Shown here in pieces: positions 1 to 64,000 of a stretch of 64,000 nucleotides of DNA. The stretch is from an uncultured delta proteobacterium (lineage in GTDB: Bacteria > Myxococcota_A > Polyangia > Fen-1088): assembly GCA_963796685.1 (NCBI GenBank), contig CAWCMR010000013.1, forward strand, positions 64,001 to 128,000, given 5' to 3'. The position numbers were made by a program, and so were the translations under genes. Numbering within the stretch: position 1 is the stretch's first letter; every line of letters starts with the position of its first letter. The notes beneath the pieces were generated by a model, which ran no database searches, had not been told where the DNA came from, and saw only the letters and a program-made list of their open reading frames with translations.

Positions 1-491
1 CCGAGGCGGTCCTCGAACGCGAGGTGGAGATGATTCACCTCAACATCCGGGCGCTGCTCCAGTTGACCCATCTCTTCTTGCCCGAGATGCTGGCGCGAAA
101 GAGTGGCCGCATCTTGAACGTGGCCTCGGTGGCCGGGTTCGTGCCAGGCCCGTACATGGCCACTTACTACGCCAGCAAGGCCTTCGTGCTCAGCTTCACC
201 GAGGCGTTGTCCCATGAGCTCGGCGGAACCGGCGTCACCATCACGGCCTCTTGCCCTGGCCCGACCGCGACGGAATTCTCCGCCGTGGCCGGGAGCAACA
301 AGGCCAAGCTCTCCCGGCTTGGCGTCGCAGACGCCGCGCCCGTGGCCTTGCACGCCTACCGCGCCATGATGGCGGGCAAGGTGGTGGCCATCCCCGGCCT
401 CATGAACAAGCTGATCGCACAATCCACCCGCCTCGCCCCGCGCGCGTGGCTGCGCGCCATGGTCGGTGGCATCAACCGCAAGCGCGCTTGA
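1..491 (+). CDS. Short-chain dehydrogenase/reductase (SDR), 5' end outside window
   Basis: NVASVAG and catalytic YYASK (YxxxK) motifs, CPGPTATEF; N-terminal Gly-rich NAD(P) motif not in window. Confidence 0.9.
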   Translation, partial: EAVLEREVEMIHLNIRALLQLTHLFLPEMLARKSGRILNVASVAGFVPGPYMATYYASKAFVLSFTEALSHELGGTGVTITASCPGPTATEFSAVAGSNKAKLSRLGVADAAPVALHAYRAMMAGKVVAIPGLMNKLIAQSTRLAPRAWLRAMVGGINRKRA

Positions 492-537
492 CCCTCGGTA
501 GATCCTCGGCAACGCTACGGCGGGTTGGGTAGGGGCG

Positions 538-702
538 GGTGGTTTCGTCGTCGAGTGCCCCGTGATTCCAGGCTGCATCAGTCAAGGTGACACGCGGGAC
601 GAGGCCCTGGCCAACATCCGCGAGGCCATGTGCCTGGAAAACCTGGCAGTCGAAGGCTGGACGCTGCCTGGCGAAATCGAGATCACGAAGGTTGCGGTCT
701 AG
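538..702 (+). pseudogene. HicB-family antitoxin remnant (no start codon)
   Basis: Hand translation GGFVVECPVIPGCISQGDTRDEALANIREAM...KVAV* matches the HicB N-terminal signature; in-frame stop at 499-501 and no start codon after it; not in ORF track. Confidence 0.7.
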
Positions 703-885
703 CAGCCGAGCGCAGCCATGAACACGCTGACCTCGATCTCGGCGGTACGCAGAATCACATGGTGCCGGCTGCCGCTTGCTCGCTGGCGACGGGCTCGCCG
801 CGCGGCTCACCGGCTTCTGTCCAACTTGCCGACAGTGCGCTGTGTAGAATAGCCACCTGTCGCGCGCTGGGCGCTACACTTGGAA

Positions 886-974
886 CATGCTGGGAAGGCG
901 AGATCCAACGTCGCATCCAATATGTCGACGCTGGCCGAGTCGCGACCATTCCGGCTGACGAGGTCTTCGCTTGA
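886..974 (+). pseudogene. Addiction-module antitoxin component C-terminal remnant
   Basis: WEGEIQRRIQYVDAGRVATIPADEVFA* resembles the W-x2-EI-x-RR...G....IP..EVF tail of TIGR02574-type components; upstream part looks degenerate. Confidence 0.5.
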
Positions 975-1020
975 CCGTTCAACGCCTATGCCCGCTCTGT
1001 CTTTCTCCGTGCTCTCTCCT

Positions 1021-2277
<1,257 letters not shown>

Positions 2278-2468
2278 GGTGCCGGAGTCTAGCAGAAAGA
2301 GGTGCGTAGCAGTCCGTATTGAAGGGTGGGAATACGCATTACGACGCCTTTGTCCTCTACGGTATCGCCTCCTTCAAAGGGGAGTGCTAAGGTACGAATA
2401 CGGTGGGCTGCGGCCCGCCGAGCGGCGTGATGGACGTCGCCGGCAGCATCGAAGCGACAGGAGATCCC

Positions 2469-2984
2469 ATGACCATCGAAGAATCGATCAAGACCGCCAT
2501 TGTCTACGAGAAGAAGGTTCAGGCGACCTATGCGGCCGCGGCCAAGCGGGCCGAGGATGCGACGGCGAAGAAGGTATTTCAGACCCTTGCCGAGGAAGAG
2601 CAGGGGCATGTCACCTACCTCGAGAGCCGGCTCATGGAATGGCAGAAGGAAGGGCGTCTGTCTGACGAGAAATTGCGCACGGTCCTGCCCTCCAGCGAGC
2701 GGATCACGGCCGGCGTCAAACGCCTCCGGTCCCAGGTGGCTCAGCGCAAGGGAAGTCATGTGGCAGAGCTAGACTCTCTGCGGCAAGCGTTGGCCGCGGA
2801 GGATGAGACCTCGACCTTCTATCAAAAGATGGTGGCGGAGCTACCAGCGGAGGGGCAGAGTCTCTTTTCGCGTTTCCTGGAGATCGAGGATGGGCACGCG
2901 GCCATCGTGCAGGCCGAAATGGACAGCGTGACCCAGAGCGGTTTCTGGTTCGATCTGAGGGAATTCGATTTGGAATTGGGCTGA
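2469..2984 (+). CDS. Ferritin-like/rubrerythrin family protein
   Basis: Two E...ExxH di-iron repeats (YEKK...EEQGH; AEDET...IEDGH); CAGGAG RBS before ATG 2469. Confidence 0.85.
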   Translation: MTIEESIKTAIVYEKKVQATYAAAAKRAEDATAKKVFQTLAEEEQGHVTYLESRLMEWQKEGRLSDEKLRTVLPSSERITAGVKRLRSQVAQRKGSHVAELDSLRQALAAEDETSTFYQKMVAELPAEGQSLFSRFLEIEDGHAAIVQAEMDSVTQSGFWFDLREFDLELG

Positions 2985-3209
2985 CAGCCGGATTGGCCGC
3001 CCCCTTGCCACGCACCGGTGCGGCGTGTGTGCCACCCACCGAGTGCGTGTATCGGAAAAGTAGTATTGAAAGTCTGAATTCAACCGTTCGCGCCATGCAC
3101 CTGGCTGCTCAAAATATGAATACCGGATGTGAGAAATTTCACAACGAGTATCGATTCCGTGTTAGAAATAGGTGTTGGTCGATGTTGACCAGAAAGACGA
3201 GAAAAAGTC

Positions 3210-3662
3210 ATGTCAGCAGTTCTGCAGCAGTCCGATTATGCGATTCGTTGTCTCCTCTTTCTCGTCGAGCATCGTGGTCGCCTCGCCACCAAGTCCGAAA
3301 TCGCCAAGGCGGTGGACGCGCCGGATCTGTTCGTCGCCAAGATTCTCCAGCGCTTGGTCAAGGCCAGCGTTCTGGTTTCGGTGCGTGGGATCCACGGCGG
3401 GTTCTCGCTGGCCCGCGAGCCTTCCGCGATCTCTCTGCTCGACGTGCTGGGCGCTTCCCAGGCATCGCTCGCCTTCAGACCGTGCGTGCTCAATCCCAAG
3501 GCGTGTCCCCTGCAAGACACCTGTCCGTCGCGTCCCGTGTGGGTGAAGATCTACGAAAGCACGGTTCGGGATCTGCGCCAGTCGACCTTCGACAAGCTGT
3601 CCCGCGAGCACAAGAACAAACAGCGAGCTTGCGAGCGCCGCCTGGCGGCGCGGCGGGTGTGA
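3210..3662 (+). CDS. Rrf2-family transcriptional regulator, probably Fe-S binding
   Basis: SDYAIR, KILQRLVKA, SVRGIHGGFSLAR; C-terminal C-x6-C-x5-C. Confidence 0.92.
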   Translation: MSAVLQQSDYAIRCLLFLVEHRGRLATKSEIAKAVDAPDLFVAKILQRLVKASVLVSVRGIHGGFSLAREPSAISLLDVLGASQASLAFRPCVLNPKACPLQDTCPSRPVWVKIYESTVRDLRQSTFDKLSREHKNKQRACERRLAARRV

Positions 3663-3786
3663 GCGCTTTCCGGACCGCCTGAACGGTCCACGATCCGCGA
3701 GGTTGTTCCCAAAAGATCCTCGACAAGTCTTTTTTTGGTAAGTAGCATCCACTTATCAAAAGACGACTCGATCGGGAGGATTTTCC

Positions 3787-5076
3787 ATGCCAAACGCCGC
3801 GGAGCTGAAGATCAACGGGAAGACCTTGGAATTGCCGATTGTGGTGGGGTCGGAGGGGGAAAAGGCGATCGATATTCGCCAACTGCGGGCGCAGACCGGC
3901 TATGTGACCCTCGATCAGGGGTTCATGAACACCGGCGCGGTGACCAGCAACATCGCCTTCATCGATGGCGACGCCGGGGTGCTGCGCTACCGAGGCATCC
4001 CCATCGAGGTCCTGGCCGAGAAATCGACCTTCGTCGAGGTCGCCTACCTGCTCATCTACGGCAGGCTGCCGACGTCCGACGAGCTTGGCCGATTTTCGTC
4101 ACTCCTGACCCTGAATTCGGCTTTGCACGAGGATATGCGTCATTTCTTCGACCGCTATCCCACCACGGCGCACCCGATGGCCATCCTGTCGGCCATGGTG
4201 TGCTCGCTGTCGAGCTTCTATCCCGGCGCGCTCAAGGTGAACGATTCGGAGCAGAACGAGGCGACCATCACGAACCTGCTCGCCAAGATGCGCACCATCG
4301 CCGCCTACTCGTACAAGAAATCGGTGGGCGAGCCGTTCGTGTATCCGCAGGACCATCTCAGCTACTGCGCGAACTTCCTCAACATGATGTTCTCCGTCCC
4401 CTCGCGACCCTACGAGATCGACCCGGACATCGTCAAAGCCCTCAACCAAATCCTCATCCTCCATGCGGATCACGAACAGAATTGCAGCACCTCGACGGTG
4501 CGCCTGGTGGGCAGCTCGCAAGCCAATGTGTTCGCCACGGTGTCGGCCGGTATTTGCGCCCTGTGGGGACCCCTGCACGGCGGCGCCAACGAGAGCGTGC
4601 TCGACATGCTGGGCGAGATCCACCGCGATGGCGGCGGCCCGCAGAAGTTCATCGAGCTGGCCAAGAAGAAGGACTCGGGCTTCAAGCTGATGGGCTTCGG
4701 GCACCGCGTATACAAGAACTACGACCCGCGCGCCAAGATCATCAAGGCTGCTTGCGACAAGGTGCTGACCAAGCTCAAGATCAAGGATCCCTTGCTGGAC
4801 ATCGCCCGCACCATGGAGGAGGCGGCGTTGAAGGATCCCTATTTCGTCGAGCGGAAGCTCTATCCCAACGTGGATTTCTACAGCGGCATCGTCTACCGCG
4901 CCCTGCGCATCCCGACCAACATGTTCACGGTCATGTTCGCCATCGGCCGTCTGCCGGGATGGCTGGCCCACTGGAAGGAGATGCACGAGGATCCGGCGAC
5001 CAAGATCGGCAGGCCGCGGCAGATCTACACCGGGCCCGTCAACGCGACCTATGTACCCATCGAACAGCGTCGCTAG
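3787..5076 (+). CDS. gltA: Citrate synthase
   Basis: [41 protein letters not shown]. Confidence 0.97.
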
Positions 5077-5087
5077 AGAGAGACACG

Positions 5088-6272
5088 ATGAAGATTCACG
5101 AGTACCAAGCCAAGGCACTGCTTTCGAAGCTCGGGCTGCCCGTCCCCATGGGCATACCCGTGTTGGACCTGGGGGGCGTGACGGCCGCGGCCGAGAAGAT
5201 CATCCAGGCCACCCAGAACGAAACCGTGGTGGTCAAGGCCCAGATCCACGCCGGCGGTCGAGGCAAGGGAGGCGGCGTGAAGGTGGTCAAGGGTGCGGCG
5301 GCGGCCCAGGAGGCGGGAGCGAAGATCTTCGGTCGGCCGCTCGTCACCCATCAAACGGGGCCCGAGGGGCGCATCGTGAAACGCCTGCTCGTCGAGCAGG
5401 GCATGGCCATCGCTCGCGAGCTGTACGCCTCGGTGCTGCTCGATCGCGGGTGCAGCCGGGTCGTGGTCATGGTCTCGGCCGCGGGCGGCATGGACATCGA
5501 GGAGGTCGCGGCCAAGTCTCCCGAGAGCATCCTCATGGAGCACGTGGATCCGACGGTCGGCCTAGCGGCCTACCAGGCGCGCAACCTGGCCTATGCCCTG
5601 GGGCTCAAGGATCAAGTGGCCAAGAACGCCACCGCATTTTTCCTCAAGCTCTACGGGGCGTTCATGAGCCTGGACGCCTCGCTGGTCGAGATCAACCCCC
5701 TGGTGGTCACGGCGGACCAGAAGGTGCTGGCGCTGGATTGCAAGATGACCTTCGACGACAACGCCCTCGAGAAGCACAAGGACGTGGCGGAGATGCGCGA
5801 CCCCGACGAGGAGGATCCGACGGAGAGCGAGGCGCGCAAATTCGATCTCAACTTCATCAAGCTGGATGGCAGCATCGGCTGCATGGTCAATGGGGCAGGG
5901 CTGGCCATGGCCACCATGGACATCATCAAGTACTTCGGTTCCAGCCCGGCGAATTTCCTCGACGTGGGGGGCGGCGCCACCCAAGAGAAGGTCACCGCGG
6001 CCTTCAAGATCCTGACCTCCGATCCGTCGGTGAAGGGGATCTTCGTCAACATTTTCGGCGGCATCATGAAGTGCGACGTCATCGCGGGCGGCGTCATCGC
6101 GGCGGTCGCCGAGATCGGCCTGCGCGTACCCCTGGTGGTTCGGTTGGCCGGCACCAACGTCGAGATAGGAACCAAGCTGCTTGCGGAGTCCGGCCTGCCC
6201 ATCACCACGGCGACCGACATGGCCGACGGCGCGCGCAAAGTGGTTGAGCTGGTTTCCGGGAGAAAGAACTAA
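5088..6272 (+). CDS. sucC: Succinyl-CoA synthetase beta subunit
   Basis: MKIHEYQAK start, [36 protein letters not shown]. Confidence 0.97.
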
Positions 6273-6274
6273 CC

Positions 6275-7145
6275 ATGGCGATCTTAGCCAACAGCAAGAC
6301 CCGCGTGGTCGTCCAGGGATTGACCGGCGCGGCGGGAAGCTTTCACGCCAAGCAGATGCGCGACTACGGGACCGCGATGGTCGGTGGCGTGACGCCCGGC
6401 AAGGGCGGCACCGTCCACGAAGGCTTTCCCATCTACGACACCGTCGCCCAGGCGGTGAAGGCAACCGGCGCCAACGCCAGCGTGATCTTCGTGCCGCCCT
6501 TCGGCTCGGCCGACGCCATCTTGGAGGCTGCAGGGGCCGGCATCGAGCTGCATCGTGTGCATCACCGAGGGCATTCCGGTGCTCGATATGGTGCGCGCCA
6601 AGCGGGCGCTGGAAGGCAAGCCCTGCCGTCTCGTGGGGCCGAACTGTCCGGGGGTGATCACGCCGGGCGCGGCCAAGCTCGGCATCATGCCCGGCTACAT
6701 TCACAAGCCAGGTTCGGTCGGCATCGTCTCGCGCTCCGGCACACTGACCTACGAGGCCGCCTTCCAACTGACCGAGCTTGGACTTGGCCAGAGCACCGCG
6801 GTCGGTATCGGCGGCGACCCGGTCAAGGGGCTAGATTTCATCGAATGCCTGACCCTGTTCGAGGCGGATCCCGAGACCAAGGCCATTCTCCTCATTGGCG
6901 AGATTGGCGGGACGTCGGAGGAAGATGCCGCGGCCTTCATCAAGGCCAACGTGAAGAAGCCCGTCGCTGCCTTCGTGGCCGGCCTGACCGCGCCCCCCGG
7001 CCGGCGCATGGGTCACGCCGGCGCCATCATCAGCGGCGGCAAAGGCAAAGCCTCCGACAAGATCGCCGCTCTGCAGGACGCCGGCATCGCCATTTCCCCC
7101 ACGCCGGCCGATCTGGGCAAGACCCTCGCCAAGGCGATGCGCTAG
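6275..7145 (+). CDS. sucD: Succinyl-CoA synthetase alpha subunit, +1 frameshift near 6551 (sequencing error or pseudogene)
   Basis: Frame 1 gives [15 protein letters not shown]...GIEL; the next frame continues IVCITEGIP...GPNCPG...MGHAGA; one extra C in GAGCTGCATCGTG. Confidence 0.93.
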
Positions 7146-7316
7146 CCGCGAGCAGGACTTCTGCTATGGAGCCCGGTCGTACGGGCAGGGGGGCCGTAAA
7201 GCGACGCGCGGTGCTGCGCATAGCCGAGAGCCACGCCCGTGTCCACTTCGCGACGCAGCTTCAGCTACGACTTGAAGATGGAGCCGCCGACGAGCAAGGT
7301 CCGCTCCTCTCCGGTA

Positions 7317-7922
7317 CTACCGCGTGGCGCGGTCCGGCCGGAAGTCGCCCAGCATCGCTTCCATCGCCGACCAGATGTGCGAGACGTCGTTGGCGTAGAT
7401 GAGGAGATCGCGGCGCTTGCCGTGGATGTCGGTAACGTGGCCGGGAAGCTCGGCCTCTTTGTGAAAGCCCAGCTTTTCGAAGGTGCGTTTGGCGGCCACT
7501 TGGCTGTCGACCATGTGGGCGACGATCTTGTCGATGCCTGAGTCGATGGCGCGCTTGACGATGTGCCTGGCCAGCTCCAGGCCCAGGCCCTGCCCGCGAA
7601 TGGCGCGGTCGACATTGAGTCGGATCTCCCCGACGTGGCGGCTCCAGCCGTGGAAGGTCCGGTGCAGGGTCGCCTCGCCGCGAATGTCGCCACCCACCTT
7701 GCCCACGACGCTGATGGCTTCGCCGCTCGACAGCTTGAGCAGAAAGCGGTCGAGCCAGTCCGCCGTGGTGACGTCTTCCTTGAGCACCAAGCGATCTTCC
7801 TCGGGCATGGCCCGGTAGAAGCTCAACAGCGCGGGGCCGTCACTGGCGGTGGCCAGCGACAGGGTGGCGCCTTTGCCGTTCTTCAAGTGTGCGATACAGG
7901 GAAGATCCAATGCGTCCATCAC
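7317..7922 (-). CDS. GNAT-family N-acetyltransferase
   Basis: RGQGLG acetyl-CoA motif, FEKLGF; lies 18 bp after korC. Confidence 0.88.
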
Positions 7923-7940
7923 GCCCTCCTTCCGGGGGTC

Positions 7941-8489
7941 CTACGCCAGCCGCGAAATACCGAACTCGTAACCCTTACCGAGGGCGCGCAGATTGAGACT
8001 CTCGGTGCCCTTGGGGACCGAATCGAGCACGGCCTTCTCGACCGACTCGTAGGACAGGAGCCCGGAGGCGCCGGCGAAGAATCCCACCATCACGATGTTG
8101 AGCACGAGTCGACGACCGAGCTCCTCGGCGAAGCGGGTCGCCGGAATGCCCAGCGTGCGCGCCTGCGCGGGCAGGTTGCCGTTGGTGTGGACCAGCTCTT
8201 CCTCGAAGAGAACCAAGCCGCCTGGTTTGAGCTGGGGCGCGAACTGCGTGCACGCATCCTGCGACATCAAAACCAAAATGTCAGGGTGGCGAACGTACGG
8301 GTACCCGATGGCCTCGTCGGAAACGATAACCTGTGCGCTGCACGCGCTGCCGCGGGCCTCGGGCCCGAAGGCCTGAATCATGGCCGCGTGCTTGCCGGCG
8401 TAGATCGATGCTGCCTTGCCGATGATCGAGCCGCACAGGATGATGCCCTGGCCCCCGAGACCACCGACGCGAATTTCGGTTCTGGTCAC
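7941..8489 (-). CDS. korC: 2-oxoacid:ferredoxin oxidoreductase gamma subunit
   Basis: GLGGQG, FGPEARG, NIVMVG. Confidence 0.9.
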   Translation of the reverse strand: MTRTEIRVGGLGGQGIILCGSIIGKAASIYAGKHAAMIQAFGPEARGSACSAQVIVSDEAIGYPYVRHPDILVLMSQDACTQFAPQLKPGGLVLFEEELVHTNGNLPAQARTLGIPATRFAEELGRRLVLNIVMVGFFAGASGLLSYESVEKAVLDSVPKGTESLNLRALGKGYEFGISRLA

Positions 8490-8490
8490 A

Positions 8491-9378
8491 TTAACCTCCG
8501 TACGTCGTGTACTTGCTGCCGAGGGTTTGGGTGAAGTGGTCGTTCATGGCATCCAGCCAGGTCGGCCGCTCGCGGTCGACGAATTTGCCGACGACGATCT
8601 TGCCGTCGAAGGTCAACCCGACCTCTTTGGTGTCCGCACCGTGCTTCACGATGCTGTTTTGCTTGTAGTTCTTGAGCTCGTCGATGCCGTCGCCGCGCTT
8701 GTTGCGGCGCGAGTACAGGGTGGGGCAGGGCGAGAGCGCTTCGATGAAGACGAAACCCTTCTTCTTGAGCCCCTCGTGCATGGCCTTGGCCAACTGGCGC
8801 ACGTGGAAGACCGTCCAGCGCGCGACGTAGACCGCGCCGCAGGCGTCGGCCAGGAAGGGCAGGTTCAAGGGCTGCTCGAAGTTGCCGAAGGGCATGGTGG
8901 TTTGTTTGGCACCGGTCGGCGTCGTGGGCGCGACCTGTCCGCCGGTCATGCCGTAGGTGAAGTTGTTCACGCACACGACCATCAAATCCATGTTCCGCCG
9001 TGCCGCGTGCATGAAGTGGTTGCCGCCGATGGCGGTCAGATCGCCGTCGCCCGAATACACCACGACCTTCAGCTTGGGGTTGGCGAGCTTGAGCCCGGTG
9101 GCGAAGGGGATCGCTCGCCCGTGCGTCGTGTGAAACGAGTCCAGATTCATGTAGCCGGCCACGCGGCCGGTGCAGCCGATGCCGGACACCACGGCGATCT
9201 GGTCGAGATCCATGCCCGACTCGGTGAGCGCGCGGGTGAAGCAGTTGACGGTGGTGCCGATGCCACAGCTCGGGCACCAGATGTGCGGGATGCGCTCCTG
9301 GCGAAGGAATGGCATCACGGGATTGACGGAGTCGATGTCGCGCAAGAGCGTCGGTGCCGTGTTGGGTAGGATGGTCAT
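8491..9378 (-). CDS. korB: 2-oxoacid:ferredoxin oxidoreductase beta (TPP-binding) subunit
   Basis: WCPSCG, SGIGC, HGRAIP, GDGD...NN TPP motif, YGMTGGQ; ATGA overlap with alpha stop. Confidence 0.92.
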   Translation of the reverse strand: MTILPNTAPTLLRDIDSVNPVMPFLRQERIPHIWCPSCGIGTTVNCFTRALTESGMDLDQIAVVSGIGCTGRVAGYMNLDSFHTTHGRAIPFATGLKLANPKLKVVVYSGDGDLTAIGGNHFMHAARRNMDLMVVCVNNFTYGMTGGQVAPTTPTGAKQTTMPFGNFEQPLNLPFLADACGAVYVARWTVFHVRQLAKAMHEGLKKKGFVFIEALSPCPTLYSRRNKRGDGIDELKNYKQNSIVKHGADTKEVGLTFDGKIVVGKFVDRERPTWLDAMNDHFTQTLGSKYTTYGG

Positions 9379-10865
9379 GATGCTGCCTCGATGATCTTCT
9401 TGAGAATGGCCTCGGGTTCGTGCACCGAACCGCCGGCGTGGGGAATGCTGACGACCTTGGTCCCGGGCTCGACCGCGCGCTGCAGCTCGATGACCATTTG
9501 GCCCATGTTGAGCTCGGGCATGATGAAGACCTTGGCCTGACCGCACAGCTCGTGAATGCGCGCGGCCGGGAACGGCCAGACGATACGAAGACGCAGGTGG
9601 CCGACCTTGAGCCCGCGCTGGCGCGCATCGTCGACCGCGCTCTTGGCGATGCGCGAGGTGATGCCGTAGGAAACGACGATGATGTCGGCATCGTCGATGT
9701 AGTCCTCCTGGATATCGACGAGATCGGCGGCGTGGTTTCGGATCTTGCCGATCAGACGTCGCACCAGCTTGTCCTGGGTGGCGCTGTTGAGGGACGGATA
9801 GCCGCGCTCGTCGTGGGTCAAGCCGGTGACGTGAATGCGGTAGCCCTCGCCGGCCTTGGTCATCTCGGGCACGAGATCGTCGGCCGTGGTCGCGTAGGCG
9901 CGGTACTCCGCCTTGGACTTGGTGGTGAACTTGCGCGGGACGACTTGGAGGGTGTCCGCCGCGGGGATCTCGACCCTCTCGACCATGTGCCCGACCACCT
10001 CGTCCATCATGAACATGACGGGGCAGCGGTAGAGCTCGGACAGGTTGAAGGCCTTGATCATGAGGTCGAAGCACTCCTGCGGCGAATTGGGAACCAGCGC
10101 GATGATCTCGTTGTCGCCATGGCTGCCCCAACGGGCCTGCATCATGTCGCTTTGCGCGGGCAGGGTGGGCAGACCGGTGGACGGTCCGCCGCGCTGAACG
10201 TCGACCCACACGCCTGGCGTCTCGGTCATCACGGCCAGGCCGATGTGCTCCATCATCAGGGAGAAGCCCGGTCCGCTGGTCACGCTGAGGGTCTTCTTGC
10301 CGCCCCAGGCGGCGCCTTGTACCGCGATGCTGGAAGCCAGCTCGTCTTCCATCTGGATGAAGACGCCGCCGACCATCGGGATGCGGCTGGCGAAGCGTTC
10401 GACGATTTCCGTGGACGGCGTGATGGGATACCCGGCGATGAAGCGGCATCCGGCGGCGATGGCGCCCTCGCACGCGCCGTGATTGCCATCGACGAAGTGG
10501 ATGCCGGTCAGCACGCCCTTGGGATCGGCCGAAACAGGAGTCTGACTACCCGCTTTATGCGCGGATGGCGGCGGCGTCGCGGGGACCGACAGGGGCAACC
10601 CCTTGGTCTTGCGCTCGTCGATGTCTTTCCAGCGCTCGCCGTAGATGGCGAAGTCCGGGCAGTAAAGCCCGCACAGGTCGCAACCCGTGCAAGCCTCGGG
10701 CGCGCTGAGAATCGGAAAGTGATATCCCTTGGGGTTGAATTCCTTGGAGAAGGTCAGACAGTCCGTGGGGCAGAAATCGATGCAGAAGGAACACCCTTTG
10801 CAGATTTCCGTCCGGACGAAGACCGTGCCCTTGCCCGTTCGCTGTTCGTTGATGGCGTCACTCAT
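9375..10865 (-). CDS. korA: 2-oxoacid:ferredoxin oxidoreductase alpha subunit with fused N-terminal 2x[4Fe-4S] ferredoxin (delta) domain
   Basis: CKGCSFCIDFCP and CTGCDLCGLYCP, Pro-rich linker, then GYPITP, QMEDE, TSGPGFSLM, QRGGPSTG. Confidence 0.92.
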   Translation of the reverse strand: MSDAINEQRTGKGTVFVRTEICKGCSFCIDFCPTDCLTFSKEFNPKGYHFPILSAPEACTGCDLCGLYCPDFAIYGERWKDIDERKTKGLPLSVPATPPPSAHKAGSQTPVSADPKGVLTGIHFVDGNHGACEGAIAAGCRFIAGYPITPSTEIVERFASRIPMVGGVFIQMEDELASSIAVQGAAWGGKKTLSVTSGPGFSLMMEHIGLAVMTETPGVWVDVQRGGPSTGLPTLPAQSDMMQARWGSHGDNEIIALVPNSPQECFDLMIKAFNLSELYRCPVMFMMDEVVGHMVERVEIPAADTLQVVPRKFTTKSKAEYRAYATTADDLVPEMTKAGEGYRIHVTGLTHDERGYPSLNSATQDKLVRRLIGKIRNHAADLVDIQEDYIDDADIIVVSYGITSRIAKSAVDDARQRGLKVGHLRLRIVWPFPAARIHELCGQAKVFIMPELNMGQMVIELQRAVEPGTKVVSIPHAGGSVHEPEAILKKIIEAAS

Positions 10866-11097
10866 GGGACCCTTCTTTCAGGCAAATCTGAACGCAGTTC
10901 TTAGCACATTCGCATCCACTTCGCAGCAAAAGAGGACTATGTAGGTCGAAATTACATCTGGATGCGGTGTGGGCCGTGACGACGCGACTGGAAGACGACA
11001 GCGTGGGGAAGCGTCGGGCAAGGTAGGTGGGAAAACAAGACTCGCGGCTCGATATTTTGTGGTGACCGCACGCTTCCGCATGCTAAGAGAAACCGTC

Positions 11098-11763
11098 ATG
11101 GCAGCGTTTTGGTCCTTCCTTCGTTCCACGATCGGGCTGAAGGTGCAGATGGCGGTGTCGGGATTCATCCTCTTCGGATTCTGCGTCGAGCACCTGGTCG
11201 GCATGATGCTGTTCTTCAAGGGGCCGGGTACCATCAACGGGTACGGGAATCTGCTCCGCTATTCCCCGGCCGCCTTGTGGACGGCGCGAACGGTGATCCT
11301 CGTCGCCGTGATCGTCCACATCTGGACCGCGACGGTCCTGGTTCTGCGCCAGTGGGCCGCGCGGCCAGTGGGCTATCAGCAGAAACACGCGCGGACGCAC
11401 GCCTACGCCGCACGCACCATGAAGTACTCCGGGCCTCTCGTGCTGGCGTTCGTCCTCTTTCATCTCGCCCATTTTACCTGGGGCATGAACGTGACCCCGG
11501 CGCCATACGTCGAAGGCGATGTCTACGCCAACATCGCAAACAGTTTTCAGTTCGGATGGGTCGTGCTCGTCTACGTGCTGGGAACGAGCTTGGTCGGGCT
11601 GCACTTGTTGCACGGCGGACACAGCATGTTCGAGTCGCTGGGCCTGCGGCATCCGCGCTTCGACGGCCTGATTCGCACCGTGGTGGGCGGCGCAACCCTG
11701 GTGCTGGTGGCGGGATTCGTGTTCCTTCCCTGCGCCATTTTCTTCAAGCTGGTGGGGGGCTAG
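11098..11763 (+). CDS. sdhC: Succinate dehydrogenase cytochrome b subunit
   Basis: STIGLK..MAVSG start, five hydrophobic helices with His ligands, HLLHG; precedes sdhA. Confidence 0.9.
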
Positions 11764-11768
11764 ACGCC

Positions 11769-13678
<1,910 letters not shown>

Positions 13679-13682
<4 letters not shown>

Positions 13683-14461
13683 GTCCCATGAATCTCGTGT
13701 TGATGGTATGGCGCCAAGAGAGCCCCAAGGCCGAGGGGCGCTTGCAGCGTATCGAGGCCAAGGATATCAGTGCGGAGATGTCCTTTTTGGAGATGCTGGA
13801 CGTCGTGAACGAGCGCCTCATGCTCGCGGGTGAACGGCCCATCGCCTTCGACCATGACTGTCGCGAGGGCATCTGCGGTACCTGCGGGGTGGTCATCAAC
13901 GGCATTCCCCACGGACCGCGGCCCGGGACCACGACCTGTCAGCTTCACATGCGCCAGTTCCACGACGGCCAGACCATCGTCATCGAGCCCTACCGGGCCA
14001 AGCCGTTCCCGGTCTTGCGCGACCTCATCGTGGACCGGTCTTCCCTCGACCGGATCATGGCGGCGGGCGGCTTCATCAGCGCGTCTACCGGGGCCGCTCC
14101 CGACGGGAATGCCGTCCCCGTGGCCAAGGCCAAGGCCGACGCGGCCATGGACGCTGCGGCTTGTATCGGGTGCGGGGCCTGCGTCGCCGCCTGTCCGAAT
14201 GCCTCGGCCATGCTCTTCGCCGGGGCCAAGATCTCGCACCTCGGGCTTCTGCCCCAGGGACAGCCCGAGCGCTGGACGCGGGCGGAGAACATGGTCGCGG
14301 CCATGGACCACGAAGGCTTTGGACCGTGCACCAACATCACCGAGTGTTCCGCGGTGTGTCCCAAGGAGATTGACGTCAGCGTCATCGCCCGGATGAATAG
14401 AGACCGAATTGGTGCGATTTTTCTAGTAGCCAGGCGCTCGCTGGCGTCGGATAATGTTTAG
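13679..14461 (+). CDS. sdhB: Succinate dehydrogenase/fumarate reductase Fe-S subunit
   Basis: [33 protein letters not shown]. Confidence 0.96.
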
Positions 14462-14520
14462 GTAGGGGCGGTCGCGATTTTCGGAGCCGCCTTGGCTGAA
14501 TTCGATGCCTGGGGGTGACC

Positions 14521-15276
14521 ATGACGTCCTGTACGACGTGCGCGAAAGATTTTCCGAAGGAGTACAAGTACTGTCCGCTGTGCGGCGTACCTTTCGTCAA
14601 CACGAATGACCCGCGCTACTGGGGACGCAAGGCTCTGACCTCGCGGCTCGAGGGTGAGGATCTCTCGGTCTCCATCGAGGCACTCAAGAAGGCCTGCGAG
14701 CTGGCTCCCGACAACGCCCACCTCATGTCCGGGCTCGGCAATCTCTACTACCGGGCGGGCGAGCTGGAGCTTTCCATCGAGAGTCTCAAGAAGGCCATCG
14801 CCATGCAACCGGACTATCCGGATGCGCATTACGACCTGGCCCTGTCCTACTACCGGACCGGGCAAATCAACCTGGCCATCAAGTCGCTGGAAAAGTGCGT
14901 CGAGCTGAGCCGCGACTACCTGGCGGCCTATTATTGGCTGGGCATCAGCTACTACCATGTCGGCAAGGAGGTGGAGGCCATCGCCGCTTTCCGCCACCTG
15001 CTGGCTCTCAACCCGGCGTCGGTGATCGCCAACTACCACCTGGGCGTAAGCTACGCCGCTCTGGGGAAGTACGACGAGGCCATCGCGAACTTCAAGCGGG
15101 TGATCGAAATCTGCCCCGACGACCAGGCCGCCGCCTACCACCTGGGCATGGCCTACTACAACGCCCAGAAGGTCGGCGAGGCGACCAGCGTGTTTCGCAA
15201 TGCGGTCCAGCGCGACCCGGAGGACCGCCGCGCGATGAACATGTACGAGATGCTCACCGAGGTGCCGAGCATCTGA
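14521..15276 (+). CDS. Zinc-ribbon plus TPR-repeat protein
   Basis: CTTC...CPLCG, then about 6 TPR repeats (A.Y.LG..Y). Confidence 0.85.
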   Translation: MTSCTTCAKDFPKEYKYCPLCGVPFVNTNDPRYWGRKALTSRLEGEDLSVSIEALKKACELAPDNAHLMSGLGNLYYRAGELELSIESLKKAIAMQPDYPDAHYDLALSYYRTGQINLAIKSLEKCVELSRDYLAAYYWLGISYYHVGKEVEAIAAFRHLLALNPASVIANYHLGVSYAALGKYDEAIANFKRVIEICPDDQAAAYHLGMAYYNAQKVGEATSVFRNAVQRDPEDRRAMNMYEMLTEVPSI

Positions 15277-15351
15277 GGCGAGGCCGGGGAGCGCTGGCGC
15301 GCCGACGCGTTGACCGCACGAACGGATCGGGACTAAGCTCCGAGCTCGAAC

Positions 15352-15978
15352 ATGGCGACTGTCACGTCATCCGTCGAGGTCATTCACGGCGCGCTGGCCA
15401 ATGCGCACCTGCTCGACGCCAAGGTGCAGGTGCTGCGGCAGCGGTTTCCGAGAAGCATCATCGATCGCTACCTGGAGTCGATTCCGCAGCTCGCGGACGG
15501 GGTTCTCCTGGCCCCAGGGGCGGCGGTGGTGGGCGACGTGCGATTGGGGAAGGATGTGTCGTTCTGGTATGGCAGCGTCGCGCGCGGCGATCTCGCGCCC
15601 GTCATCGTGGGGGATCGTTCGAATATTCAGGACGGCAGCGTGATGCACGTCGCGGACAACACGCCTTGCGTGGTGGGCTGCGACGTAGTGGTCGGACATC
15701 GCGTGATGTTGCACGCGTGTCGGGTGGAGGATGCCTGCCTCATCGGCATGCAGGCGACGCTGCTCGACGACTGTGTGATCGGCGAAGGCTCCATCGTTGG
15801 CGCCGGGGCCTTGGTCACCCAGCGCATGGTGATCCCGCCGCACAGCCTGGTGCTGGGCGCACCCGCCAGCGTGGTGCGCACGCTTTCGGCGGCGAAGGCC
15901 GACGAGCACCGCGCCCTGGCCGCGAAATACATGCGCGTGAAGGAAAACTACCTGCGCGACAGTTTGCGGCGGGGGTAG
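15352..15978 (+). CDS. Gamma carbonic anhydrase family (hexapeptide repeat) protein
   Basis: ARGD, SNIQDGSVMH, VGHRVMLHAC. Confidence 0.9.
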   Translation: MATVTSSVEVIHGALANAHLLDAKVQVLRQRFPRSIIDRYLESIPQLADGVLLAPGAAVVGDVRLGKDVSFWYGSVARGDLAPVIVGDRSNIQDGSVMHVADNTPCVVGCDVVVGHRVMLHACRVEDACLIGMQATLLDDCVIGEGSIVGAGALVTQRMVIPPHSLVLGAPASVVRTLSAAKADEHRALAAKYMRVKENYLRDSLRRG

Positions 15979-16007
15979 GCCGGGCTTTCGCCTGGACACC
16001 GGGGACG

Positions 16008-16634
16008 CTAGGCGCTTAGCTTGGCGCCGATCTTGGTGGCGTGCGTGCCTTGGAAGCGGGCGGCGGCCAGCTCATTCTCGCTCGGCATGCGTTCGCCCTT
16101 CCCGCCGCTGATGGTGCTCGCGCCGTAGGGCGAGCCACCGGTGATCTCGTCGATGCGCATCTGTCCGGCAAAGCTGTAGGGCAGGCCCACCACAACCATC
16201 CCATGATGGAGCAGGGTGGTGTGAAGACCGAGAATGGTGGACTCCTGGCCACCGTGTTGCGTGGCCGAGCTGGTAAGCACGCTGCCCACCTTGCCGACCA
16301 GCTTGCCGGTGGCCCACAACTCACCTGTGGCATCGAGGAACGCGCGCATCTGCGCGGCCACGGTGCCGAAGCGGGTGGGCGCGCCGAACAGGATGACGTC
16401 TGCGCTCGCCAGGTCGTCGATGGTGGCGACGGGAACGTGGGCGAAGGCGCCCTGGGCGGCCTTGGCCCCCATCTTTTCCAGCACGTCGTCCGGTAGGGTT
16501 TCAGGAACGCGCTTCACCACCACGTTGGCACCGGGCACGGAACGAGCGCCTTCGGCCGCAGCCTCGGCCATCCTGTAGATGTGTCCGTAGGTCGAATAGA
16601 ACAGGACGAGAACGTTGGTCTTTGCATCAGCCAT
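16008..16634 (-). CDS. wrbA: NAD(P)H:quinone oxidoreductase WrbA
   Basis: [29 protein letters not shown]. Confidence 0.95.
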
Positions 16635-17103
16635 GGGATCTCCTTGCGACTGGGGTTCGATTTTGTGTGCCGAGGGTGCGGCACAGCCGACGCAGGGTCG
16701 CCTGCTCGGCCGGGGAAAGAATTCCAAAGTGGTCGACGATGGTCGTCAGGTGGCGCGGAAAGACCGCCTCGATGTGCTTGCGCCCGGCCGGTGTCAGCGC
16801 CACGGTCACGAGGCGACGGTCGGAGGTGCTGCGCGTACGGGTCACGAGCCCGCGCTCTTCCAGGTTGTCCACCACGATCGTCACGTTGCCACCCGAAACC
16901 AGGAGCTTGTGCGCCAGCTCCTTCTGGCAGAGCGGCCCCAAGTGCAAGAGCGTTTCGAGGATGCCGAACTGGCTCGCGGTCAAGTCGTGGCGGGACAGCC
17001 CCTGCGAAAGCCGTGCCGTCAGCGAGTCCGCGGCCCGCATCAAGGTGATGAAGGCGTCGAGAGCCCGCTTCTCCTTGTCGGTTCCTTGGTGGTGGGTTGC
17101 CAT
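16627..17103 (-). CDS. MarR-family regulator (MhqR-like)
   Basis: [34 protein letters not shown]; overlaps wrbA start. Confidence 0.9.
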
Positions 17104-17116
17104 CGTTGCTACCTGA

Positions 17117-17136
17117 ATGATTCGAACTTGAACAAT
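17117..17136. promoter_or_regulatory. Candidate MarR operator
   Basis: AT-rich imperfect palindrome ATGATTCGAACTTGAACAAT just upstream of the marR start. Confidence 0.45.
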
Positions 17137-17320
17137 TAGATGTCGACCGAAGCCGAAGGTTACCAACGCTGCTATTCGGCGAGCGGGCAGGGGGTATCGG
17201 GCGCCTGACCGCGCCCGACACCTGGACGAAGGCTTGTGGGAACGTCGGTGCCGGCGGCTGCGTGTCTCGCTTCCTTCCTTCCGCGGCCGAACGCGTCTAC
17301 ACTGGCGAGGGAGGCCTTCC

Positions 17321-18829
17321 ATGTCCTACGCGGCTCTGGTGAAACATCATCGAACGCTCTTCCACCTTGGTCATGTCGATGCCATGGCCTCATGGGACGA
17401 GGCCACCATGATGCCCATCGGAGGAGGGGAGGCCCGAGGCGAGGCGCTGTCCACACTTCGCGGAATCATTCACCAGCAGGCGACCCATGAAAGGCTGGCC
17501 GAGTTGTTCGCAGCTGCGGCCAAAGAAGCGGCAACGCTCTCCCCGTGGCAGCAGGCAAACCTGCGCTTGATGGAGCGGGAGTGGTTGCGCGCGACTGCAT
17601 TGTCGCAGGGCTTGGTCGAAGCGATGTCGAGTGCGGAATCACGCAGCGAACAGGCGTGGCGGCAGCTTGGGCCGGACAATGACTTTGCCCGATTCTTGCC
17701 ATTTTTCCGTGAAGTCGTGCGGCTGAAGCGAGAAGCGGCACAAGCCTTGGGCGAGAGACTGGCCGTCAGTCCCTACGACGCTCTTCTCGACGCATTCGAG
17801 CCGGACGCGCGGGCCGCATCGATCGCGCCATTGCTCGCTCGGCTGCGCGCCTTTCTTCCTGGCTTCATCGCCAGGGCCGTGGAACGACAGTCTTGCGAGC
17901 CTGGCATTGCCAGCGAAGGGCCATTTCCAGAGGATCGCCAACATCGGCTGGCGCTGCACCTTATGCGTCGAGTGGGGTTCGATTTTGACCGTGGGCGTTT
18001 GGACGCCGCTCCGTCCCCGTTCTGCAGCAACGTGCCCACGGATGTCCGCATTGCCGTGCACTACAATGTCAATGATTACACCGAGGCCGTGATGGGGGTA
18101 ATGCACGAATGCGGCCATGCCAAGTACCAGCAGAATCTGCCGCCCGACTGGCTCGATCAACCGGTCGGGTGCGTGCGCAGCGCCAGCCTTCACGAAGGGC
18201 AGAGCCTGCTGCACGAGATGCAAGTGGGGCGAAGTCGTGTCTTTCTTGAGTTCGTGGCACCGATCATCGCGGAAGCATTCCCAGCCGCGGTTGCGCGCGG
18301 TCGTGGGGCGTTCAATTGCGAGAATCTCTTCTTGCGACTGACGCGGGTCAAGCCCGGATTGATTCGTAGGAGTGCAGATGAAGCGACCTACCCGTGTCAC
18401 ATCATCTTGCGCTTCGAGATCGAGAAAGGACTCATCGACGGTTCGTTGCGGCCCGAAGATGTTCCCGAGGCCTGGGACGCGAGCATGCATGAGATGCTCG
18501 GGCTCTCGACACGGGGGAACGATCGCGATGGATGCCTGCAAGACGTTCATTGGCCGGCAGGTATGTTCGGCCTTTTTCCGGGCTACACGCTGGGCGCGCT
18601 GACGGCGGCCCAGATGTTCGCTGCCGTGAAGCGTGCCTACCCCGACCTGAACGAGCAGATCCGTTGCGGTGAGTTCGGCGCTCTCGACGACTGGCTTCGC
18701 CAACATGTCTGGAGCCTCGGGTCCTCTTTGGGCTCCACGGAGATCATCGAGCGTGCCACGGGAAGCGCACTCGGCACGGAGGCGTTCGAGCGACACTTGG
18801 AGCGGCGCTATATCCTGCGCGAGGGATAG
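17321..18829 (+). CDS. M32-family (Taq-type) metallocarboxypeptidase
   Basis: WDEATMMP, PYDALLD, HECGH, SLHEGQS, IRRSADE, GCLQDVHW. Confidence 0.92.
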   Translation: MSYAALVKHHRTLFHLGHVDAMASWDEATMMPIGGGEARGEALSTLRGIIHQQATHERLAELFAAAAKEAATLSPWQQANLRLMEREWLRATALSQGLVEAMSSAESRSEQAWRQLGPDNDFARFLPFFREVVRLKREAAQALGERLAVSPYDALLDAFEPDARAASIAPLLARLRAFLPGFIARAVERQSCEPGIASEGPFPEDRQHRLALHLMRRVGFDFDRGRLDAAPSPFCSNVPTDVRIAVHYNVNDYTEAVMGVMHECGHAKYQQNLPPDWLDQPVGCVRSASLHEGQSLLHEMQVGRSRVFLEFVAPIIAEAFPAAVARGRGAFNCENLFLRLTRVKPGLIRRSADEATYPCHIILRFEIEKGLIDGSLRPEDVPEAWDASMHEMLGLSTRGNDRDGCLQDVHWPAGMFGLFPGYTLGALTAAQMFAAVKRAYPDLNEQIRCGEFGALDDWLRQHVWSLGSSLGSTEIIERATGSALGTEAFERHLERRYILREG

Positions 18830-18922
18830 CGCCCAGCCAAAGATACCGGCCGCTACTGGCCCTGCTCCCCTGGGTAGGTACCAGGTGGGTACCACCCCTG
18901 GTCACCTGGGCATCACCCCCCT

Positions 18923-19802
18923 TCTCTTCGTCCCAGGTCAGGGTCCGCGTGGCGCCCATGTACACGTTCCCGGTGTTGTTGCCGTTGCCGTCGTAACTGA
19001 CCACGTGGTCGTTGGCGCTGCCGGTTGACGACGTCTCTTTGATCTTCGAAGCCGCATGTGGACGTGTCCCGGCGTAGGTGTAGTCGAGCGTGTAGCTGTA
19101 GCTCGATACCGTGTGGTCGAAGCGATACCCATCCAGGGCCGCCAGGCCGGCGGGCGGATTCTGGTTGTCCCAGACCAGACGACGTTCGAGCTGCGACTTC
19201 TTCTGCAGGTTGGCGGTCTCGTCGTACTGGAAGGTGCTGGTGTAGTCGTACCCATACCCACGGTCCGGTCGGTATTCACCCGTTGCTCCCGTGAGCTGGT
19301 ACAGGTTGTCGTAGGTGTATTGCATCCGCATCGGTCCGGTTCGCACGCTGGCGTTCTGCCAAGTGTACACCGTGCTCGCGTTCTCGACCTTGGTGATGTT
19401 GCCCACCAGGTCGTAGTAGTAATGCATGGCGTGGAACGGGGTCGCGGGCTTGTGGAGCTGCCGTTCCTGCTGCCCAAGCGAGGCCGCGTTGATCGTTTGC
19501 AGCCGTCGGGTCAGCGGGTCGTAGCCGTATTTGCTCACGATGCCGTTGCCCGAGGTCATGATCCGACGCTGCTCGAACTCGTCGTAGCCCATGTGGTTGA
19601 GGTAGGCGAAGTCCTTTACGAACTCTGGGTGCTGCGGGTTCGTGGTCTGCTGGTGGCCGGTGATCCTGTCGATGTTGCCGCCCCGGTCGTAGAAGTACGA
19701 CACCAGCTCGCCTTCGCCGGCGATGTTCGCCCAGTTGTTATCGATCCAATTCGGGAAGGTCATGGTCTGCATGCGCCCGAACGAGTCGTAGCTGAACTTC
19801 AT
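18923..19802 (-). pseudogene. Orphan RHS-core fragment, near-identical copy of 22062-22941
   Basis: 880-bp direct repeat at offset 3139; encodes MKFSYDSFGRM...LTWDEE, then diverges; no DPxG motif or toxin tip. Confidence 0.92.
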
Positions 19803-20000
19803 GCCGGTCAGGTTGTGGTGTCGGCGAGCGGGCAGCGGCGAGGCGACACTTGGCCGAATGTGACGGCTGCGTCGCCCGGCGGCGCTTTCCGTGCGCCGCT
19901 GATCGGGCGACTCCGCGAGCGCCGCTGCCCTGACTGTCACCTACTTCGACCGACCGAGGAAGTGGTACGCCTTCGGGAAGGAGACGGTGGCCGGCGAGCA

Positions 20001-20546
20001 AGCGACGGCACGGGCGGCCCGCGGGGCCGAGCACGGCCTCCGCGGCTATGTCCTTGTCCTATCGGACCAGTCGGGAAATAGTTGCGTGGAAACTTCGTGG
20101 CACATAGCACAGACGTTCGCCACTGCACCCGTGCTGCAGCCGGATGGGCAAAAGTCCCCATTGGCCGCCGCCAGCAGGAAACTACGCATGTCATTTCGCC
20201 CCGGCGCACTTGACTTGATCATGACAGACGCAGGGAAGACCAGGGGAAGACCCTGGAGCCTTCACGCCGAATATCGATCTCGGCAACCCATTTCTCGTTG
20301 CCAGCGCAACCCATGGCCGCAGGCGCGCGCGAGCAAGGCCCGTGATGCGGTGACCGCGGCACGATCGTGGCGCTGTTTGCTCCACCACCCCGATGGAGCG
20401 GGACGCCCGTGCGGTCGCGGCGTGAAGAAATGCTCGGACCTAGTTGATGATGGAGCGACGGCACGGGCAGCCCGCGGGGCTAGGGCACGGCCACCGTGGC
20501 CATGTTTTTGTCCTATCGGACCAGCCGAAGATAGTTGTGAAAAACT
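20001..20546. repeat. Two imperfect direct repeats of about 94 bp (20001-20094 and 20454-20546)
   Basis: Both read AGCGACGGCACGGGC.GCCCGCGGGGC...GCACGGCC.CCG.GGC.ATGT..TTGTCCTATCGGACCAG...ATAGTTG...AAACT. Confidence 0.85.
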
Positions 20547-20554
20547 ACCCTCTG

Positions 20555-20911
20555 TCAGGAATCACGACTTCGACACCCCCGTAGCCGTTGCAACAGGAAG
20601 GCCATATGCTGGTCCGTCAGTTCCCCGTTTATCTCGGGATTAGCGATCTGGAACACGATCTCTTTGAGGGTATCCGACTGCGCAATGTCGTCTCTGCCTT
20701 CGACTATTTCTGCCCAGTCCCTGAGCTCGGCCAACGAAATGCGTCCACTAGCAGCCATCATCAATGCTCGCTCCACATCGCCAGAAGCAAGCACCACAAT
20801 CTCGTGCTCGGCGTCCCAGTCGAATGCAGAGAGCTCTTGCCGTATCTGGCTTATGCTGCGGCTCAGAGAAAGAAGAGCATTGAGAACTTCCTCTCGACTC
20901 TTGTTCGTCAT
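20555..20911 (-). CDS. Putative immunity protein for the RHS toxin tip
   Basis: 118-aa acidic protein, ATGA overlap with toxin stop, visibly lower GC like the toxin tip. Confidence 0.8.
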   Translation of the reverse strand: MTNKSREEVLNALLSLSRSISQIRQELSAFDWDAEHEIVVLASGDVERALMMAASGRISLAELRDWAEIVEGRDDIAQSDTLKEIVFQIANPEINGELTDQHMAFLLQRLRGCRSRDS

Positions 20912-23900
20912 GGATACTTCTGCTTAACGTGAACGACCTTACCTGCCGGATCGACCGTGGTCTTGATGTAGCCTTCAGTGTTGCCCTTGGGGCCGACCGT
21001 CTTCTGATAGATTGCCTTGGACCCAGGTACTCGGCCTGGAACTTCAGCCCGGAATGCTGCTCCACCACTCTTCAGCTTCTCCACCGAGGTAGGACCAGCT
21101 CCAGCAGGCAGCTTCTTTTCAAAGCGCGCAAGATTTGTCGCCTGTTGAGTGTTCAGAGGTCCTCCAGCTTTTCCAAACACCTCTGCGACAACGGGCACCA
21201 TCACGAACGGCGCAACATCTCGAACAATGTCCTCTGTAGTTCTGGCGGGTATCTCGACATCGTTCGGACCGGGAGCATTGGCCGTCCCTTCTCCAAACGC
21301 CGCCACCCCGGCAGCAATGGGCAATGAGGCTATCGCGAGCGCCGCCTTGCCAACACCAGCCGCTGTCGGAGCCTCCAGCTTGGTCTGTCTGACAATACTG
21401 GTTTCCTCCCACGGAACCCCCGCGCGCAGTTGCATATCAGTCATCACGACAATGGCCGACTCGCGACCATTGGGATCACGAAGCACCACAGGGTTGTTCC
21501 TGGAGTAGGTAAACACCGCGAGGTTCGATGGGGTGAGCGCACCTCCAGTTAGCCCGCCTCCATGCATGAAGTCCGCGAGCGCTGGCTCCGCGCTCTGCCA
21601 CACGCTCGTCTTCGGGTCGTAGTATCTGGCCCCGAAGTAGTAGTACCCCGTATCGAAGTCCAGCTCCTTGCTGTTGAAGATCCAGCTCCGGCGCATGTTG
21701 TCGGGACGGCCGAGGTCGCATTCCTCTTGGTCGCCGGTGTCGCGCTCGCCGAAGGGGAAGTAGCGCTCGTGTTGCAGCAGGGTCTGGTCCCCGGCGCTGG
21801 TGTAGCTGGTACTGCCCAGGTGGTCGGGGTGGTAGTACGAGATCATCGGCACCTGCGAGATGGGGTCGGTCTTGGTCACGATGCGGGTCTCGCCTGCGAA
21901 GATGTGCTTGGTGGGCAGGATGCCGGAGGGTTGCAGCACGAAGAACTGGTTCACGTAGAAGGCGTCGCCCGCGGAGGTCTGCCTTTGGGTGCGCTCGCCG
22001 TCGGGGCTGTACAGGAACTTGCCGCGAGATACCGTGGCATCCTTGACCTCCTTGAGGCGGCTCTCTTCGTCCCAGGTCAGGGTCCGCGTGGCGCCCATGT
22101 ACACGTTCCCGGTGTTGTTCCCGTTGCCGTCGTAGCTCACCACGTGGTCGTTGGCGCTGCCGGTCGACGACGTCTCTTTGATCTTCGAAGCGGCATGCGG
22201 GCGCGCCCCGGCGTAGGTGTAGTCGAGCGTGTAGCTGTAGCTCGATACCGTGTGGTCGAAGCGATACCCATCCAGGGCCGCCAGGCCGGCGGGCGGATTC
22301 TGGTTGTCCCAGACCAGACGACGTTCGAGCTGCGACTTCTTCTGCAGGTTGGCGGTCTCGTCGTACTGGAAGGTGCTGGTGTAGTCGTACCCATACCCAC
22401 GGTCCGGTCGGTATTCACCCGTTGCTCCCGTGAGCTGGTACAGGTTGTCGTAGGTGTATTGCATCCGCATCGGTCCGGTTCGCACGCTCGCGTTTTGCCA
22501 AGTGTACACCGTGCTCGCGTTTTCGACCTTCGTGATGTTCCCCACCAGGTCGTAGTAGTAATGCATGGCGTGGAACGGGGTCGCGGGCTTGTGGAGCTGC
22601 CGTTCCTGCTGCCCAAGCGAGGCCGCGTTGATCGTTTGCAGCCGTCGGGTCAGCGGGTCGTAGCCGTATTTGCTCACGATGCCGTTGCCCGAGGTCATGA
22701 TCCGACGCTGCTCGAACTCGTCGTAGCCCATGTGGTTGAGGTAGGCGAAGTCCTTTACGAACTCTGGGTGCTGCGGGTTCGTGGTCTGCTGGTGGCCGGT
22801 GATCCTGTCGATGTTGCCGCCCCGGTCGTAGAAGTACGACACCAGCTCGCCTTCGCCGGCGATGTTCGCCCAGTTGTTATCGATCCAATTCGGGAAGGTC
22901 ATGGTCTGCATGCGCCCGAACGAGTCGTAGCTGAACTTCATCGTAAACACCTGGTTCGCGAGCGACGGCTGCGCCATGTGCTTGAGCGAGGTCACCGTCT
23001 TGTTCACGTTGCCCATCTTGTCGTAGGTGCGTGTCTCGCTGCCGCCCTCCATCGTCACCTGCTTCACCCGCCCGGCAAGATTGCCCGTGCCGCCCTTCTC
23101 GGCGTTGGTGCCGTAGGTGTACGTTACATCGGTCATGTTGGGATAGTCGATGGTCTTCAGCCGATTCGAGCTCGTCTCGTACACGTACTTGATGAATTTG
23201 GTCTGACCCGCCAGCACTGCCGTCTGCTTGGCGCCCAGGTTACCGTTCAGATCGTAGAGGTACTCGGTCTTGCCGGCGTCCGGTGAGGTCAAGGCAACCA
23301 TCTGCCCGAGCGTATCGTACTCTGCAGTGGTTTCCTTCAGTTTGGCATCGACGACCTTCAGCATCTCTCCCATCGCGTTGTACTGGTACTGCGTGATGAG
23401 CGGGGTGAGCGAGGTCGAGGTGCCGATTTGGTTGTATTCCTTGACGGCGATGCGTCGTCCGACGGAATCGTCATAGGTTATTTTCTGACCAGTATTCGCA
23501 GCCGCACCCGCCGCGTTGCCCATCGCGTCGGTCACGAGGGTGGCCAGCCACGTACCGGACACCGAAGGATCCGCAGTCGAGACGAAGTATTGGGTTGTGG
23601 TAGTTGCGTTATCCGGCCCAATGACCTTGATGGTACGACCGAGTGAATCGTAGACGTACGCCGTTGGGTGGAGGCTGGGTGCGATTACGAACGTGGTCTC
23701 GGGACCCTGGTCGAACACTGGTTGATCCTGCGTGGCAACTCGGCCACGCCTGTCGAAGCTTACGAGACCACTTACGGACATACCCGTCAACGTGCTCCCC
23801 GTCCCAGTCACGTCGAACTCCAGATCCTTCTTCGTTTGAATCACCCGCTCGAGGCCATCGATGAACGTCACGGTGTCGATGGTGTCGCTGGAGTGCTGAA

Positions 23901-26900
23901 CGTCCTTGTGCTTGGTGATAGCGTAGGCAGGGGAACCACTTGGGGTGTAGGTCATCGCGATGGTCGGCGTGGACCCCTGGTCGTTCGGCCCTCGAACCTC
24001 CATCAAGCGGCCGAAACTATCGTAGTTGTAGCTCTCGACCTGGCCGTTGATGTCCGTGGTGTTATCATTTGCACCATAGAGGTAGTTCGGCGTGGCGAAG
24101 GAAGAGTATCCGAAGATCAGGTCGTCTACCTCGGTCTGGTAGGTCAGTGCCACGGTGTCGTACTTGTACTGCAGCTTGTACCCCCTCGAATCGGTGTGGG
24201 TATGCAGGTTGCCGAAGGAATCGTAGTCATAGGTATGGGTCGACGCCGTCCCATTGTAGGTGGCCTGGGTTGCTGGATCTTTGCCACCGTAGACATAGTT
24301 GGTCAGGGTTTGCACGGTTCCCACGCCCGGGAAATAGGTAGCCGAACGCGATCGCAGCGTCTTCCCCTGGCTATCGGTGGCTACAATGGAATTTGCCCGG
24401 GTAATGTGGGATCCGCTTTCTATCATGTACCCGACGTCGTACCGAACATCGTCGTTGGTGCTCTGTTCGTCGCCGTGATCGATGAGCAGTGTCAGGTTTC
24501 CGTCATCGTCAAAATCCCTGTCCTGCTGCCTCCATTTCGGCGGGGGTTGGGTGATATCGCTGGTCGAGCCCTCGTAGAGCAACGAATACCGATTCGTCTC
24601 CTTGGGGAAGAAGGTTCCTGTTCTAACGACCGAGAATGCTGGAGGCGTTGCATAAGTTATCTGACTCCCGCGCATGAGGTCCCCGGAGGGATCCCTTTCG
24701 TATTCGGCAGCGAGCAATCTCTTTTGGTAGTAGTTCTGATTCAAGTAGAACTGCTCGACCCTCGAGCCGTCACCTTCCCTGAACGAACCATTCTGCATGA
24801 TCCCACGGGTCGACGTAACGTGGCTGTAACCGTAGTTCTCGCGCTCGTCCCGGTCGTAGTGCCCGCTGGACAATCTCGGGGGCGCACCCGGGCCGTGAAC
24901 CGTGTAGTCGAAGACGGTGGTGTACTTGTTGGTCCGACCATCGTCGATGGTCACCTTGGACAACACCCACTGATTCTTGGGGTTGTCGAGGAGCGCAGTC
25001 GGATCGACCTGATTACCCTCACGGCCGTAGTCGAGGTCGAAGCCACCACCGAGCGGCCGGCTCACATGGTTGAGAAGGTTGGTCTTCCCGGTCGCATTGA
25101 GGCGCGCGTACACGGTGGCGTTTCCGTTGGCCTTCAGAACCTGATCGAGGGTCCCGTCGCCGTCGATGTCCTTGAAGGATTGGCTGGTCCAATTGTCGCC
25201 AGAGGACCAGGAGAAGCCGCCGCCGACTTCGAAGACCGGAGGTATGAACACACTGCCAGAGGCGCTGCCAGCGGAACCCTGCCCAACGGTGAAGGACAAT
25301 GCGTCCGGCGTACCCAAGCCGAAATCTGCGAGACCACCGGGCATTCCAGACGGAGCGCCAGCCGGCCAATCGCCGATGGGGATCTGCTTCTCGACATCGA
25401 ACTTGCTCCCCATGTTGAGCTTCACCCGCAAGCACCCTTGCTGCCCGCTGTCGCAGGACAGGCCAGGAGATCGCAGGACCTGATCAGGCAGGCCATCGCC
25501 GTTCACATCGACCATGTCGACCAACTGACGTATCAGTGTGTCGGACTTCGACCCGCCAAGCCCAATGCTGCCGCCGCCTGGGAGAGGCAACCCTCCTGCA
25601 AGCCCGCCCGAGTTCATCGATGTGTCTGTCACCCGCAAGGAGTCTGTCCGAAGGTCGTCGCCAAAGTAGGTGACGAGATCCTGCTGTGGACTGACCGTGT
25701 GAACAGAGGGCGACCATGGGCTCGCCGGCCACTTTATCTCGGCACTGAACCTGTACCCGAGATTTAGGCGTACGAATACGTTCCCGCTTCCCGAATCGCT
25801 TCGGACGTGATCAGGTAGACCGTCGCCGTTGATGTCGATGAGATCGGTCGCTGTTGCCGCCACCCCGTAGGACAGTCCGGCCCCGGCGCCGAAGAATCCG
25901 ACAGGAGTACCTGAACTGTCAGTAAGGGTGACGAGATTTCCTGCTGATGCGCCAAGATGAACGCTCCGGAATTCAGTGTGACGCGGATCGCCATATGGAA
26001 GCGTGCCCGTTCCTACCGAGCTCTCGAACTGCGCGCCGGTGTTGAACCGAACACCCGCGCCGGTGACCGAGTCGGCGTAGCCGTCACCGTTCATATCCAT
26101 GAGCTCTACTGTGGTCGTGGACGATCCCGTGTTGAACCCAGCATTTGCAGGCCCAATTCCAAATTCCAAGCCCTTGTTGCCCGATTCGGAAATACGCACG
26201 GGGTGCTCTGTTTCGCAGAAGAGCGGATCGAACAAGCCGGTGAACGATCCCAATAGGCCAAATCCCTCTCCAAGACCCGACGCGAACGTCTGGACCCCGC
26301 CGCCGAGCACATCTTCGACTTGACCCACGACGCGTCCGCCGTAGTGGGCGATCGACGTAACGGCATCAATGGGGTTGAGCGACAGCTTGACCTTGGCCTG
26401 GGCTTGGTCCGTCAGGACCGGAGCCGGAATGATCAGCATGGGAAAGAAGTCGTGGACAGACGCCTGTGGGTCGAAGGCTATCTGTGATTCGGTGAGCGAC
26501 TTCGATCCATTCCAGTCACCGTACGACCATCCGTGGTACCCGCCGCCCATCACGTCCACAACGCCGACCCCGGAAGGATCTGGCGTTGAGCCATCAGCTC
26601 TGACCTTGATGTTGAGGGGACAGTCTGTTTCCTGAACCTTCGGGGCCCAGGAGATGGCGCCGCTAACGTCGGTGTCCGAATAGACAGTGAAAAACAGCTG
26701 ATCGCCGGTCTGGAGAGGCGGGGTCGTGAGGTCCATCGGTACGGTGCCGATTTCGTTCGGCTGGAAGACGTGCTTGAGAAACAGGCCATTTACACCCTGG
26801 ATCGCGGCAACTACCCGGCTCGGCGTCGCGAATGATTTGGTGAACGATCCAGTGATAGCTTCAGTCCCATCCACGGTGGTGACGAAGGTCTTCGTCGCAG

Positions 26901-28944
26901 TCCCCGGCTGGAAACGGAACAGCGGGAAAAAGACCACTGCTTGCTGCTTGAGGATTCCGCTCGGCACTGGGAAATAGGGCTGCGGATCTCCTGCCATAGT
27001 GCAGGTGACTGGCGTCGAGGAGCATGTCACGTTGCCGCAGACCGTTGTTCCAGTGGTGGGGTCGAGGCGGCAGTAGTTTTGATAGGTAACGACCGGCTGC
27101 CAGGCCACTCGTTGCGGGTCGATGGGAAGATCGGACAGCACCTGAAAGGACAGCTTGTCGCCGGCCTGCACTGCAACACCATCGAGTATTGTCGGCACGG
27201 TACTGGCAGAGTTCCCTGGGAGGGTCTGCGACAGCCGAACGGTGGAAGGCGAACCGTCCGAGTGATCCTGGACGATCCGAATCTGAACATCGTCGCTCGT
27301 GCTGCTTTTTACTACCTGTCCGTCGATTCGTACGCTGCCGCTCGAGTCCGCCGACCAAGGGACGAATGCTCGCCCTACGGTGCGCAGATCTGCGCTTTGC
27401 GAGAAGCGATAGATGAAGGATCCCTCCGGCTCGCGAAGGCTCTGCTGGGTCGGCGTCAGTGGCACGGAATCTACGGATTGATATGTAAACTGGGGATCCC
27501 AAGCGATCACCTTGCCTGGTGAGTTGACAGAGCTGAGCTGCATATAGATTCTATCACCAGCTTCCACGGGAATGCTGAGCCCGCCCGTGCAACTGTTGTT
27601 CGGCCCAGGGCTGCAAGGTGGATCGCTCGGCCCGATGACCGCGCTCCAAACCTTGATGAGATCACTCTGCGGGACTGATCCAGGAGATCCTGTCATCGAG
27701 AACAGCCCCCCGATGCCTTTCCAGATCGTGGTTACAACTCCCTCGCCTGCATCGACGATCCCATTCCCAATGGTGCCTCCGACTCCCAGCACGCCTGACA
27801 CCGGCGCCCAAAGCCTGCCGATAGTATCCGCGCCGATGGCCTCAATTGGCCCAAGCAGATTTTGCAAGCTACAGGTCGTGTGACTGATTGCGTAGTTGTT
27901 CCACGCTTGGGCCGGCGTGAAACCATTGTTACGATCGTTGAGGCGAACCGTCAGCCCTGAGCTGGTTGGAATCACCTGGTCCAGATAGCCGTCGCCGTCC
28001 ATATCCGCCAGGGTTCGGACTTCGCGCGCTGTATTTGCCCAGTCGAAATTCCCTTGCGCGGTGCCGATCCCAGAGAAGCCGCCCCGAAGATTGACGATGT
28101 GTCGGTTGGTCTTCGAAAGCGGAGCCAGCCCCGAAAGCAACCCGCCGAAGAAGCCTCCGCCGCCAGGCCCATCAAAATTGTCGGTTTGCAGGGGCGTGAA
28201 CTGGCCCGCAAACAGATCCACGCTGGATCGGTCGCCACCGCTGACCAAGCCGCCGAGATCCAGTAGACCGTCACTGCCGACGCCGTCGGGTAGCCCGTCG
28301 CCGTTCATGTCTGTCGTGTCCCACTTGACTGTCTCGCCGGACACCGTATCGCTCACGCCGACTTCCAGGGTCTCAAGCCCGGGTATTCCCAATCCGCCGT
28401 GCCCGCTCGACGAAGATGTACTTTCGGTTGCATGGTTGGTACCATCCGCGGTCCTAGGGTTCCCATCCGCCTTCGCTACGGTCGCCCATTCGACCGGTGG
28501 CTGGAAAACGTCCAGCGTGTCGAGCCCGCTCGGATTTTGCTCGATCGGCGTCGAAAAGTAGGAGAAGTCGTGGTGGTAGAATGACGTCTCCGCGTCAAGG
28601 CCTCGAACCTCGATCGAGCTCAGAAGGGTCTTCTCGAGGTTAGCGGACGCCGGTGGTTGGTAGGAAAGGTTGTATTGCCGAATGATGCGCGATCCGTAGC
28701 GAACATTGATTTGCGTAAGGAGGCACCTGGTCAGTTCCTGGAATCCGGGACGCCCATCGATGATTTCGTCCTGCCGATTGCAGGATGATCCGTTAGCGTC
28801 GCCTCGGATGAGGTCGACGTGGTAGGCAGCCTGCAACCCGGTCGTCGCATTGGAGGTGTAGTCGATGAGGGAGGGATAGATCTGTGCGAAGGGCTCCGGG
28901 TTGTCACTCGTCGACGCGCTGTCACTCTGGTAGGTGACTTTCAT
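20908..28944 (-). CDS. Giant RHS/YD polymorphic toxin, C-terminal part (FG-GAP repeats, TcB-like middle, RHS core, toxin tip); separated from its N-terminal part by ISL3
   Basis: Six Dx(N/D)GDGxxD repeats, YD repeats, HPDHLGS, GARYYDP, NNPVVLRDPNG autoproteolysis motif, 185-aa variable tip. Confidence 0.93.
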   Translation of the reverse strand: MKVTYQSDSASTSDNPEPFAQIYPSLIDYTSNATTGLQAAYHVDLIRGDANGSSCNRQDEIIDGRPGFQELTRCLLTQINVRYGSRIIRQYNLSYQPPASANLEKTLLSSIEVRGLDAETSFYHHDFSYFSTPIEQNPSGLDTLDVFQPPVEWATVAKADGNPRTADGTNHATESTSSSSGHGGLGIPGLETLEVGVSDTVSGETVKWDTTDMNGDGLPDGVGSDGLLDLGGLVSGGDRSSVDLFAGQFTPLQTDNFDGPGGGGFFGGLLSGLAPLSKTNRHIVNLRGGFSGIGTAQGNFDWANTAREVRTLADMDGDGYLDQVIPTSSGLTVRLNDRNNGFTPAQAWNNYAISHTTCSLQNLLGPIEAIGADTIGRLWAPVSGVLGVGGTIGNGIVDAGEGVVTTIWKGIGGLFSMTGSPGSVPQSDLIKVWSAVIGPSDPPCSPGPNNSCTGGLSIPVEAGDRIYMQLSSVNSPGKVIAWDPQFTYQSVDSVPLTPTQQSLREPEGSFIYRFSQSADLRTVGRAFVPWSADSSGSVRIDGQVVKSSTSDDVQIRIVQDHSDGSPSTVRLSQTLPGNSASTVPTILDGVAVQAGDKLSFQVLSDLPIDPQRVAWQPVVTYQNYCRLDPTTGTTVCGNVTCSSTPVTCTMAGDPQPYFPVPSGILKQQAVVFFPLFRFQPGTATKTFVTTVDGTEAITGSFTKSFATPSRVVAAIQGVNGLFLKHVFQPNEIGTVPMDLTTPPLQTGDQLFFTVYSDTDVSGAISWAPKVQETDCPLNIKVRADGSTPDPSGVGVVDVMGGGYHGWSYGDWNGSKSLTESQIAFDPQASVHDFFPMLIIPAPVLTDQAQAKVKLSLNPIDAVTSIAHYGGRVVGQVEDVLGGGVQTFASGLGEGFGLLGSFTGLFDPLFCETEHPVRISESGNKGLEFGIGPANAGFNTGSSTTTVELMDMNGDGYADSVTGAGVRFNTGAQFESSVGTGTLPYGDPRHTEFRSVHLGASAGNLVTLTDSSGTPVGFFGAGAGLSYGVAATATDLIDINGDGLPDHVRSDSGSGNVFVRLNLGYRFSAEIKWPASPWSPSVHTVSPQQDLVTYFGDDLRTDSLRVTDTSMNSGGLAGGLPLPGGGSIGLGGSKSDTLIRQLVDMVDVNGDGLPDQVLRSPGLSCDSGQQGCLRVKLNMGSKFDVEKQIPIGDWPAGAPSGMPGGLADFGLGTPDALSFTVGQGSAGSASGSVFIPPVFEVGGGFSWSSGDNWTSQSFKDIDGDGTLDQVLKANGNATVYARLNATGKTNLLNHVSRPLGGGFDLDYGREGNQVDPTALLDNPKNQWVLSKVTIDDGRTNKYTTVFDYTVHGPGAPPRLSSGHYDRDERENYGYSHVTSTRGIMQNGSFREGDGSRVEQFYLNQNYYQKRLLAAEYERDPSGDLMRGSQITYATPPAFSVVRTGTFFPKETNRYSLLYEGSTSDITQPPPKWRQQDRDFDDDGNLTLLIDHGDEQSTNDDVRYDVGYMIESGSHITRANSIVATDSQGKTLRSRSATYFPGVGTVQTLTNYVYGGKDPATQATYNGTASTHTYDYDSFGNLHTHTDSRGYKLQYKYDTVALTYQTEVDDLIFGYSSFATPNYLYGANDNTTDINGQVESYNYDSFGRLMEVRGPNDQGSTPTIAMTYTPSGSPAYAITKHKDVQHSSDTIDTVTFIDGLERVIQTKKDLEFDVTGTGSTLTGMSVSGLVSFDRRGRVATQDQPVFDQGPETTFVIAPSLHPTAYVYDSLGRTIKVIGPDNATTTTQYFVSTADPSVSGTWLATLVTDAMGNAAGAAANTGQKITYDDSVGRRIAVKEYNQIGTSTSLTPLITQYQYNAMGEMLKVVDAKLKETTAEYDTLGQMVALTSPDAGKTEYLYDLNGNLGAKQTAVLAGQTKFIKYVYETSSNRLKTIDYPNMTDVTYTYGTNAEKGGTGNLAGRVKQVTMEGGSETRTYDKMGNVNKTVTSLKHMAQPSLANQVFTMKFSYDSFGRMQTMTFPNWIDNNWANIAGEGELVSYFYDRGGNIDRITGHQQTTNPQHPEFVKDFAYLNHMGYDEFEQRRIMTSGNGIVSKYGYDPLTRRLQTINAASLGQQERQLHKPATPFHAMHYYYDLVGNITKVENASTVYTWQNASVRTGPMRMQYTYDNLYQLTGATGEYRPDRGYGYDYTSTFQYDETANLQKKSQLERRLVWDNQNPPAGLAALDGYRFDHTVSSYSYTLDYTYAGARPHAASKIKETSSTGSANDHVVSYDGNGNNTGNVYMGATRTLTWDEESRLKEVKDATVSRGKFLYSPDGERTQRQTSAGDAFYVNQFFVLQPSGILPTKHIFAGETRIVTKTDPISQVPMISYYHPDHLGSTSYTSAGDQTLLQHERYFPFGERDTGDQEECDLGRPDNMRRSWIFNSKELDFDTGYYYFGARYYDPKTSVWQSAEPALADFMHGGGLTGGALTPSNLAVFTYSRNNPVVLRDPNGRESAIVVMTDMQLRAGVPWEETSIVRQTKLEAPTAAGVGKAALAIASLPIAAGVAAFGEGTANAPGPNDVEIPARTTEDIVRDVAPFVMVPVVAEVFGKAGGPLNTQQATNLARFEKKLPAGAGPTSVEKLKSGGAAFRAEVPGRVPGSKAIYQKTVGPKGNTEGYIKTTVDPAGKVVHVKQKYP

Positions 28945-30268
28945 GGCTCCTCGCTATTTGGAATGGATTGAATTGGGAAATGCACAGGGAAGTCTGAAGT
29001 CCAGTTTTGACAGCAGCAGATAAATCACAGTCTTCATTTTGCGCGCGGAGCGAAAGCCACGCGCCCGCGCCTTGGCCGCCTGGATGAGGCTGTTGAGTCC
29101 TTCCAAGAGACCATTCGTCAGGCCTGACATGAACCATCTCATCACGCCTGCCTGGTGCGCCTTGAGGGTCTTGGCGGCCCTGATGACGGGTTCCAATCGG
29201 CTATGGGTGGCCCAGAAATACCAGCGCTGAAACCACGCCTCCGCTTCATCCGCACTCAGGCTATACAACTCCTGTAGCATGAGCTTGATGTGGTAGGCCC
29301 GCGCAGTGGCCAATTTGGAGGAGCGCAAGACCGCGAAGTGCTCCCTGTTCTCGGATTTGATGTTGGCCTCGTTCCTCAGCCAGTCGTGGCGCGTGCCCTT
29401 CAACTCCGGAGAGGACTTCTGCTCCTGCCTTCGCACCTCATCGATTGCGTCGTTCATGAGTTGGATGACATGGAACCTGTCGAAGGTTAGGTGCGCCGCC
29501 GGAAACGTCTCCAAGATGCCCTTGATGAATGCCTGCGACATGTCGAGACTGAAGTCCGTCACCTTCTTCACGTCTCCACCGTGAGCGAGCAGATCGTCCT
29601 TGAAACAAGCCACCGTGCCGTGATCTTTCCCCTCCGTGACGAACAAGACTTTCGCCGCAACCATGTCGGCAAAGACCGTGACATAGACGTGGTTCTTCTG
29701 CCGCGAAGTCTCGTCGACGCCAACCTCGGCGACCTGGCTGTAGTCGGCTCGCTCACGGGCCTCGTCCACGTAGTGTTCCAGGATGCGCCACAGGAGCGTG
29801 TCATGCTCGCCGACGATGCGACCGACCGCCGCCACCGTGAGGCCGTTGCGTGCCAGTTCCACCACCATCGCCTCGAAGAGAAGGGTGAAGTTCGACCCGC
29901 CACGAGCCCATGGCACATCGACCGTCAAGACGCCGTGCTTGTCACACTTGGTTCGAGGTTGTCTTGCCTCGACATAGGTGAGGTACTGGAAGAAGTTCAG
30001 GTGTCGCCATGTCTGCGGCGAGGCATCGTGTACCTTGCAAGCATCGCCACACGTAGGGCAAGGGAAGGTGCTCCCCGGCTTGAAGTCGACTTTGATGTCG
30101 AGGCGCTTCTTCTCGGCGTCAAGGTTCAGCTCTACGACCTCCCATGGATTGACCATGCCGAGAGCCACTGTAAAAAGCGCATTGACGTCAAGACCAGAAC
30201 TTGGATTTTGCACCACGGAAGATTAGCGGAACAACCAACCTCGCGTCCATTTTAGACAGCGAGGAGCC
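28945..30268 (-). mobile_element. ISL3-family insertion sequence, 1324 bp
   Basis: Imperfect terminal IRs GGCTCCTCGCTatttggAATGGA / GGCTCCTCGCTgtctaaAATGGA; 8-bp target duplication ACTTTCAT at 28937-28944 and 30269-30276. Confidence 0.95.
28954..30216 (-). CDS. ISL3-family transposase
   Basis: CPTCG zinc finger, WRHLNFFQ, GVDETS, DMS, DRFHV, TNGLLEGLNSLIQAAKARARGF. Confidence 0.96.
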   Translation of the reverse strand: MVQNPSSGLDVNALFTVALGMVNPWEVVELNLDAEKKRLDIKVDFKPGSTFPCPTCGDACKVHDASPQTWRHLNFFQYLTYVEARQPRTKCDKHGVLTVDVPWARGGSNFTLLFEAMVVELARNGLTVAAVGRIVGEHDTLLWRILEHYVDEARERADYSQVAEVGVDETSRQKNHVYVTVFADMVAAKVLFVTEGKDHGTVACFKDDLLAHGGDVKKVTDFSLDMSQAFIKGILETFPAAHLTFDRFHVIQLMNDAIDEVRRQEQKSSPELKGTRHDWLRNEANIKSENREHFAVLRSSKLATARAYHIKLMLQELYSLSADEAEAWFQRWYFWATHSRLEPVIRAAKTLKAHQAGVMRWFMSGLTNGLLEGLNSLIQAAKARARGFRSARKMKTVIYLLLSKLDFRLPCAFPNSIHSK

Positions 30269-32970
30269 ACTTTCATTTCGTTGCCGAACGGATCGGCCAC
30301 GCGAGAGGTGGACCAGCGAAAGATGTTTCCCGATGGTCCTGCGGGATCGGAGAGGCGGGCGGTACTGGTCTCTCCGTAGTAAGTCTTGGTGCCATTCTTG
30401 TCGGTGACGAGCCAGGTAAATGTGTCGGGGGTGGTGCCGAACCGCTGAATCCAGTCGAACGCTCCTTCGACTCGCCTGACGAAGTAGTAGCCGCCGGGCG
30501 GCGCGCCCGAAGGTTGCGTGGGCTGGCCATTCGCGTCCACCATCAGCGTGAGCATCTGACCGTCCAGGAGATAGGTCTCCGTTCCATCATACTTCGGCAC
30601 GCCGAACCGCGTGTCGATCTGGATGGCGGACATCCGCAGATCCCACCCAACGCCAAGCCACCCGTTGCGGCTCTCGCTGCTGTAGGTGATAGCCAGATTT
30701 GGCCGGATCCCTCGCCGCCCTGGCGGCACTTCGATGGGGAAGTAAAGCTCCGCGGTGCCGCGAGAATTAGCTACCGGAGGTTCGATGACGTCGATTCCCG
30801 CCGCCGGATTCGCCACCTTGATGTCCTTCATCGAGGTCGGATTGAGCGACTGCGTTCCAGGACTTTCCGGTGTGGCGATAGTGGCATTGATAAAGTCGGT
30901 GAAGTGTTCGCTGAGCGCCAGCAGCGCGCCCTTACCTTGCGCCAGGAGGCCGACCTGTTGCCATTTCTTCAGGCCTTCGTCGTAGTAGAAGGTTCTTACG
31001 TCAGCTTCGGTATACCCCTGGGGAATGAGTCCCTTGTCGTAGGGCAAGGCCACCTTCACGGGCTTCTTGAACACCATGCCGTGTGGACCGAAGCGGTATG
31101 CCTGCTGGCCAGGGGTTACGTTGGTCATTCCTGGGTCCATGGTGGCTATCTTGTCGGTGGCCAGTGGGCGGATCGAGACGCGCACGTCCCGCTCTACCGC
31201 GCCAGCCGGAATCTCCACCGTCGCATCGGCGAATGACAGTGTTGTGGTCGTCTTTGGACGTGCTACGCCGATGTAAGGCGCACCGCTGTCCTCCATCGGC
31301 TGGTGCATGTGGCCGTCGTCGCCCCTCACCAGGGCGGGTTGTTCCACGCAGCCATCGACGGGAACCGTTCGTCGCACCCGAACGCCGCCGACATAGCGGG
31401 CCTCGACGTTCAACTGGAAGGCGCGCTTGCCTTTGCCTCCTGTTTCGCGGTCCGAGACCTCAAACGACAAGCTGCCATCTCCTGAAATCGCATCCTCCCT
31501 GCGGATACCATTGACGAACAAACTGGCGGGACCCGCTGGATCGATGAAGCCCCGTACGTAAACTCTATGATTCAGGCACTCGCCCGACAGCGGGTAGGTG
31601 ATGTGGATTCTCGGCGCGTCGTCCACGGGAAGCGGGCTCGCGCTGATGGCCAGCTCGGAAATGGCTATGGACTGCTCCTTCCCGGCGGTCAGGGCCAGCC
31701 GCAGCTTCTGGCTGGCCGGCAGGTTGGCCAAGGGAACGCGGTGCCAACCAGAGGCGAAACCGCTGAGATCGATGCTGGCTTTGGCCGAAGTGCGCTTGTC
31801 GCCGGCCCAGATTTGCAACGTTCCCACGCCCGCCTTCGGCAGGCGAAACTCAACTGCCTCGGGCTGGGACGTCGTGGCAAAGGTCCAATCCCGTATATCG
31901 ACTTTCTTGGCATGCGTTCCTTCCCAAACCGAATCATCGCTGCCGTCGAGCAGCGCACGCCAAGCGTCCGGGTCTGCCAGCGTGTTGTGCGAAGGCGGGA
32001 CACCGACAATGCGCAGATTTTTCACCTGGTAGCCAACCGGGTCCGATTCGTCGGCCGGCAGGAATTGGACGATATTCTCACCACGACGAAGCCATCGAGA
32101 GGAAATCTCTTCCACTTGCAACCCGCCGGGGGCTCCGAGCGTCGCCCCGGAACGGCCCATGGGACTGTTGCCGTTGATAGTGCGCATGGCTGCCGTGAAA
32201 TGCGACAACCCGGCCAGCTCGTATACCAAGAAAACCCGGTCGAAGAGCCCTGGATCCTCGCCGAGTCTGACGTGATAGGTGCCACCTTCACCCCCGCCAA
32301 ACACGCTTGCTACCGAAATCGGCAGCGCACCACCGGTGCCTTTGAATTCCCGAGCCCCGGGCGGTAGGCCTTTGAACAGAGCGTCCGGTAGTCGCGAGGG
32401 TTCCTGCGCCAGTGGGCCTTCTTCAAGAAATTGCCCCCAGAGCTCAATCTCTCGCAACATCGCACCTGGGTGCGAGGGCCGCCACTCGATGGTGAGGGAA
32501 TCCGTCGAAGTCGGGTTGGCAAGCTCGAAGCGGTTCCATCGCGGCCCGTTTCTCCGAAGATCGATCACCTGTTCCACGGCTTTTCCACCGTCAGGTATGA
32601 TGGCGAGGGCACCCTCGGCATCATCATAGACACCCAATTTCTGCACCACCGCGGCTCTTGGTAATTGCAGCCTGAATCTGGCCGGTCCCTCGGTAACAAG
32701 CCCGATTCCGGCTCGCTCGTCGAACAAGGTTTCTAGCTGCGTCGGGTCACTTACGGAGTCGAGACTATTGAAACGAACCGGCCGAATACGTTCGACGGGC
32801 CCGGTTGCAGCGGTAGCGCCGTCTTGTCCAGGGGGAGCAGGGAGCGCTCGTTGAGAGGTAGGACTGCCGGCAAAGACGAGCTGCCATTGGCCGACTACCA
32901 TGCTGGCCAACACCAACCAAGCCATGAATTGAGCGCCCTGGGACTTCCGACCACGTGTGCCTAGTACCAT
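30269..32970 (-). CDS. Giant RHS toxin, N-terminal part (signal peptide, beta-sandwich domains, ZU5-like, SpvB); reads into the IS and stops at 30223
   Basis: GAGGAGG RBS; hydrophobic signal ending VFA; FGPHGMVFKKPVKVALPY...HFTDF (ZU5-like); PIEVPPGRRG..PNLAITYSS...NGWLGVGWDL (SpvB); DPFGNEMKV joins in frame to MKVTY after IS removal. Confidence 0.9.
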
Positions 32971-33239
32971 GGAAGAGCCTCCTCACCCGCGCCCGCAGCT
33001 ACCGCTTAGACATGTTAGGTGTCTAGCCGGAGCGCAGCAGTCTGACTAACACAAGGAGGAAGGTGAACACAATACCCATTTTTCCGCTGCATCAGAATTG
33101 TTGCGGAGGAGCCTAGTCAACCAACAGTGAATGGTTCTAAGGGATGTCTCCGTCCTTGGTGTCGACATCCGCTGTATTGGGGCTCACTTCGCCCCCTTTT
33201 CCACCCGCTGTTCTCTCCCTCCGGCCTCTGTGCTCTCTC

Positions 33240-36200
33240 CTACCCGTGCTTGGCCAGGGCTTCGAGGGGCGTCTCTTCGCCTTCGCGCATGACCGTGGCG
33301 TGGCCGAGGGTTCGTTCGGCGATGGAATCGATGAGGGTGTAGGCCACCGGCACGACGACCAGGGTGAGTAGGGTCGAGGTGATGAGGCCGCCGATGACCG
33401 CGATGGCCATGGGGGCGCGCAGCTCGCCGCCTTCGGAGATGCCGAGGGCCACCGGTGCCATACCGAAGACCATCGCTCCCGTGGTCATCAAGATGGGACG
33501 CAAGCGGACGGCGCCCGCCTTGAGCAGGGAATCCAGTCGGGGCATTCCCGTGCGGCGTAGGGTGTTGGTGTAGTCGACGAGCAGAATGGCGTTCTTGGTG
33601 ACGAGACCCATCAGCAGAATGATGCCGATCATGGTCATGATGTTGATCATGCTGTGGGTGAGGGCGATGGCACCGAGGGCGCCGACCATGGACAGCGGCA
33701 GCGACAGCATGATGGTGAAGGGGTGCAGGAAACTTTCGAATTGCGCTGCGAGCACGAGGTACACGATGATGATTGCCAAGAGCAGGGCCGAGAGCAGGTA
33801 GCCCATGGACTCCTTCATGATGTCGGCCATGCCGGTCCAGTCGGTGGTCATGCTGGTCGGTACGACCTTCTTGGCGATGGCTTCCACCTGTGTGGTGGCG
33901 TCGCCGAGGGGCACGCCATTCAAGTTGGCGTAGACCGTGATCTGGCGTTGCCGGTTTTGGCGCTCGATCTTTCCCGGCCCGGTCCCGCGCACGATGGCGG
34001 CCACGTTAGCCAGGTTCACGAGCTGACCGGAGTTGGATCGGACCTTGAGCGCTACGAGATCCTGGGCGTTCCGCCGGAACTTCTCGTCGAGCTTCATGCG
34101 CACGTCGTAGCGCTCGCCCTCGGAGGTCAGCTCCGAGACCTTTTCGTCGGCCATGAGACTGCGCATGGTCATGGCGATGGTGGCCATGGGGACACCGAGG
34201 TCGGCGGCCCGGTCGCGGTCGATGTCCACGACCAGCTCGGGCTTGCCGCCGCGATAGGAGACATCGAGATCGACATAGCCCTTCTGGGACTTCATCCAGT
34301 CGATGATCTGGTCGGTGGCCTTGCTGATCTCCTCGTAGTTCTTGCCCCGCACGTTGAACTGGATGGTGGCGCTGCGGAAGGCACCGCTGCCGCCACCGAC
34401 CATTTGGTAAGGCTCGACGGCGAATTTCACGTCCCCGCGGGCCAGCCAACCCGGCATCAGGTTGCGGGCGTAGGCAATCATCTGGGCCTGCGAGAAGGAG
34501 CGCTTTTTCTTGGAAACCAGGTTGACCTGGATTTCGGCCCGGTTGATTTCCGACAGCGTCGAGCCGCCGATGGTGACCAGGGTGTTCTCCACGCCGGGCA
34601 GGGAGCGCAACTTGGTGGAAATGCCTTCGGCCGTGGTTTCGGTCACGCCCAGCGCGGAGCCGCTTGGCAGCTCCAGCTTGACGGCGAACTGGCTGCGGTC
34701 CTCGATGGGCATGAATTCCTTGGGCACGATGGCGGCGAGGGCGAGGCTGGCCACGAAGACAAGGAAGGCGAAGACGACGGTCAAGGCACGGTGACGCAGG
34801 GCCGCGGCCAGAAGCCTGCTGTACGCATGCTCGATGCCGTCGAGAAATCGGTCGATGGCGCGGGCAACCGGGCCTTTGGTGGTGTGTGCACGAAGAAAGC
34901 GCGAGGACAACATGGGCGTTAGCGTGAAGGCCACGAACAGCGAGACCGAGACCGCGAAGGCCACCGTCAGCCCGAACTGCACGAAGAAGCGTCCGATGAT
35001 GCCCTTCATGGTGGCCACGGGAACGAACACGGCGAGAATAGAGGCGGTGGTGGCCATGACCGCGAGACCGATCTCGGCGGTGGCTTCGCCGGCAGCCTTC
35101 ATGGGCGATTTTCCCATTTCCAGGTGGCGGTGGATGTTTTCGATGACGACGATGGCGTCGTCGATCAAAATGCCGATGGAGAGCGACAGCGCCAGCATGG
35201 TCATCATGTTGAGCGTGAAGCCCATGGCGTGGATGAAGGCGAAGGTGGCGATGACCGAGACGGGCAGGGCGGTGGCGCTGATGAGGGTGGCTCGCCAGTC
35301 ATGCAAGAAGAACAGGATGATGAGGATGGCCAGGCCGGCACCGAACAGCAGGTCGAACTTGACGTCGTTGATGGACCGTTCGGTGAAGACCGACATGTCC
35401 GTAGCGATTTGCATGGTCAGCTTGGGCACTTGGGGCTTCAGCTTCTCCAGCGCGGCTTTCACCTTGTGTGCGACCTCGACCACGTTCGACCCCGATTGCT
35501 TGCGAACGAGCAGGGTCACCGAAGACTTGCCGCTGAAGGTGGCGTACGATCGGCTCTCCTGCTCGCCGTCCTCGACGCGGGCCACGTCGCCGATGCGCAC
35601 CGGCGAGCCGCCGGCTGCAGTGATGATGATGTTTTGCAGCTCGGTCGCGCTGTGGACCTGGCCGCGCGTCTTGATGGAAAGCTCGAGCGCGCCCGAATCG
35701 AGCCGGCCGCCCGGGATCTCCACGTTCTGCGCCGCCAGTGCCTGGGCCACGTCAGTCGGCGTGAGACCGAACGAATCCAGCTGCCGCGGATCGATCCAGA
35801 CGTGGAACTCGCGCTCTTGTCCGCCCACGATGTCGATGCCGCCCACGCCGTTGATGGCCTGCAGCCGCTGTTTGACCGTGTTCTTCGCCAGATCGGTCAA
35901 GTCGCGCTTGGGCATGTCGCCGGCCAGGGCGATGGCCAGGATGGGCGCGGCGCCGATGTCCACGCGCTCCACCAGCGGCGGCTCGAGATCGGTCGGCAGA
36001 TCCTTGAGAGCACTGGAAACTTTGTCGCGCACGTCCTGCACGGCGTCGCTAGCCTTGCGCTCCAGCTCGAACTGTACGAAGACCAGACCCACGTTTTCCA
36101 TCGAGGTCGAGCGTAGGACCTTGATGCCGTTGACGGTGCTGATGGCCTCTTCCAGCTTGTCGATGACCCGCGACTCGATGGTCTCGGGATCGGCGCCCGG

Positions 36201-36353
36201 GTACACCGCGGTCACGGTGACGATGGGGAACTCGACCTCGGGATACATGTCGATGGAGAGCTGCTGGTATCCCCACACGCCGAACACCGTCAGCACGCTC
36301 GCCATCACCGTCGCGAACACCGGGCGGCGGATGGAGATGTCTGCAAGTTTCAT
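33240..36353 (-). CDS. RND efflux permease (AcrB/HAE1 family)
   Basis: SIRRPVFA, GILIDDAIVVIENI, KNAILLVD, RLRPILMT. Confidence 0.96.
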   Translation of the reverse strand: MKLADISIRRPVFATVMASVLTVFGVWGYQQLSIDMYPEVEFPIVTVTAVYPGADPETIESRVIDKLEEAISTVNGIKVLRSTSMENVGLVFVQFELERKASDAVQDVRDKVSSALKDLPTDLEPPLVERVDIGAAPILAIALAGDMPKRDLTDLAKNTVKQRLQAINGVGGIDIVGGQEREFHVWIDPRQLDSFGLTPTDVAQALAAQNVEIPGGRLDSGALELSIKTRGQVHSATELQNIIITAAGGSPVRIGDVARVEDGEQESRSYATFSGKSSVTLLVRKQSGSNVVEVAHKVKAALEKLKPQVPKLTMQIATDMSVFTERSINDVKFDLLFGAGLAILIILFFLHDWRATLISATALPVSVIATFAFIHAMGFTLNMMTMLALSLSIGILIDDAIVVIENIHRHLEMGKSPMKAAGEATAEIGLAVMATTASILAVFVPVATMKGIIGRFFVQFGLTVAFAVSVSLFVAFTLTPMLSSRFLRAHTTKGPVARAIDRFLDGIEHAYSRLLAAALRHRALTVVFAFLVFVASLALAAIVPKEFMPIEDRSQFAVKLELPSGSALGVTETTAEGISTKLRSLPGVENTLVTIGGSTLSEINRAEIQVNLVSKKKRSFSQAQMIAYARNLMPGWLARGDVKFAVEPYQMVGGGSGAFRSATIQFNVRGKNYEEISKATDQIIDWMKSQKGYVDLDVSYRGGKPELVVDIDRDRAADLGVPMATIAMTMRSLMADEKVSELTSEGERYDVRMKLDEKFRRNAQDLVALKVRSNSGQLVNLANVAAIVRGTGPGKIERQNRQRQITVYANLNGVPLGDATTQVEAIAKKVVPTSMTTDWTGMADIMKESMGYLLSALLLAIIIVYLVLAAQFESFLHPFTIMLSLPLSMVGALGAIALTHSMINIMTMIGIILLMGLVTKNAILLVDYTNTLRRTGMPRLDSLLKAGAVRLRPILMTTGAMVFGMAPVALGISEGGELRAPMAIAVIGGLITSTLLTLVVVPVAYTLIDSIAERTLGHATVMREGEETPLEALAKHG

Positions 36354-36355
36354 GG

Positions 36356-37369
36356 CTAGTCCTTGCGCCCGCGGGTGGCGATCTTCTTGGCCTTGCCCTT
36401 GGTCGCTACGGAGGCGGGTGCGGCGGCGCTGCCCACGGTGACCTCGGCATAGAGGCCCGAGCGCAGGGAGTGGCTGGCATCGGGCAGCTCCGCGATGGCC
36501 GAGAAGGTACGCGTATGTGGATCCATGGCGGACACCACGCGGGTCACACGCGCCTCAACCGTTTGACCGGTGGCTGCGAAATGCGCGCGGATGGGGGTGC
36601 CGACCTTCACCCTGTCGAGATCGGTCGAGGGAATCTGGATGCGCAGGTCGATAGGATCGACCTCTTCGATGATGACGAGCGGCGTGGCCGGCATAACGGA
36701 GGCGTACTCGCCTTCGTTGACCAGGCGTTTGACGATGATGCCATTGAAGGGCGCGTGGATGGTGGCGTCACGCAACGCCTTGCGACCCATGGCCACCGCG
36801 ATTTCGGCCTGCTTGACACCCGCCTGCGCGCCCTTGTAGCGCGCGTCCACCATGTCGAACTGGCTTTGAGGTACGGCCTTGTCGCCGAGCAGGGCCTTGG
36901 TGCGGTTCCATTCGAGCTTGGCGGCATCCAGTTGCACCTTGGCCAACTGGAGAGCGGCCTCCGCCTGCTCTGTGCGCAAGGCGAAGTCCTGCGTGTCGAG
37001 CGTGACCAGGGCTTGGCCGCTCTTGACGATGTCACCGTCTCGGACGTGCACGCGCATGACGGTGCTCGACACCTTGGGCGTGAGCGTGCTGCGACGGTGT
37101 GCCTCGGTCTGGCCCGACAAGAACGCGCTACCCGGTGGGGGCGAGGGGATCTCACCCGGCGCCGCGGGTTCGGCGATCGCTTTGTCGGCGGCCGAGGGCG
37201 GGGCAGAGGGAGGCGCGGGCTTCGGCGCCACCGACGGCGTGGCGGCGTTTTCGGGCAAGCGCGCCACATTACTTTCCCGGTTGCATGCGGCGACGAGCGA
37301 CAGGGTGAGAGCGAGACGGATGAGCACGCGTGACATGGTCTGGTTCCTCGGGTGCAGGGTGGCGGTCAT
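36356..37369 (-). CDS. RND periplasmic adaptor (MFP) lipoprotein
   Basis: Lipobox LVAAC, VRDGDIVKSGQ, IHAPFNG, LRSGLY; start may be an internal Met. Confidence 0.92.
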   Translation of the reverse strand: MTATLHPRNQTMSRVLIRLALTLSLVAACNRESNVARLPENAATPSVAPKPAPPSAPPSAADKAIAEPAAPGEIPSPPPGSAFLSGQTEAHRRSTLTPKVSSTVMRVHVRDGDIVKSGQALVTLDTQDFALRTEQAEAALQLAKVQLDAAKLEWNRTKALLGDKAVPQSQFDMVDARYKGAQAGVKQAEIAVAMGRKALRDATIHAPFNGIIVKRLVNEGEYASVMPATPLVIIEEVDPIDLRIQIPSTDLDRVKVGTPIRAHFAATGQTVEARVTRVVSAMDPHTRTFSAIAELPDASHSLRSGLYAEVTVGSAAAPASVATKGKAKKIATRGRKD

Positions 37370-38721
37370 GGCATGGCCTTCACGGCCGGGTATTTCTCGC
37401 CCATGGCGCGGGCGAGGTTGGACTGGGCGATGAGGTAGTCGTACAGGGCGGCCTGGTGTTGGCCGCGCGCGGTGGTCAGTTGCGTTTCGGCGTCGAGCAC
37501 GTCGAACGAGGTGTTGCTGGCGCTCTCGTAGCGCTTCTGTTCGATGCGGAAATTCTCCTCGGCCTCCTCCACGGCGTGCTTGGCGACATCGAGGGCCTCC
37601 GCCGCCGTGGTCACGCCCACGTGGGCGCTGCGCACGTCGAGGCGAATCGCGTCCTCGGCCTTGCGGCGTGCTTGCAGGGCCTGCGCGAGCTGGGCCTTGG
37701 CTTCGTCGATGCCGTAGTAGGTGCCGCCACCTTCCCAGATGTCCCAGGAGGCCGTGGCGCCGACGAACCAGGTCTTGGGCAAGCCCAACAGCGACGAAGT
37801 TTGCCGCGTGTAGTTTGCCACCGCATTCACCTGCGGCATCATCTTGGACTTGGCCATGGAAACGCCGGCACTGGCCTGATCGATGTGGGCGGCAATCTCC
37901 TTGAGCTCGAAGCGGTTGCTGACCGCCTGCTGCTCGGCCTCGTTCGCCGGGATGGGCGCGACGACGGCGGGTTCTTCGGCGAGATCGATCGCGTCGATGG
38001 GACTGTCCGGCGAGCGTCCCATGAGCGTGGCCAGCCTCCCGCGGGCCAGGATGACGCCGCCCTTGGCTTGAATCAGGCGCTGTTTGGCCGCTGCCAGTCC
38101 CAGATCGGCGCGCAGCACGTCGTTGCGCGCGACCGCACCGTGCTCGAAGAAGGTGCGTGCGCGGTTCACCTGGGCGGTCACCTGTTCGACCGAACGTTCC
38201 GCCACGTTGGCCAGGCGCTTGGCTTGCAGCAGGCGGTAGTACCCTTCGGTGACCTGAAAAGCGACATCACGCCGAGCAGACTTGCGTCTGATTTCCGCGA
38301 CGTCGATACCGAGCTTGGCCAAATGATTGGCCTCGCTGATGGTCCAAAGGGATGCGATGGGCTGGGCAACGGTGGCTCCCACAGACCATGTCCATTGCGG
38401 GCGCAGCGTGAAGGGCGTGTTCAGGATGTTCTGATCGCAAGTGGGGCAGGCAGAAGCGACCATCCCGAAAAGCGGCAGCGCGTATTCGCTGTCCCATCTC
38501 TGCACGCCGGCATCCAGCTTCAGCCGCGGGCCCCATGCGCCGGCCGCGCCCTGCTTCTTGGCGACGGCGGCGGCGACCTCGTAGTTGGCCGAGATGGTGT
38601 CCGGGCTTTCCTTCAGCGCGATGGACACGCACTGGTCGAGGGTCAGGTTTTCGGCGCGAACAGAGAGCGGCGCCAGCGTCGCGATACTCATGAGAGCCAG
38701 ACTAGTATTGGTCAATTTCAT
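37366..38721 (-). CDS. TolC-family outer membrane efflux protein
   Basis: Signal peptide, duplicated OEP helical repeats, DVLDAETQL. Confidence 0.92.
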   Translation of the reverse strand: MKLTNTSLALMSIATLAPLSVRAENLTLDQCVSIALKESPDTISANYEVAAAVAKKQGAAGAWGPRLKLDAGVQRWDSEYALPLFGMVASACPTCDQNILNTPFTLRPQWTWSVGATVAQPIASLWTISEANHLAKLGIDVAEIRRKSARRDVAFQVTEGYYRLLQAKRLANVAERSVEQVTAQVNRARTFFEHGAVARNDVLRADLGLAAAKQRLIQAKGGVILARGRLATLMGRSPDSPIDAIDLAEEPAVVAPIPANEAEQQAVSNRFELKEIAAHIDQASAGVSMAKSKMMPQVNAVANYTRQTSSLLGLPKTWFVGATASWDIWEGGGTYYGIDEAKAQLAQALQARRKAEDAIRLDVRSAHVGVTTAAEALDVAKHAVEEAEENFRIEQKRYESASNTSFDVLDAETQLTTARGQHQAALYDYLIAQSNLARAMGEKYPAVKAMP

Positions 38722-39362
38722 TTCTTACGTGCTCCGGGCTTGGGCTTGCCGCTGACGCCATTGAAGAACAGCTCGGTGATGAGGGGGGCATACTTGACGA
38801 AGGGCTCGCTGTCCTTTTCCTCGCCCCAGCGGTGCAAGAGGCCGAAGGCCATGCCGAAAAGGGTGCGGGCGAGGAGCTCGGGCGCAAAGCCGCCGATGTC
38901 CTCCGGTTTTGCGTTGGCCTTGAGCCAGGCGGCCAGCCGCTCGATCCTGCGCTCGAAATTGTCATGAAAGGCACGACCGACCTCGTCGCCGGCGCACATG
39001 CTCTCGTTGGTGTGGTCGCTCAAGAAACCCACGAAGACGTTGTGTCGTTTCTCGGCTAGATCGAGCTGACGCCGGAGCAGCAACTCGAAGCGTTGGCGGA
39101 ACGATAGCTCGGAGGGTATGGGTTCGTCGAAGACATGGACGTACTCGTTGGTGAGCATGGTCACCATGGCGTCGATGATCTCCTGCTTGCTCTTGAAGTA
39201 GGTGTAGAGAGACGCCGCCGTGTATCCCGCCTCGCGTGCGATGTCTTGCATGGTGGCGTTGTGCAACCCCACCCGAGAGAAGGCCGTAATCGCGGCTTCC
39301 AGGATGTCGGTGCGCGCGTGGGCGATCTCCCGTTCTCGTCGTTGTCCTGCCTTCATCTTCAC
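38718..39362 (-). CDS. TetR-family regulator
   Basis: TMQDIAREAGYTAASLYTYFKSKQEI HTH. Confidence 0.93.
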   Translation of the reverse strand: MKMKAGQRREREIAHARTDILEAAITAFSRVGLHNATMQDIAREAGYTAASLYTYFKSKQEIIDAMVTMLTNEYVHVFDEPIPSELSFRQRFELLLRRQLDLAEKRHNVFVGFLSDHTNESMCAGDEVGRAFHDNFERRIERLAAWLKANAKPEDIGGFAPELLARTLFGMAFGLLHRWGEEKDSEPFVKYAPLITELFFNGVSGKPKPGARKK

Positions 39363-39401
39363 CTGGTTGAATTCGGGTTATCGCAAACCAAAGATGAGTT
39401 C

Positions 39402-39430
39402 ATTGTGCCGAATGAGTATTCGGCAGTCAA
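39402..39430 (-). promoter_or_regulatory. Sigma70-type promoter with TetR operator palindrome
   Basis: Minus strand TTGACT-N17-CACAAT; perfect IR TGCCGAAT-gagt-ATTCGGCA (39406-39425) spans the spacer. Confidence 0.7.
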
Positions 39431-39638
39431 TAGCATTCGTTCGGCGCAGGCGAGACTCGAGCGGCCGCTGGCCGCGCCGACCCTGTATCGCGGCAGAGGT
39501 TGGGCTTCAAGCGCGTCATTGCCTCCCGACGGCCATCCCACCCATTCCTGGCTTCCTTAGAGGCCCTTTCCATTTTCTTGAGCGCCCGTCGTGCGTGAAG
39601 CTCTTGAAGCGCGTGCGGCAAATGTATAGTCTCCCGAG

Positions 39639-41108
39639 ATGCTGCCTGATAGTTCTCTGCGAGAAGCCCTCACGTTCGACGATGTTCTGCTCGTGCCCGC
39701 CGAGAGCGAGGTCATCCCCAAGGATGTGGATGTCCGCTCATATCTGACGGCGAGCATCACCCTGGCCATCCCGATCCTGTCCTCGGCCATGGACACGGTG
39801 ACCGAAGCGCCCACGGCGATCTGCATGGCGCGCGAGGGTGGCCTGGGCGTCATCCACAAGAACATGACTATCGACGAGCAGGTGCTCGAGGTGACCAAGG
39901 TGAAGAAGGCCGAAACCGGCGTGGTCATCGACCCGGTCACCATCGATCCGGACCAGAAGCTTTTTGCGGCCCTGGAGCTGATGCGGCGGCACGAGATTTC
40001 GGGCCTGCCCGTGGTCGGGCGCGACGGCAAGCCGGTCGGTATCCTCACCAACCGCGACGTACGCTTCGAACGCAACCTGGACCAGCCGGTGCGCGACGTG
40101 ATGACGACCAACCTCATTACCGCGCCGGAAGGCATGAGCCTGGAAGGCTCGAAGGAGCTCCTGCACAAGAACCGCATCGAGAAGCTGCTGGTCATCGACA
40201 GCGCAGGCAAGCTACATGGGCTCATCACCATCAAGGATATCGAGAAGGCGCAGCAGCACCCCTACGCGGCCAAGGACGAGCTCGGCCGCCTGCGCGTGGG
40301 TGCCGCGGTTAGCCCGAGCGCGGACATGCAGGCGCGCGTGGCCGGTCTGCTGCACGCGGGATGCGATGTCATCTGTATCGACACCGCGCACGGACATTCG
40401 AGGTCGGTGCTCGACGCCGTGACCGAGGTGCGCAAGACCTTTCCCAAGGCCCAGATCATCGCGGGCAACGTGGCCACCGCCGAGGGCGCGCTGGCCCTGG
40501 CCAAGGCGGGCGCGGACGCGGTGAAGGTGGGCATGGGGCCGGGCTCCATCTGCACGACCCGCGTGGTGGCCGGCATCGGCGTGCCGCAAGTCACCGCCGT
40601 TTCGGATTGTGCGCGCGCCCTGGCCAAGACCGACGTGCGCGTGGTTTCCGACGGCGGCATCAAGTATTCCGGCGACATGGTCAAGGCCATCGCGGCCGGC
40701 GCCAACACCGTCATGATCGGCAGCCTCTTCGCCGGCACCGACGAGGCGCCGGGCGAGATCATCCTGTACCAGGGCCGCAGCTACAAGCTCTACCGGGGCA
40801 TGGGCTCGGTGGGCGCCATGCGCGCGGGCAGCAAGGATCGCTACTTCCAGGCCGAGGTCACCACCGAGGCCAAGCTGGTTCCCGAGGGCATCGAGGGCCG
40901 CGTCCCGTACCGCGGCAGCCTCTCGCAGTCGATCTACCAGCTCATCGGCGGCCTGCGTTCGGGCATGGGCTACTGCGGGTGCAAGGACCTCGACGAGATG
41001 CGCACCAAGGCCCGCTTCATCAAGATCACCAGCTCGGGCCTACGCGAGTCGCACGTCCACGACGTGATCATCACCAAGGAAGCGCCCAACTACCGCGTGG
41101 AACAGTAA
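39639..41108 (+). CDS. guaB: IMP dehydrogenase
   Basis: [11 protein letters not shown] pair, [22 protein letters not shown]. Confidence 0.98.
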
Positions 41109-41132
41109 GGCCGACGTTCCACAAAGGCGAAA

Positions 41133-42680
41133 ATGTCAGCCAAGCAAGTCATTCTCATCCTCGATTTCGGCTCGCAATACACCCAGCTCATCGCGCGCCG
41201 GGTGCGCGAACAGAACGTCTATTCCGAGATCCATCCCTTCAATCTGCCGCTCGAACGCATTCGCGCCATGCAGCCGGCCGGCATCATCCTGTCCGGCGGC
41301 CCCTCGTCCGTGTACGACGAGGGCGCGCCAAGGATTTCCGCCGAGATCTTCGACCTCGGCGCGCCCATCCTCGGCATCTGCTACGGCGTCCAGCTCACCA
41401 GCCTGCTTCTGGGTGGCAAGGTCGTGTCCGCCAGCCATCGCGAATACGGCCGGGCGTCCGTGCACCTGGAGTCGGCGTCGGAGCTCTTCCACGGCTTTAC
41501 CCCGGCCGAAGAGCTGACCGTGTGGATGAGTCACGGCGACCGCGTGGAATCGCTGCCCGAGGGATTTCGCCTGGTCGGCACCAGTCCGAACTGCCCCTTC
41601 GCCGCGGTAGAGGCCGTCGAGCGCAAGTTCTGGGGCGTGCAGTTTCACCCCGAGGTCGCGCACACGCCGCGCGGGATGGAGATCCTGGGCAACTTCCTGT
41701 TCCGCATCTGCAAGTGCGCGCCGAGCTGGACCATGGCCAACTTCGTCGACGAGGCGGTGGCCACGGTGGGGCGTCAGGCTCCGAGCGGACGCGTGATCTG
41801 CGGCCTGTCGGGGGGCGTGGATTCGTCGGTGGCGGCGTCGCTGGTTCATCGGGCGGTGGGCGACCGACTGACCTGCATCTTCGTCGACAACGGCCTTTTG
41901 CGGGCGCGCGAATCGGTGCAGGTCGAGGCGCTGTTCCGCGGCGCCTTCAAGATGAACCTGGTGGTGGTCGACGCGGCCGAGCGTTTCCTTTCCAAGCTGG
42001 CGGGGGTCGACGATCCCGAGCAGAAGCGCAAAGTCATCGGGCGCGAGTTCATCGCCGTGTTCGACGAGGAGGCGCACAAGCTGGGCGGCGCGGACTACCT
42101 GGTGCAGGGAACCTTGTACCCCGATGTGATCGAGTCCGTATCGCACAAGGGCCCGTCGGCCACCATCAAGTCGCACCACAACGTGGGCGGTTTGCCCGAG
42201 AAGATGAAGCTCAAGCTCATCGAGCCCCTGCGCGAGCTGTTCAAGGACGAGGTGCGCGCGCTCGGCGCCGAGTGCGGCTTGCCCCACGACATGCTGTGGC
42301 GGCAGCCGTTCCCGGGCCCCGGGTTGGCGGTGCGCGTGCTCGGCCCGGTCAGCAAGGCGGCCTGTGACATCCTGCGCGCCGCCGACCTCATCATCGACGA
42401 GGAGATCCGCGCCGCCGGCCTTTACGAAAGCATCTGGCAGTCCTTCGGCGTGCTCTTGCCCGTGCGCACGGTCGGGGTCATGGGCGATGAACGCACGTAC
42501 GCCAACGTGCTCGCCATCCGGGCCGTGCACTCGCGCGACGGCATGACTGCCGACTGGGTGCCGCTGCCGCACGACCTGCTCGCCACCATCTCGTCCCGCA
42601 TCGTGAACGAGGTGCGCGGGATCAACCGCGTGGTCTACGACATCTCGTCCAAGCCACCGGCGACCATCGAATGGGAGTAG
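41133..42680 (+). CDS. guaA: GMP synthase (glutamine-hydrolysing)
   Basis: [39 protein letters not shown]. Confidence 0.98.
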
Positions 42681-43288
42681 CCCGGCTTTCGCCGCTCCTG
42701 TTGCTGGTGCTGAGCGCGCTGGCGCAAGCTGCGGCGCCCAGCGCGTTCAAGCGCGCCGTGGCCGGCAGCGAGGTCGACTGGAGCGCCGGCACCCTCACGG
42801 CGCAGGCGGGCTCGGCCGCGGACATGCGCATGCCGGGGCCCAACGCGGCCCGCCCGGGCGCGGAAAGGCGGGCGCGCGCGGCGGCCGAGGCGAAGCTGCT
42901 GGCGGCCCTGCGCGAGCTCGGCCTGGACAAGCCATCCCGGACGGCGCTGGACTACGCGGCGGTTTCCAGAATCGAGTATCAATCGAACGGTGGCGTGGTG
43001 CTTTGGCTGACCCTTCGCTTGGCCGACGTGGTGCCGGCCAAGCCGGCGCCGAGGCCGCTTCGCATCGCGAGCATGCCCTTCGAGATCGCGCCCGCGTTGG
43101 TGGCGGGCGGCAAGGAGGCGCGCGTGGCCGTGGCAACCTACCGCCCGGCCGCGGATTGTCCCAAGGACGCCTTGCCGGTTCACCGCGACGGAAAGGGGCG
43201 ACTGGTGCTGCCGCCGGGGCAGGCGGAGCTGATCGATTCTCTCGCCGGATCCGCGGTTGTGATCTACCTTGAAAAGGCGCAACCATGA
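42671..43288 (+). CDS. Exported hypothetical protein
   Basis: Signal peptide [12 protein letters not shown]; overlaps guaA stop; host-like codon use. Confidence 0.7.
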
Positions 43289-43298
43289 AGACGCAACG

Positions 43299-44459
43299 AT
43301 GAAGGCGCAACGATTGATGGGTACACGCGAAATGCCGGGACGAACCTGTCGCATCTTCATCCTGCTGGGCTTGCTCGCGCCGAGAGCGGCCCGGGCCCAG
43401 GAGCCGGAGCAGAACGAAAACGTGGTGCGCGCGGAAGCGCCGATAGTCGCCGGCAACGCCGTCATTGCCAAGAAGCGCGCCCTGGCCGATGCCTTCCGCC
43501 AGGTCACCGAGCGAGCGCTGGCCGAGATCGTGAAGCAGGGGGCGCCCTTGCCCTCGCCGCTGCCGCCCGGGGTGGTGCAGCTCAAGGCCTCGCTGGCCAA
43601 TTCGGCGCAGCGGTTCGTGCGCAGCTACCGCTTGATCGAGCAGGCGACCGAAGGTGGCATCCTGCACGTCATGGTCGAGGCGGACGTGGATACGGTGCTG
43701 TTGCGCCGGGAGCTCGACCGCGCGCGCGGCTCCGCGCAGGTGGCGGCGCCGGCCGTCGCAGCGGTTCCGGTCGCGGGTTTCATGCTCCTGGCCGGGACCG
43801 CGCCCGCGACCTCGATGGCGGCGGCGGCCTTGACTGCGGCCGGCGTCCGCGTACGTGTGGATGCGGGGGCAGGTGAGGCGCAGCTCCTCGCGCTGGCCGC
43901 CAAGCAGAACGCCTACGCCCTGTTCGTCGCCGCGACCAGCGTCGACGAAGGCATGGTGCGCGGGACCACGCGCGTGTCGGTCAAGTGCGCCTTGCGCTCG
44001 CGCTTGTTCCCCGCCGGCAGCCAGGCGGCGCGCGGCCCGGCCGTCGATCGCACCGACGAGGATCGAGGCTTTGCCGCGAACGCAAGCCTGGCCCGCGTGG
44101 CTTGCTTGGAGCAGGTCTCGGGTCAGGCGGCCCGCGGGTTGGTGTCCGCGCTGCGCGCTCCCACGGTCAGCGCTCCCTTCGTGACGCTGAGGCTCGATAT
44201 CGCCGATCCCGGCGCGATCCCGACCTTGCTGCAAACTCTCAAGCGCATGGGCGCGGTGACCGCCACTGAGGTGCGTGACGTGGCCGCCAACCTGGCCGAG
44301 ATTCGGGTCTTCACGCGCATGGGCGGCGTGGCCCTTGGGCAGGTTCTGGTGCACGAGCTTGCCGGCAAGCTCACGGTCGTTCCCACGCAAAGCACGGAGG
44401 CTGTGCTCGCGCTCCGTCTGCGCCCACTCGACACGTCGGCCCTGGAGGAGAATCGTTGA
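43299..44459 (+). CDS. Exported hypothetical protein (FlgT-N/DUF2066-like N-terminus)
   Basis: Signal ending ARAQ; AKKRALADAFRQ...FVRSYRLI pattern; start uncertain (43299 or 43332). Confidence 0.65.
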   Translation: MKAQRLMGTREMPGRTCRIFILLGLLAPRAARAQEPEQNENVVRAEAPIVAGNAVIAKKRALADAFRQVTERALAEIVKQGAPLPSPLPPGVVQLKASLANSAQRFVRSYRLIEQATEGGILHVMVEADVDTVLLRRELDRARGSAQVAAPAVAAVPVAGFMLLAGTAPATSMAAAALTAAGVRVRVDAGAGEAQLLALAAKQNAYALFVAATSVDEGMVRGTTRVSVKCALRSRLFPAGSQAARGPAVDRTDEDRGFAANASLARVACLEQVSGQAARGLVSALRAPTVSAPFVTLRLDIADPGAIPTLLQTLKRMGAVTATEVRDVAANLAEIRVFTRMGGVALGQVLVHELAGKLTVVPTQSTEAVLALRLRPLDTSALEENR

Positions 44460-44463
44460 GATC

Positions 44464-44763
44464 ATGAAAGCCTTGGTCATTTCTGCGCTGGTGATGCTGT
44501 CGTCCTTGGGTTGCGCCACGATGAGAGCCGAAAAGCCGGGCTCGCTGCACGTCGAATGCAACGTCCCCGACGCAGCCGTGTTGCTGGACGACGATCTGGC
44601 GGGACGCGCCGCGGATCTGGTGAAGCACGACAAGGCCATCCGTGCCGGCTTCTACCGGGTCGAGGTCCGCTTCCCCGGGTACTACTCGTACTTCACGGAG
44701 ATCACGGTTCCCGAGGGCGGCGCGGCGGCCGTGAAAGCCGAGCTCCACCCCCTGCTGGACTAG
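44464..44763 (+). CDS. PEGA-domain lipoprotein
   Basis: Lipobox SLGC; GSLHVECNVPDAAVLLDD...GFYRVEVRFPGY. Confidence 0.8.
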   Translation: MKALVISALVMLSSLGCATMRAEKPGSLHVECNVPDAAVLLDDDLAGRAADLVKHDKAIRAGFYRVEVRFPGYYSYFTEITVPEGGAAAVKAELHPLLD

Positions 44764-44769
44764 GCGCAC

Positions 44770-46095
44770 ATGGGCAAGGATTCGCGTCAGCAATTGATCG
44801 AGAGCCTCCGCGCCAAGGGGGGCAAGGCGATTCCCACGTCCGCGTTCGGCCGATTGCAAAAGACCGCCACGGCAGCGGCTCGGCTGGGCCTGGGCGCGCT
44901 GGCCGGCCGGCTGCGCGGCGAGGAATTCAACTTCGGCTCGCTGTCGCCCGAGGCCTTGGTCAGGCTGATTGAGACCATGGGCGAGCTCAAGGGCGTGGCC
45001 ATGAAGGCCGGGCAGATCCTGTCCTATTTCGACGGCTCGTTGCCGCCCGAGGCGCGGCGTCTTCTGTCGGTGTTGCAGGTGATGTCCCAGCCCACGGCCT
45101 TTGCGCTCATCCAACGCACCATCACGGAGGATCTGGGGGCGCGCGGCCGGGCGTTGCTGGCGCGCCTCGAACCGGAAGCCGTCGCCAGCGCGTCGATCGG
45201 TCAGGTCCATCGCGCGCTTCTCGAAGACGGCAGGCGCGTGGCCGTCAAGGTCCGGCACCCCGGCATCGAGGAGGCGATCCGCGCCGATTTCAAGACCGCC
45301 GCCGTCGGCAGCTTCTTTGCTCACCTCGCAGTTCCCGGCGCCCATGTCGAGGACTTCATGGAGGAAGCCGAGGCGCGCTTTCTCGAGGAATGCGATTATG
45401 CGCTGGAGGCGCGCCGGCAGATCCGCTTTGGCGAGATCTATGCCGGGCATCCCTCCATCGCCATCCCGGCAATCCACCGCGACCTGTGCGGGCCACGGGT
45501 TCTGACCTCCACCTGGCACGACGGCGCCGGTCTCGAGGCCTTCCTTGGTTCGGCGCGCTTCGCCGCCGAACGGGTACGGGCGGCGCGCTCTCTCTATGAG
45601 TTCTACGTCGGCACCCTGTACCGCAACGGCCTGTTCAACGCGGATCCCCACCCCGGCAATCTGCTCTTTGCTCCCGACGGCCGCGTGACCATCCTCGATC
45701 ACGGCTGCGTGCGTGAATTCGATCCCGACGTCGTGACCTGGCTGGCGCGGCTGTCGCGGGCGGTCCGCGCGGACGATCCGCAGCAGATTCAAACCGCGCT
45801 GGTCGCTGTCGGCATGTTCGAGCCCACGCGTGATTTCGCCGTCACGAGGGCGATGCTGCGCGGGTTCTACGCGCCCCTGCTCGAATCCGGACGCCACAGG
45901 GTCGAGCCCGACCAGGCTATTTCCATGGCGCAGGTGGCGAAGCTGAAGAAGAGCCTTTTGCGCATGCGCCTGCCGAGCAAGCTGATGTTCTTGTTTCGCA
46001 TTCGCATTGGCCTCTACGCCGTGCTGGCGCGCATCGGCGCCAAGCTGGATTGGATCGAGCTCGAAGAAGAGCTGGCCGATCCGGCGGCGGGCTGA
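44770..46095 (+). CDS. ABC1/AarF/UbiB-family atypical kinase
   Basis: MKAGQILS, ASASIGQVH, VAVKV, FNADPHPGN, LDHG. Confidence 0.92.
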   Translation: MGKDSRQQLIESLRAKGGKAIPTSAFGRLQKTATAAARLGLGALAGRLRGEEFNFGSLSPEALVRLIETMGELKGVAMKAGQILSYFDGSLPPEARRLLSVLQVMSQPTAFALIQRTITEDLGARGRALLARLEPEAVASASIGQVHRALLEDGRRVAVKVRHPGIEEAIRADFKTAAVGSFFAHLAVPGAHVEDFMEEAEARFLEECDYALEARRQIRFGEIYAGHPSIAIPAIHRDLCGPRVLTSTWHDGAGLEAFLGSARFAAERVRAARSLYEFYVGTLYRNGLFNADPHPGNLLFAPDGRVTILDHGCVREFDPDVVTWLARLSRAVRADDPQQIQTALVAVGMFEPTRDFAVTRAMLRGFYAPLLESGRHRVEPDQAISMAQVAKLKKSLLRMRLPSKLMFLFRIRIGLYAVLARIGAKLDWIELEEELADPAAG

Positions 46096-46119
46096 GCTTG
46101 GCGCGTTCCCCGTAATTCC

Positions 46120-46317
46120 GCGAAAGCTCAGCGACGTCGCGAGGCGCTGGGCTAAAGGCACTGTGAACGACGCGCTCTGGTTGTGCTCGCAGCGTCCTAA
46201 GTGTCCGGCCACGGCCACGGCCACCCTTCATTGCCCTGCCAGGCGAGAGACCCAGCCTTGGAACACCGGGGGAGCGCCTAGGCACCCCGCGACGTCGTTG
46301 CGCTTGTCGCGTTTTTT
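46120..46317. other. About 190-nt rod-like inverted-repeat element (ncRNA or MITE candidate)
   Basis: 46120-46152 pairs imperfectly with 46276-46310 (core CGACGTCGCG/CGCGACGTCG); inner stem present; T6 follows. Confidence 0.4.
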
Positions 46318-46332
46318 GCGCGTTTCCCAGCA

Positions 46333-46361
46333 TTGACACCGGTGTGCGCCAGCGCAAGCAT
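46333..46361 (+). promoter_or_regulatory. Candidate sigma70 promoter of the AmmeMemoRadiSam locus
   Basis: TTGACA-N17-AAGCAT. Confidence 0.35.
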
Positions 46362-46417
46362 GCGCCCATGGGGTGCATAGGCAAAGAAACGTTCGGCGAG
46401 CGGCAACGGAAGCCAAT

Positions 46418-46527
46418 CACAGAGGGCACGGGGCGCACAGAGGTTGCGAAGGAAGAAAGGACTCAGCGCCTGGCTAGATCCTCCCCCCTTCCTTTCCGGC
46501 CTCTGCGCCCTCTGTGCTCTCTGTGGT
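46418..46527. repeat. REP-like CACAGAG.../...CTCTGTG inverted repeat
   Basis: CACAGAGGGCACGGGGCGCACAGAGG pairs with CCTCTGCGCCCTCTGTGCTCTCTGTG; half-copies at about 995-1020 and 33210-33240. Confidence 0.6.
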
Positions 46528-46548
46528 AAAGAATCCGAGTCTACTTCC

Positions 46549-48174
46549 ATGAAACGCTTCGCTCTCACCATCGCGTTTGTGGTCGGTGCCTGCGCCAAGC
46601 AACCGCGTAGCATGGCCGAGACCAAGACGGTTGCGCCGCCAGCGTCAGCCAAGGCGGCTTCCGCCGCGGAGACCAAGCGCATCCGGCGGGCACAGGTCGC
46701 GGGCTCGTGGTACCCAGGGGACAAGGAGCACCTCGCACCGTTCATCGATGAGGTGCTCGACGAGGTGAAACCTCCTAAGGTCGACGGCAAGGTCATTGCC
46801 TTGATCTCGCCGCACGCGGGCTATCGCTTTTCGGGCAAGGCGGCGGCGACGGGCTATGCCCTGCTGCGCGGGCAGGATATCCGGCGGGTGATCGTGTTGG
46901 CGATTTCCCACCACCTGCCGTTCCGCGGGGCCTCCATCCCGGACGTTACGCACTTCGAAACCCCGCTCGGGCTCATTCCCCTCGACAGCGCCGCCGTGGC
47001 GCGCCTGCGCCGCAGCTCGGTGGTCGGTGACGTCGAGCGGGCCGAGATGGGGGAACATTCACTGGAGATGCAGTTGCCCTTTCTCCAGCGTGTGCTGCCG
47101 AGCTTCAGCCTGGTACCCATCCTGGTAGGAGAAATGCGCGACGCGGACTACGCCGCGCTGGCCGATGTCTTGGCCGAGATCGTCGACGCGCACACCCTGG
47201 TCGTGGCTTCCAGCGATTTCACCCATCGGGGTGAGAACTACGGCTACGAGGTTCCGGAGGGCAAGGGAACGATTCAGGAACGGCTCGCCCGCGTGGACGA
47301 CGGGTCGGTCGAACAGATCCTCAAGCTGCGGCGACGCGGTCTGCTCGACCACGCGGAGCGAACCGGCACGACCATCTGCGGGCTGCATCCCATCGCGCTC
47401 TTGCTGGAGCTCCTCTCGAAATTCCCTGGCGTGCGCGGGCAGGTCGTCAGTCGTTACACGTCGGGCGACGTGACCTCGGATTGGTCGAGCAGCGTGACAT
47501 ACGTGGATGTGGCGTTCACGGGGAAATGGCCTGAGAATTCCAAACTGACGGCGGCCAGGGTAGGGGGAGAGAAGATGTTTCCACTCAGCGACGAAGATCG
47601 GACCACACTGTTGCGCTTGGCGCGGGCCTCGCTCGAGGCCTCCGTGCACAAGGGCGCCTTCGATGCGTCGGTCAAGAAGGCGGTTCCCATGACGCCATCG
47701 CTCGGACGCAAGGCCGGTGCCTTCGTCACCTTGAAGTGCAAGATGAACGACGACGGGCGCTGCGTGGGACGCGGGGACGACTTGCGCGGCTGCATCGGCA
47801 CCATCGAGCCCACGGACTCCGTGTACGACACGGTGGCCATGCGCGCGGCCAGCGCGGCGCTGGAGGACACGCGTTTTCCGCATACCGTCAGCGTGCCGGA
47901 ATTGCCCTTCATCACCGTCGAGATCTCGGTGCTGACGCCGCCCGTGCCGGTGAAGAGCGCCGAGGAAATCGTCATCGGGAAACACGGGATCATCCTCAGC
48001 TCGGGCTGGAGTCGCGCGACGTTCCTGCCCCAGGTCGCGTCCGAGCAGGGCTGGGATCGCGAGACCACGCTGCGCCACCTGGCGCGCAAGGCCGGGCTCG
48101 GCGAAGACGCATGGAAGAAGGCGGAATACCGGGTCTACGAAGCCATTGTTTTCGGCGAAGACCAACACCGCTAG
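46549..48174 (+). CDS. amrB: AmmeMemoRadiSam protein B (Memo) fused to protein A (AMMECR1), with lipoprotein signal
   Basis: MKRFALTIAFVVGAC lipobox; VAGSWYP, PHAGYRFSG, EHSLEMQLPFLQ, SSDFTH, TICG (Memo); GAFVTL, LRGCIG, EISVLT, ATFLPQVA (AMMECR1). Confidence 0.93.
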   Translation: MKRFALTIAFVVGACAKQPRSMAETKTVAPPASAKAASAAETKRIRRAQVAGSWYPGDKEHLAPFIDEVLDEVKPPKVDGKVIALISPHAGYRFSGKAAATGYALLRGQDIRRVIVLAISHHLPFRGASIPDVTHFETPLGLIPLDSAAVARLRRSSVVGDVERAEMGEHSLEMQLPFLQRVLPSFSLVPILVGEMRDADYAALADVLAEIVDAHTLVVASSDFTHRGENYGYEVPEGKGTIQERLARVDDGSVEQILKLRRRGLLDHAERTGTTICGLHPIALLLELLSKFPGVRGQVVSRYTSGDVTSDWSSSVTYVDVAFTGKWPENSKLTAARVGGEKMFPLSDEDRTTLLRLARASLEASVHKGAFDASVKKAVPMTPSLGRKAGAFVTLKCKMNDDGRCVGRGDDLRGCIGTIEPTDSVYDTVAMRAASAALEDTRFPHTVSVPELPFITVEISVLTPPVPVKSAEEIVIGKHGIILSSGWSRATFLPQVASEQGWDRETTLRHLARKAGLGEDAWKKAEYRVYEAIVFGEDQHR

Positions 48175-48397
48175 CCCGCATTGTTCACCACGATAGGCTT
48201 GCCGACGGGAATGCCTGAAGGGAGCGTTTCCTGTACCACGAAGAGTGGCGGGCTAGCTCGATTGTCATGGGAACCCTGGGAGGGTTCCCAAACCCTCCCG
48301 CGACGCTTCGCTGCCGGCAAAGCCGGCAGGCTCCGCACGCGTTTGCTAGCCCGCGCGGGATATCGTGTTAGCGCGACTCATGAGTAGTGCGGGCTAG
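48170..48397. repeat. Array of four alternating GCTAGCCCGC/GCGGGCTAG motifs enclosing hairpins
   Basis: Copies at 48170 (fwd), 48248 (rev), 48345 (fwd), 48389 (rev); perfect stems 48268-48290, 48278-48299, 48311-48329. Confidence 0.75.
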
Positions 48398-48422
48398 AAC
48401 GATCACGCGCTATACTTCGGGC

Positions 48423-49481
48423 GTGGCTGGGGACGAGAACAGATCGGATCGCCGCCGCTTTCTGCAGACCTTGGGCGCGGGTGCCTTGGCGGTCACGGGT
48501 TGCAGCTCGTCGTGCGCGGGCTCGCACGTGGCTCGTGTGCAATCCACGCTCGTTGCGACCAGGACGCAAGCAGCGCTCGCCAAGCTGCCACCGGGCAAGC
48601 CGCGCGTGGTGGTGGTGCGGGCCAAGAAGGTTCTCGGCGATGGCTACGATGCGGATCGCGGAGCCCTGCGCGCCATGCTCGAGGCCGGTTTGATGGCGCT
48701 GTCGGGAGAGAAGAGTGGCAGCGCCGCTCTTGCCCGATACGTTCGTCCGGGCGAGCGGGTCGGTCTGAAGATCAACGGTTTGGCCGGCCGCAAGGCCGCC
48801 ACCCACGTCGAGCTGGTGGACGAGCTCTCGGCGTTGCTCGGCAAGGCCGGCATCGACGGGCGCCAACAGATCGCGTTCGATCGGTTCGCGCGGGATCTCA
48901 GGGCGTCCGGCTTTTCCAGCCAACTGCAACGTGGCGACTATCGCTGTATCGGCAACGACGAGGCCGGCCACGAGGACGAGCTGGTGCAGATGCCGTCCTC
49001 GGCCTCGCGCCTGTCCCGCGTGCTCACGACCCAGGTGGACGCCGTGCTCAATCTCCCCATCCTCAAGCAGCACATGCTGGCGGGCGTGACCGGCGCGCTC
49101 AAGAACAACTTCGGCTGCATCCACAATCCCAACAAGATGCACCTCGACAACTGCGATCCGTACATCGCCGAGGTCAACGCGGTGCCGGCCGTGCGCGACA
49201 AGCAGCGATTGGTCGTCATGGATGCGCTCCGACCGGTGGTCGACAACGGTCCCTCGTATCAACCCGGCATGGCCGAGGTGGCGAATACCCTGCTCTTTGC
49301 CACCGATCTCGTCGCCGTCGACACGGTCGGCCTCGGCATCGTGGAAGACTTGCGCGCCAAGCGCGACCTGCCGAGCCTTGCCAAGGCGGGAATGGCGCCA
49401 ACCTATCTCGCCACCGCGAGCAGGATGGGACTTGGGGTGTCCGAACGCCCGGGCATCGAGATCGTAACAATCGAGGTTTAG
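48423..49481 (+). CDS. DUF362-domain protein with Tat (lipo)protein signal
   Basis: DRRRFLQTLG twin-Arg plus LAVTGC; VGLKIN, NLPILKQH...VTGALKNNFG, DLVAVD; TATACT 6 nt before GTG. Confidence 0.85.
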   Translation: MAGDENRSDRRRFLQTLGAGALAVTGCSSSCAGSHVARVQSTLVATRTQAALAKLPPGKPRVVVVRAKKVLGDGYDADRGALRAMLEAGLMALSGEKSGSAALARYVRPGERVGLKINGLAGRKAATHVELVDELSALLGKAGIDGRQQIAFDRFARDLRASGFSSQLQRGDYRCIGNDEAGHEDELVQMPSSASRLSRVLTTQVDAVLNLPILKQHMLAGVTGALKNNFGCIHNPNKMHLDNCDPYIAEVNAVPAVRDKQRLVVMDALRPVVDNGPSYQPGMAEVANTLLFATDLVAVDTVGLGIVEDLRAKRDLPSLAKAGMAPTYLATASRMGLGVSERPGIEIVTIEV

Positions 49482-49483
49482 CG

Positions 49484-50611
49484 ATGGTTTCCCGACGAGA
49501 CTTCTTCATCACCTGCGGCGGCGCGGGCTGCGCTTTGGCCGCGGGCCTTTCGGCAAGCAGCGTGCTTGGACCGTCGAGGCGGGCCTTCGCCGGCAGCACG
49601 CCGCGCGCCTTTCCTGCCCGCTTTTGGAAGAAGCTGCCGGAAAAGCGCATCGAGTGCGGGCTTTGCCCCAAGCACTGCAAGGTCGAGGATCGCGAGCGCG
49701 GCTTTTGTGGCGTGCGCGAGAACCACGACGGCGAGTACAAGACCCTGGTGTGGGGCCAGCCCTGCGCCGTGCACGTGGATCCCATCGAGAAGAAGCCGCT
49801 CTTTCACTTCCTGCCAGGCAGCCGCGCTTTTTCCGTCGCCACCGCGGGGTGCAACCTGGAGTGCAAGTGCTGCCAGAACTGGGACATCTCGCAGTCGAAG
49901 CCCGAAGACGTCGACTTCCAATTCATGCCGCCAGACGAGGTGGTGCGCGGGGCCAAGGACTACGACGCCTGCGTGACCTTCACCTATTCCGAGCCCATCG
50001 TCTTTCTCGAATACTGCATCGACACCGCCAAGGCCGCGCGCAAGGCCGGGGTGCGCACCACCATGGTCACGGGCGGCTCGGGCGAGGCCGAGCCCATGAA
50101 GGAGGTGCTGCAATACCTCGACGCCGTCAAGGTCGACCTCAAGGGCTTCACCGAGGACTACTACCAGCGCCTGTGCAAAGGCAAGCTCAAGCCCGTGCTC
50201 GACACCCTCGAGGTCATTCGCGCCAGTGGCGTGTGGCTCGAGCTGGTCCACCTGTGCGTGCCCGGTCAGAACGACAGCGAGCCCGAGATCCTCGCCATGT
50301 GCCGCTGGGTGAAGACCCACCTGGGCGCGGACGTGCCGGTGCACTTCACGCGCTTTCACCCGGAATACCAGATGAAGAACGTGCCCCCCACGCCCAACGC
50401 CACCCTGGTCCGCTGCCGCGAGATCGGCCTGGCCGAGGGGCTGCACTTCGTCTACACCGGCAACGTGCCGGGCCTGGCCGGTGAGGACACCTTCTGTCCG
50501 AAATGCGGCAAGGTCGTGGTCGCGCGGCGGGGCTTCGAGCTGGAGGCCGTGCACCTGAAGGCCGGCCGCTGCGAGTTTTGTGGCACTGTCATTCCCGGGG
50601 TATGGAGCTAG
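49484..50611 (+). CDS. amrS: AmmeMemoRadiSam radical SAM enzyme with Tat signal
   Basis: SRRDFF twin-Arg and AFA cleavage site; CGLCPKHC...CGVR; DPIEKKPLFHF; CNLECKCC (CxxxCxxC); RFHPEY; YTGNV; CPKC...CEFC. Confidence 0.94.
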   Translation: MVSRRDFFITCGGAGCALAAGLSASSVLGPSRRAFAGSTPRAFPARFWKKLPEKRIECGLCPKHCKVEDRERGFCGVRENHDGEYKTLVWGQPCAVHVDPIEKKPLFHFLPGSRAFSVATAGCNLECKCCQNWDISQSKPEDVDFQFMPPDEVVRGAKDYDACVTFTYSEPIVFLEYCIDTAKAARKAGVRTTMVTGGSGEAEPMKEVLQYLDAVKVDLKGFTEDYYQRLCKGKLKPVLDTLEVIRASGVWLELVHLCVPGQNDSEPEILAMCRWVKTHLGADVPVHFTRFHPEYQMKNVPPTPNATLVRCREIGLAEGLHFVYTGNVPGLAGEDTFCPKCGKVVVARRGFELEAVHLKAGRCEFCGTVIPGVWS

Positions 50612-52779
50612 TCGCCACCTCCGGGGTCCGCCGAGCCGTCACGGTTGCCGTCGCGGCCGCGGGGTTCGCCGCGCTGCTGGCGCAAGTGGTCCTGCTGCGC
50701 GAGCTCCTCGCTTCCTCGCAAGGCAACGAGCTGGTGCTGGGCATCGTGCTCGCGCTGTGGCTGCTGCTCGTGGGGCTGGCGAGCGCTCTCGGTGGGCGGA
50801 TGGTGCGACGGCCGGAACGGGCGGCACGATGGCTCGGCCGCTTGCTGCTGTTGGCGCCGTTGCTCCTCTTCGCCTCGCTGTGGCTGACCCGCTGGGCAGG
50901 GCCGTCGGCGCTGGGACAGACGCCGTCCATTTCGGTTCTGGTGGGCGTGTCGGTGGTCGCCCTGGCACCTGCGTGCCTGCTCGGCGGACTGTGTTTCGCC
51001 TGGGCCCTGGCAGCGCTTCCAGGCCAGGGTCGCGCCGCGGGCCTCTACGCCGCGGAGACCCTGGGCTCGGCCGTTGCAGGGGCCTTGTTTCACTTCTTGC
51101 TCGCCGATCGGCTCTCCAGCTCATGGATCGTGCTCCTCGCGGGGGCCGGCTGCGTGGCGGCGAGCCTTCCCCTGGCCTTTGGGCGCAGATGGGTCGGCGT
51201 CACGACCGGCGTGGCCATGGTGGCGCTGTCGGCAATCGCCTGCCCAGCGCTCTCCACGGCCCTGGCGACGGCCCGCTTCCCGGGCGAGCACGTCCTTGCC
51301 CTGCGGCCCTCACGCTACGGGCTGCTTGCCGTCGTCGAGCGCGGCGGGCAGCGGGTGTTCTTTCACGACGGCGAGCTGTTGTTCACCAGCGAGGACGAAA
51401 TCGCAGCCGAGGAAAGCACGCACCTGCCTCTGCTTCTGCACCCGAATCCGCGACGGCTCTTGCTCGTGGGCGGCGGTCTCGGCGGGGGTCTCGTCGAGGC
51501 GCTCAAGCACGAGCCCGACCGCATCGACTACGTGGAGATGGATCCGGGCGTGTTTCCGCTCGCGCACAGGTTCGCCGACGAGGCCACGCGGGCCGCGCTC
51601 GCGGATCCCCGTGTTCACGCGGTGGCGGCCGATGCACGGCAGTGGCTACGCGAATCGGTCGGCCGATACGACGTCATCGTCATCAACCTGCCGATCCCCG
51701 AGAACGCGCTCCTGGCACGCCTGCTCAGCCGCGAATGCTTCGAGGACGCCCGTCGCGCCCTGGCCGCAGGTGGAATCTTGGCCCTGGCCACGCCCGGATC
51801 GGACGCCTACCTCGACGCGGGCGCCAGGCAACGGCACGCCTCGCTCCTGGCTGCGCTCGACGCCGTCTTCCCCGCCGTGGGCGTGGCCCCTGGCGGCCAA
51901 ACCATCCTGTGGGCGGCCGAGAAGGATGTGGATGCCCGACCGACCGTGCTGGCAGCGCGCCTGGGGCAGCGCGGGCTTCATCTCGCACAAGTCGGGAAGA
52001 CCTGGCTTTTCGATCGCCTGCTGCCCTTTCACGCCCGGGACTACCGCCGAGCCGTCGCGACGGCCCTTCCCATCGAGAATCGCGACTTTCGTCCCGTGGT
52101 GTACCTCTTCGGCCTCATCGAGACCTTGCAGCGTTTTTCGCAGCCGGTGGCCCGATCCGCGCTCGTGCTCGCGCGCGCGCGGTGGACGCCCTGGGTGCTC
52201 TTGGCCGCTGTGCTCGGCGGAGCGGCAGCGTTCGTTGGGCTCCGGCGCGGACGGCCCGCCCCTGCCTTCGCCGTGGAGGCCTCCGGTGCCGCGGGAATGG
52301 CCTTGCAGTTGGTTTTGCTCCTCGCCTTTCAAGCCCTGCGCGGAAGCCTCTACCATGCCATGGGAGGGCTCATCGCCGGCTTCATGGCCGGCATGGGCGT
52401 TGGCGCGCTGGTGGCGGGGCGATTCCTCGGCCGGCCGCGTGTGCTCGCCCGCGCTTGCGCGGGGGCGGCGGGGGCGGGGCTGCTGACTGTGTTGGCCCTC
52501 GAGCTTGGGCGTGCGTTTCCCGGTTGGAGCGCCACCCTCATCATCCTTGCCACCATCGTGGTGGGCGCCAGCGTGGGCGCGGTCTATCCCGTGGCCGTGC
52601 ACGTGGCCAAGCTCCCCAACGCCGCCTCACGGCTCTATGCCTGGGATCTCGCGGGCGCATCCATCGCCGCGGCGTTTGTCGCTCTGGTGGCCATTCCGCT
52701 GCTCGGGCTGGCCGAGGTAGCGCTGCTCTCGGCGGTCCTTTGCGCGGCGGCGGCGGTGGCGAATCTCGGATCAGCTTGA
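50602..52779 (+). CDS. Membrane protein with spermidine-synthase-like SAM-binding domain between two TM bundles
   Basis: QVVLLRELL...GNEL, LYAAETLGS, PLLLHPNP, LLVGGGLGG, VEMDP, YDVIVINLP, ENRDFRP, LYAWDLAG. Confidence 0.88.
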   Translation: MELVATSGVRRAVTVAVAAAGFAALLAQVVLLRELLASSQGNELVLGIVLALWLLLVGLASALGGRMVRRPERAARWLGRLLLLAPLLLFASLWLTRWAGPSALGQTPSISVLVGVSVVALAPACLLGGLCFAWALAALPGQGRAAGLYAAETLGSAVAGALFHFLLADRLSSSWIVLLAGAGCVAASLPLAFGRRWVGVTTGVAMVALSAIACPALSTALATARFPGEHVLALRPSRYGLLAVVERGGQRVFFHDGELLFTSEDEIAAEESTHLPLLLHPNPRRLLLVGGGLGGGLVEALKHEPDRIDYVEMDPGVFPLAHRFADEATRAALADPRVHAVAADARQWLRESVGRYDVIVINLPIPENALLARLLSRECFEDARRALAAGGILALATPGSDAYLDAGARQRHASLLAALDAVFPAVGVAPGGQTILWAAEKDVDARPTVLAARLGQRGLHLAQVGKTWLFDRLLPFHARDYRRAVATALPIENRDFRPVVYLFGLIETLQRFSQPVARSALVLARARWTPWVLLAAVLGGAAAFVGLRRGRPAPAFAVEASGAAGMALQLVLLLAFQALRGSLYHAMGGLIAGFMAGMGVGALVAGRFLGRPRVLARACAGAAGAGLLTVLALELGRAFPGWSATLIILATIVVGASVGAVYPVAVHVAKLPNAASRLYAWDLAGASIAAAFVALVAIPLLGLAEVALLSAVLCAAAAVANLGSA

Positions 52780-53805
52780 GGGGAGCCGCCAAGCGGATTC
52801 GTGCTCGGCCATCCATGCCAGCACGGATTCGAAGGTATCGCTGGCGCCGACATCCGCCGCCATCAGACTGGGCGAAACGTAGCGAAGGCCCTCGCTCTCC
52901 GTCGAGCGATGGAAGACGCTGCGGTCGTTCGGCTTGACCAGGACGACGTTCCCGACGTCATCGGCTGTCTGCAGCTTGAACTGGGCCGCCGCTTCCGCGA
53001 TGTCGTCGACGTACAACACCGCCACGTCCGGGTGAGCGCGCGCCGCGAGCCTGGCGAAGGCGAGCTCGCCGGTCAGGGCGTGCAGGAAGCCGCTTCGACT
53101 CAGGCGGGTCAGCAGGTCAGGTACGCCGCGCGGGCATCGATGACGGGTCTCGGCGCCGCGCGACCACAAGGGGGCGTCCAGCGACCAGCGCCGGAGCACC
53201 TCCGGCCAGTCGACAGCCTCAATCTTGCCGCGCAGCTTGCGGCGAAGCAGCCCGGCCTCCGCCAGGAACGCGACCATGCGCGAAGCGCAGCTCGTCTCCA
53301 CGCCGGCCCTTTCGGCCAGCGCGCCGAGTGCGTAGGGCGGTGTCAGGTCGATCAAGGCGCGCGCCACCCGTCCGGCCATCTCCCCGCTTAGGGAGCGCGC
53401 CGAGTGCTCGCCGCCGCCTGCGCTACCCGTGCCAGCGCGCTCGATGCACAGGTCGAGGTCGGCAAACCCGATCTGGATGTTGCCGGTCAGATCCCAATAG
53501 CCGATGCCGAACCCGCGCAGCCGTTCCCGGACTACGGGGGATAGGTAGGTCGACACCAGCAGCACCGGGTTGCGCGTGCGTGCGGCGCTCGCCGCAATGG
53601 TGCCCAGGTCGCGTGATTCGACACGGCGACGGGCCAGCACCAAGCAGGTGACCTTGCCCCGGGCACGATCGCGCACGACGATCCATTCGCCGACCTCGCT
53701 TGGACGCTTGTTCAGGCTCGATGGCGCCAGGGAGCAGCCCTTGGGCAAGAGGTTGGCCAGGACCACGAGGCCTTCGCGCAGCAGCGTGTCGGTGGCGCCT
53801 GCCAT
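52771..53805 (-). CDS. Type IV TA AbiEi-like antitoxin / wHTH regulator
   Basis: YLSP..RERL..GIGYWDLTGN, HTH GALAERAGVETSCASRMV, LTGELA, GNVVLV, VSP. Confidence 0.55.
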   Translation of the reverse strand: MAGATDTLLREGLVVLANLLPKGCSLAPSSLNKRPSEVGEWIVVRDRARGKVTCLVLARRRVESRDLGTIAASAARTRNPVLLVSTYLSPVVRERLRGFGIGYWDLTGNIQIGFADLDLCIERAGTGSAGGGEHSARSLSGEMAGRVARALIDLTPPYALGALAERAGVETSCASRMVAFLAEAGLLRRKLRGKIEAVDWPEVLRRWSLDAPLWSRGAETRHRCPRGVPDLLTRLSRSGFLHALTGELAFARLAARAHPDVAVLYVDDIAEAAAQFKLQTADDVGNVVLVKPNDRSVFHRSTESEGLRYVSPSLMAADVGASDTFESVLAWMAEHESAWRLPSS

Positions 53806-53855
53806 GAAACCCGAATCGTAGGGGCGCCGCGGCCCAAGCTCAAGAGCAAGTTGGC

Positions 53856-54860
53856 TCAGAACCAGTAGCCGCCGCCCGCCCGCAACCCGAAGAAACGCGA
53901 ATGGACCTCGACGTCGGCCGACTCGCCGGTGGTGGCGCTTTGCACCTGGTTGTTCTGGAAGCCCCATTGGTAGGTGCCGCGGAAATCCAGGAAGCCGTGC
54001 TGCCCCAACGCCCAGATCATGCCGAAGCCGGTCTGGACGAGGAAGCCGTGGGCCGTGCCGGGATCGGCGTAGACCTTGACCAGGTTGGAGGCAAACAGGA
54101 GCGAATATCCGGGGGCCGCGAACACCAGCAAGCGGAGCCGGCGGGCCGCGGAAACCGTCACGCCGAGCTGGGGAAGGAAGTCGACTTCGCGTCCGGTGCC
54201 GCCGAAGAGGTTGTTGTTCGAAGACGAGGCGGGGCCGGCGAGACTCCACTTGACCGAAGGCAGGAACTGCACCGCGAAGGCCAGGTACAGATAGCGGTGC
54301 AGGTCGACTTGCACGAATGGAACGATGCCGGCGGTCCCGGCGGTGCTGCCCGAATAGGCCAGCAGGGGCTCGCCTTTGTAATTGAGGCTGTAGGACAGGG
54401 TCCCTTGCGGCATGACAACGAGGGCAGCGCCGATTCGCAACCTGCCGCTCGGTAGGGGCGAGGGCGGAGGTTCGGCGCTGACCGCCGGCCGGTAACCGGC
54501 GCCGGCGTAGGCTGGAGGATAACCCGGGTAGGGCGAGGCGTAGGGTGAGTAGCCCCGCGGGTAGGTCGGGTATCCGGGAGGGTAAGGAGCAGGGGGCGGA
54601 TAGCCGTACGCGGGCGAATAGGGATAACCAGGTGGATAGGGATAGGCGGGCGGATAGGGATAGGGCGGCTGCGCTGCGCCCGGGGCAGGCGGCGGCGTCT
54701 GGGCAGGCGGCTGCTGCTGCAACCATGGGGCTGGCACGGCACTCGGCGAGGCGGTGGGCGTCGGAGGTGCCGGCGTTGCTCCCGGCGCGGGGCCGCTTTG
54801 CGCGAAGGCTGGCCCAGCCAAGAAACCTAGCGCCGCCACCGCGACCAAGGGGCTTCTCAT
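53856..54860 (-). CDS. Outer membrane beta-barrel protein with Pro/Tyr-rich N-terminus
   Basis: Signal AFAQ; YPP(A/G)YP repeats; amphipathic strands; C-terminal GYWF. Confidence 0.75.
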   Translation of the reverse strand: MRSPLVAVAALGFLAGPAFAQSGPAPGATPAPPTPTASPSAVPAPWLQQQPPAQTPPPAPGAAQPPYPYPPAYPYPPGYPYSPAYGYPPPAPYPPGYPTYPRGYSPYASPYPGYPPAYAGAGYRPAVSAEPPPSPLPSGRLRIGAALVVMPQGTLSYSLNYKGEPLLAYSGSTAGTAGIVPFVQVDLHRYLYLAFAVQFLPSVKWSLAGPASSSNNNLFGGTGREVDFLPQLGVTVSAARRLRLLVFAAPGYSLLFASNLVKVYADPGTAHGFLVQTGFGMIWALGQHGFLDFRGTYQWGFQNNQVQSATTGESADVEVHSRFFGLRAGGGYWF

Positions 54861-55906
54861 GGCTGCACCCCCTGCAAGAGCGCGTATCGGGCAACTCTCG
54901 CTCGCATGATGTCCATGATTTCCAGCGCGCGGTTCTCGAAGGAAAGGAAGCTCGCCCCCTCGTACTTGGAGGCATCGAGGACATTGCCATAGCGGGCGGT
55001 CGCTTGCTCGATGGTCGTAAGCTGGCTCGAGTTGAGCGGCAGGTCGCACACCGTCGCGATCGGGTTCATCAGGTTGGCCCCGTAGGACTGAGGATCGAGG
55101 TGCTCGAGCCCGTAGGCGTGACCGACCTCGTGGGCGATCACGATGTCGGGCTCGGGCAGCACGAAATCGGTCAGGTTCACGCCGATGAAGACCGTGGGCG
55201 AGAAGTCCGACTCGTTCAGGACATCGGCCAAGGATGTTCCCAGGTCCGAGCCCGCGGCCGAGTTGACGAGGGCTTGCGAGAGCCCGAGGCCGGCCACCCC
55301 CCAGGCCATCTCGGAGGCGTCCGGACTGGGATCGAGTGCCGCGATCCGTTTAAGCAGCACGACGTTGATGACGTTCTCCTCGGGCTCGGAATAAGCGTGA
55401 AAGAACGCCTTGACGTTGTAAAACATGGCCTCGCCTATGGCCTGGTTGCAGTCGGTGGTGGGGTAGGCCGACGAGGCGCAACTGGGATCCACGTTCGTGT
55501 TCGTGCGCATCCAGTCGGTGATGGCCTGCTCGTTGAGCACGATGGCGTGGTCGAGCGGAACCGAAATGACGTCGTAGCGGGTGAACATGGTCACGCCGTA
55601 GTAGTCGTAGTAGCGCTTGAGCCCGCCCGCGAAGCGGACCACGTCGTCCATGGTGATGCCATTGCCGCGAAAGATGCGCAGCTCGGTACGGCGGTCGAGC
55701 TTGCGCGGCACGTACGGCGCGCACTTCGCATCCGGGGTGTAGTCGAAGAGACTCTGGTACGAGGTCGGGTCGCCGGGAGCTCCGGGAAAGCCCGGATCCT
55801 GGACGACCGGTTCGAAGAAATCCACGCGCTCGTCGGAGCCGCAGCCCGAAGTCGCCAGACCGGCCACGAGCATGAGGATGGTTACTAGAATGATGGGACG
55901 CACCAA
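54857..55906 (-). CDS. Metzincin (matrixin-like) zinc metalloprotease lipoprotein
   Basis: Lipobox TSGC; HEVGHAYGLEH (HExxHxxGxxH); Met-turn NLMNP. Confidence 0.85.
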   Translation of the reverse strand: MVRPIILVTILMLVAGLATSGCGSDERVDFFEPVVQDPGFPGAPGDPTSYQSLFDYTPDAKCAPYVPRKLDRRTELRIFRGNGITMDDVVRFAGGLKRYYDYYGVTMFTRYDVISVPLDHAIVLNEQAITDWMRTNTNVDPSCASSAYPTTDCNQAIGEAMFYNVKAFFHAYSEPEENVINVVLLKRIAALDPSPDASEMAWGVAGLGLSQALVNSAAGSDLGTSLADVLNESDFSPTVFIGVNLTDFVLPEPDIVIAHEVGHAYGLEHLDPQSYGANLMNPIATVCDLPLNSSQLTTIEQATARYGNVLDASKYEGASFLSFENRALEIMDIMRARVARYALLQGVQP

Positions 55907-55993
55907 GCCACTTTAGCAGTCATGCGTAAAAGTCTCTACGGCCTTCACCAGGGGGTGACAGGCCGGGGTTTGTTGGGCAGGATGGGCGGACTC

Positions 55994-57046
55994 ATGAGTG
56001 ACGACGTTCTTCGCATAGGCATGCCCGCGGGGTCGCTGGCCGATCCCAACCGTGGTGGCAATCTCGTTCAGCTGCTCGAACAGTCGGGTTTTCGCACCTC
56101 GGGCTACCAGTCCGGCGGACCGAGTAAGTTCTCGACGGTCAACTTCCTCTACGGGTGGGACGGCCGGCCGCAGGAATTCGCCACCCAGCTCGGCATCGGC
56201 GAGCTGGACGTGGCCATTGCGGGCGACGACTGGATTCGCGAGCGCGTGCTCGAGCTCAAGTACGAGTACGGTCGGGACATCGCGCTACGCCGGGTGATGT
56301 CGCTCGGGCGCGGCAGCGTGCGCCTGGTGGGCATCGTGAAACCGGACAAGGAATTTCCGGGCGTGGTCGAATTCTTCAAGGATTTGGCCGGCCGCAAGCC
56401 ACTCATCACGGCCGTGGCCGAGATGCCGTACCTGGCCCTGGAGTGGATTGGCCGCCGTCTCGAGGACGCCGGCGTGGACAAGGGGTTCGCCAAGTTCTCG
56501 GTGCAGAAGTACTCGACGCCGCCCAAGATCGACGCCGGCATCGTCATCTACGAAACCTGGGGCAAGACCGAGGCCAAGGTGAAGAACGGCGGCGCCGATC
56601 TGGGCCTGGAAATCACCCAGAGCGGCAGCGCCATCAAGAACTACGGCCTGCGCATCATCGACGAGGTCATGGAATCGGGAACGTCCATCTGGGTGAACCC
56701 CAAGATTCGCGACGACAAGCGCAAGTACGAGCTCTTGCGTATGTTCCTGCTCAACCTGCACGGCGCCATCAACGCCGAGAACAAGGTGCTGCTCTTGTTC
56801 AACGTCCCGGTCTCGAACGCCGCGGAAGTCGAGGCGTACCTCGTGCGCAACAATCTGTTCGCCGACGAGCCCAGCCGCATCAGCGGCAAGTCGTACACCG
56901 AGTACAGCATCGAAGTGGACACGGCCAGCTCCAAGCTGCCGCTGGCCCAGATCCGGTACGAGCTGGCCGTGATGGGGGCAAGGGGAATCGACACGGTTCC
57001 GCTCACCTCCTCCATCCCGTCCATCGGCGTCATCGACACGTGGTAA
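55994..57046 (+). CDS. hisG: Divergent long-form ATP phosphoribosyltransferase (HisG-like)
   Basis: IGMPAGSL, RPQE, LDVAIAGDDWIRE, WGKTEAK, EITQSGSAIKNYGL, C-terminal regulatory-like domain ending GARGI. Confidence 0.7.
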   Translation: MSDDVLRIGMPAGSLADPNRGGNLVQLLEQSGFRTSGYQSGGPSKFSTVNFLYGWDGRPQEFATQLGIGELDVAIAGDDWIRERVLELKYEYGRDIALRRVMSLGRGSVRLVGIVKPDKEFPGVVEFFKDLAGRKPLITAVAEMPYLALEWIGRRLEDAGVDKGFAKFSVQKYSTPPKIDAGIVIYETWGKTEAKVKNGGADLGLEITQSGSAIKNYGLRIIDEVMESGTSIWVNPKIRDDKRKYELLRMFLLNLHGAINAENKVLLLFNVPVSNAAEVEAYLVRNNLFADEPSRISGKSYTEYSIEVDTASSKLPLAQIRYELAVMGARGIDTVPLTSSIPSIGVIDTW

Positions 57047-57050
57047 CAGA

Positions 57051-58158
57051 CTACGGCTGCTGCCAAAGGGTGCTGCAGGCGTTCGGGCCACCGCACGGCG
57101 AACAGGAATAGCCGATTTCAGGCGCGAGAGCCTGCGATTTCACCCAATCGTCGCAGGCGGATCCGTAGAGGGTGATGCTGGTGTTGTTGAAGTTGGAGTA
57201 GGACCACCCGTTTGGATTGCTCCCGTCGACTTCTGGAATGGATTCCCCGTCGATGTGAACCGTGAGCTGCGTGTTGGGTGGAATGGAGCTAGAGGTCATG
57301 GTGCAAGATGTTCTTGCGACGGCCGAGAAGAGCTCAGCGAGAGCGCTGGCGAGATCGCCGGTGTCGCTCGGCGTATAGAGTGAGCTCGTGTTGTAGGGAA
57401 GATGTATCGCCGACGGCGTCGAACTGAGCTTGGATAGACACGACCCCGGAGCGGGTTGATAGCCCACACTGAGCACGACGATGGGTACGCCGAGGGTGCC
57501 GAGATCGCCGGCTGCGCCGATGGCAATGGAACACACGTCATGGCTTTCGGAAGCGCACGATGGTTCTGACGAGGTCACCAGCAGAACGTATCGGTTGCCA
57601 TAGGAAGATGAATTCTTCTTGTCCTTGTAGTAGTCCCTTGCTGTTGCAAGCGCTTGATAGGATGGCGAGTCCGAGCCAGAGGACGGGCAAGACGGTGCGC
57701 CATGTGGATCGCTACACTCGATTGCGCTCGTCATTTGCGGCGAGTCCTGGAGCACCGGCTCGGGAAACACCGTGCTGGCGCAACAACTTCCCGCCTGACA
57801 CTGCGGGTCCGCGGCATTGCCCGGAAACTGCTCGAAACCGAACATGATTTTCGCTTGGTAGGGAGCTATCGCGTTGACAAGCGCGTCCTGCGCGGCCTTC
57901 TGTCTGGTGGAGCTCGCCGAAATACGACTGCATGGACGCCGAGCGGTCCAATACGATCAATATCTGCGGGCTCTTGGGTCCGAAGTGCAGGTCATACCAC
58001 TGCGGACTGCCGACGCAGAAAGCGTCTGGCCCGAGCCCAGCCGCGTCCCTGGCGACGTCCGCTGACTGGCCGCCGTCCTGTACGTCGTCAAGAACGACCT
58101 GTTCCGTGCATCCCGCGAGGGCGAGCGCGAGGCCGATGACACCGGCGCGCCGGAGCAT
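57051..58158 (-). CDS. VWA-domain lipoprotein, +1 frameshift near 57915
   Basis: Lipobox LAGC; LIVLDRSASM MIDAS; removing one G restores FGSSTRQKAAQDAL...MFGFEQFP; YVLLVTSSEPSC. Confidence 0.8.
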
Positions 58159-58163
58159 GGGGC

Positions 58164-59360
58164 TCACCTTGGCTCGGAGGCCTTCTCCGCGGCGCGAAGG
58201 CGTTCCGCCAGCTTCTGCACATCGAGGCGGCGCTCGCTGCTCGGGTGCCTTGCGATGAAGGCGTCGGCCTCGGCCAGGGCCGCGTGAACGTCGCCCAGTT
58301 GCGAAAGCGTATCGACGATCGACAGATCGGTCTCGGTGCGCAGGAGCCCGGACGGGAATCGGGTGCGATACTTGTCCCATAGTGCAATCGCCTGGCGCGG
58401 ACGGTTGAGATTGTAGCGCGTAACCCGCGCCAGCTCATAGGCCGCGTTTTCAGCCGCCGGGCCACTTCCCTGGGAGGCTCGCGAAAGGATCTCCACCGCT
58501 CTGCTCGTGTCCCCGGCCTGCAACGCGGCCTGGGCTTCCCGCAAGCCGCGGGATGTTGCCACGGGCGGCTTGGCAGTAGACGCGACCAGCGGCTGAGGCC
58601 TTTCAGACGGTACCGAGGCGCTCTGCGGCGAAGTTGTCTCGTCGGGATAGAGCGGGCCGTTCCATGAGTCGCCCGCCACCAGGCGGGTCGAGTGGGAACC
58701 TCGCCAAACCTCGACCACCCCCTGGGTGACCTCGACGCCGACGGTGCGGCTGACCACGCTCACCACGAACTTGGTACCCACGACGGTGACCACATAGGGC
58801 CCCGCGGTCACCGAGAAGCGCCAGCCGGGTGGCTGGTGGGGAACCGACAAGCGCGCGCTTCCCTTTTCGACCGAAGGACGGTGCTGGTCGTCCCAGGTAA
58901 TGGCCGAATTCTCCGCCAGGTCGGCCACGGCACCGCCACCGAGGGCCACGCGGACGTGCTCGCCTTTGCGCGTGCTCACGACGTGACCGGGCACCCGTTC
59001 GACCTCGAGAAGCGCGGCCGGCTCCTCGCCAGGCTCCGTTTTCGCGGCCGATGTCGCGGGGAGGACCGGCGCCGGGGTCATGGCGCCCTTTGCCACCGGC
59101 CCCGATGAGGAGGCGGCCCCAGGCCACAGCTGTCGCACGTGGGGATAGGCAATCACGCCAGCCGCGACGAGCACCACCGCGGCGGCGCCTGCGAACACCA
59201 CGCGACCGAAGGACCGTGGCTGCGGAGCCTCCAGGCGTTCGGAAACCTTGGCCCACACGCGGCGATGGGTGATCTCGTCGCCCGTTCGCAGCGAGGCTTG
59301 GTCCAAGCCCTCGCGCAAGATGCGCTCCGATTCGTCACGCGGTTCTTCCAGCCACTTCAT
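58164..59360 (-). CDS. FecR-like anti-sigma factor with C-terminal TPR
   Basis: One TM helix; VTVVGTKF...VEVTQGVVEV FecR motif; YRTRFPSG TPR-like tail; ATGA overlap with sigma. Confidence 0.82.
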   Translation of the reverse strand: MKWLEEPRDESERILREGLDQASLRTGDEITHRRVWAKVSERLEAPQPRSFGRVVFAGAAAVVLVAAGVIAYPHVRQLWPGAASSSGPVAKGAMTPAPVLPATSAAKTEPGEEPAALLEVERVPGHVVSTRKGEHVRVALGGGAVADLAENSAITWDDQHRPSVEKGSARLSVPHQPPGWRFSVTAGPYVVTVVGTKFVVSVVSRTVGVEVTQGVVEVWRGSHSTRLVAGDSWNGPLYPDETTSPQSASVPSERPQPLVASTAKPPVATSRGLREAQAALQAGDTSRAVEILSRASQGSGPAAENAAYELARVTRYNLNRPRQAIALWDKYRTRFPSGLLRTETDLSIVDTLSQLGDVHAALAEADAFIARHPSSERRLDVQKLAERLRAAEKASEPR

Positions 59361-59935
59361 GGCACCATTCTCCTTGCAGCCTTCACCATCTCGGAACGGG
59401 CGTGGTGCAACCGGGACCAGACGGTGTTTTCCGGGCAACCGACGACGTCCGAGATCTCCTTGGCCGAGAGTCCTTCGATCTCGAACAAGACCAAGACGGT
59501 TCGCTTCTTGGGGGGGAGCTTGGCGAGCATGCGATCGAGTGTCGCGATTTGCGTCGAGCGCTCGGAAGGGTCGACGAGAACCGTCGGCTTCTCCATCAAC
59601 ATCGTCAAGCGCATGGTTTCACGCGTTCTTCGCCGCCGACCGAGCCGAATCGCATGGCGAGCGGCGATTCGGTAAATCCAAGTGGAAAGTTGAGCTTCGC
59701 CGCGGAAGTGCCGCAGGCTACGGAAGACGGCGATGAAGATATCCTGCGCCGCATCTTCGCGTTCATCGACCGGCACCCCTAAGGCGGAGGTGAAGCGGTG
59801 CGCCAAGGGCGCATACCGGTCGTACAGGGTCCGCCAAGCGGTCATGTCTCCGGCACGGCACGACCTTACGAGCTCTACGTCTGCAAGGGCTGACGGCATC
59901 GCCGATGGGGTCTGTGTCTGCTGCGTTTGTCCCAT
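59357..59935 (-). CDS. ECF sigma-70 factor
   Basis: DAAQDIF, STWIYRIA, EGLSAKEIS...TVWSRLHHAR. Confidence 0.94.
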   Translation of the reverse strand: MGQTQQTQTPSAMPSALADVELVRSCRAGDMTAWRTLYDRYAPLAHRFTSALGVPVDEREDAAQDIFIAVFRSLRHFRGEAQLSTWIYRIAARHAIRLGRRRRTRETMRLTMLMEKPTVLVDPSERSTQIATLDRMLAKLPPKKRTVLVLFEIEGLSAKEISDVVGCPENTVWSRLHHARSEMVKAARRMVP

Positions 59936-59995
59936 GGTTGCCTTTAATCCATTAGAGCCACAGTGACCCTGTATTCATCATTCCACATCGTCACA

Positions 59996-61036
59996 TCAGA
60001 ACCAAATGCCGAAGCCGACGGCCATGGTCAGGTACGCTGGCGGAGCCTCGAAGAGCGGGACGGTTGAGCCGCTCTGCGCTACGATTCTTTGCCGCACGAG
60101 TGCAACGCACCCAGACAGATCGGCTCTGGCAAAGAAGCGCTCCTGCCAGAAGTACTGATAGCCGGTCCGCAATCCGGCCGCCCAGGCGAATCGGATTTCG
60201 CGCCTGAGCTGGGCATTGGCATCCGCGTTCCGCCAGTCCAGCCATACCATTTCGAGGGAGCCCTGCGGACCCGCGTAGAGTCTGCCACGCCAGAGAGGCC
60301 ATGCGAGGAGGAGAGCGAGATCGGCTCCCGACCGCACGGCCGTTGCGCTGCCGGCGCCCTTCTCGTACACCCACTTGCAATCCGACGCGATGCCAACCAC
60401 GCCGGCCGAGATGTCTATCCACGGCCGCCCGCCGGCCAGCACGAGCCTGGTCACGGCCGCGCCTCCCGTCAGCTTGAATTCGTTTCCGCCCAGATCGGTC
60501 GCACCGCCGGGTATGCGTCTGCCCGCGGTCACCGACAAGGCGAATCCCGGTGTCACGGGGTTGGGCTCGGGCCGTTTGGGCTTCGCTGGAGGTGGAGGTC
60601 GTGGCGTAGGAGGAGGTGGTGGTGGTGGAGGTGGTGGTGGTGCAGGGGGAGGAGGCGGCTTGCGCTCCGGCAACTTGGGCAGCTCGACCTCCTCGAAATA
60701 GCGATCGACGATGAACGCAACCGTGTCGGCAAGCGCGGCGCAGTCGCGAGTGCGGTCGCCGACTGGCAGGGGCAGCACCCGGTACAGCTTTACCAGTCCC
60801 GCTTTGTCGACGAGGGACAGGCTCGTCTCGCCGGTGGCAAGGGGAGGCGAAAGCACCAGGGTGAGCGGATTGGCGGTCCCGGCCTGGGGACGTGGTGAAA
60901 CCAGTCTGGGTGCGTGGTTTTCGAGCGCGGCCTGGACCTGGGCGGGGGAGGGACAATGGTCCTCTGCACCGGGAGCCACAGTAACCAGGGCTGACTGGAT
61001 GAGACCGACCATGATGAGCGCGTGCACTGGGGTCAT
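59996..61036 (-). CDS. Exported protein: Cys-containing N-domain, poly-Pro linker, C-terminal beta-barrel-like region
   Basis: CPSPAQV...RDCAALAD, poly-Pro, amphipathic strands, terminal GIWF. Confidence 0.7.
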   Translation of the reverse strand: MTPVHALIMVGLIQSALVTVAPGAEDHCPSPAQVQAALENHAPRLVSPRPQAGTANPLTLVLSPPLATGETSLSLVDKAGLVKLYRVLPLPVGDRTRDCAALADTVAFIVDRYFEEVELPKLPERKPPPPPAPPPPPPPPPPPTPRPPPPAKPKRPEPNPVTPGFALSVTAGRRIPGGATDLGGNEFKLTGGAAVTRLVLAGGRPWIDISAGVVGIASDCKWVYEKGAGSATAVRSGADLALLLAWPLWRGRLYAGPQGSLEMVWLDWRNADANAQLRREIRFAWAAGLRTGYQYFWQERFFARADLSGCVALVRQRIVAQSGSTVPLFEAPPAYLTMAVGFGIWF

Positions 61037-61082
61037 TGTAGCCGCGCTGGCGCCCGGCGCCCAATAGCGCATGTTTGGGTTT

Positions 61083-61116
61083 CGGTTGACGATCCGGTTG
61101 ACGATTCGGTTGACGT
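61083..61116 (+). promoter_or_regulatory. Three 12-bp-period direct repeats in a divergent promoter
   Basis: CGGTTGACGAtc CGGTTGACGAtt CGGTTGACGT. Confidence 0.6.
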
Positions 61117-61146
61117 GGGCTTGCGACGAGGAAGTAAGATGTGCCC

Positions 61147-62289
61147 ATGAAACGCGGAATGCCCTCCGTTTTGCTGGTTGTCGATGTCTGCCTGGTTTGC
61201 CTGGTCTGCCTGGTCGGCCCCGTTATGGCCGCGCCCAAGCAGCTCAAGCCATCGGGCAAGGTCACTTCCACCGAGGGGCTCCTTCACGACGCCTTCGCGT
61301 TCGACGAGACCGGCAGCAAGCTGGCCACCATCCAGTTCACCGCCAAGGGGGCGGTGCAGCTTCTCGTGGGCCCGCCCGGGGGCAAGCCACGCATCACGGA
61401 CATTTCCAGCTTCACCTCCACCCCGGAGAAGATCCTGGGCTTGTCGGGATACTGGTTCGTGGTGTCGAACGAGGGGCGTCGTCGCGCCGCCATCATCGAC
61501 CCCAGCGGACATATAAGGCGCACCACCCAGTCCTTCGACGACTGTGAGATCTCCATGTCCCCCAAGGCCTTCGTTGCGTTCTCGGAGAGGAACGAACCCG
61601 AGGGAAAGCGCCGCTTCACCATCCAGGCCTACAAGCCCGATGGCGGAACGCTCATGACCACCGACGTGGTGGTTGAAGGTGACGGCAATGTCGTGGGGGC
61701 CGGCGGCGCCACCTTCCTTGGGTTCACCAACAGCCATTTTTCGGCCATGGTCGAACGGCCGGGCGCCTACAACCGCAAGACCGACGTGCGCCAGCCACCC
61801 CAGTTCGCCATCCTGGACGTCAAGAGCAACAAAGTCGGCCCGGGCAAGACTCCGCCCAAGCTCGCCAACTTCCTCGACTACGTCCGCAAGCGTGGGGAGA
61901 AGCCCGAGCTGCCTGCCGTCATCGTGCTGGCCGAGGGTCGGAACGGCTACGAGTTGGTCGGACCCGGCGAGAAGGTGCGCACGCTCAACCTCACCGTGCC
62001 GGTGCAGGATTACGATCCAACGTCGCTGCAACAGCGCTGGGTGGGAAGACGGGTGGTGTTCTCGTTGCTGGCCGACCGACCGGGGCGGAAGCAGAGCGAC
62101 ATGAACGAAGAGAAGCGCTTCGCCCTCGATTTCTTCAGCCTGGATCCCGCCAGCGCCAAGGTGACCGCGATCGGCGAGGTCGGGCTGCCGAACAGGCAAC
62201 CCTATCCATGGTCGGCGGGCGGGAGCAAGATCGCGGTCCAGCGCAAGACCGAGGACGGCAACAAGGAGATTCTCATCTACTCTCGCTGA
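61147..62289 (+). CDS. Exported beta-rich (propeller-like) hypothetical protein
   Basis: Signal peptide with (VCL)x3, cleavage VMA; TolB-like strands; strong codon bias. Confidence 0.72.
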   Translation: MKRGMPSVLLVVDVCLVCLVCLVGPVMAAPKQLKPSGKVTSTEGLLHDAFAFDETGSKLATIQFTAKGAVQLLVGPPGGKPRITDISSFTSTPEKILGLSGYWFVVSNEGRRRAAIIDPSGHIRRTTQSFDDCEISMSPKAFVAFSERNEPEGKRRFTIQAYKPDGGTLMTTDVVVEGDGNVVGAGGATFLGFTNSHFSAMVERPGAYNRKTDVRQPPQFAILDVKSNKVGPGKTPPKLANFLDYVRKRGEKPELPAVIVLAEGRNGYELVGPGEKVRTLNLTVPVQDYDPTSLQQRWVGRRVVFSLLADRPGRKQSDMNEEKRFALDFFSLDPASAKVTAIGEVGLPNRQPYPWSAGGSKIAVQRKTEDGNKEILIYSR

Positions 62290-63479
62290 CCGGTCTCGCC
62301 GAGCAGGCGCCCGGCCTCGGCGGTCGAGCGCAGCACGCAGTCTTCGATGGCCAAGCCACCGAAGAAGTTGCCGGTGACGTACACGTGCGCTCCGGCGATG
62401 CCCCAATCGATGGCGCGCACGATGTCCGCGTGCCCGAGTCCGGGCGAGGGGAGGGACGTCTCGTGTTCCGCGACGTGGGCAAAGGCCTTGCGGCTTGCGC
62501 CGGTAATGGAGGCGATGCGATCCAGACGCTCGTCGAGAGTGAGGCCGGCTCGAAAATGAAAGGCCAGGGCACGGAAACAATCGTCGGGGACGACGTCGCG
62601 GCTCACCGCCGAGAAGAAGACATCGTCGAAGGGAACCAGGCCGGCCACGCGCGGGAAGGTCAGGTCCTTCTTGGCGAACGTCACGCCGGTCGAGACGATG
62701 GCGGCGGTCGAAACGCGTGCCAGCGCTGCCGCCGCTTCGGGCAAGAGCAGCGAAAGCAGGCGTGCCGCTACATCGGGCGGTAGCGCAAGGATCACGTTGC
62801 GGACGGTGGCGGTGTCGCCATCCGCCAAGGTGATGGCGAAGCCCTGCTCGACGCGGGCCAGGGCGCGCGCCCCTGCGTTCACCCGCAAGGCCACGCGCTC
62901 CTCCGTGGCCAGGCGCTCGACGAGGGTCGACAGGCCGTTCTTCAGCGTGAAGGTGCGGGGAAACTCCTTGCGGCGGGGACGGCGTTTGAACAGCATCTCG
63001 GCCGGGAAATCATCGGCGCGCTGGGAAGGCACGGCCGACAGCAGCGGAGAAAAAACCCGTCTCCAATTGCGCTTGCCCACCAGGCGGCCGTAGTAATCAC
63101 CGACGGTGCGGTCGCCCTTCTTTTCGGTGAAGGCCCGCCATGCCGACAGCAGCAGCTCGCCCAGGGCGAGCTGCGAGGGAATAGAGCGCACCTTGCCCTC
63201 GACAAGCAACCGGTAAGGCGCCTTCCGGCGCTGCTCGATGGTCCCTTCGAGACGCGACGACACCATGATGTCCAGCAACAATCCGTAGGAATTGTAGAGG
63301 GTGTGCGCGCCAAGCTCGTACCAGAAGGACTCCGAGGTCCTGACCGTATGGATGCACCCGCCAGGCTGGGCGCTCTCCTCGAGCACGAGGCAACGCAGAC
63401 CGGCCCGTGCGCACAGGTGTGCGGCGGCAAGCCCGCTGATGCCAGCGCCCAGAACCGCGACGTCGAAGGTGGAGCTCAC
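62277..63479 (-). CDS. FAD-dependent oxidoreductase, protoporphyrinogen/coproporphyrinogen oxidase (HemY)-like
   Basis: GAGISGL, GGCIHT, ELGAHT, GNFFGGLAIEDCV. Confidence 0.75.
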   Translation of the reverse strand: MSSTFDVAVLGAGISGLAAAHLCARAGLRCLVLEESAQPGGCIHTVRTSESFWYELGAHTLYNSYGLLLDIMVSSRLEGTIEQRRKAPYRLLVEGKVRSIPSQLALGELLLSAWRAFTEKKGDRTVGDYYGRLVGKRNWRRVFSPLLSAVPSQRADDFPAEMLFKRRPRRKEFPRTFTLKNGLSTLVERLATEERVALRVNAGARALARVEQGFAITLADGDTATVRNVILALPPDVAARLLSLLLPEAAAALARVSTAAIVSTGVTFAKKDLTFPRVAGLVPFDDVFFSAVSRDVVPDDCFRALAFHFRAGLTLDERLDRIASITGASRKAFAHVAEHETSLPSPGLGHADIVRAIDWGIAGAHVYVTGNFFGGLAIEDCVLRSTAEAGRLLGETGQRE

Positions 63480-63566
63480 GATCGTGGAAGGCTACGTGGT
63501 CGGGCCCTCGTTTGTCCATGGTATGTGGGTGGTGAAGCCAAGCTGCGATGCTATTCTTCGCGGCCA

Positions 63567-64000
63567 GTGAATCCGCACCGAGAAGATGGCGAGCATCCCT
63601 TGCGCGGCGACGCGCAAGGGTCGACGTGGCCGGAGGTGGCCGCGCACTTCTCGTGCGACAAGGACGGCGTCGTCCGCTCTTGGAGCCCGGCCGCCGAACG
63701 GGTGCTGGGGGTTGCCACCGCAGAAGCCGTGGGCACGCCCCTGGCTCGGCTCTTTCCCGGCGACGGGCCGGATTGGGCGCCAGGCGCCTCGGATGCTGCG
63801 AGCGCGTTCGCCCCTGTGGAAACGTGGATCTCGCGCGATGGCGCGGGAGTGGCCAGGGCGCTTCTTCATACCTGCTTGGCTTTGCCGTGCCAAGGCGGAG
63901 AGCGGCTGTTCTTGCACCTGGCGTGGCCCGCGGCAGGACCCGTGGCCGGGTCGGCGACCAAGATGGCCACGGGCTATGAACCCGCCGCTGCCATTGCCAC
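63567..64000 (+). CDS. PAS-domain sensor protein, partial (runs off window)
   Basis: Hand translation from GTG: DKDGVVRSWSPAAERVLG...EAVGTP...LFP; open to window end; TGcTATTCT upstream. Confidence 0.7.
   Translation, partial: MNPHREDGEHPLRGDAQGSTWPEVAAHFSCDKDGVVRSWSPAAERVLGVATAEAVGTPLARLFPGDGPDWAPGASDAASAFAPVETWISRDGAGVARALLHTCLALPCQGGERLFLHLAWPAAGPVAGSATKMATGYEPAAAIA

Follow-up and report, generated by a model that had tools for sequence, protein, structure and literature searches.

A four-gene operon encoding a putatively exported AmmeMemoRadiSam system with a radical SAM enzyme behind a Tat-type leader

Background

Can radical SAM chemistry take place outside the cytoplasm? Radical SAM enzymes count as cytoplasmic, given their need for SAM, for an electron donor of low potential and for shielding of their clusters, and in the periplasm we know of neither a SAM pool nor a SAM exporter nor a low-potential reductant. 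The question is raised by a four-gene operon around the radical SAM enzyme AmrS, read from the sequence at positions 46549-52779 (plus strand, as are all features below) of the window, the whole 64,000-nucleotide stretch of DNA analysed here. An earlier note on this DNA had described the genes and quoted their leader sequences; all four genes and all quoted leaders were found in place. Literature searches found no paper that describes a Tat-exported radical SAM enzyme or an exported cassette of this kind. Leaders were called using custom regular expressions and hydropathy windows, and all of the sequences compared were from MAGs.

Gene content and organization

The first gene, g1 (46549..48174), encodes the 541 aa precursor of an AmrB-AmrA (Memo-AMMECR1) fusion lipoprotein, as identified by Pfam matches to Memo (194 bits, residues 48-319) and AMMECR1 (158 bits, residues 355-533) and by TIGR04336 (222.3 bits, cut-off 26) and TIGR04335 (142.7 bits, cut-off 99), both cut-offs being exceeded. 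Its leader MKRFALTIAFVVGAC (46549..46593) was identified by inspection as Sec/SPII-type and ends in the lipobox VGAC with Cys15. This matches, at the hydrophobic leader end, the pattern [LVI][ASTVIG][GAS]C that closes the hydrophobic leader of bacterial lipoproteins. The His, Asp and Cys residues of Memo and the LRGCIG motif of AMMECR1 are kept in 23 aligned fusions.

The second gene, g2 (48387..49481), encodes a 364 aa DUF362 protein (PF04015, 83 bits, cut-off 24) and appears to specify a Tat-type lipoprotein precursor. The leader core RRRFLQTLGAGALAVTGC (48450..48503) runs from the twin-arginine motif (residues 22-23) to the lipobox cysteine at residue 39 and was recognized by inspection under our own rules as RRRFLQ...AVTGC, with the lipobox VTGC. 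The twin arginine is invariant in the aligned DUF362 partners (9/9), and a cysteine at the lipobox position occurs in g2 and one other partner (L006) only. The AF2 model of g2 (pLDDT 79.7) has LarA-family racemases as its best Foldseek PDB matches (E 1.3e-6 to 4.9e-4), led by 7s91 (E 1.3e-6, TMq 0.42). Residues K227, H229, K250 and H252 are invariant in the DUF362 alignment; the nickel-pincer cofactor of LarA has Lys and His as ligands. No cysteine cluster motif was found in the 9 aligned DUF362 sequences, which share one invariant Cys only, and DUF362 lies near only 11 of the 58 leader-type AmrS ORFs of the survey described below. The Fe-S or redox role suggested for DUF362 in the earlier note thus finds no support in these results or in the LarA-like model.

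The third gene, g3 (49484..50611), encodes AmrS, a 375 aa radical SAM enzyme that scores 396.3 bits against TIGR04337 (cut-off 220). The match covers residues 45-374, and the Tat-type leader (residues 1-36, 49484..49591) lies outside the model. In Tat signals of the kind sought by TATFIND-style criteria, the twin-arginine consensus is followed by an h-region free of charges, and the c-region contains an AxA site or a lipobox. Inspected under our own rules, the g3 leader fits the consensus S-R-R-x-F-F: it begins MVSRRDFF and continues with an uncharged stretch of 25 residues, basic residues and an AxA site (SRRAFA-G). Across 35 sequences there is no variation in the radical SAM motif CX3CX2C (C123/C127/C130, residues 123-130), in the N-terminal set C58/C61/C65/C75 or in the C-terminal set C338/C341/C363/C366, and CX3CX2C was found in all 83 AmrS ORFs examined. 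The nearest solved structure is that of the pyruvate formate-lyase (PFL) activating enzyme (3c8f, E 2.9e-6), and the TIGR02493 score is 68 bits, far under the family cut-off of 232.

The fourth gene, g4 (50602..52779), encodes a 725 aa membrane protein with 14 predicted TM helices and a central SpeE-like domain (PF01564, 59 bits, cut-off 22.9). Scores for PRK03612 (138.3 bits, cut-off 472) and TIGR00417 (80 bits, cut-off 250) are below the cut-offs. In the AF2 model (pLDDT 88.4, pTM 0.90) the SpeE-like domain (residues 230-525, 51289..52176) lies between TM7 and TM8, giving a layout of seven helices, domain and seven helices. The domain is predicted to face the periplasm because the opposite ends of its flanking helices, the far ends of TM7 and TM8, carry the most positive loops of the g4 family (net +2.6 each). 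Foldseek matched the domain to SpeE structures at TMt of about 0.72. On alignment with 1inl, the nucleotide-binding motifs (GGG and the ribose-binding Glu) are retained, and DSTDP is replaced by NLPIP (family consensus NxPxP), so that both catalytic Asp residues are gone.

The last three genes are closely packed, with 2 nt between the g2 stop and the g3 start and an overlap of 10 nt between g3 and g4; g1 is separated from g2 by 212 nt, leaving one gene between g1 and g3. GC3 is 0.76-0.78 in the leader-coding parts and 0.84-0.90 in the gene bodies, and drops from 0.78 to 0.57 on passing upstream of the g1 ATG. The genome contains TatC (PF00902, 201 bits; G000 C8:737944-738609). A leaderless AmrS and a leaderless AmrB are present elsewhere in the same genome, and the leader-bearing set is therefore a paralogous second system.

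Conservation of the leaders

The conservation and co-variation of the leaders, like the family assignments, the leaders themselves and the predicted topology of the membrane protein, were established by sequence and comparison. The twin arginine is present in 102 of the 120 nearest AmrS homologues; the other 18 comprise 10 gene calls starting inside the leader, 5 fragments, 1 RK variant, 1 RR missed by the script and 1 sequence truly lacking the motif. Together with the invariant twin arginine of the DUF362 partners, this goes beyond a chance match. In a survey of 80 loci from many phyla, 82 AmrS ORFs were counted (the partial locus L071 was excluded), with 33 RR leaders, 11 Tat-like KR/RK leaders, 14 leaders of Sec/TM type and 24 ORFs with none. 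In the AmrS tree, a clade of its own (SH-aLRT 95) unites 14 leaderless sequences whose Memo and AMMECR1 partners are separate proteins and likewise leaderless, and 58 of the other 68 rows have a leader. At least 14 changes of leader class are required by this tree.

The partners follow AmrS: the Memo/AMMECR1 partner has a leader in 24/28 leader-type loci compared with 4/15 leaderless ones and is fused in 25/28 compared with 6/15, and a g4-like protein lies within 5 kb of 34/58 leader-type AmrS compared with 5/24 leaderless; Fisher tests of this co-variation overstate independence because the loci are kin to each other, and many loci are also cut by contig ends. Two of the five leaderless AmrS with a g4-like neighbour are second AmrS copies in leader-type loci. 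In each of the remaining three (L020, L043 and L065), an ORF of 44-62 aa with a TRR motif and a hydrophobic stretch directly follows AmrS (3/3), and this mini-protein appears to be a Tat signal supplied in trans. The export signals that the earlier note had reported on all soluble parts thus proved real, conserved and co-varying between partners, predicting export, and loop charges and the AF2 layout predict an outward-facing soluble domain for the membrane protein as well. Across genomes, the co-occurrence proposed in that note was borne out for leader-bearing Memo/AMMECR1 partners and g4-like proteins but not for DUF362.

A protein of DsbD_2/CcdA type (PF13386; 51-78 bits in 6/6 proteins tested) is present in 7/61 leader-type loci, and in all 7 the AmrS leader is Sec-like. 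A folded 4Fe-4S enzyme is unable to pass through Sec. The Sec-type AmrS leaders therefore imply either cluster assembly outside or a leader that serves something other than export.

Proposed function

The operon may be an extracytoplasmic variant of the AmmeMemoRadiSam system that is widespread and apparently undescribed, a proposal to which we give an even chance. From the evidence above we infer, with differing confidence, that the proteins are indeed exported, that they are catalytically active outside the cytoplasm and what kind of substrate they use. Judging from their leaders, the proteins of the window are quite likely to be exported. All partners have conserved export signals, and the chemistry is therefore probably located at the outer face of the membrane; given export, radical SAM turnover outside is somewhat favoured. 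AmrS would fold in the cytoplasm, gain its Fe-S clusters there, perhaps also bind SAM, and then leave in folded form via Tat. The AmrB-AmrA fusion would be exported by Sec and then lipidated, and DUF362, with its LarA fold and probably a cofactor, would be exported by Tat and then lipidated. The 14-helix protein would present its SpeE-like domain, a putative binder of adenosyl ligands, at the outer face as well. There, on the outer side of the inner membrane, the proteins would act jointly, and their substrate would lie in the envelope, for example a lipid, an isoprenoid or another envelope molecule. The most speculative part, argued by analogy and rather unlikely, is that g4 supplies or recycles SAM across the membrane.

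A stronger reading, which as a whole we consider improbable, is that an entire radical SAM clade, present in more than a dozen phyla, performs multiple-turnover periplasmic radical SAM chemistry, with the 14-helix SpeE-like protein passing SAM across the membrane and, where the AmrS leader is Sec-type, clusters assembled outside and cysteines kept reduced by a dedicated CcdA-type conduit.

Among the alternatives, the one that survives best, although unlikely, is that export is real and radical SAM catalysis does not occur outside. AmrS would then either work before it leaves the cytoplasm, with itself or a co-exported protein (for instance DUF362 or the mini-protein) as target, or carry one bound SAM through Tat and act once, as a single-use activase. 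Neither variant needs a periplasmic SAM pool, and single use fits the kinship of AmrS with glycyl-radical activating enzymes; no glycyl-radical enzyme was found near AmrS. In the HXS defence system, according to the available text of PMC13128918, a radical SAM enzyme matures an effector that later works in the periplasm. Against this alternative, the leader of AmrB-AmrA is of the Sec/lipobox type, so this partner would cross the membrane unfolded and could meet AmrS only outside. The outward adenosyl-binding-type domain of g4 suggests that a nucleotide cofactor is handled there, and the CcdA-type conduits of Sec-type loci suggest ongoing redox needs outside.

The N-terminal segments could instead be membrane tethers or assembly tags that hold the catalytic domains on the cytoplasmic face, where SAM and reductants are available; this we consider improbable. 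An anchor might tolerate the switching of leader class between RR, KR/RK and plain hydrophobic that the tree requires, the Sec-type leaders on a 4Fe-4S enzyme (14/58) are hard to square with export, and the periplasm has no known SAM. Against tethers, what 102 of the 120 homologues conserve is a specific Tat consensus (S/T-R-R-x-F-L-K) rather than hydrophobicity alone, and this consensus is re-created on a mini-ORF where AmrS has no leader. By the positive-inside rule, the positive charges ahead of the hydrophobic stretch place the C-terminal domain outside, and lipoboxes and AxA sites on the partners, the predicted outward orientation of the g4 domain and the CcdA/DsbD-type proteins of Sec-type loci likewise argue for export. 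Proteins of the latter type serve, to our knowledge, extracytoplasmic acceptors only.

An annotation artefact, with true starts downstream of the leaders and motifs arising by chance in GC-rich sequence, is very improbable: high-GC DNA does yield many long spurious ORFs with Arg/Ala-rich translations, and g2 starts with GTG and has alternative starts close by, but orthologues with 50-88 % identity, drawn from many phyla, low-GC ones included, retain the leaders in their protein sequences, the g3 ATG lies directly behind the g2 stop, and GC3 in the leader regions is gene-like.

If a conserved lineage spanning several phyla is built for export, either SAM-dependent radical chemistry occurs in the envelope and needs new routes by which SAM and electrons arrive, or the enzymes serve a new purpose, such as that of single-use activases which Tat carries out of the cytoplasm. 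Such a lineage would also give access to the role of the Memo/AMMECR1/radical SAM trio, which has disease-linked relatives in eukaryotes, since an envelope-facing version restricts the candidate substrates to membrane or envelope molecules. The 14-TM SpeE-like protein, DUF362, the mini twin-arginine protein and CcdA are new candidate partners.

Comparison with known systems

As with Tat-exported iron-sulfur enzymes, an Fe-S protein here bears a twin-arginine leader, and the genome encodes TatC; the difference is that the passenger is a radical SAM enzyme, requiring SAM plus electrons. Hitchhiker export is exemplified by the small and large subunits of hydrogenase. The loci L020, L043 and L065, with the RR leader on a separate mini-protein beside a leaderless AmrS, recall this arrangement, in which one partner alone has the signal, as stated in general terms in the available text of PMC10924467.

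The kinship of AmrS with the PFL-activating enzyme, its nearest solved relative, does not extend to the extra N-terminal Cys motif and the C-terminal Cys4 ribbon of AmrS. DUF362 and DUF2088 (LarA) share a Pfam clan (CL0471), according to the accessible part of PMC11770544, and the best structural matches of g2 are in the LarA family; unlike LarA, g2 has a Tat leader and a lipobox, and the TM-scores are only about 0.4 with 10-15 % identity. The g4 protein shares an N-terminal TM bundle and the SpeE fold with membrane-bound polyamine aminopropyltransferases (PRK03612; 1inl/1uir), and differs from PRK03612 in its sub-cut-off score, the loss of the catalytic Asp pair, the second 7-TM bundle after the domain and the predicted periplasmic position of that domain. 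A precedent for an outside reaction using a cytoplasmic cofactor, as tentatively assigned to g4 for SAM, is provided by the AT3/TmAT transmembrane acyltransferases, which in the available text of PMC12423673 give an extracytosolic acceptor access to cytoplasmic acyl-CoA; they have no sequence or fold relation to g4, and the likeness is an analogy only.

The canonical AmmeMemoRadiSam system (TIGR04335/04336/04337) and the present operon agree in that all three families score over their cut-offs and are co-located, and in that CX3CX2C and the accessory Cys residues are kept. The usual form is leaderless, a feature outside the formal family definition, and leaderless systems with separate A and B belong to a separate AmrS clade, whereas here the three components all have N-terminal leaders: the fusion of A and B begins with a lipobox leader, and the leader of AmrS is of Tat type. 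The operon further includes the SpeE-like protein of 14 TM helices and a DUF362 protein behind a Tat leader.

Operon organization

The best-supported picture of window positions 46549-52779 is that of an extracytoplasmic variant of the AmmeMemoRadiSam system, encoded by four genes on the plus strand. The first gene (46549-48174, 541 aa) encodes a fusion of AmrB (Memo) and AmrA (AMMECR1), which matches the Pfam Memo and AMMECR1 models at 194 and 158 bits and the NCBIfam models TIGR04336 and TIGR04335 at 222 bits (cut-off 26) and 143 bits (cut-off 99), respectively. After a gap of 212 nt follows a gene for a DUF362 protein (48387-49481, 364 aa; PF04015, 83 bits), the stop codon of which lies 2 nt from the start of the gene for AmrS, the radical SAM enzyme (49484-50611, 375 aa; TIGR04337, 396 bits, cut-off 220, the match beginning only at residue 45). 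The last gene (50602-52779, 725 aa) overlaps that of AmrS by 10 nt and encodes a polytopic membrane protein with a spermidine-synthase-like (SpeE-like) domain (PF01564, 59 bits), which reaches 138 of the 472 bits required by the full-length model PRK03612. The neighbouring genes (ABC1 kinase, PEGA lipoprotein, a weak HTH protein and HisG) look unrelated, and the operon is therefore taken to consist of the four genes alone. Further downstream, a lipoprotein-like ORF on the minus strand (54857-55906) carries a leader ending in LATSGC, an HExxH motif and weak reprolysin-type matches (E ~4e-3); nothing evident connects it with the operon. Among the sequencing runs listed, one DNA run contains the sequence, at a low share (0.07), and none of RNA does.

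The host genome encodes TatC (201 bits) and a second, leaderless AmrS on contig C25 (276197-277244; L002:1008-2151, minus strand), read in two overlapping frames, through either a frameshift or faulty assembly. Approximately 4 kb from it is a leaderless AmrB (C25:281402-282202; L004:1492-2328); the set with export leaders is therefore a second, paralogous system. A second AmrA was not found in this 88.6 % complete genome, leaving that of the window alone.

Leader sequences of the window proteins and their homologues

Leaders were called using our own regular expressions and hydropathy windows, and those quoted in the earlier note, according to which all three soluble components carry export signals, were all found in the window. 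The N-terminus of AmrB-AmrA reads MKRFALTIAFVVGAC, the twin arginine of the DUF362 protein occupies residues 22-23 and is followed by FLQTLGAGALAVTGC, and AmrS begins with MVSRRDFF, followed by 25 uncharged residues and then SRRAFA-G, ending at residue 36. The hydrophobic stretch of the AmrS leader contains TCGGAGC (49511-49534), and Cys recurs at this place in the Tat leaders of the AmrS homologues P0001-P0050 (LPCLAAC, RCACG, KCAGC); this is unusual in a signal peptide, and the spacing from the twin arginine is too short for a normal lipobox. AmrS was rejected as a lipoprotein, as Cys 11 and 16 come too soon after the twin arginine and the AFA site lies further on.

With the AmrS protein as query, 8000 candidates were scored, and at least 7980 proteins reached E ≤ 1e-30. 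The signal proved to be conserved in orthologues, one of the points on which the earlier note could have failed: an RR motif precedes the enzyme domain in 102 of the best 120 of these homologues (49-89 % identity; source names include Polyangia, Calditrichaeota, Armatimonadetes, Eisenbacteria, Bryobacteraceae and Saccharicenans). When the N-termini of the other 18 were read by eye, 10 were gene calls starting inside the leader, five were fragments, one carried RK, one had an RR missed by the script and one was genuinely without a leader.

A pattern scan of reference genomes matched at least 600 stretches and gave 594 relatives, of which the best 80 were used; ORFs were called in these loci and searched with profiles seeded from the window proteins. 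The partial AmrS of locus L071 was left out of the AmrS counts, and that of L038 was reclassified since a frameshift, of the assembly or the gene, hides its hydrophobic N-terminus (the anchor and domain start are in another frame at ~5190-5430). The resulting 82 AmrS ORFs, including that of the window, comprise 33 with RR leaders, 11 with Tat-like KR or RK leaders (mostly Bacteroidota, e.g. SKREFIK), 14 with Sec/TM-type leaders and 24 without a leader, and CX3CX2C is kept in 83/83 AmrS ORFs examined in the same loci and the window. In a quick IQ-TREE tree of the 82 rows, with SH-aLRT support only, 14 leaderless AmrS, mostly from Gammaproteobacteria, form one clade (SH-aLRT 95); partners were found near 10 of these 14, most being separate, leaderless Memo and AMMECR1 proteins. 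On the other side of the tree, 58 of the 68 rows carry a leader.

Co-variation of the partner genes

The partners vary with the AmrS leader in the best 80 loci, in counts that are phylogenetically non-independent and taken from many loci that end at contig ends. A Memo/AMMECR1 partner within 5 kb has an N-terminal leader in 24/28 leader-type versus 4/15 leaderless cases and is a fusion in 25/28 versus 6/15, a protein like the SpeE-like membrane protein lies within 5 kb in 34/58 versus 5/24, and DUF362 in 11/58 versus 0/24. Of the partners that the earlier note proposed to check for co-occurrence, leader-bearing Memo/AMMECR1 and the membrane protein vary with the AmrS leader, and DUF362 accompanies just 11 of the 58 leader-type AmrS. 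The nearest relative among the 80 (L006, 82 % identity) shares all four genes and their order. Two Acidobacteriota loci contain a further, more divergent DUF362 paralogue whose N-terminal region is of the RR type, beside the gene for the protein like the membrane protein (L009:6701-8206 and L011:14048-15064), and in a KSB1 locus an extra stand-alone leaderless AMMECR1 gene (L014:11617-12174) lies directly 3' of the Memo-AMMECR1 fusion.

The RR motif is present in 9 of the 11 DUF362 neighbours and invariant in an alignment of nine sequences, which has a single invariant Cys and lacks a cluster motif. DUF362 of this subfamily was therefore rejected as an Fe-S protein, and the Fe-S or redox partnership assigned to it in the earlier note is unsupported. 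The best match of the DUF362 model (pLDDT 79.7) is to LarA-family racemases (7s91, E 1.3e-6, TMq 0.42), which fits the placing of the DUF362 and LarA families in one Pfam clan, CL0471, in PMC11770544. Tat export would still fit DUF362 as a cofactor-bearing protein. Because of the LarA-like fold, the nickel-insertion protein LarC encoded on contig C8 of the genome (368412-369668, L088; PF01969, 434 bits) is of possible interest. No solved structure of AmrS or DUF362 turned up in sequence searches of the PDB, and a complex prediction for AmrB-AmrA (residues 45-541) and AmrS (45-375), run without controls, scored 0.00 against a mark of 0.32, a score that weighs neither for nor against a complex.

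The membrane protein

The AlphaFold2 model of the membrane protein, built on a 21-row alignment (pLDDT 88.4, pTM 0.90), has a SpeE fold (residues 230-525) set between two groups of seven helices each, and SpeE structures match it in Foldseek at a TMt of ~0.72. The most positive loops of the family are the N-terminus (net charge +2.0), 59-80 (+2.4), 190-202 (+2.6), 545-558 (+2.6) and 602-618 (+3.0). The SpeE-like domain, between TM7 and TM8, is one helix away from loops 190-202 and 545-558, which places it opposite to the positive loops and so predicts it to be periplasmic. Alignment to Thermotoga maritima SpeE shows a retained GGG motif and ribose-binding Glu, with NLPIP (family consensus NxPxP) in place of DSTDP, the site of the two catalytic Asp residues of SpeE, so that the protein is no canonical aminopropyltransferase; the domain probably still binds an adenosyl-type ligand. 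Residues 149-160 in TM5 (Y..E..G...GG) resemble 679-690 in TM13 (LYAADL.G...GAL), and conserved polar residues lie within helices (Q28, E43, E152, Q577 and D682); together these point to a 7+7 duplication within the protein and to a polar path, or a polar site, in the membrane.

Probable export and the likely site of radical SAM chemistry

The export of the window proteins is probably real, and, given export, radical SAM turnover outside the cytoplasm is somewhat favoured. AmrS would cross the membrane folded via Tat, AmrB-AmrA would be exported via Sec and then lipidated, DUF362 would be exported via Tat, and the domain of the membrane protein would lie on the same outer side as all three. 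It is rather unlikely that export is real and the SAM step takes place before export or only once.

That the leaders are tethers holding the proteins on the cytoplasmic face is unlikely. The strongest argument against a simple picture of export comes from 14 of the 58 leader-type AmrS in the best 80 loci, whose leaders are of the Sec/TM type; a folded 4Fe-4S enzyme is not known to be able to pass by that route. In the 61 leader-type loci, every ORF lying up to 7 kb from AmrS was included in a clustering, and a single cluster was conspicuous, formed by a protein of ~215 aa that occurs in 7/61 loci, often abutting AmrS. It is a CcdA/DsbD-type membrane conduit for thiol reductant, six of six tested members matching DsbD_2 (PF13386, 51-78 bits), and its ORFs are at L017:10007-10723, L029:2890-3558, L034:4177-4815, L035:10006-10686, L040:3760-4680, L045:12167-12814 and L058:6625-7272. 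The gene occurs only in loci with a Sec-like AmrS leader (7/7 among the best 80 loci; Omnitrophota and Planctomycetota), six being classed as Sec/TM and that of L029 scored as RR by rule but reading MRRILSACMVLFLL. We know of no CcdA/DsbD-type protein with acceptors other than outside the cytoplasm, and these genes hint at cysteine handling outside in the Sec-type loci. The window's own genome (88.6 % complete) gave no match to PF13386. The other recurrent clusters were rejected as antisense shadows of known genes, or as two-component regulators and ABC ATPases without consistent placement.

Five leaderless AmrS have a neighbour like the membrane protein, two being second copies beside a leader-type AmrS (L033 and L081). 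The other three, from Nitrospiraceae (L020), Lentisphaerales (L043) and Pirellulales (L065), also lack the first 8-9 AmrS profile positions, and each is directly followed by a small ORF (44-62 aa; L020:4813-4947, L043:9990-10157 and L065:5373-5561) that has both a TRR motif and a hydrophobic stretch and overlaps the AmrS stop in two of the three. The L020 ORF ends in EAMFWRKVD, corresponding to EAxFYxKL, the segment with which the AmrS domain starts elsewhere. These ORFs resemble a Tat leader that has been detached and is supplied in trans, so that the leader would be kept though separated from the enzyme, as hitchhiker export would need.

An annotation artefact is highly improbable, the start codons as called being favoured because the GC3 of the leader-coding parts (0.76-0.78) is near that of the gene bodies (0.84-0.90) and is lower (0.57) in the 105 nt 5' of the first ATG.

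Comparison with known systems

No description of an exported AmrS was found in the literature searched on AmmeMemoRadiSam, Memo/AMMECR1 and Tat or periplasmic radical SAM enzymes, and the papers that name AmmeMemoRadiSam apparently do so in passing. Burroughs et al. 2019 (J Biol Chem) reportedly described Memo contexts beyond AMMECR1 and radical SAM, said to be linked to nucleotide-base and isoprenoid modification. In the proposed extracytoplasmic system, the membrane protein might convey SAM. Transmembrane acyltransferases, which let outside acceptors reach acyl-CoA according to PMC12423673, and which are linked there with DUF3623 rather than DUF362, offer an analogy for a membrane protein that would give an outside reaction access to the cofactor SAM.
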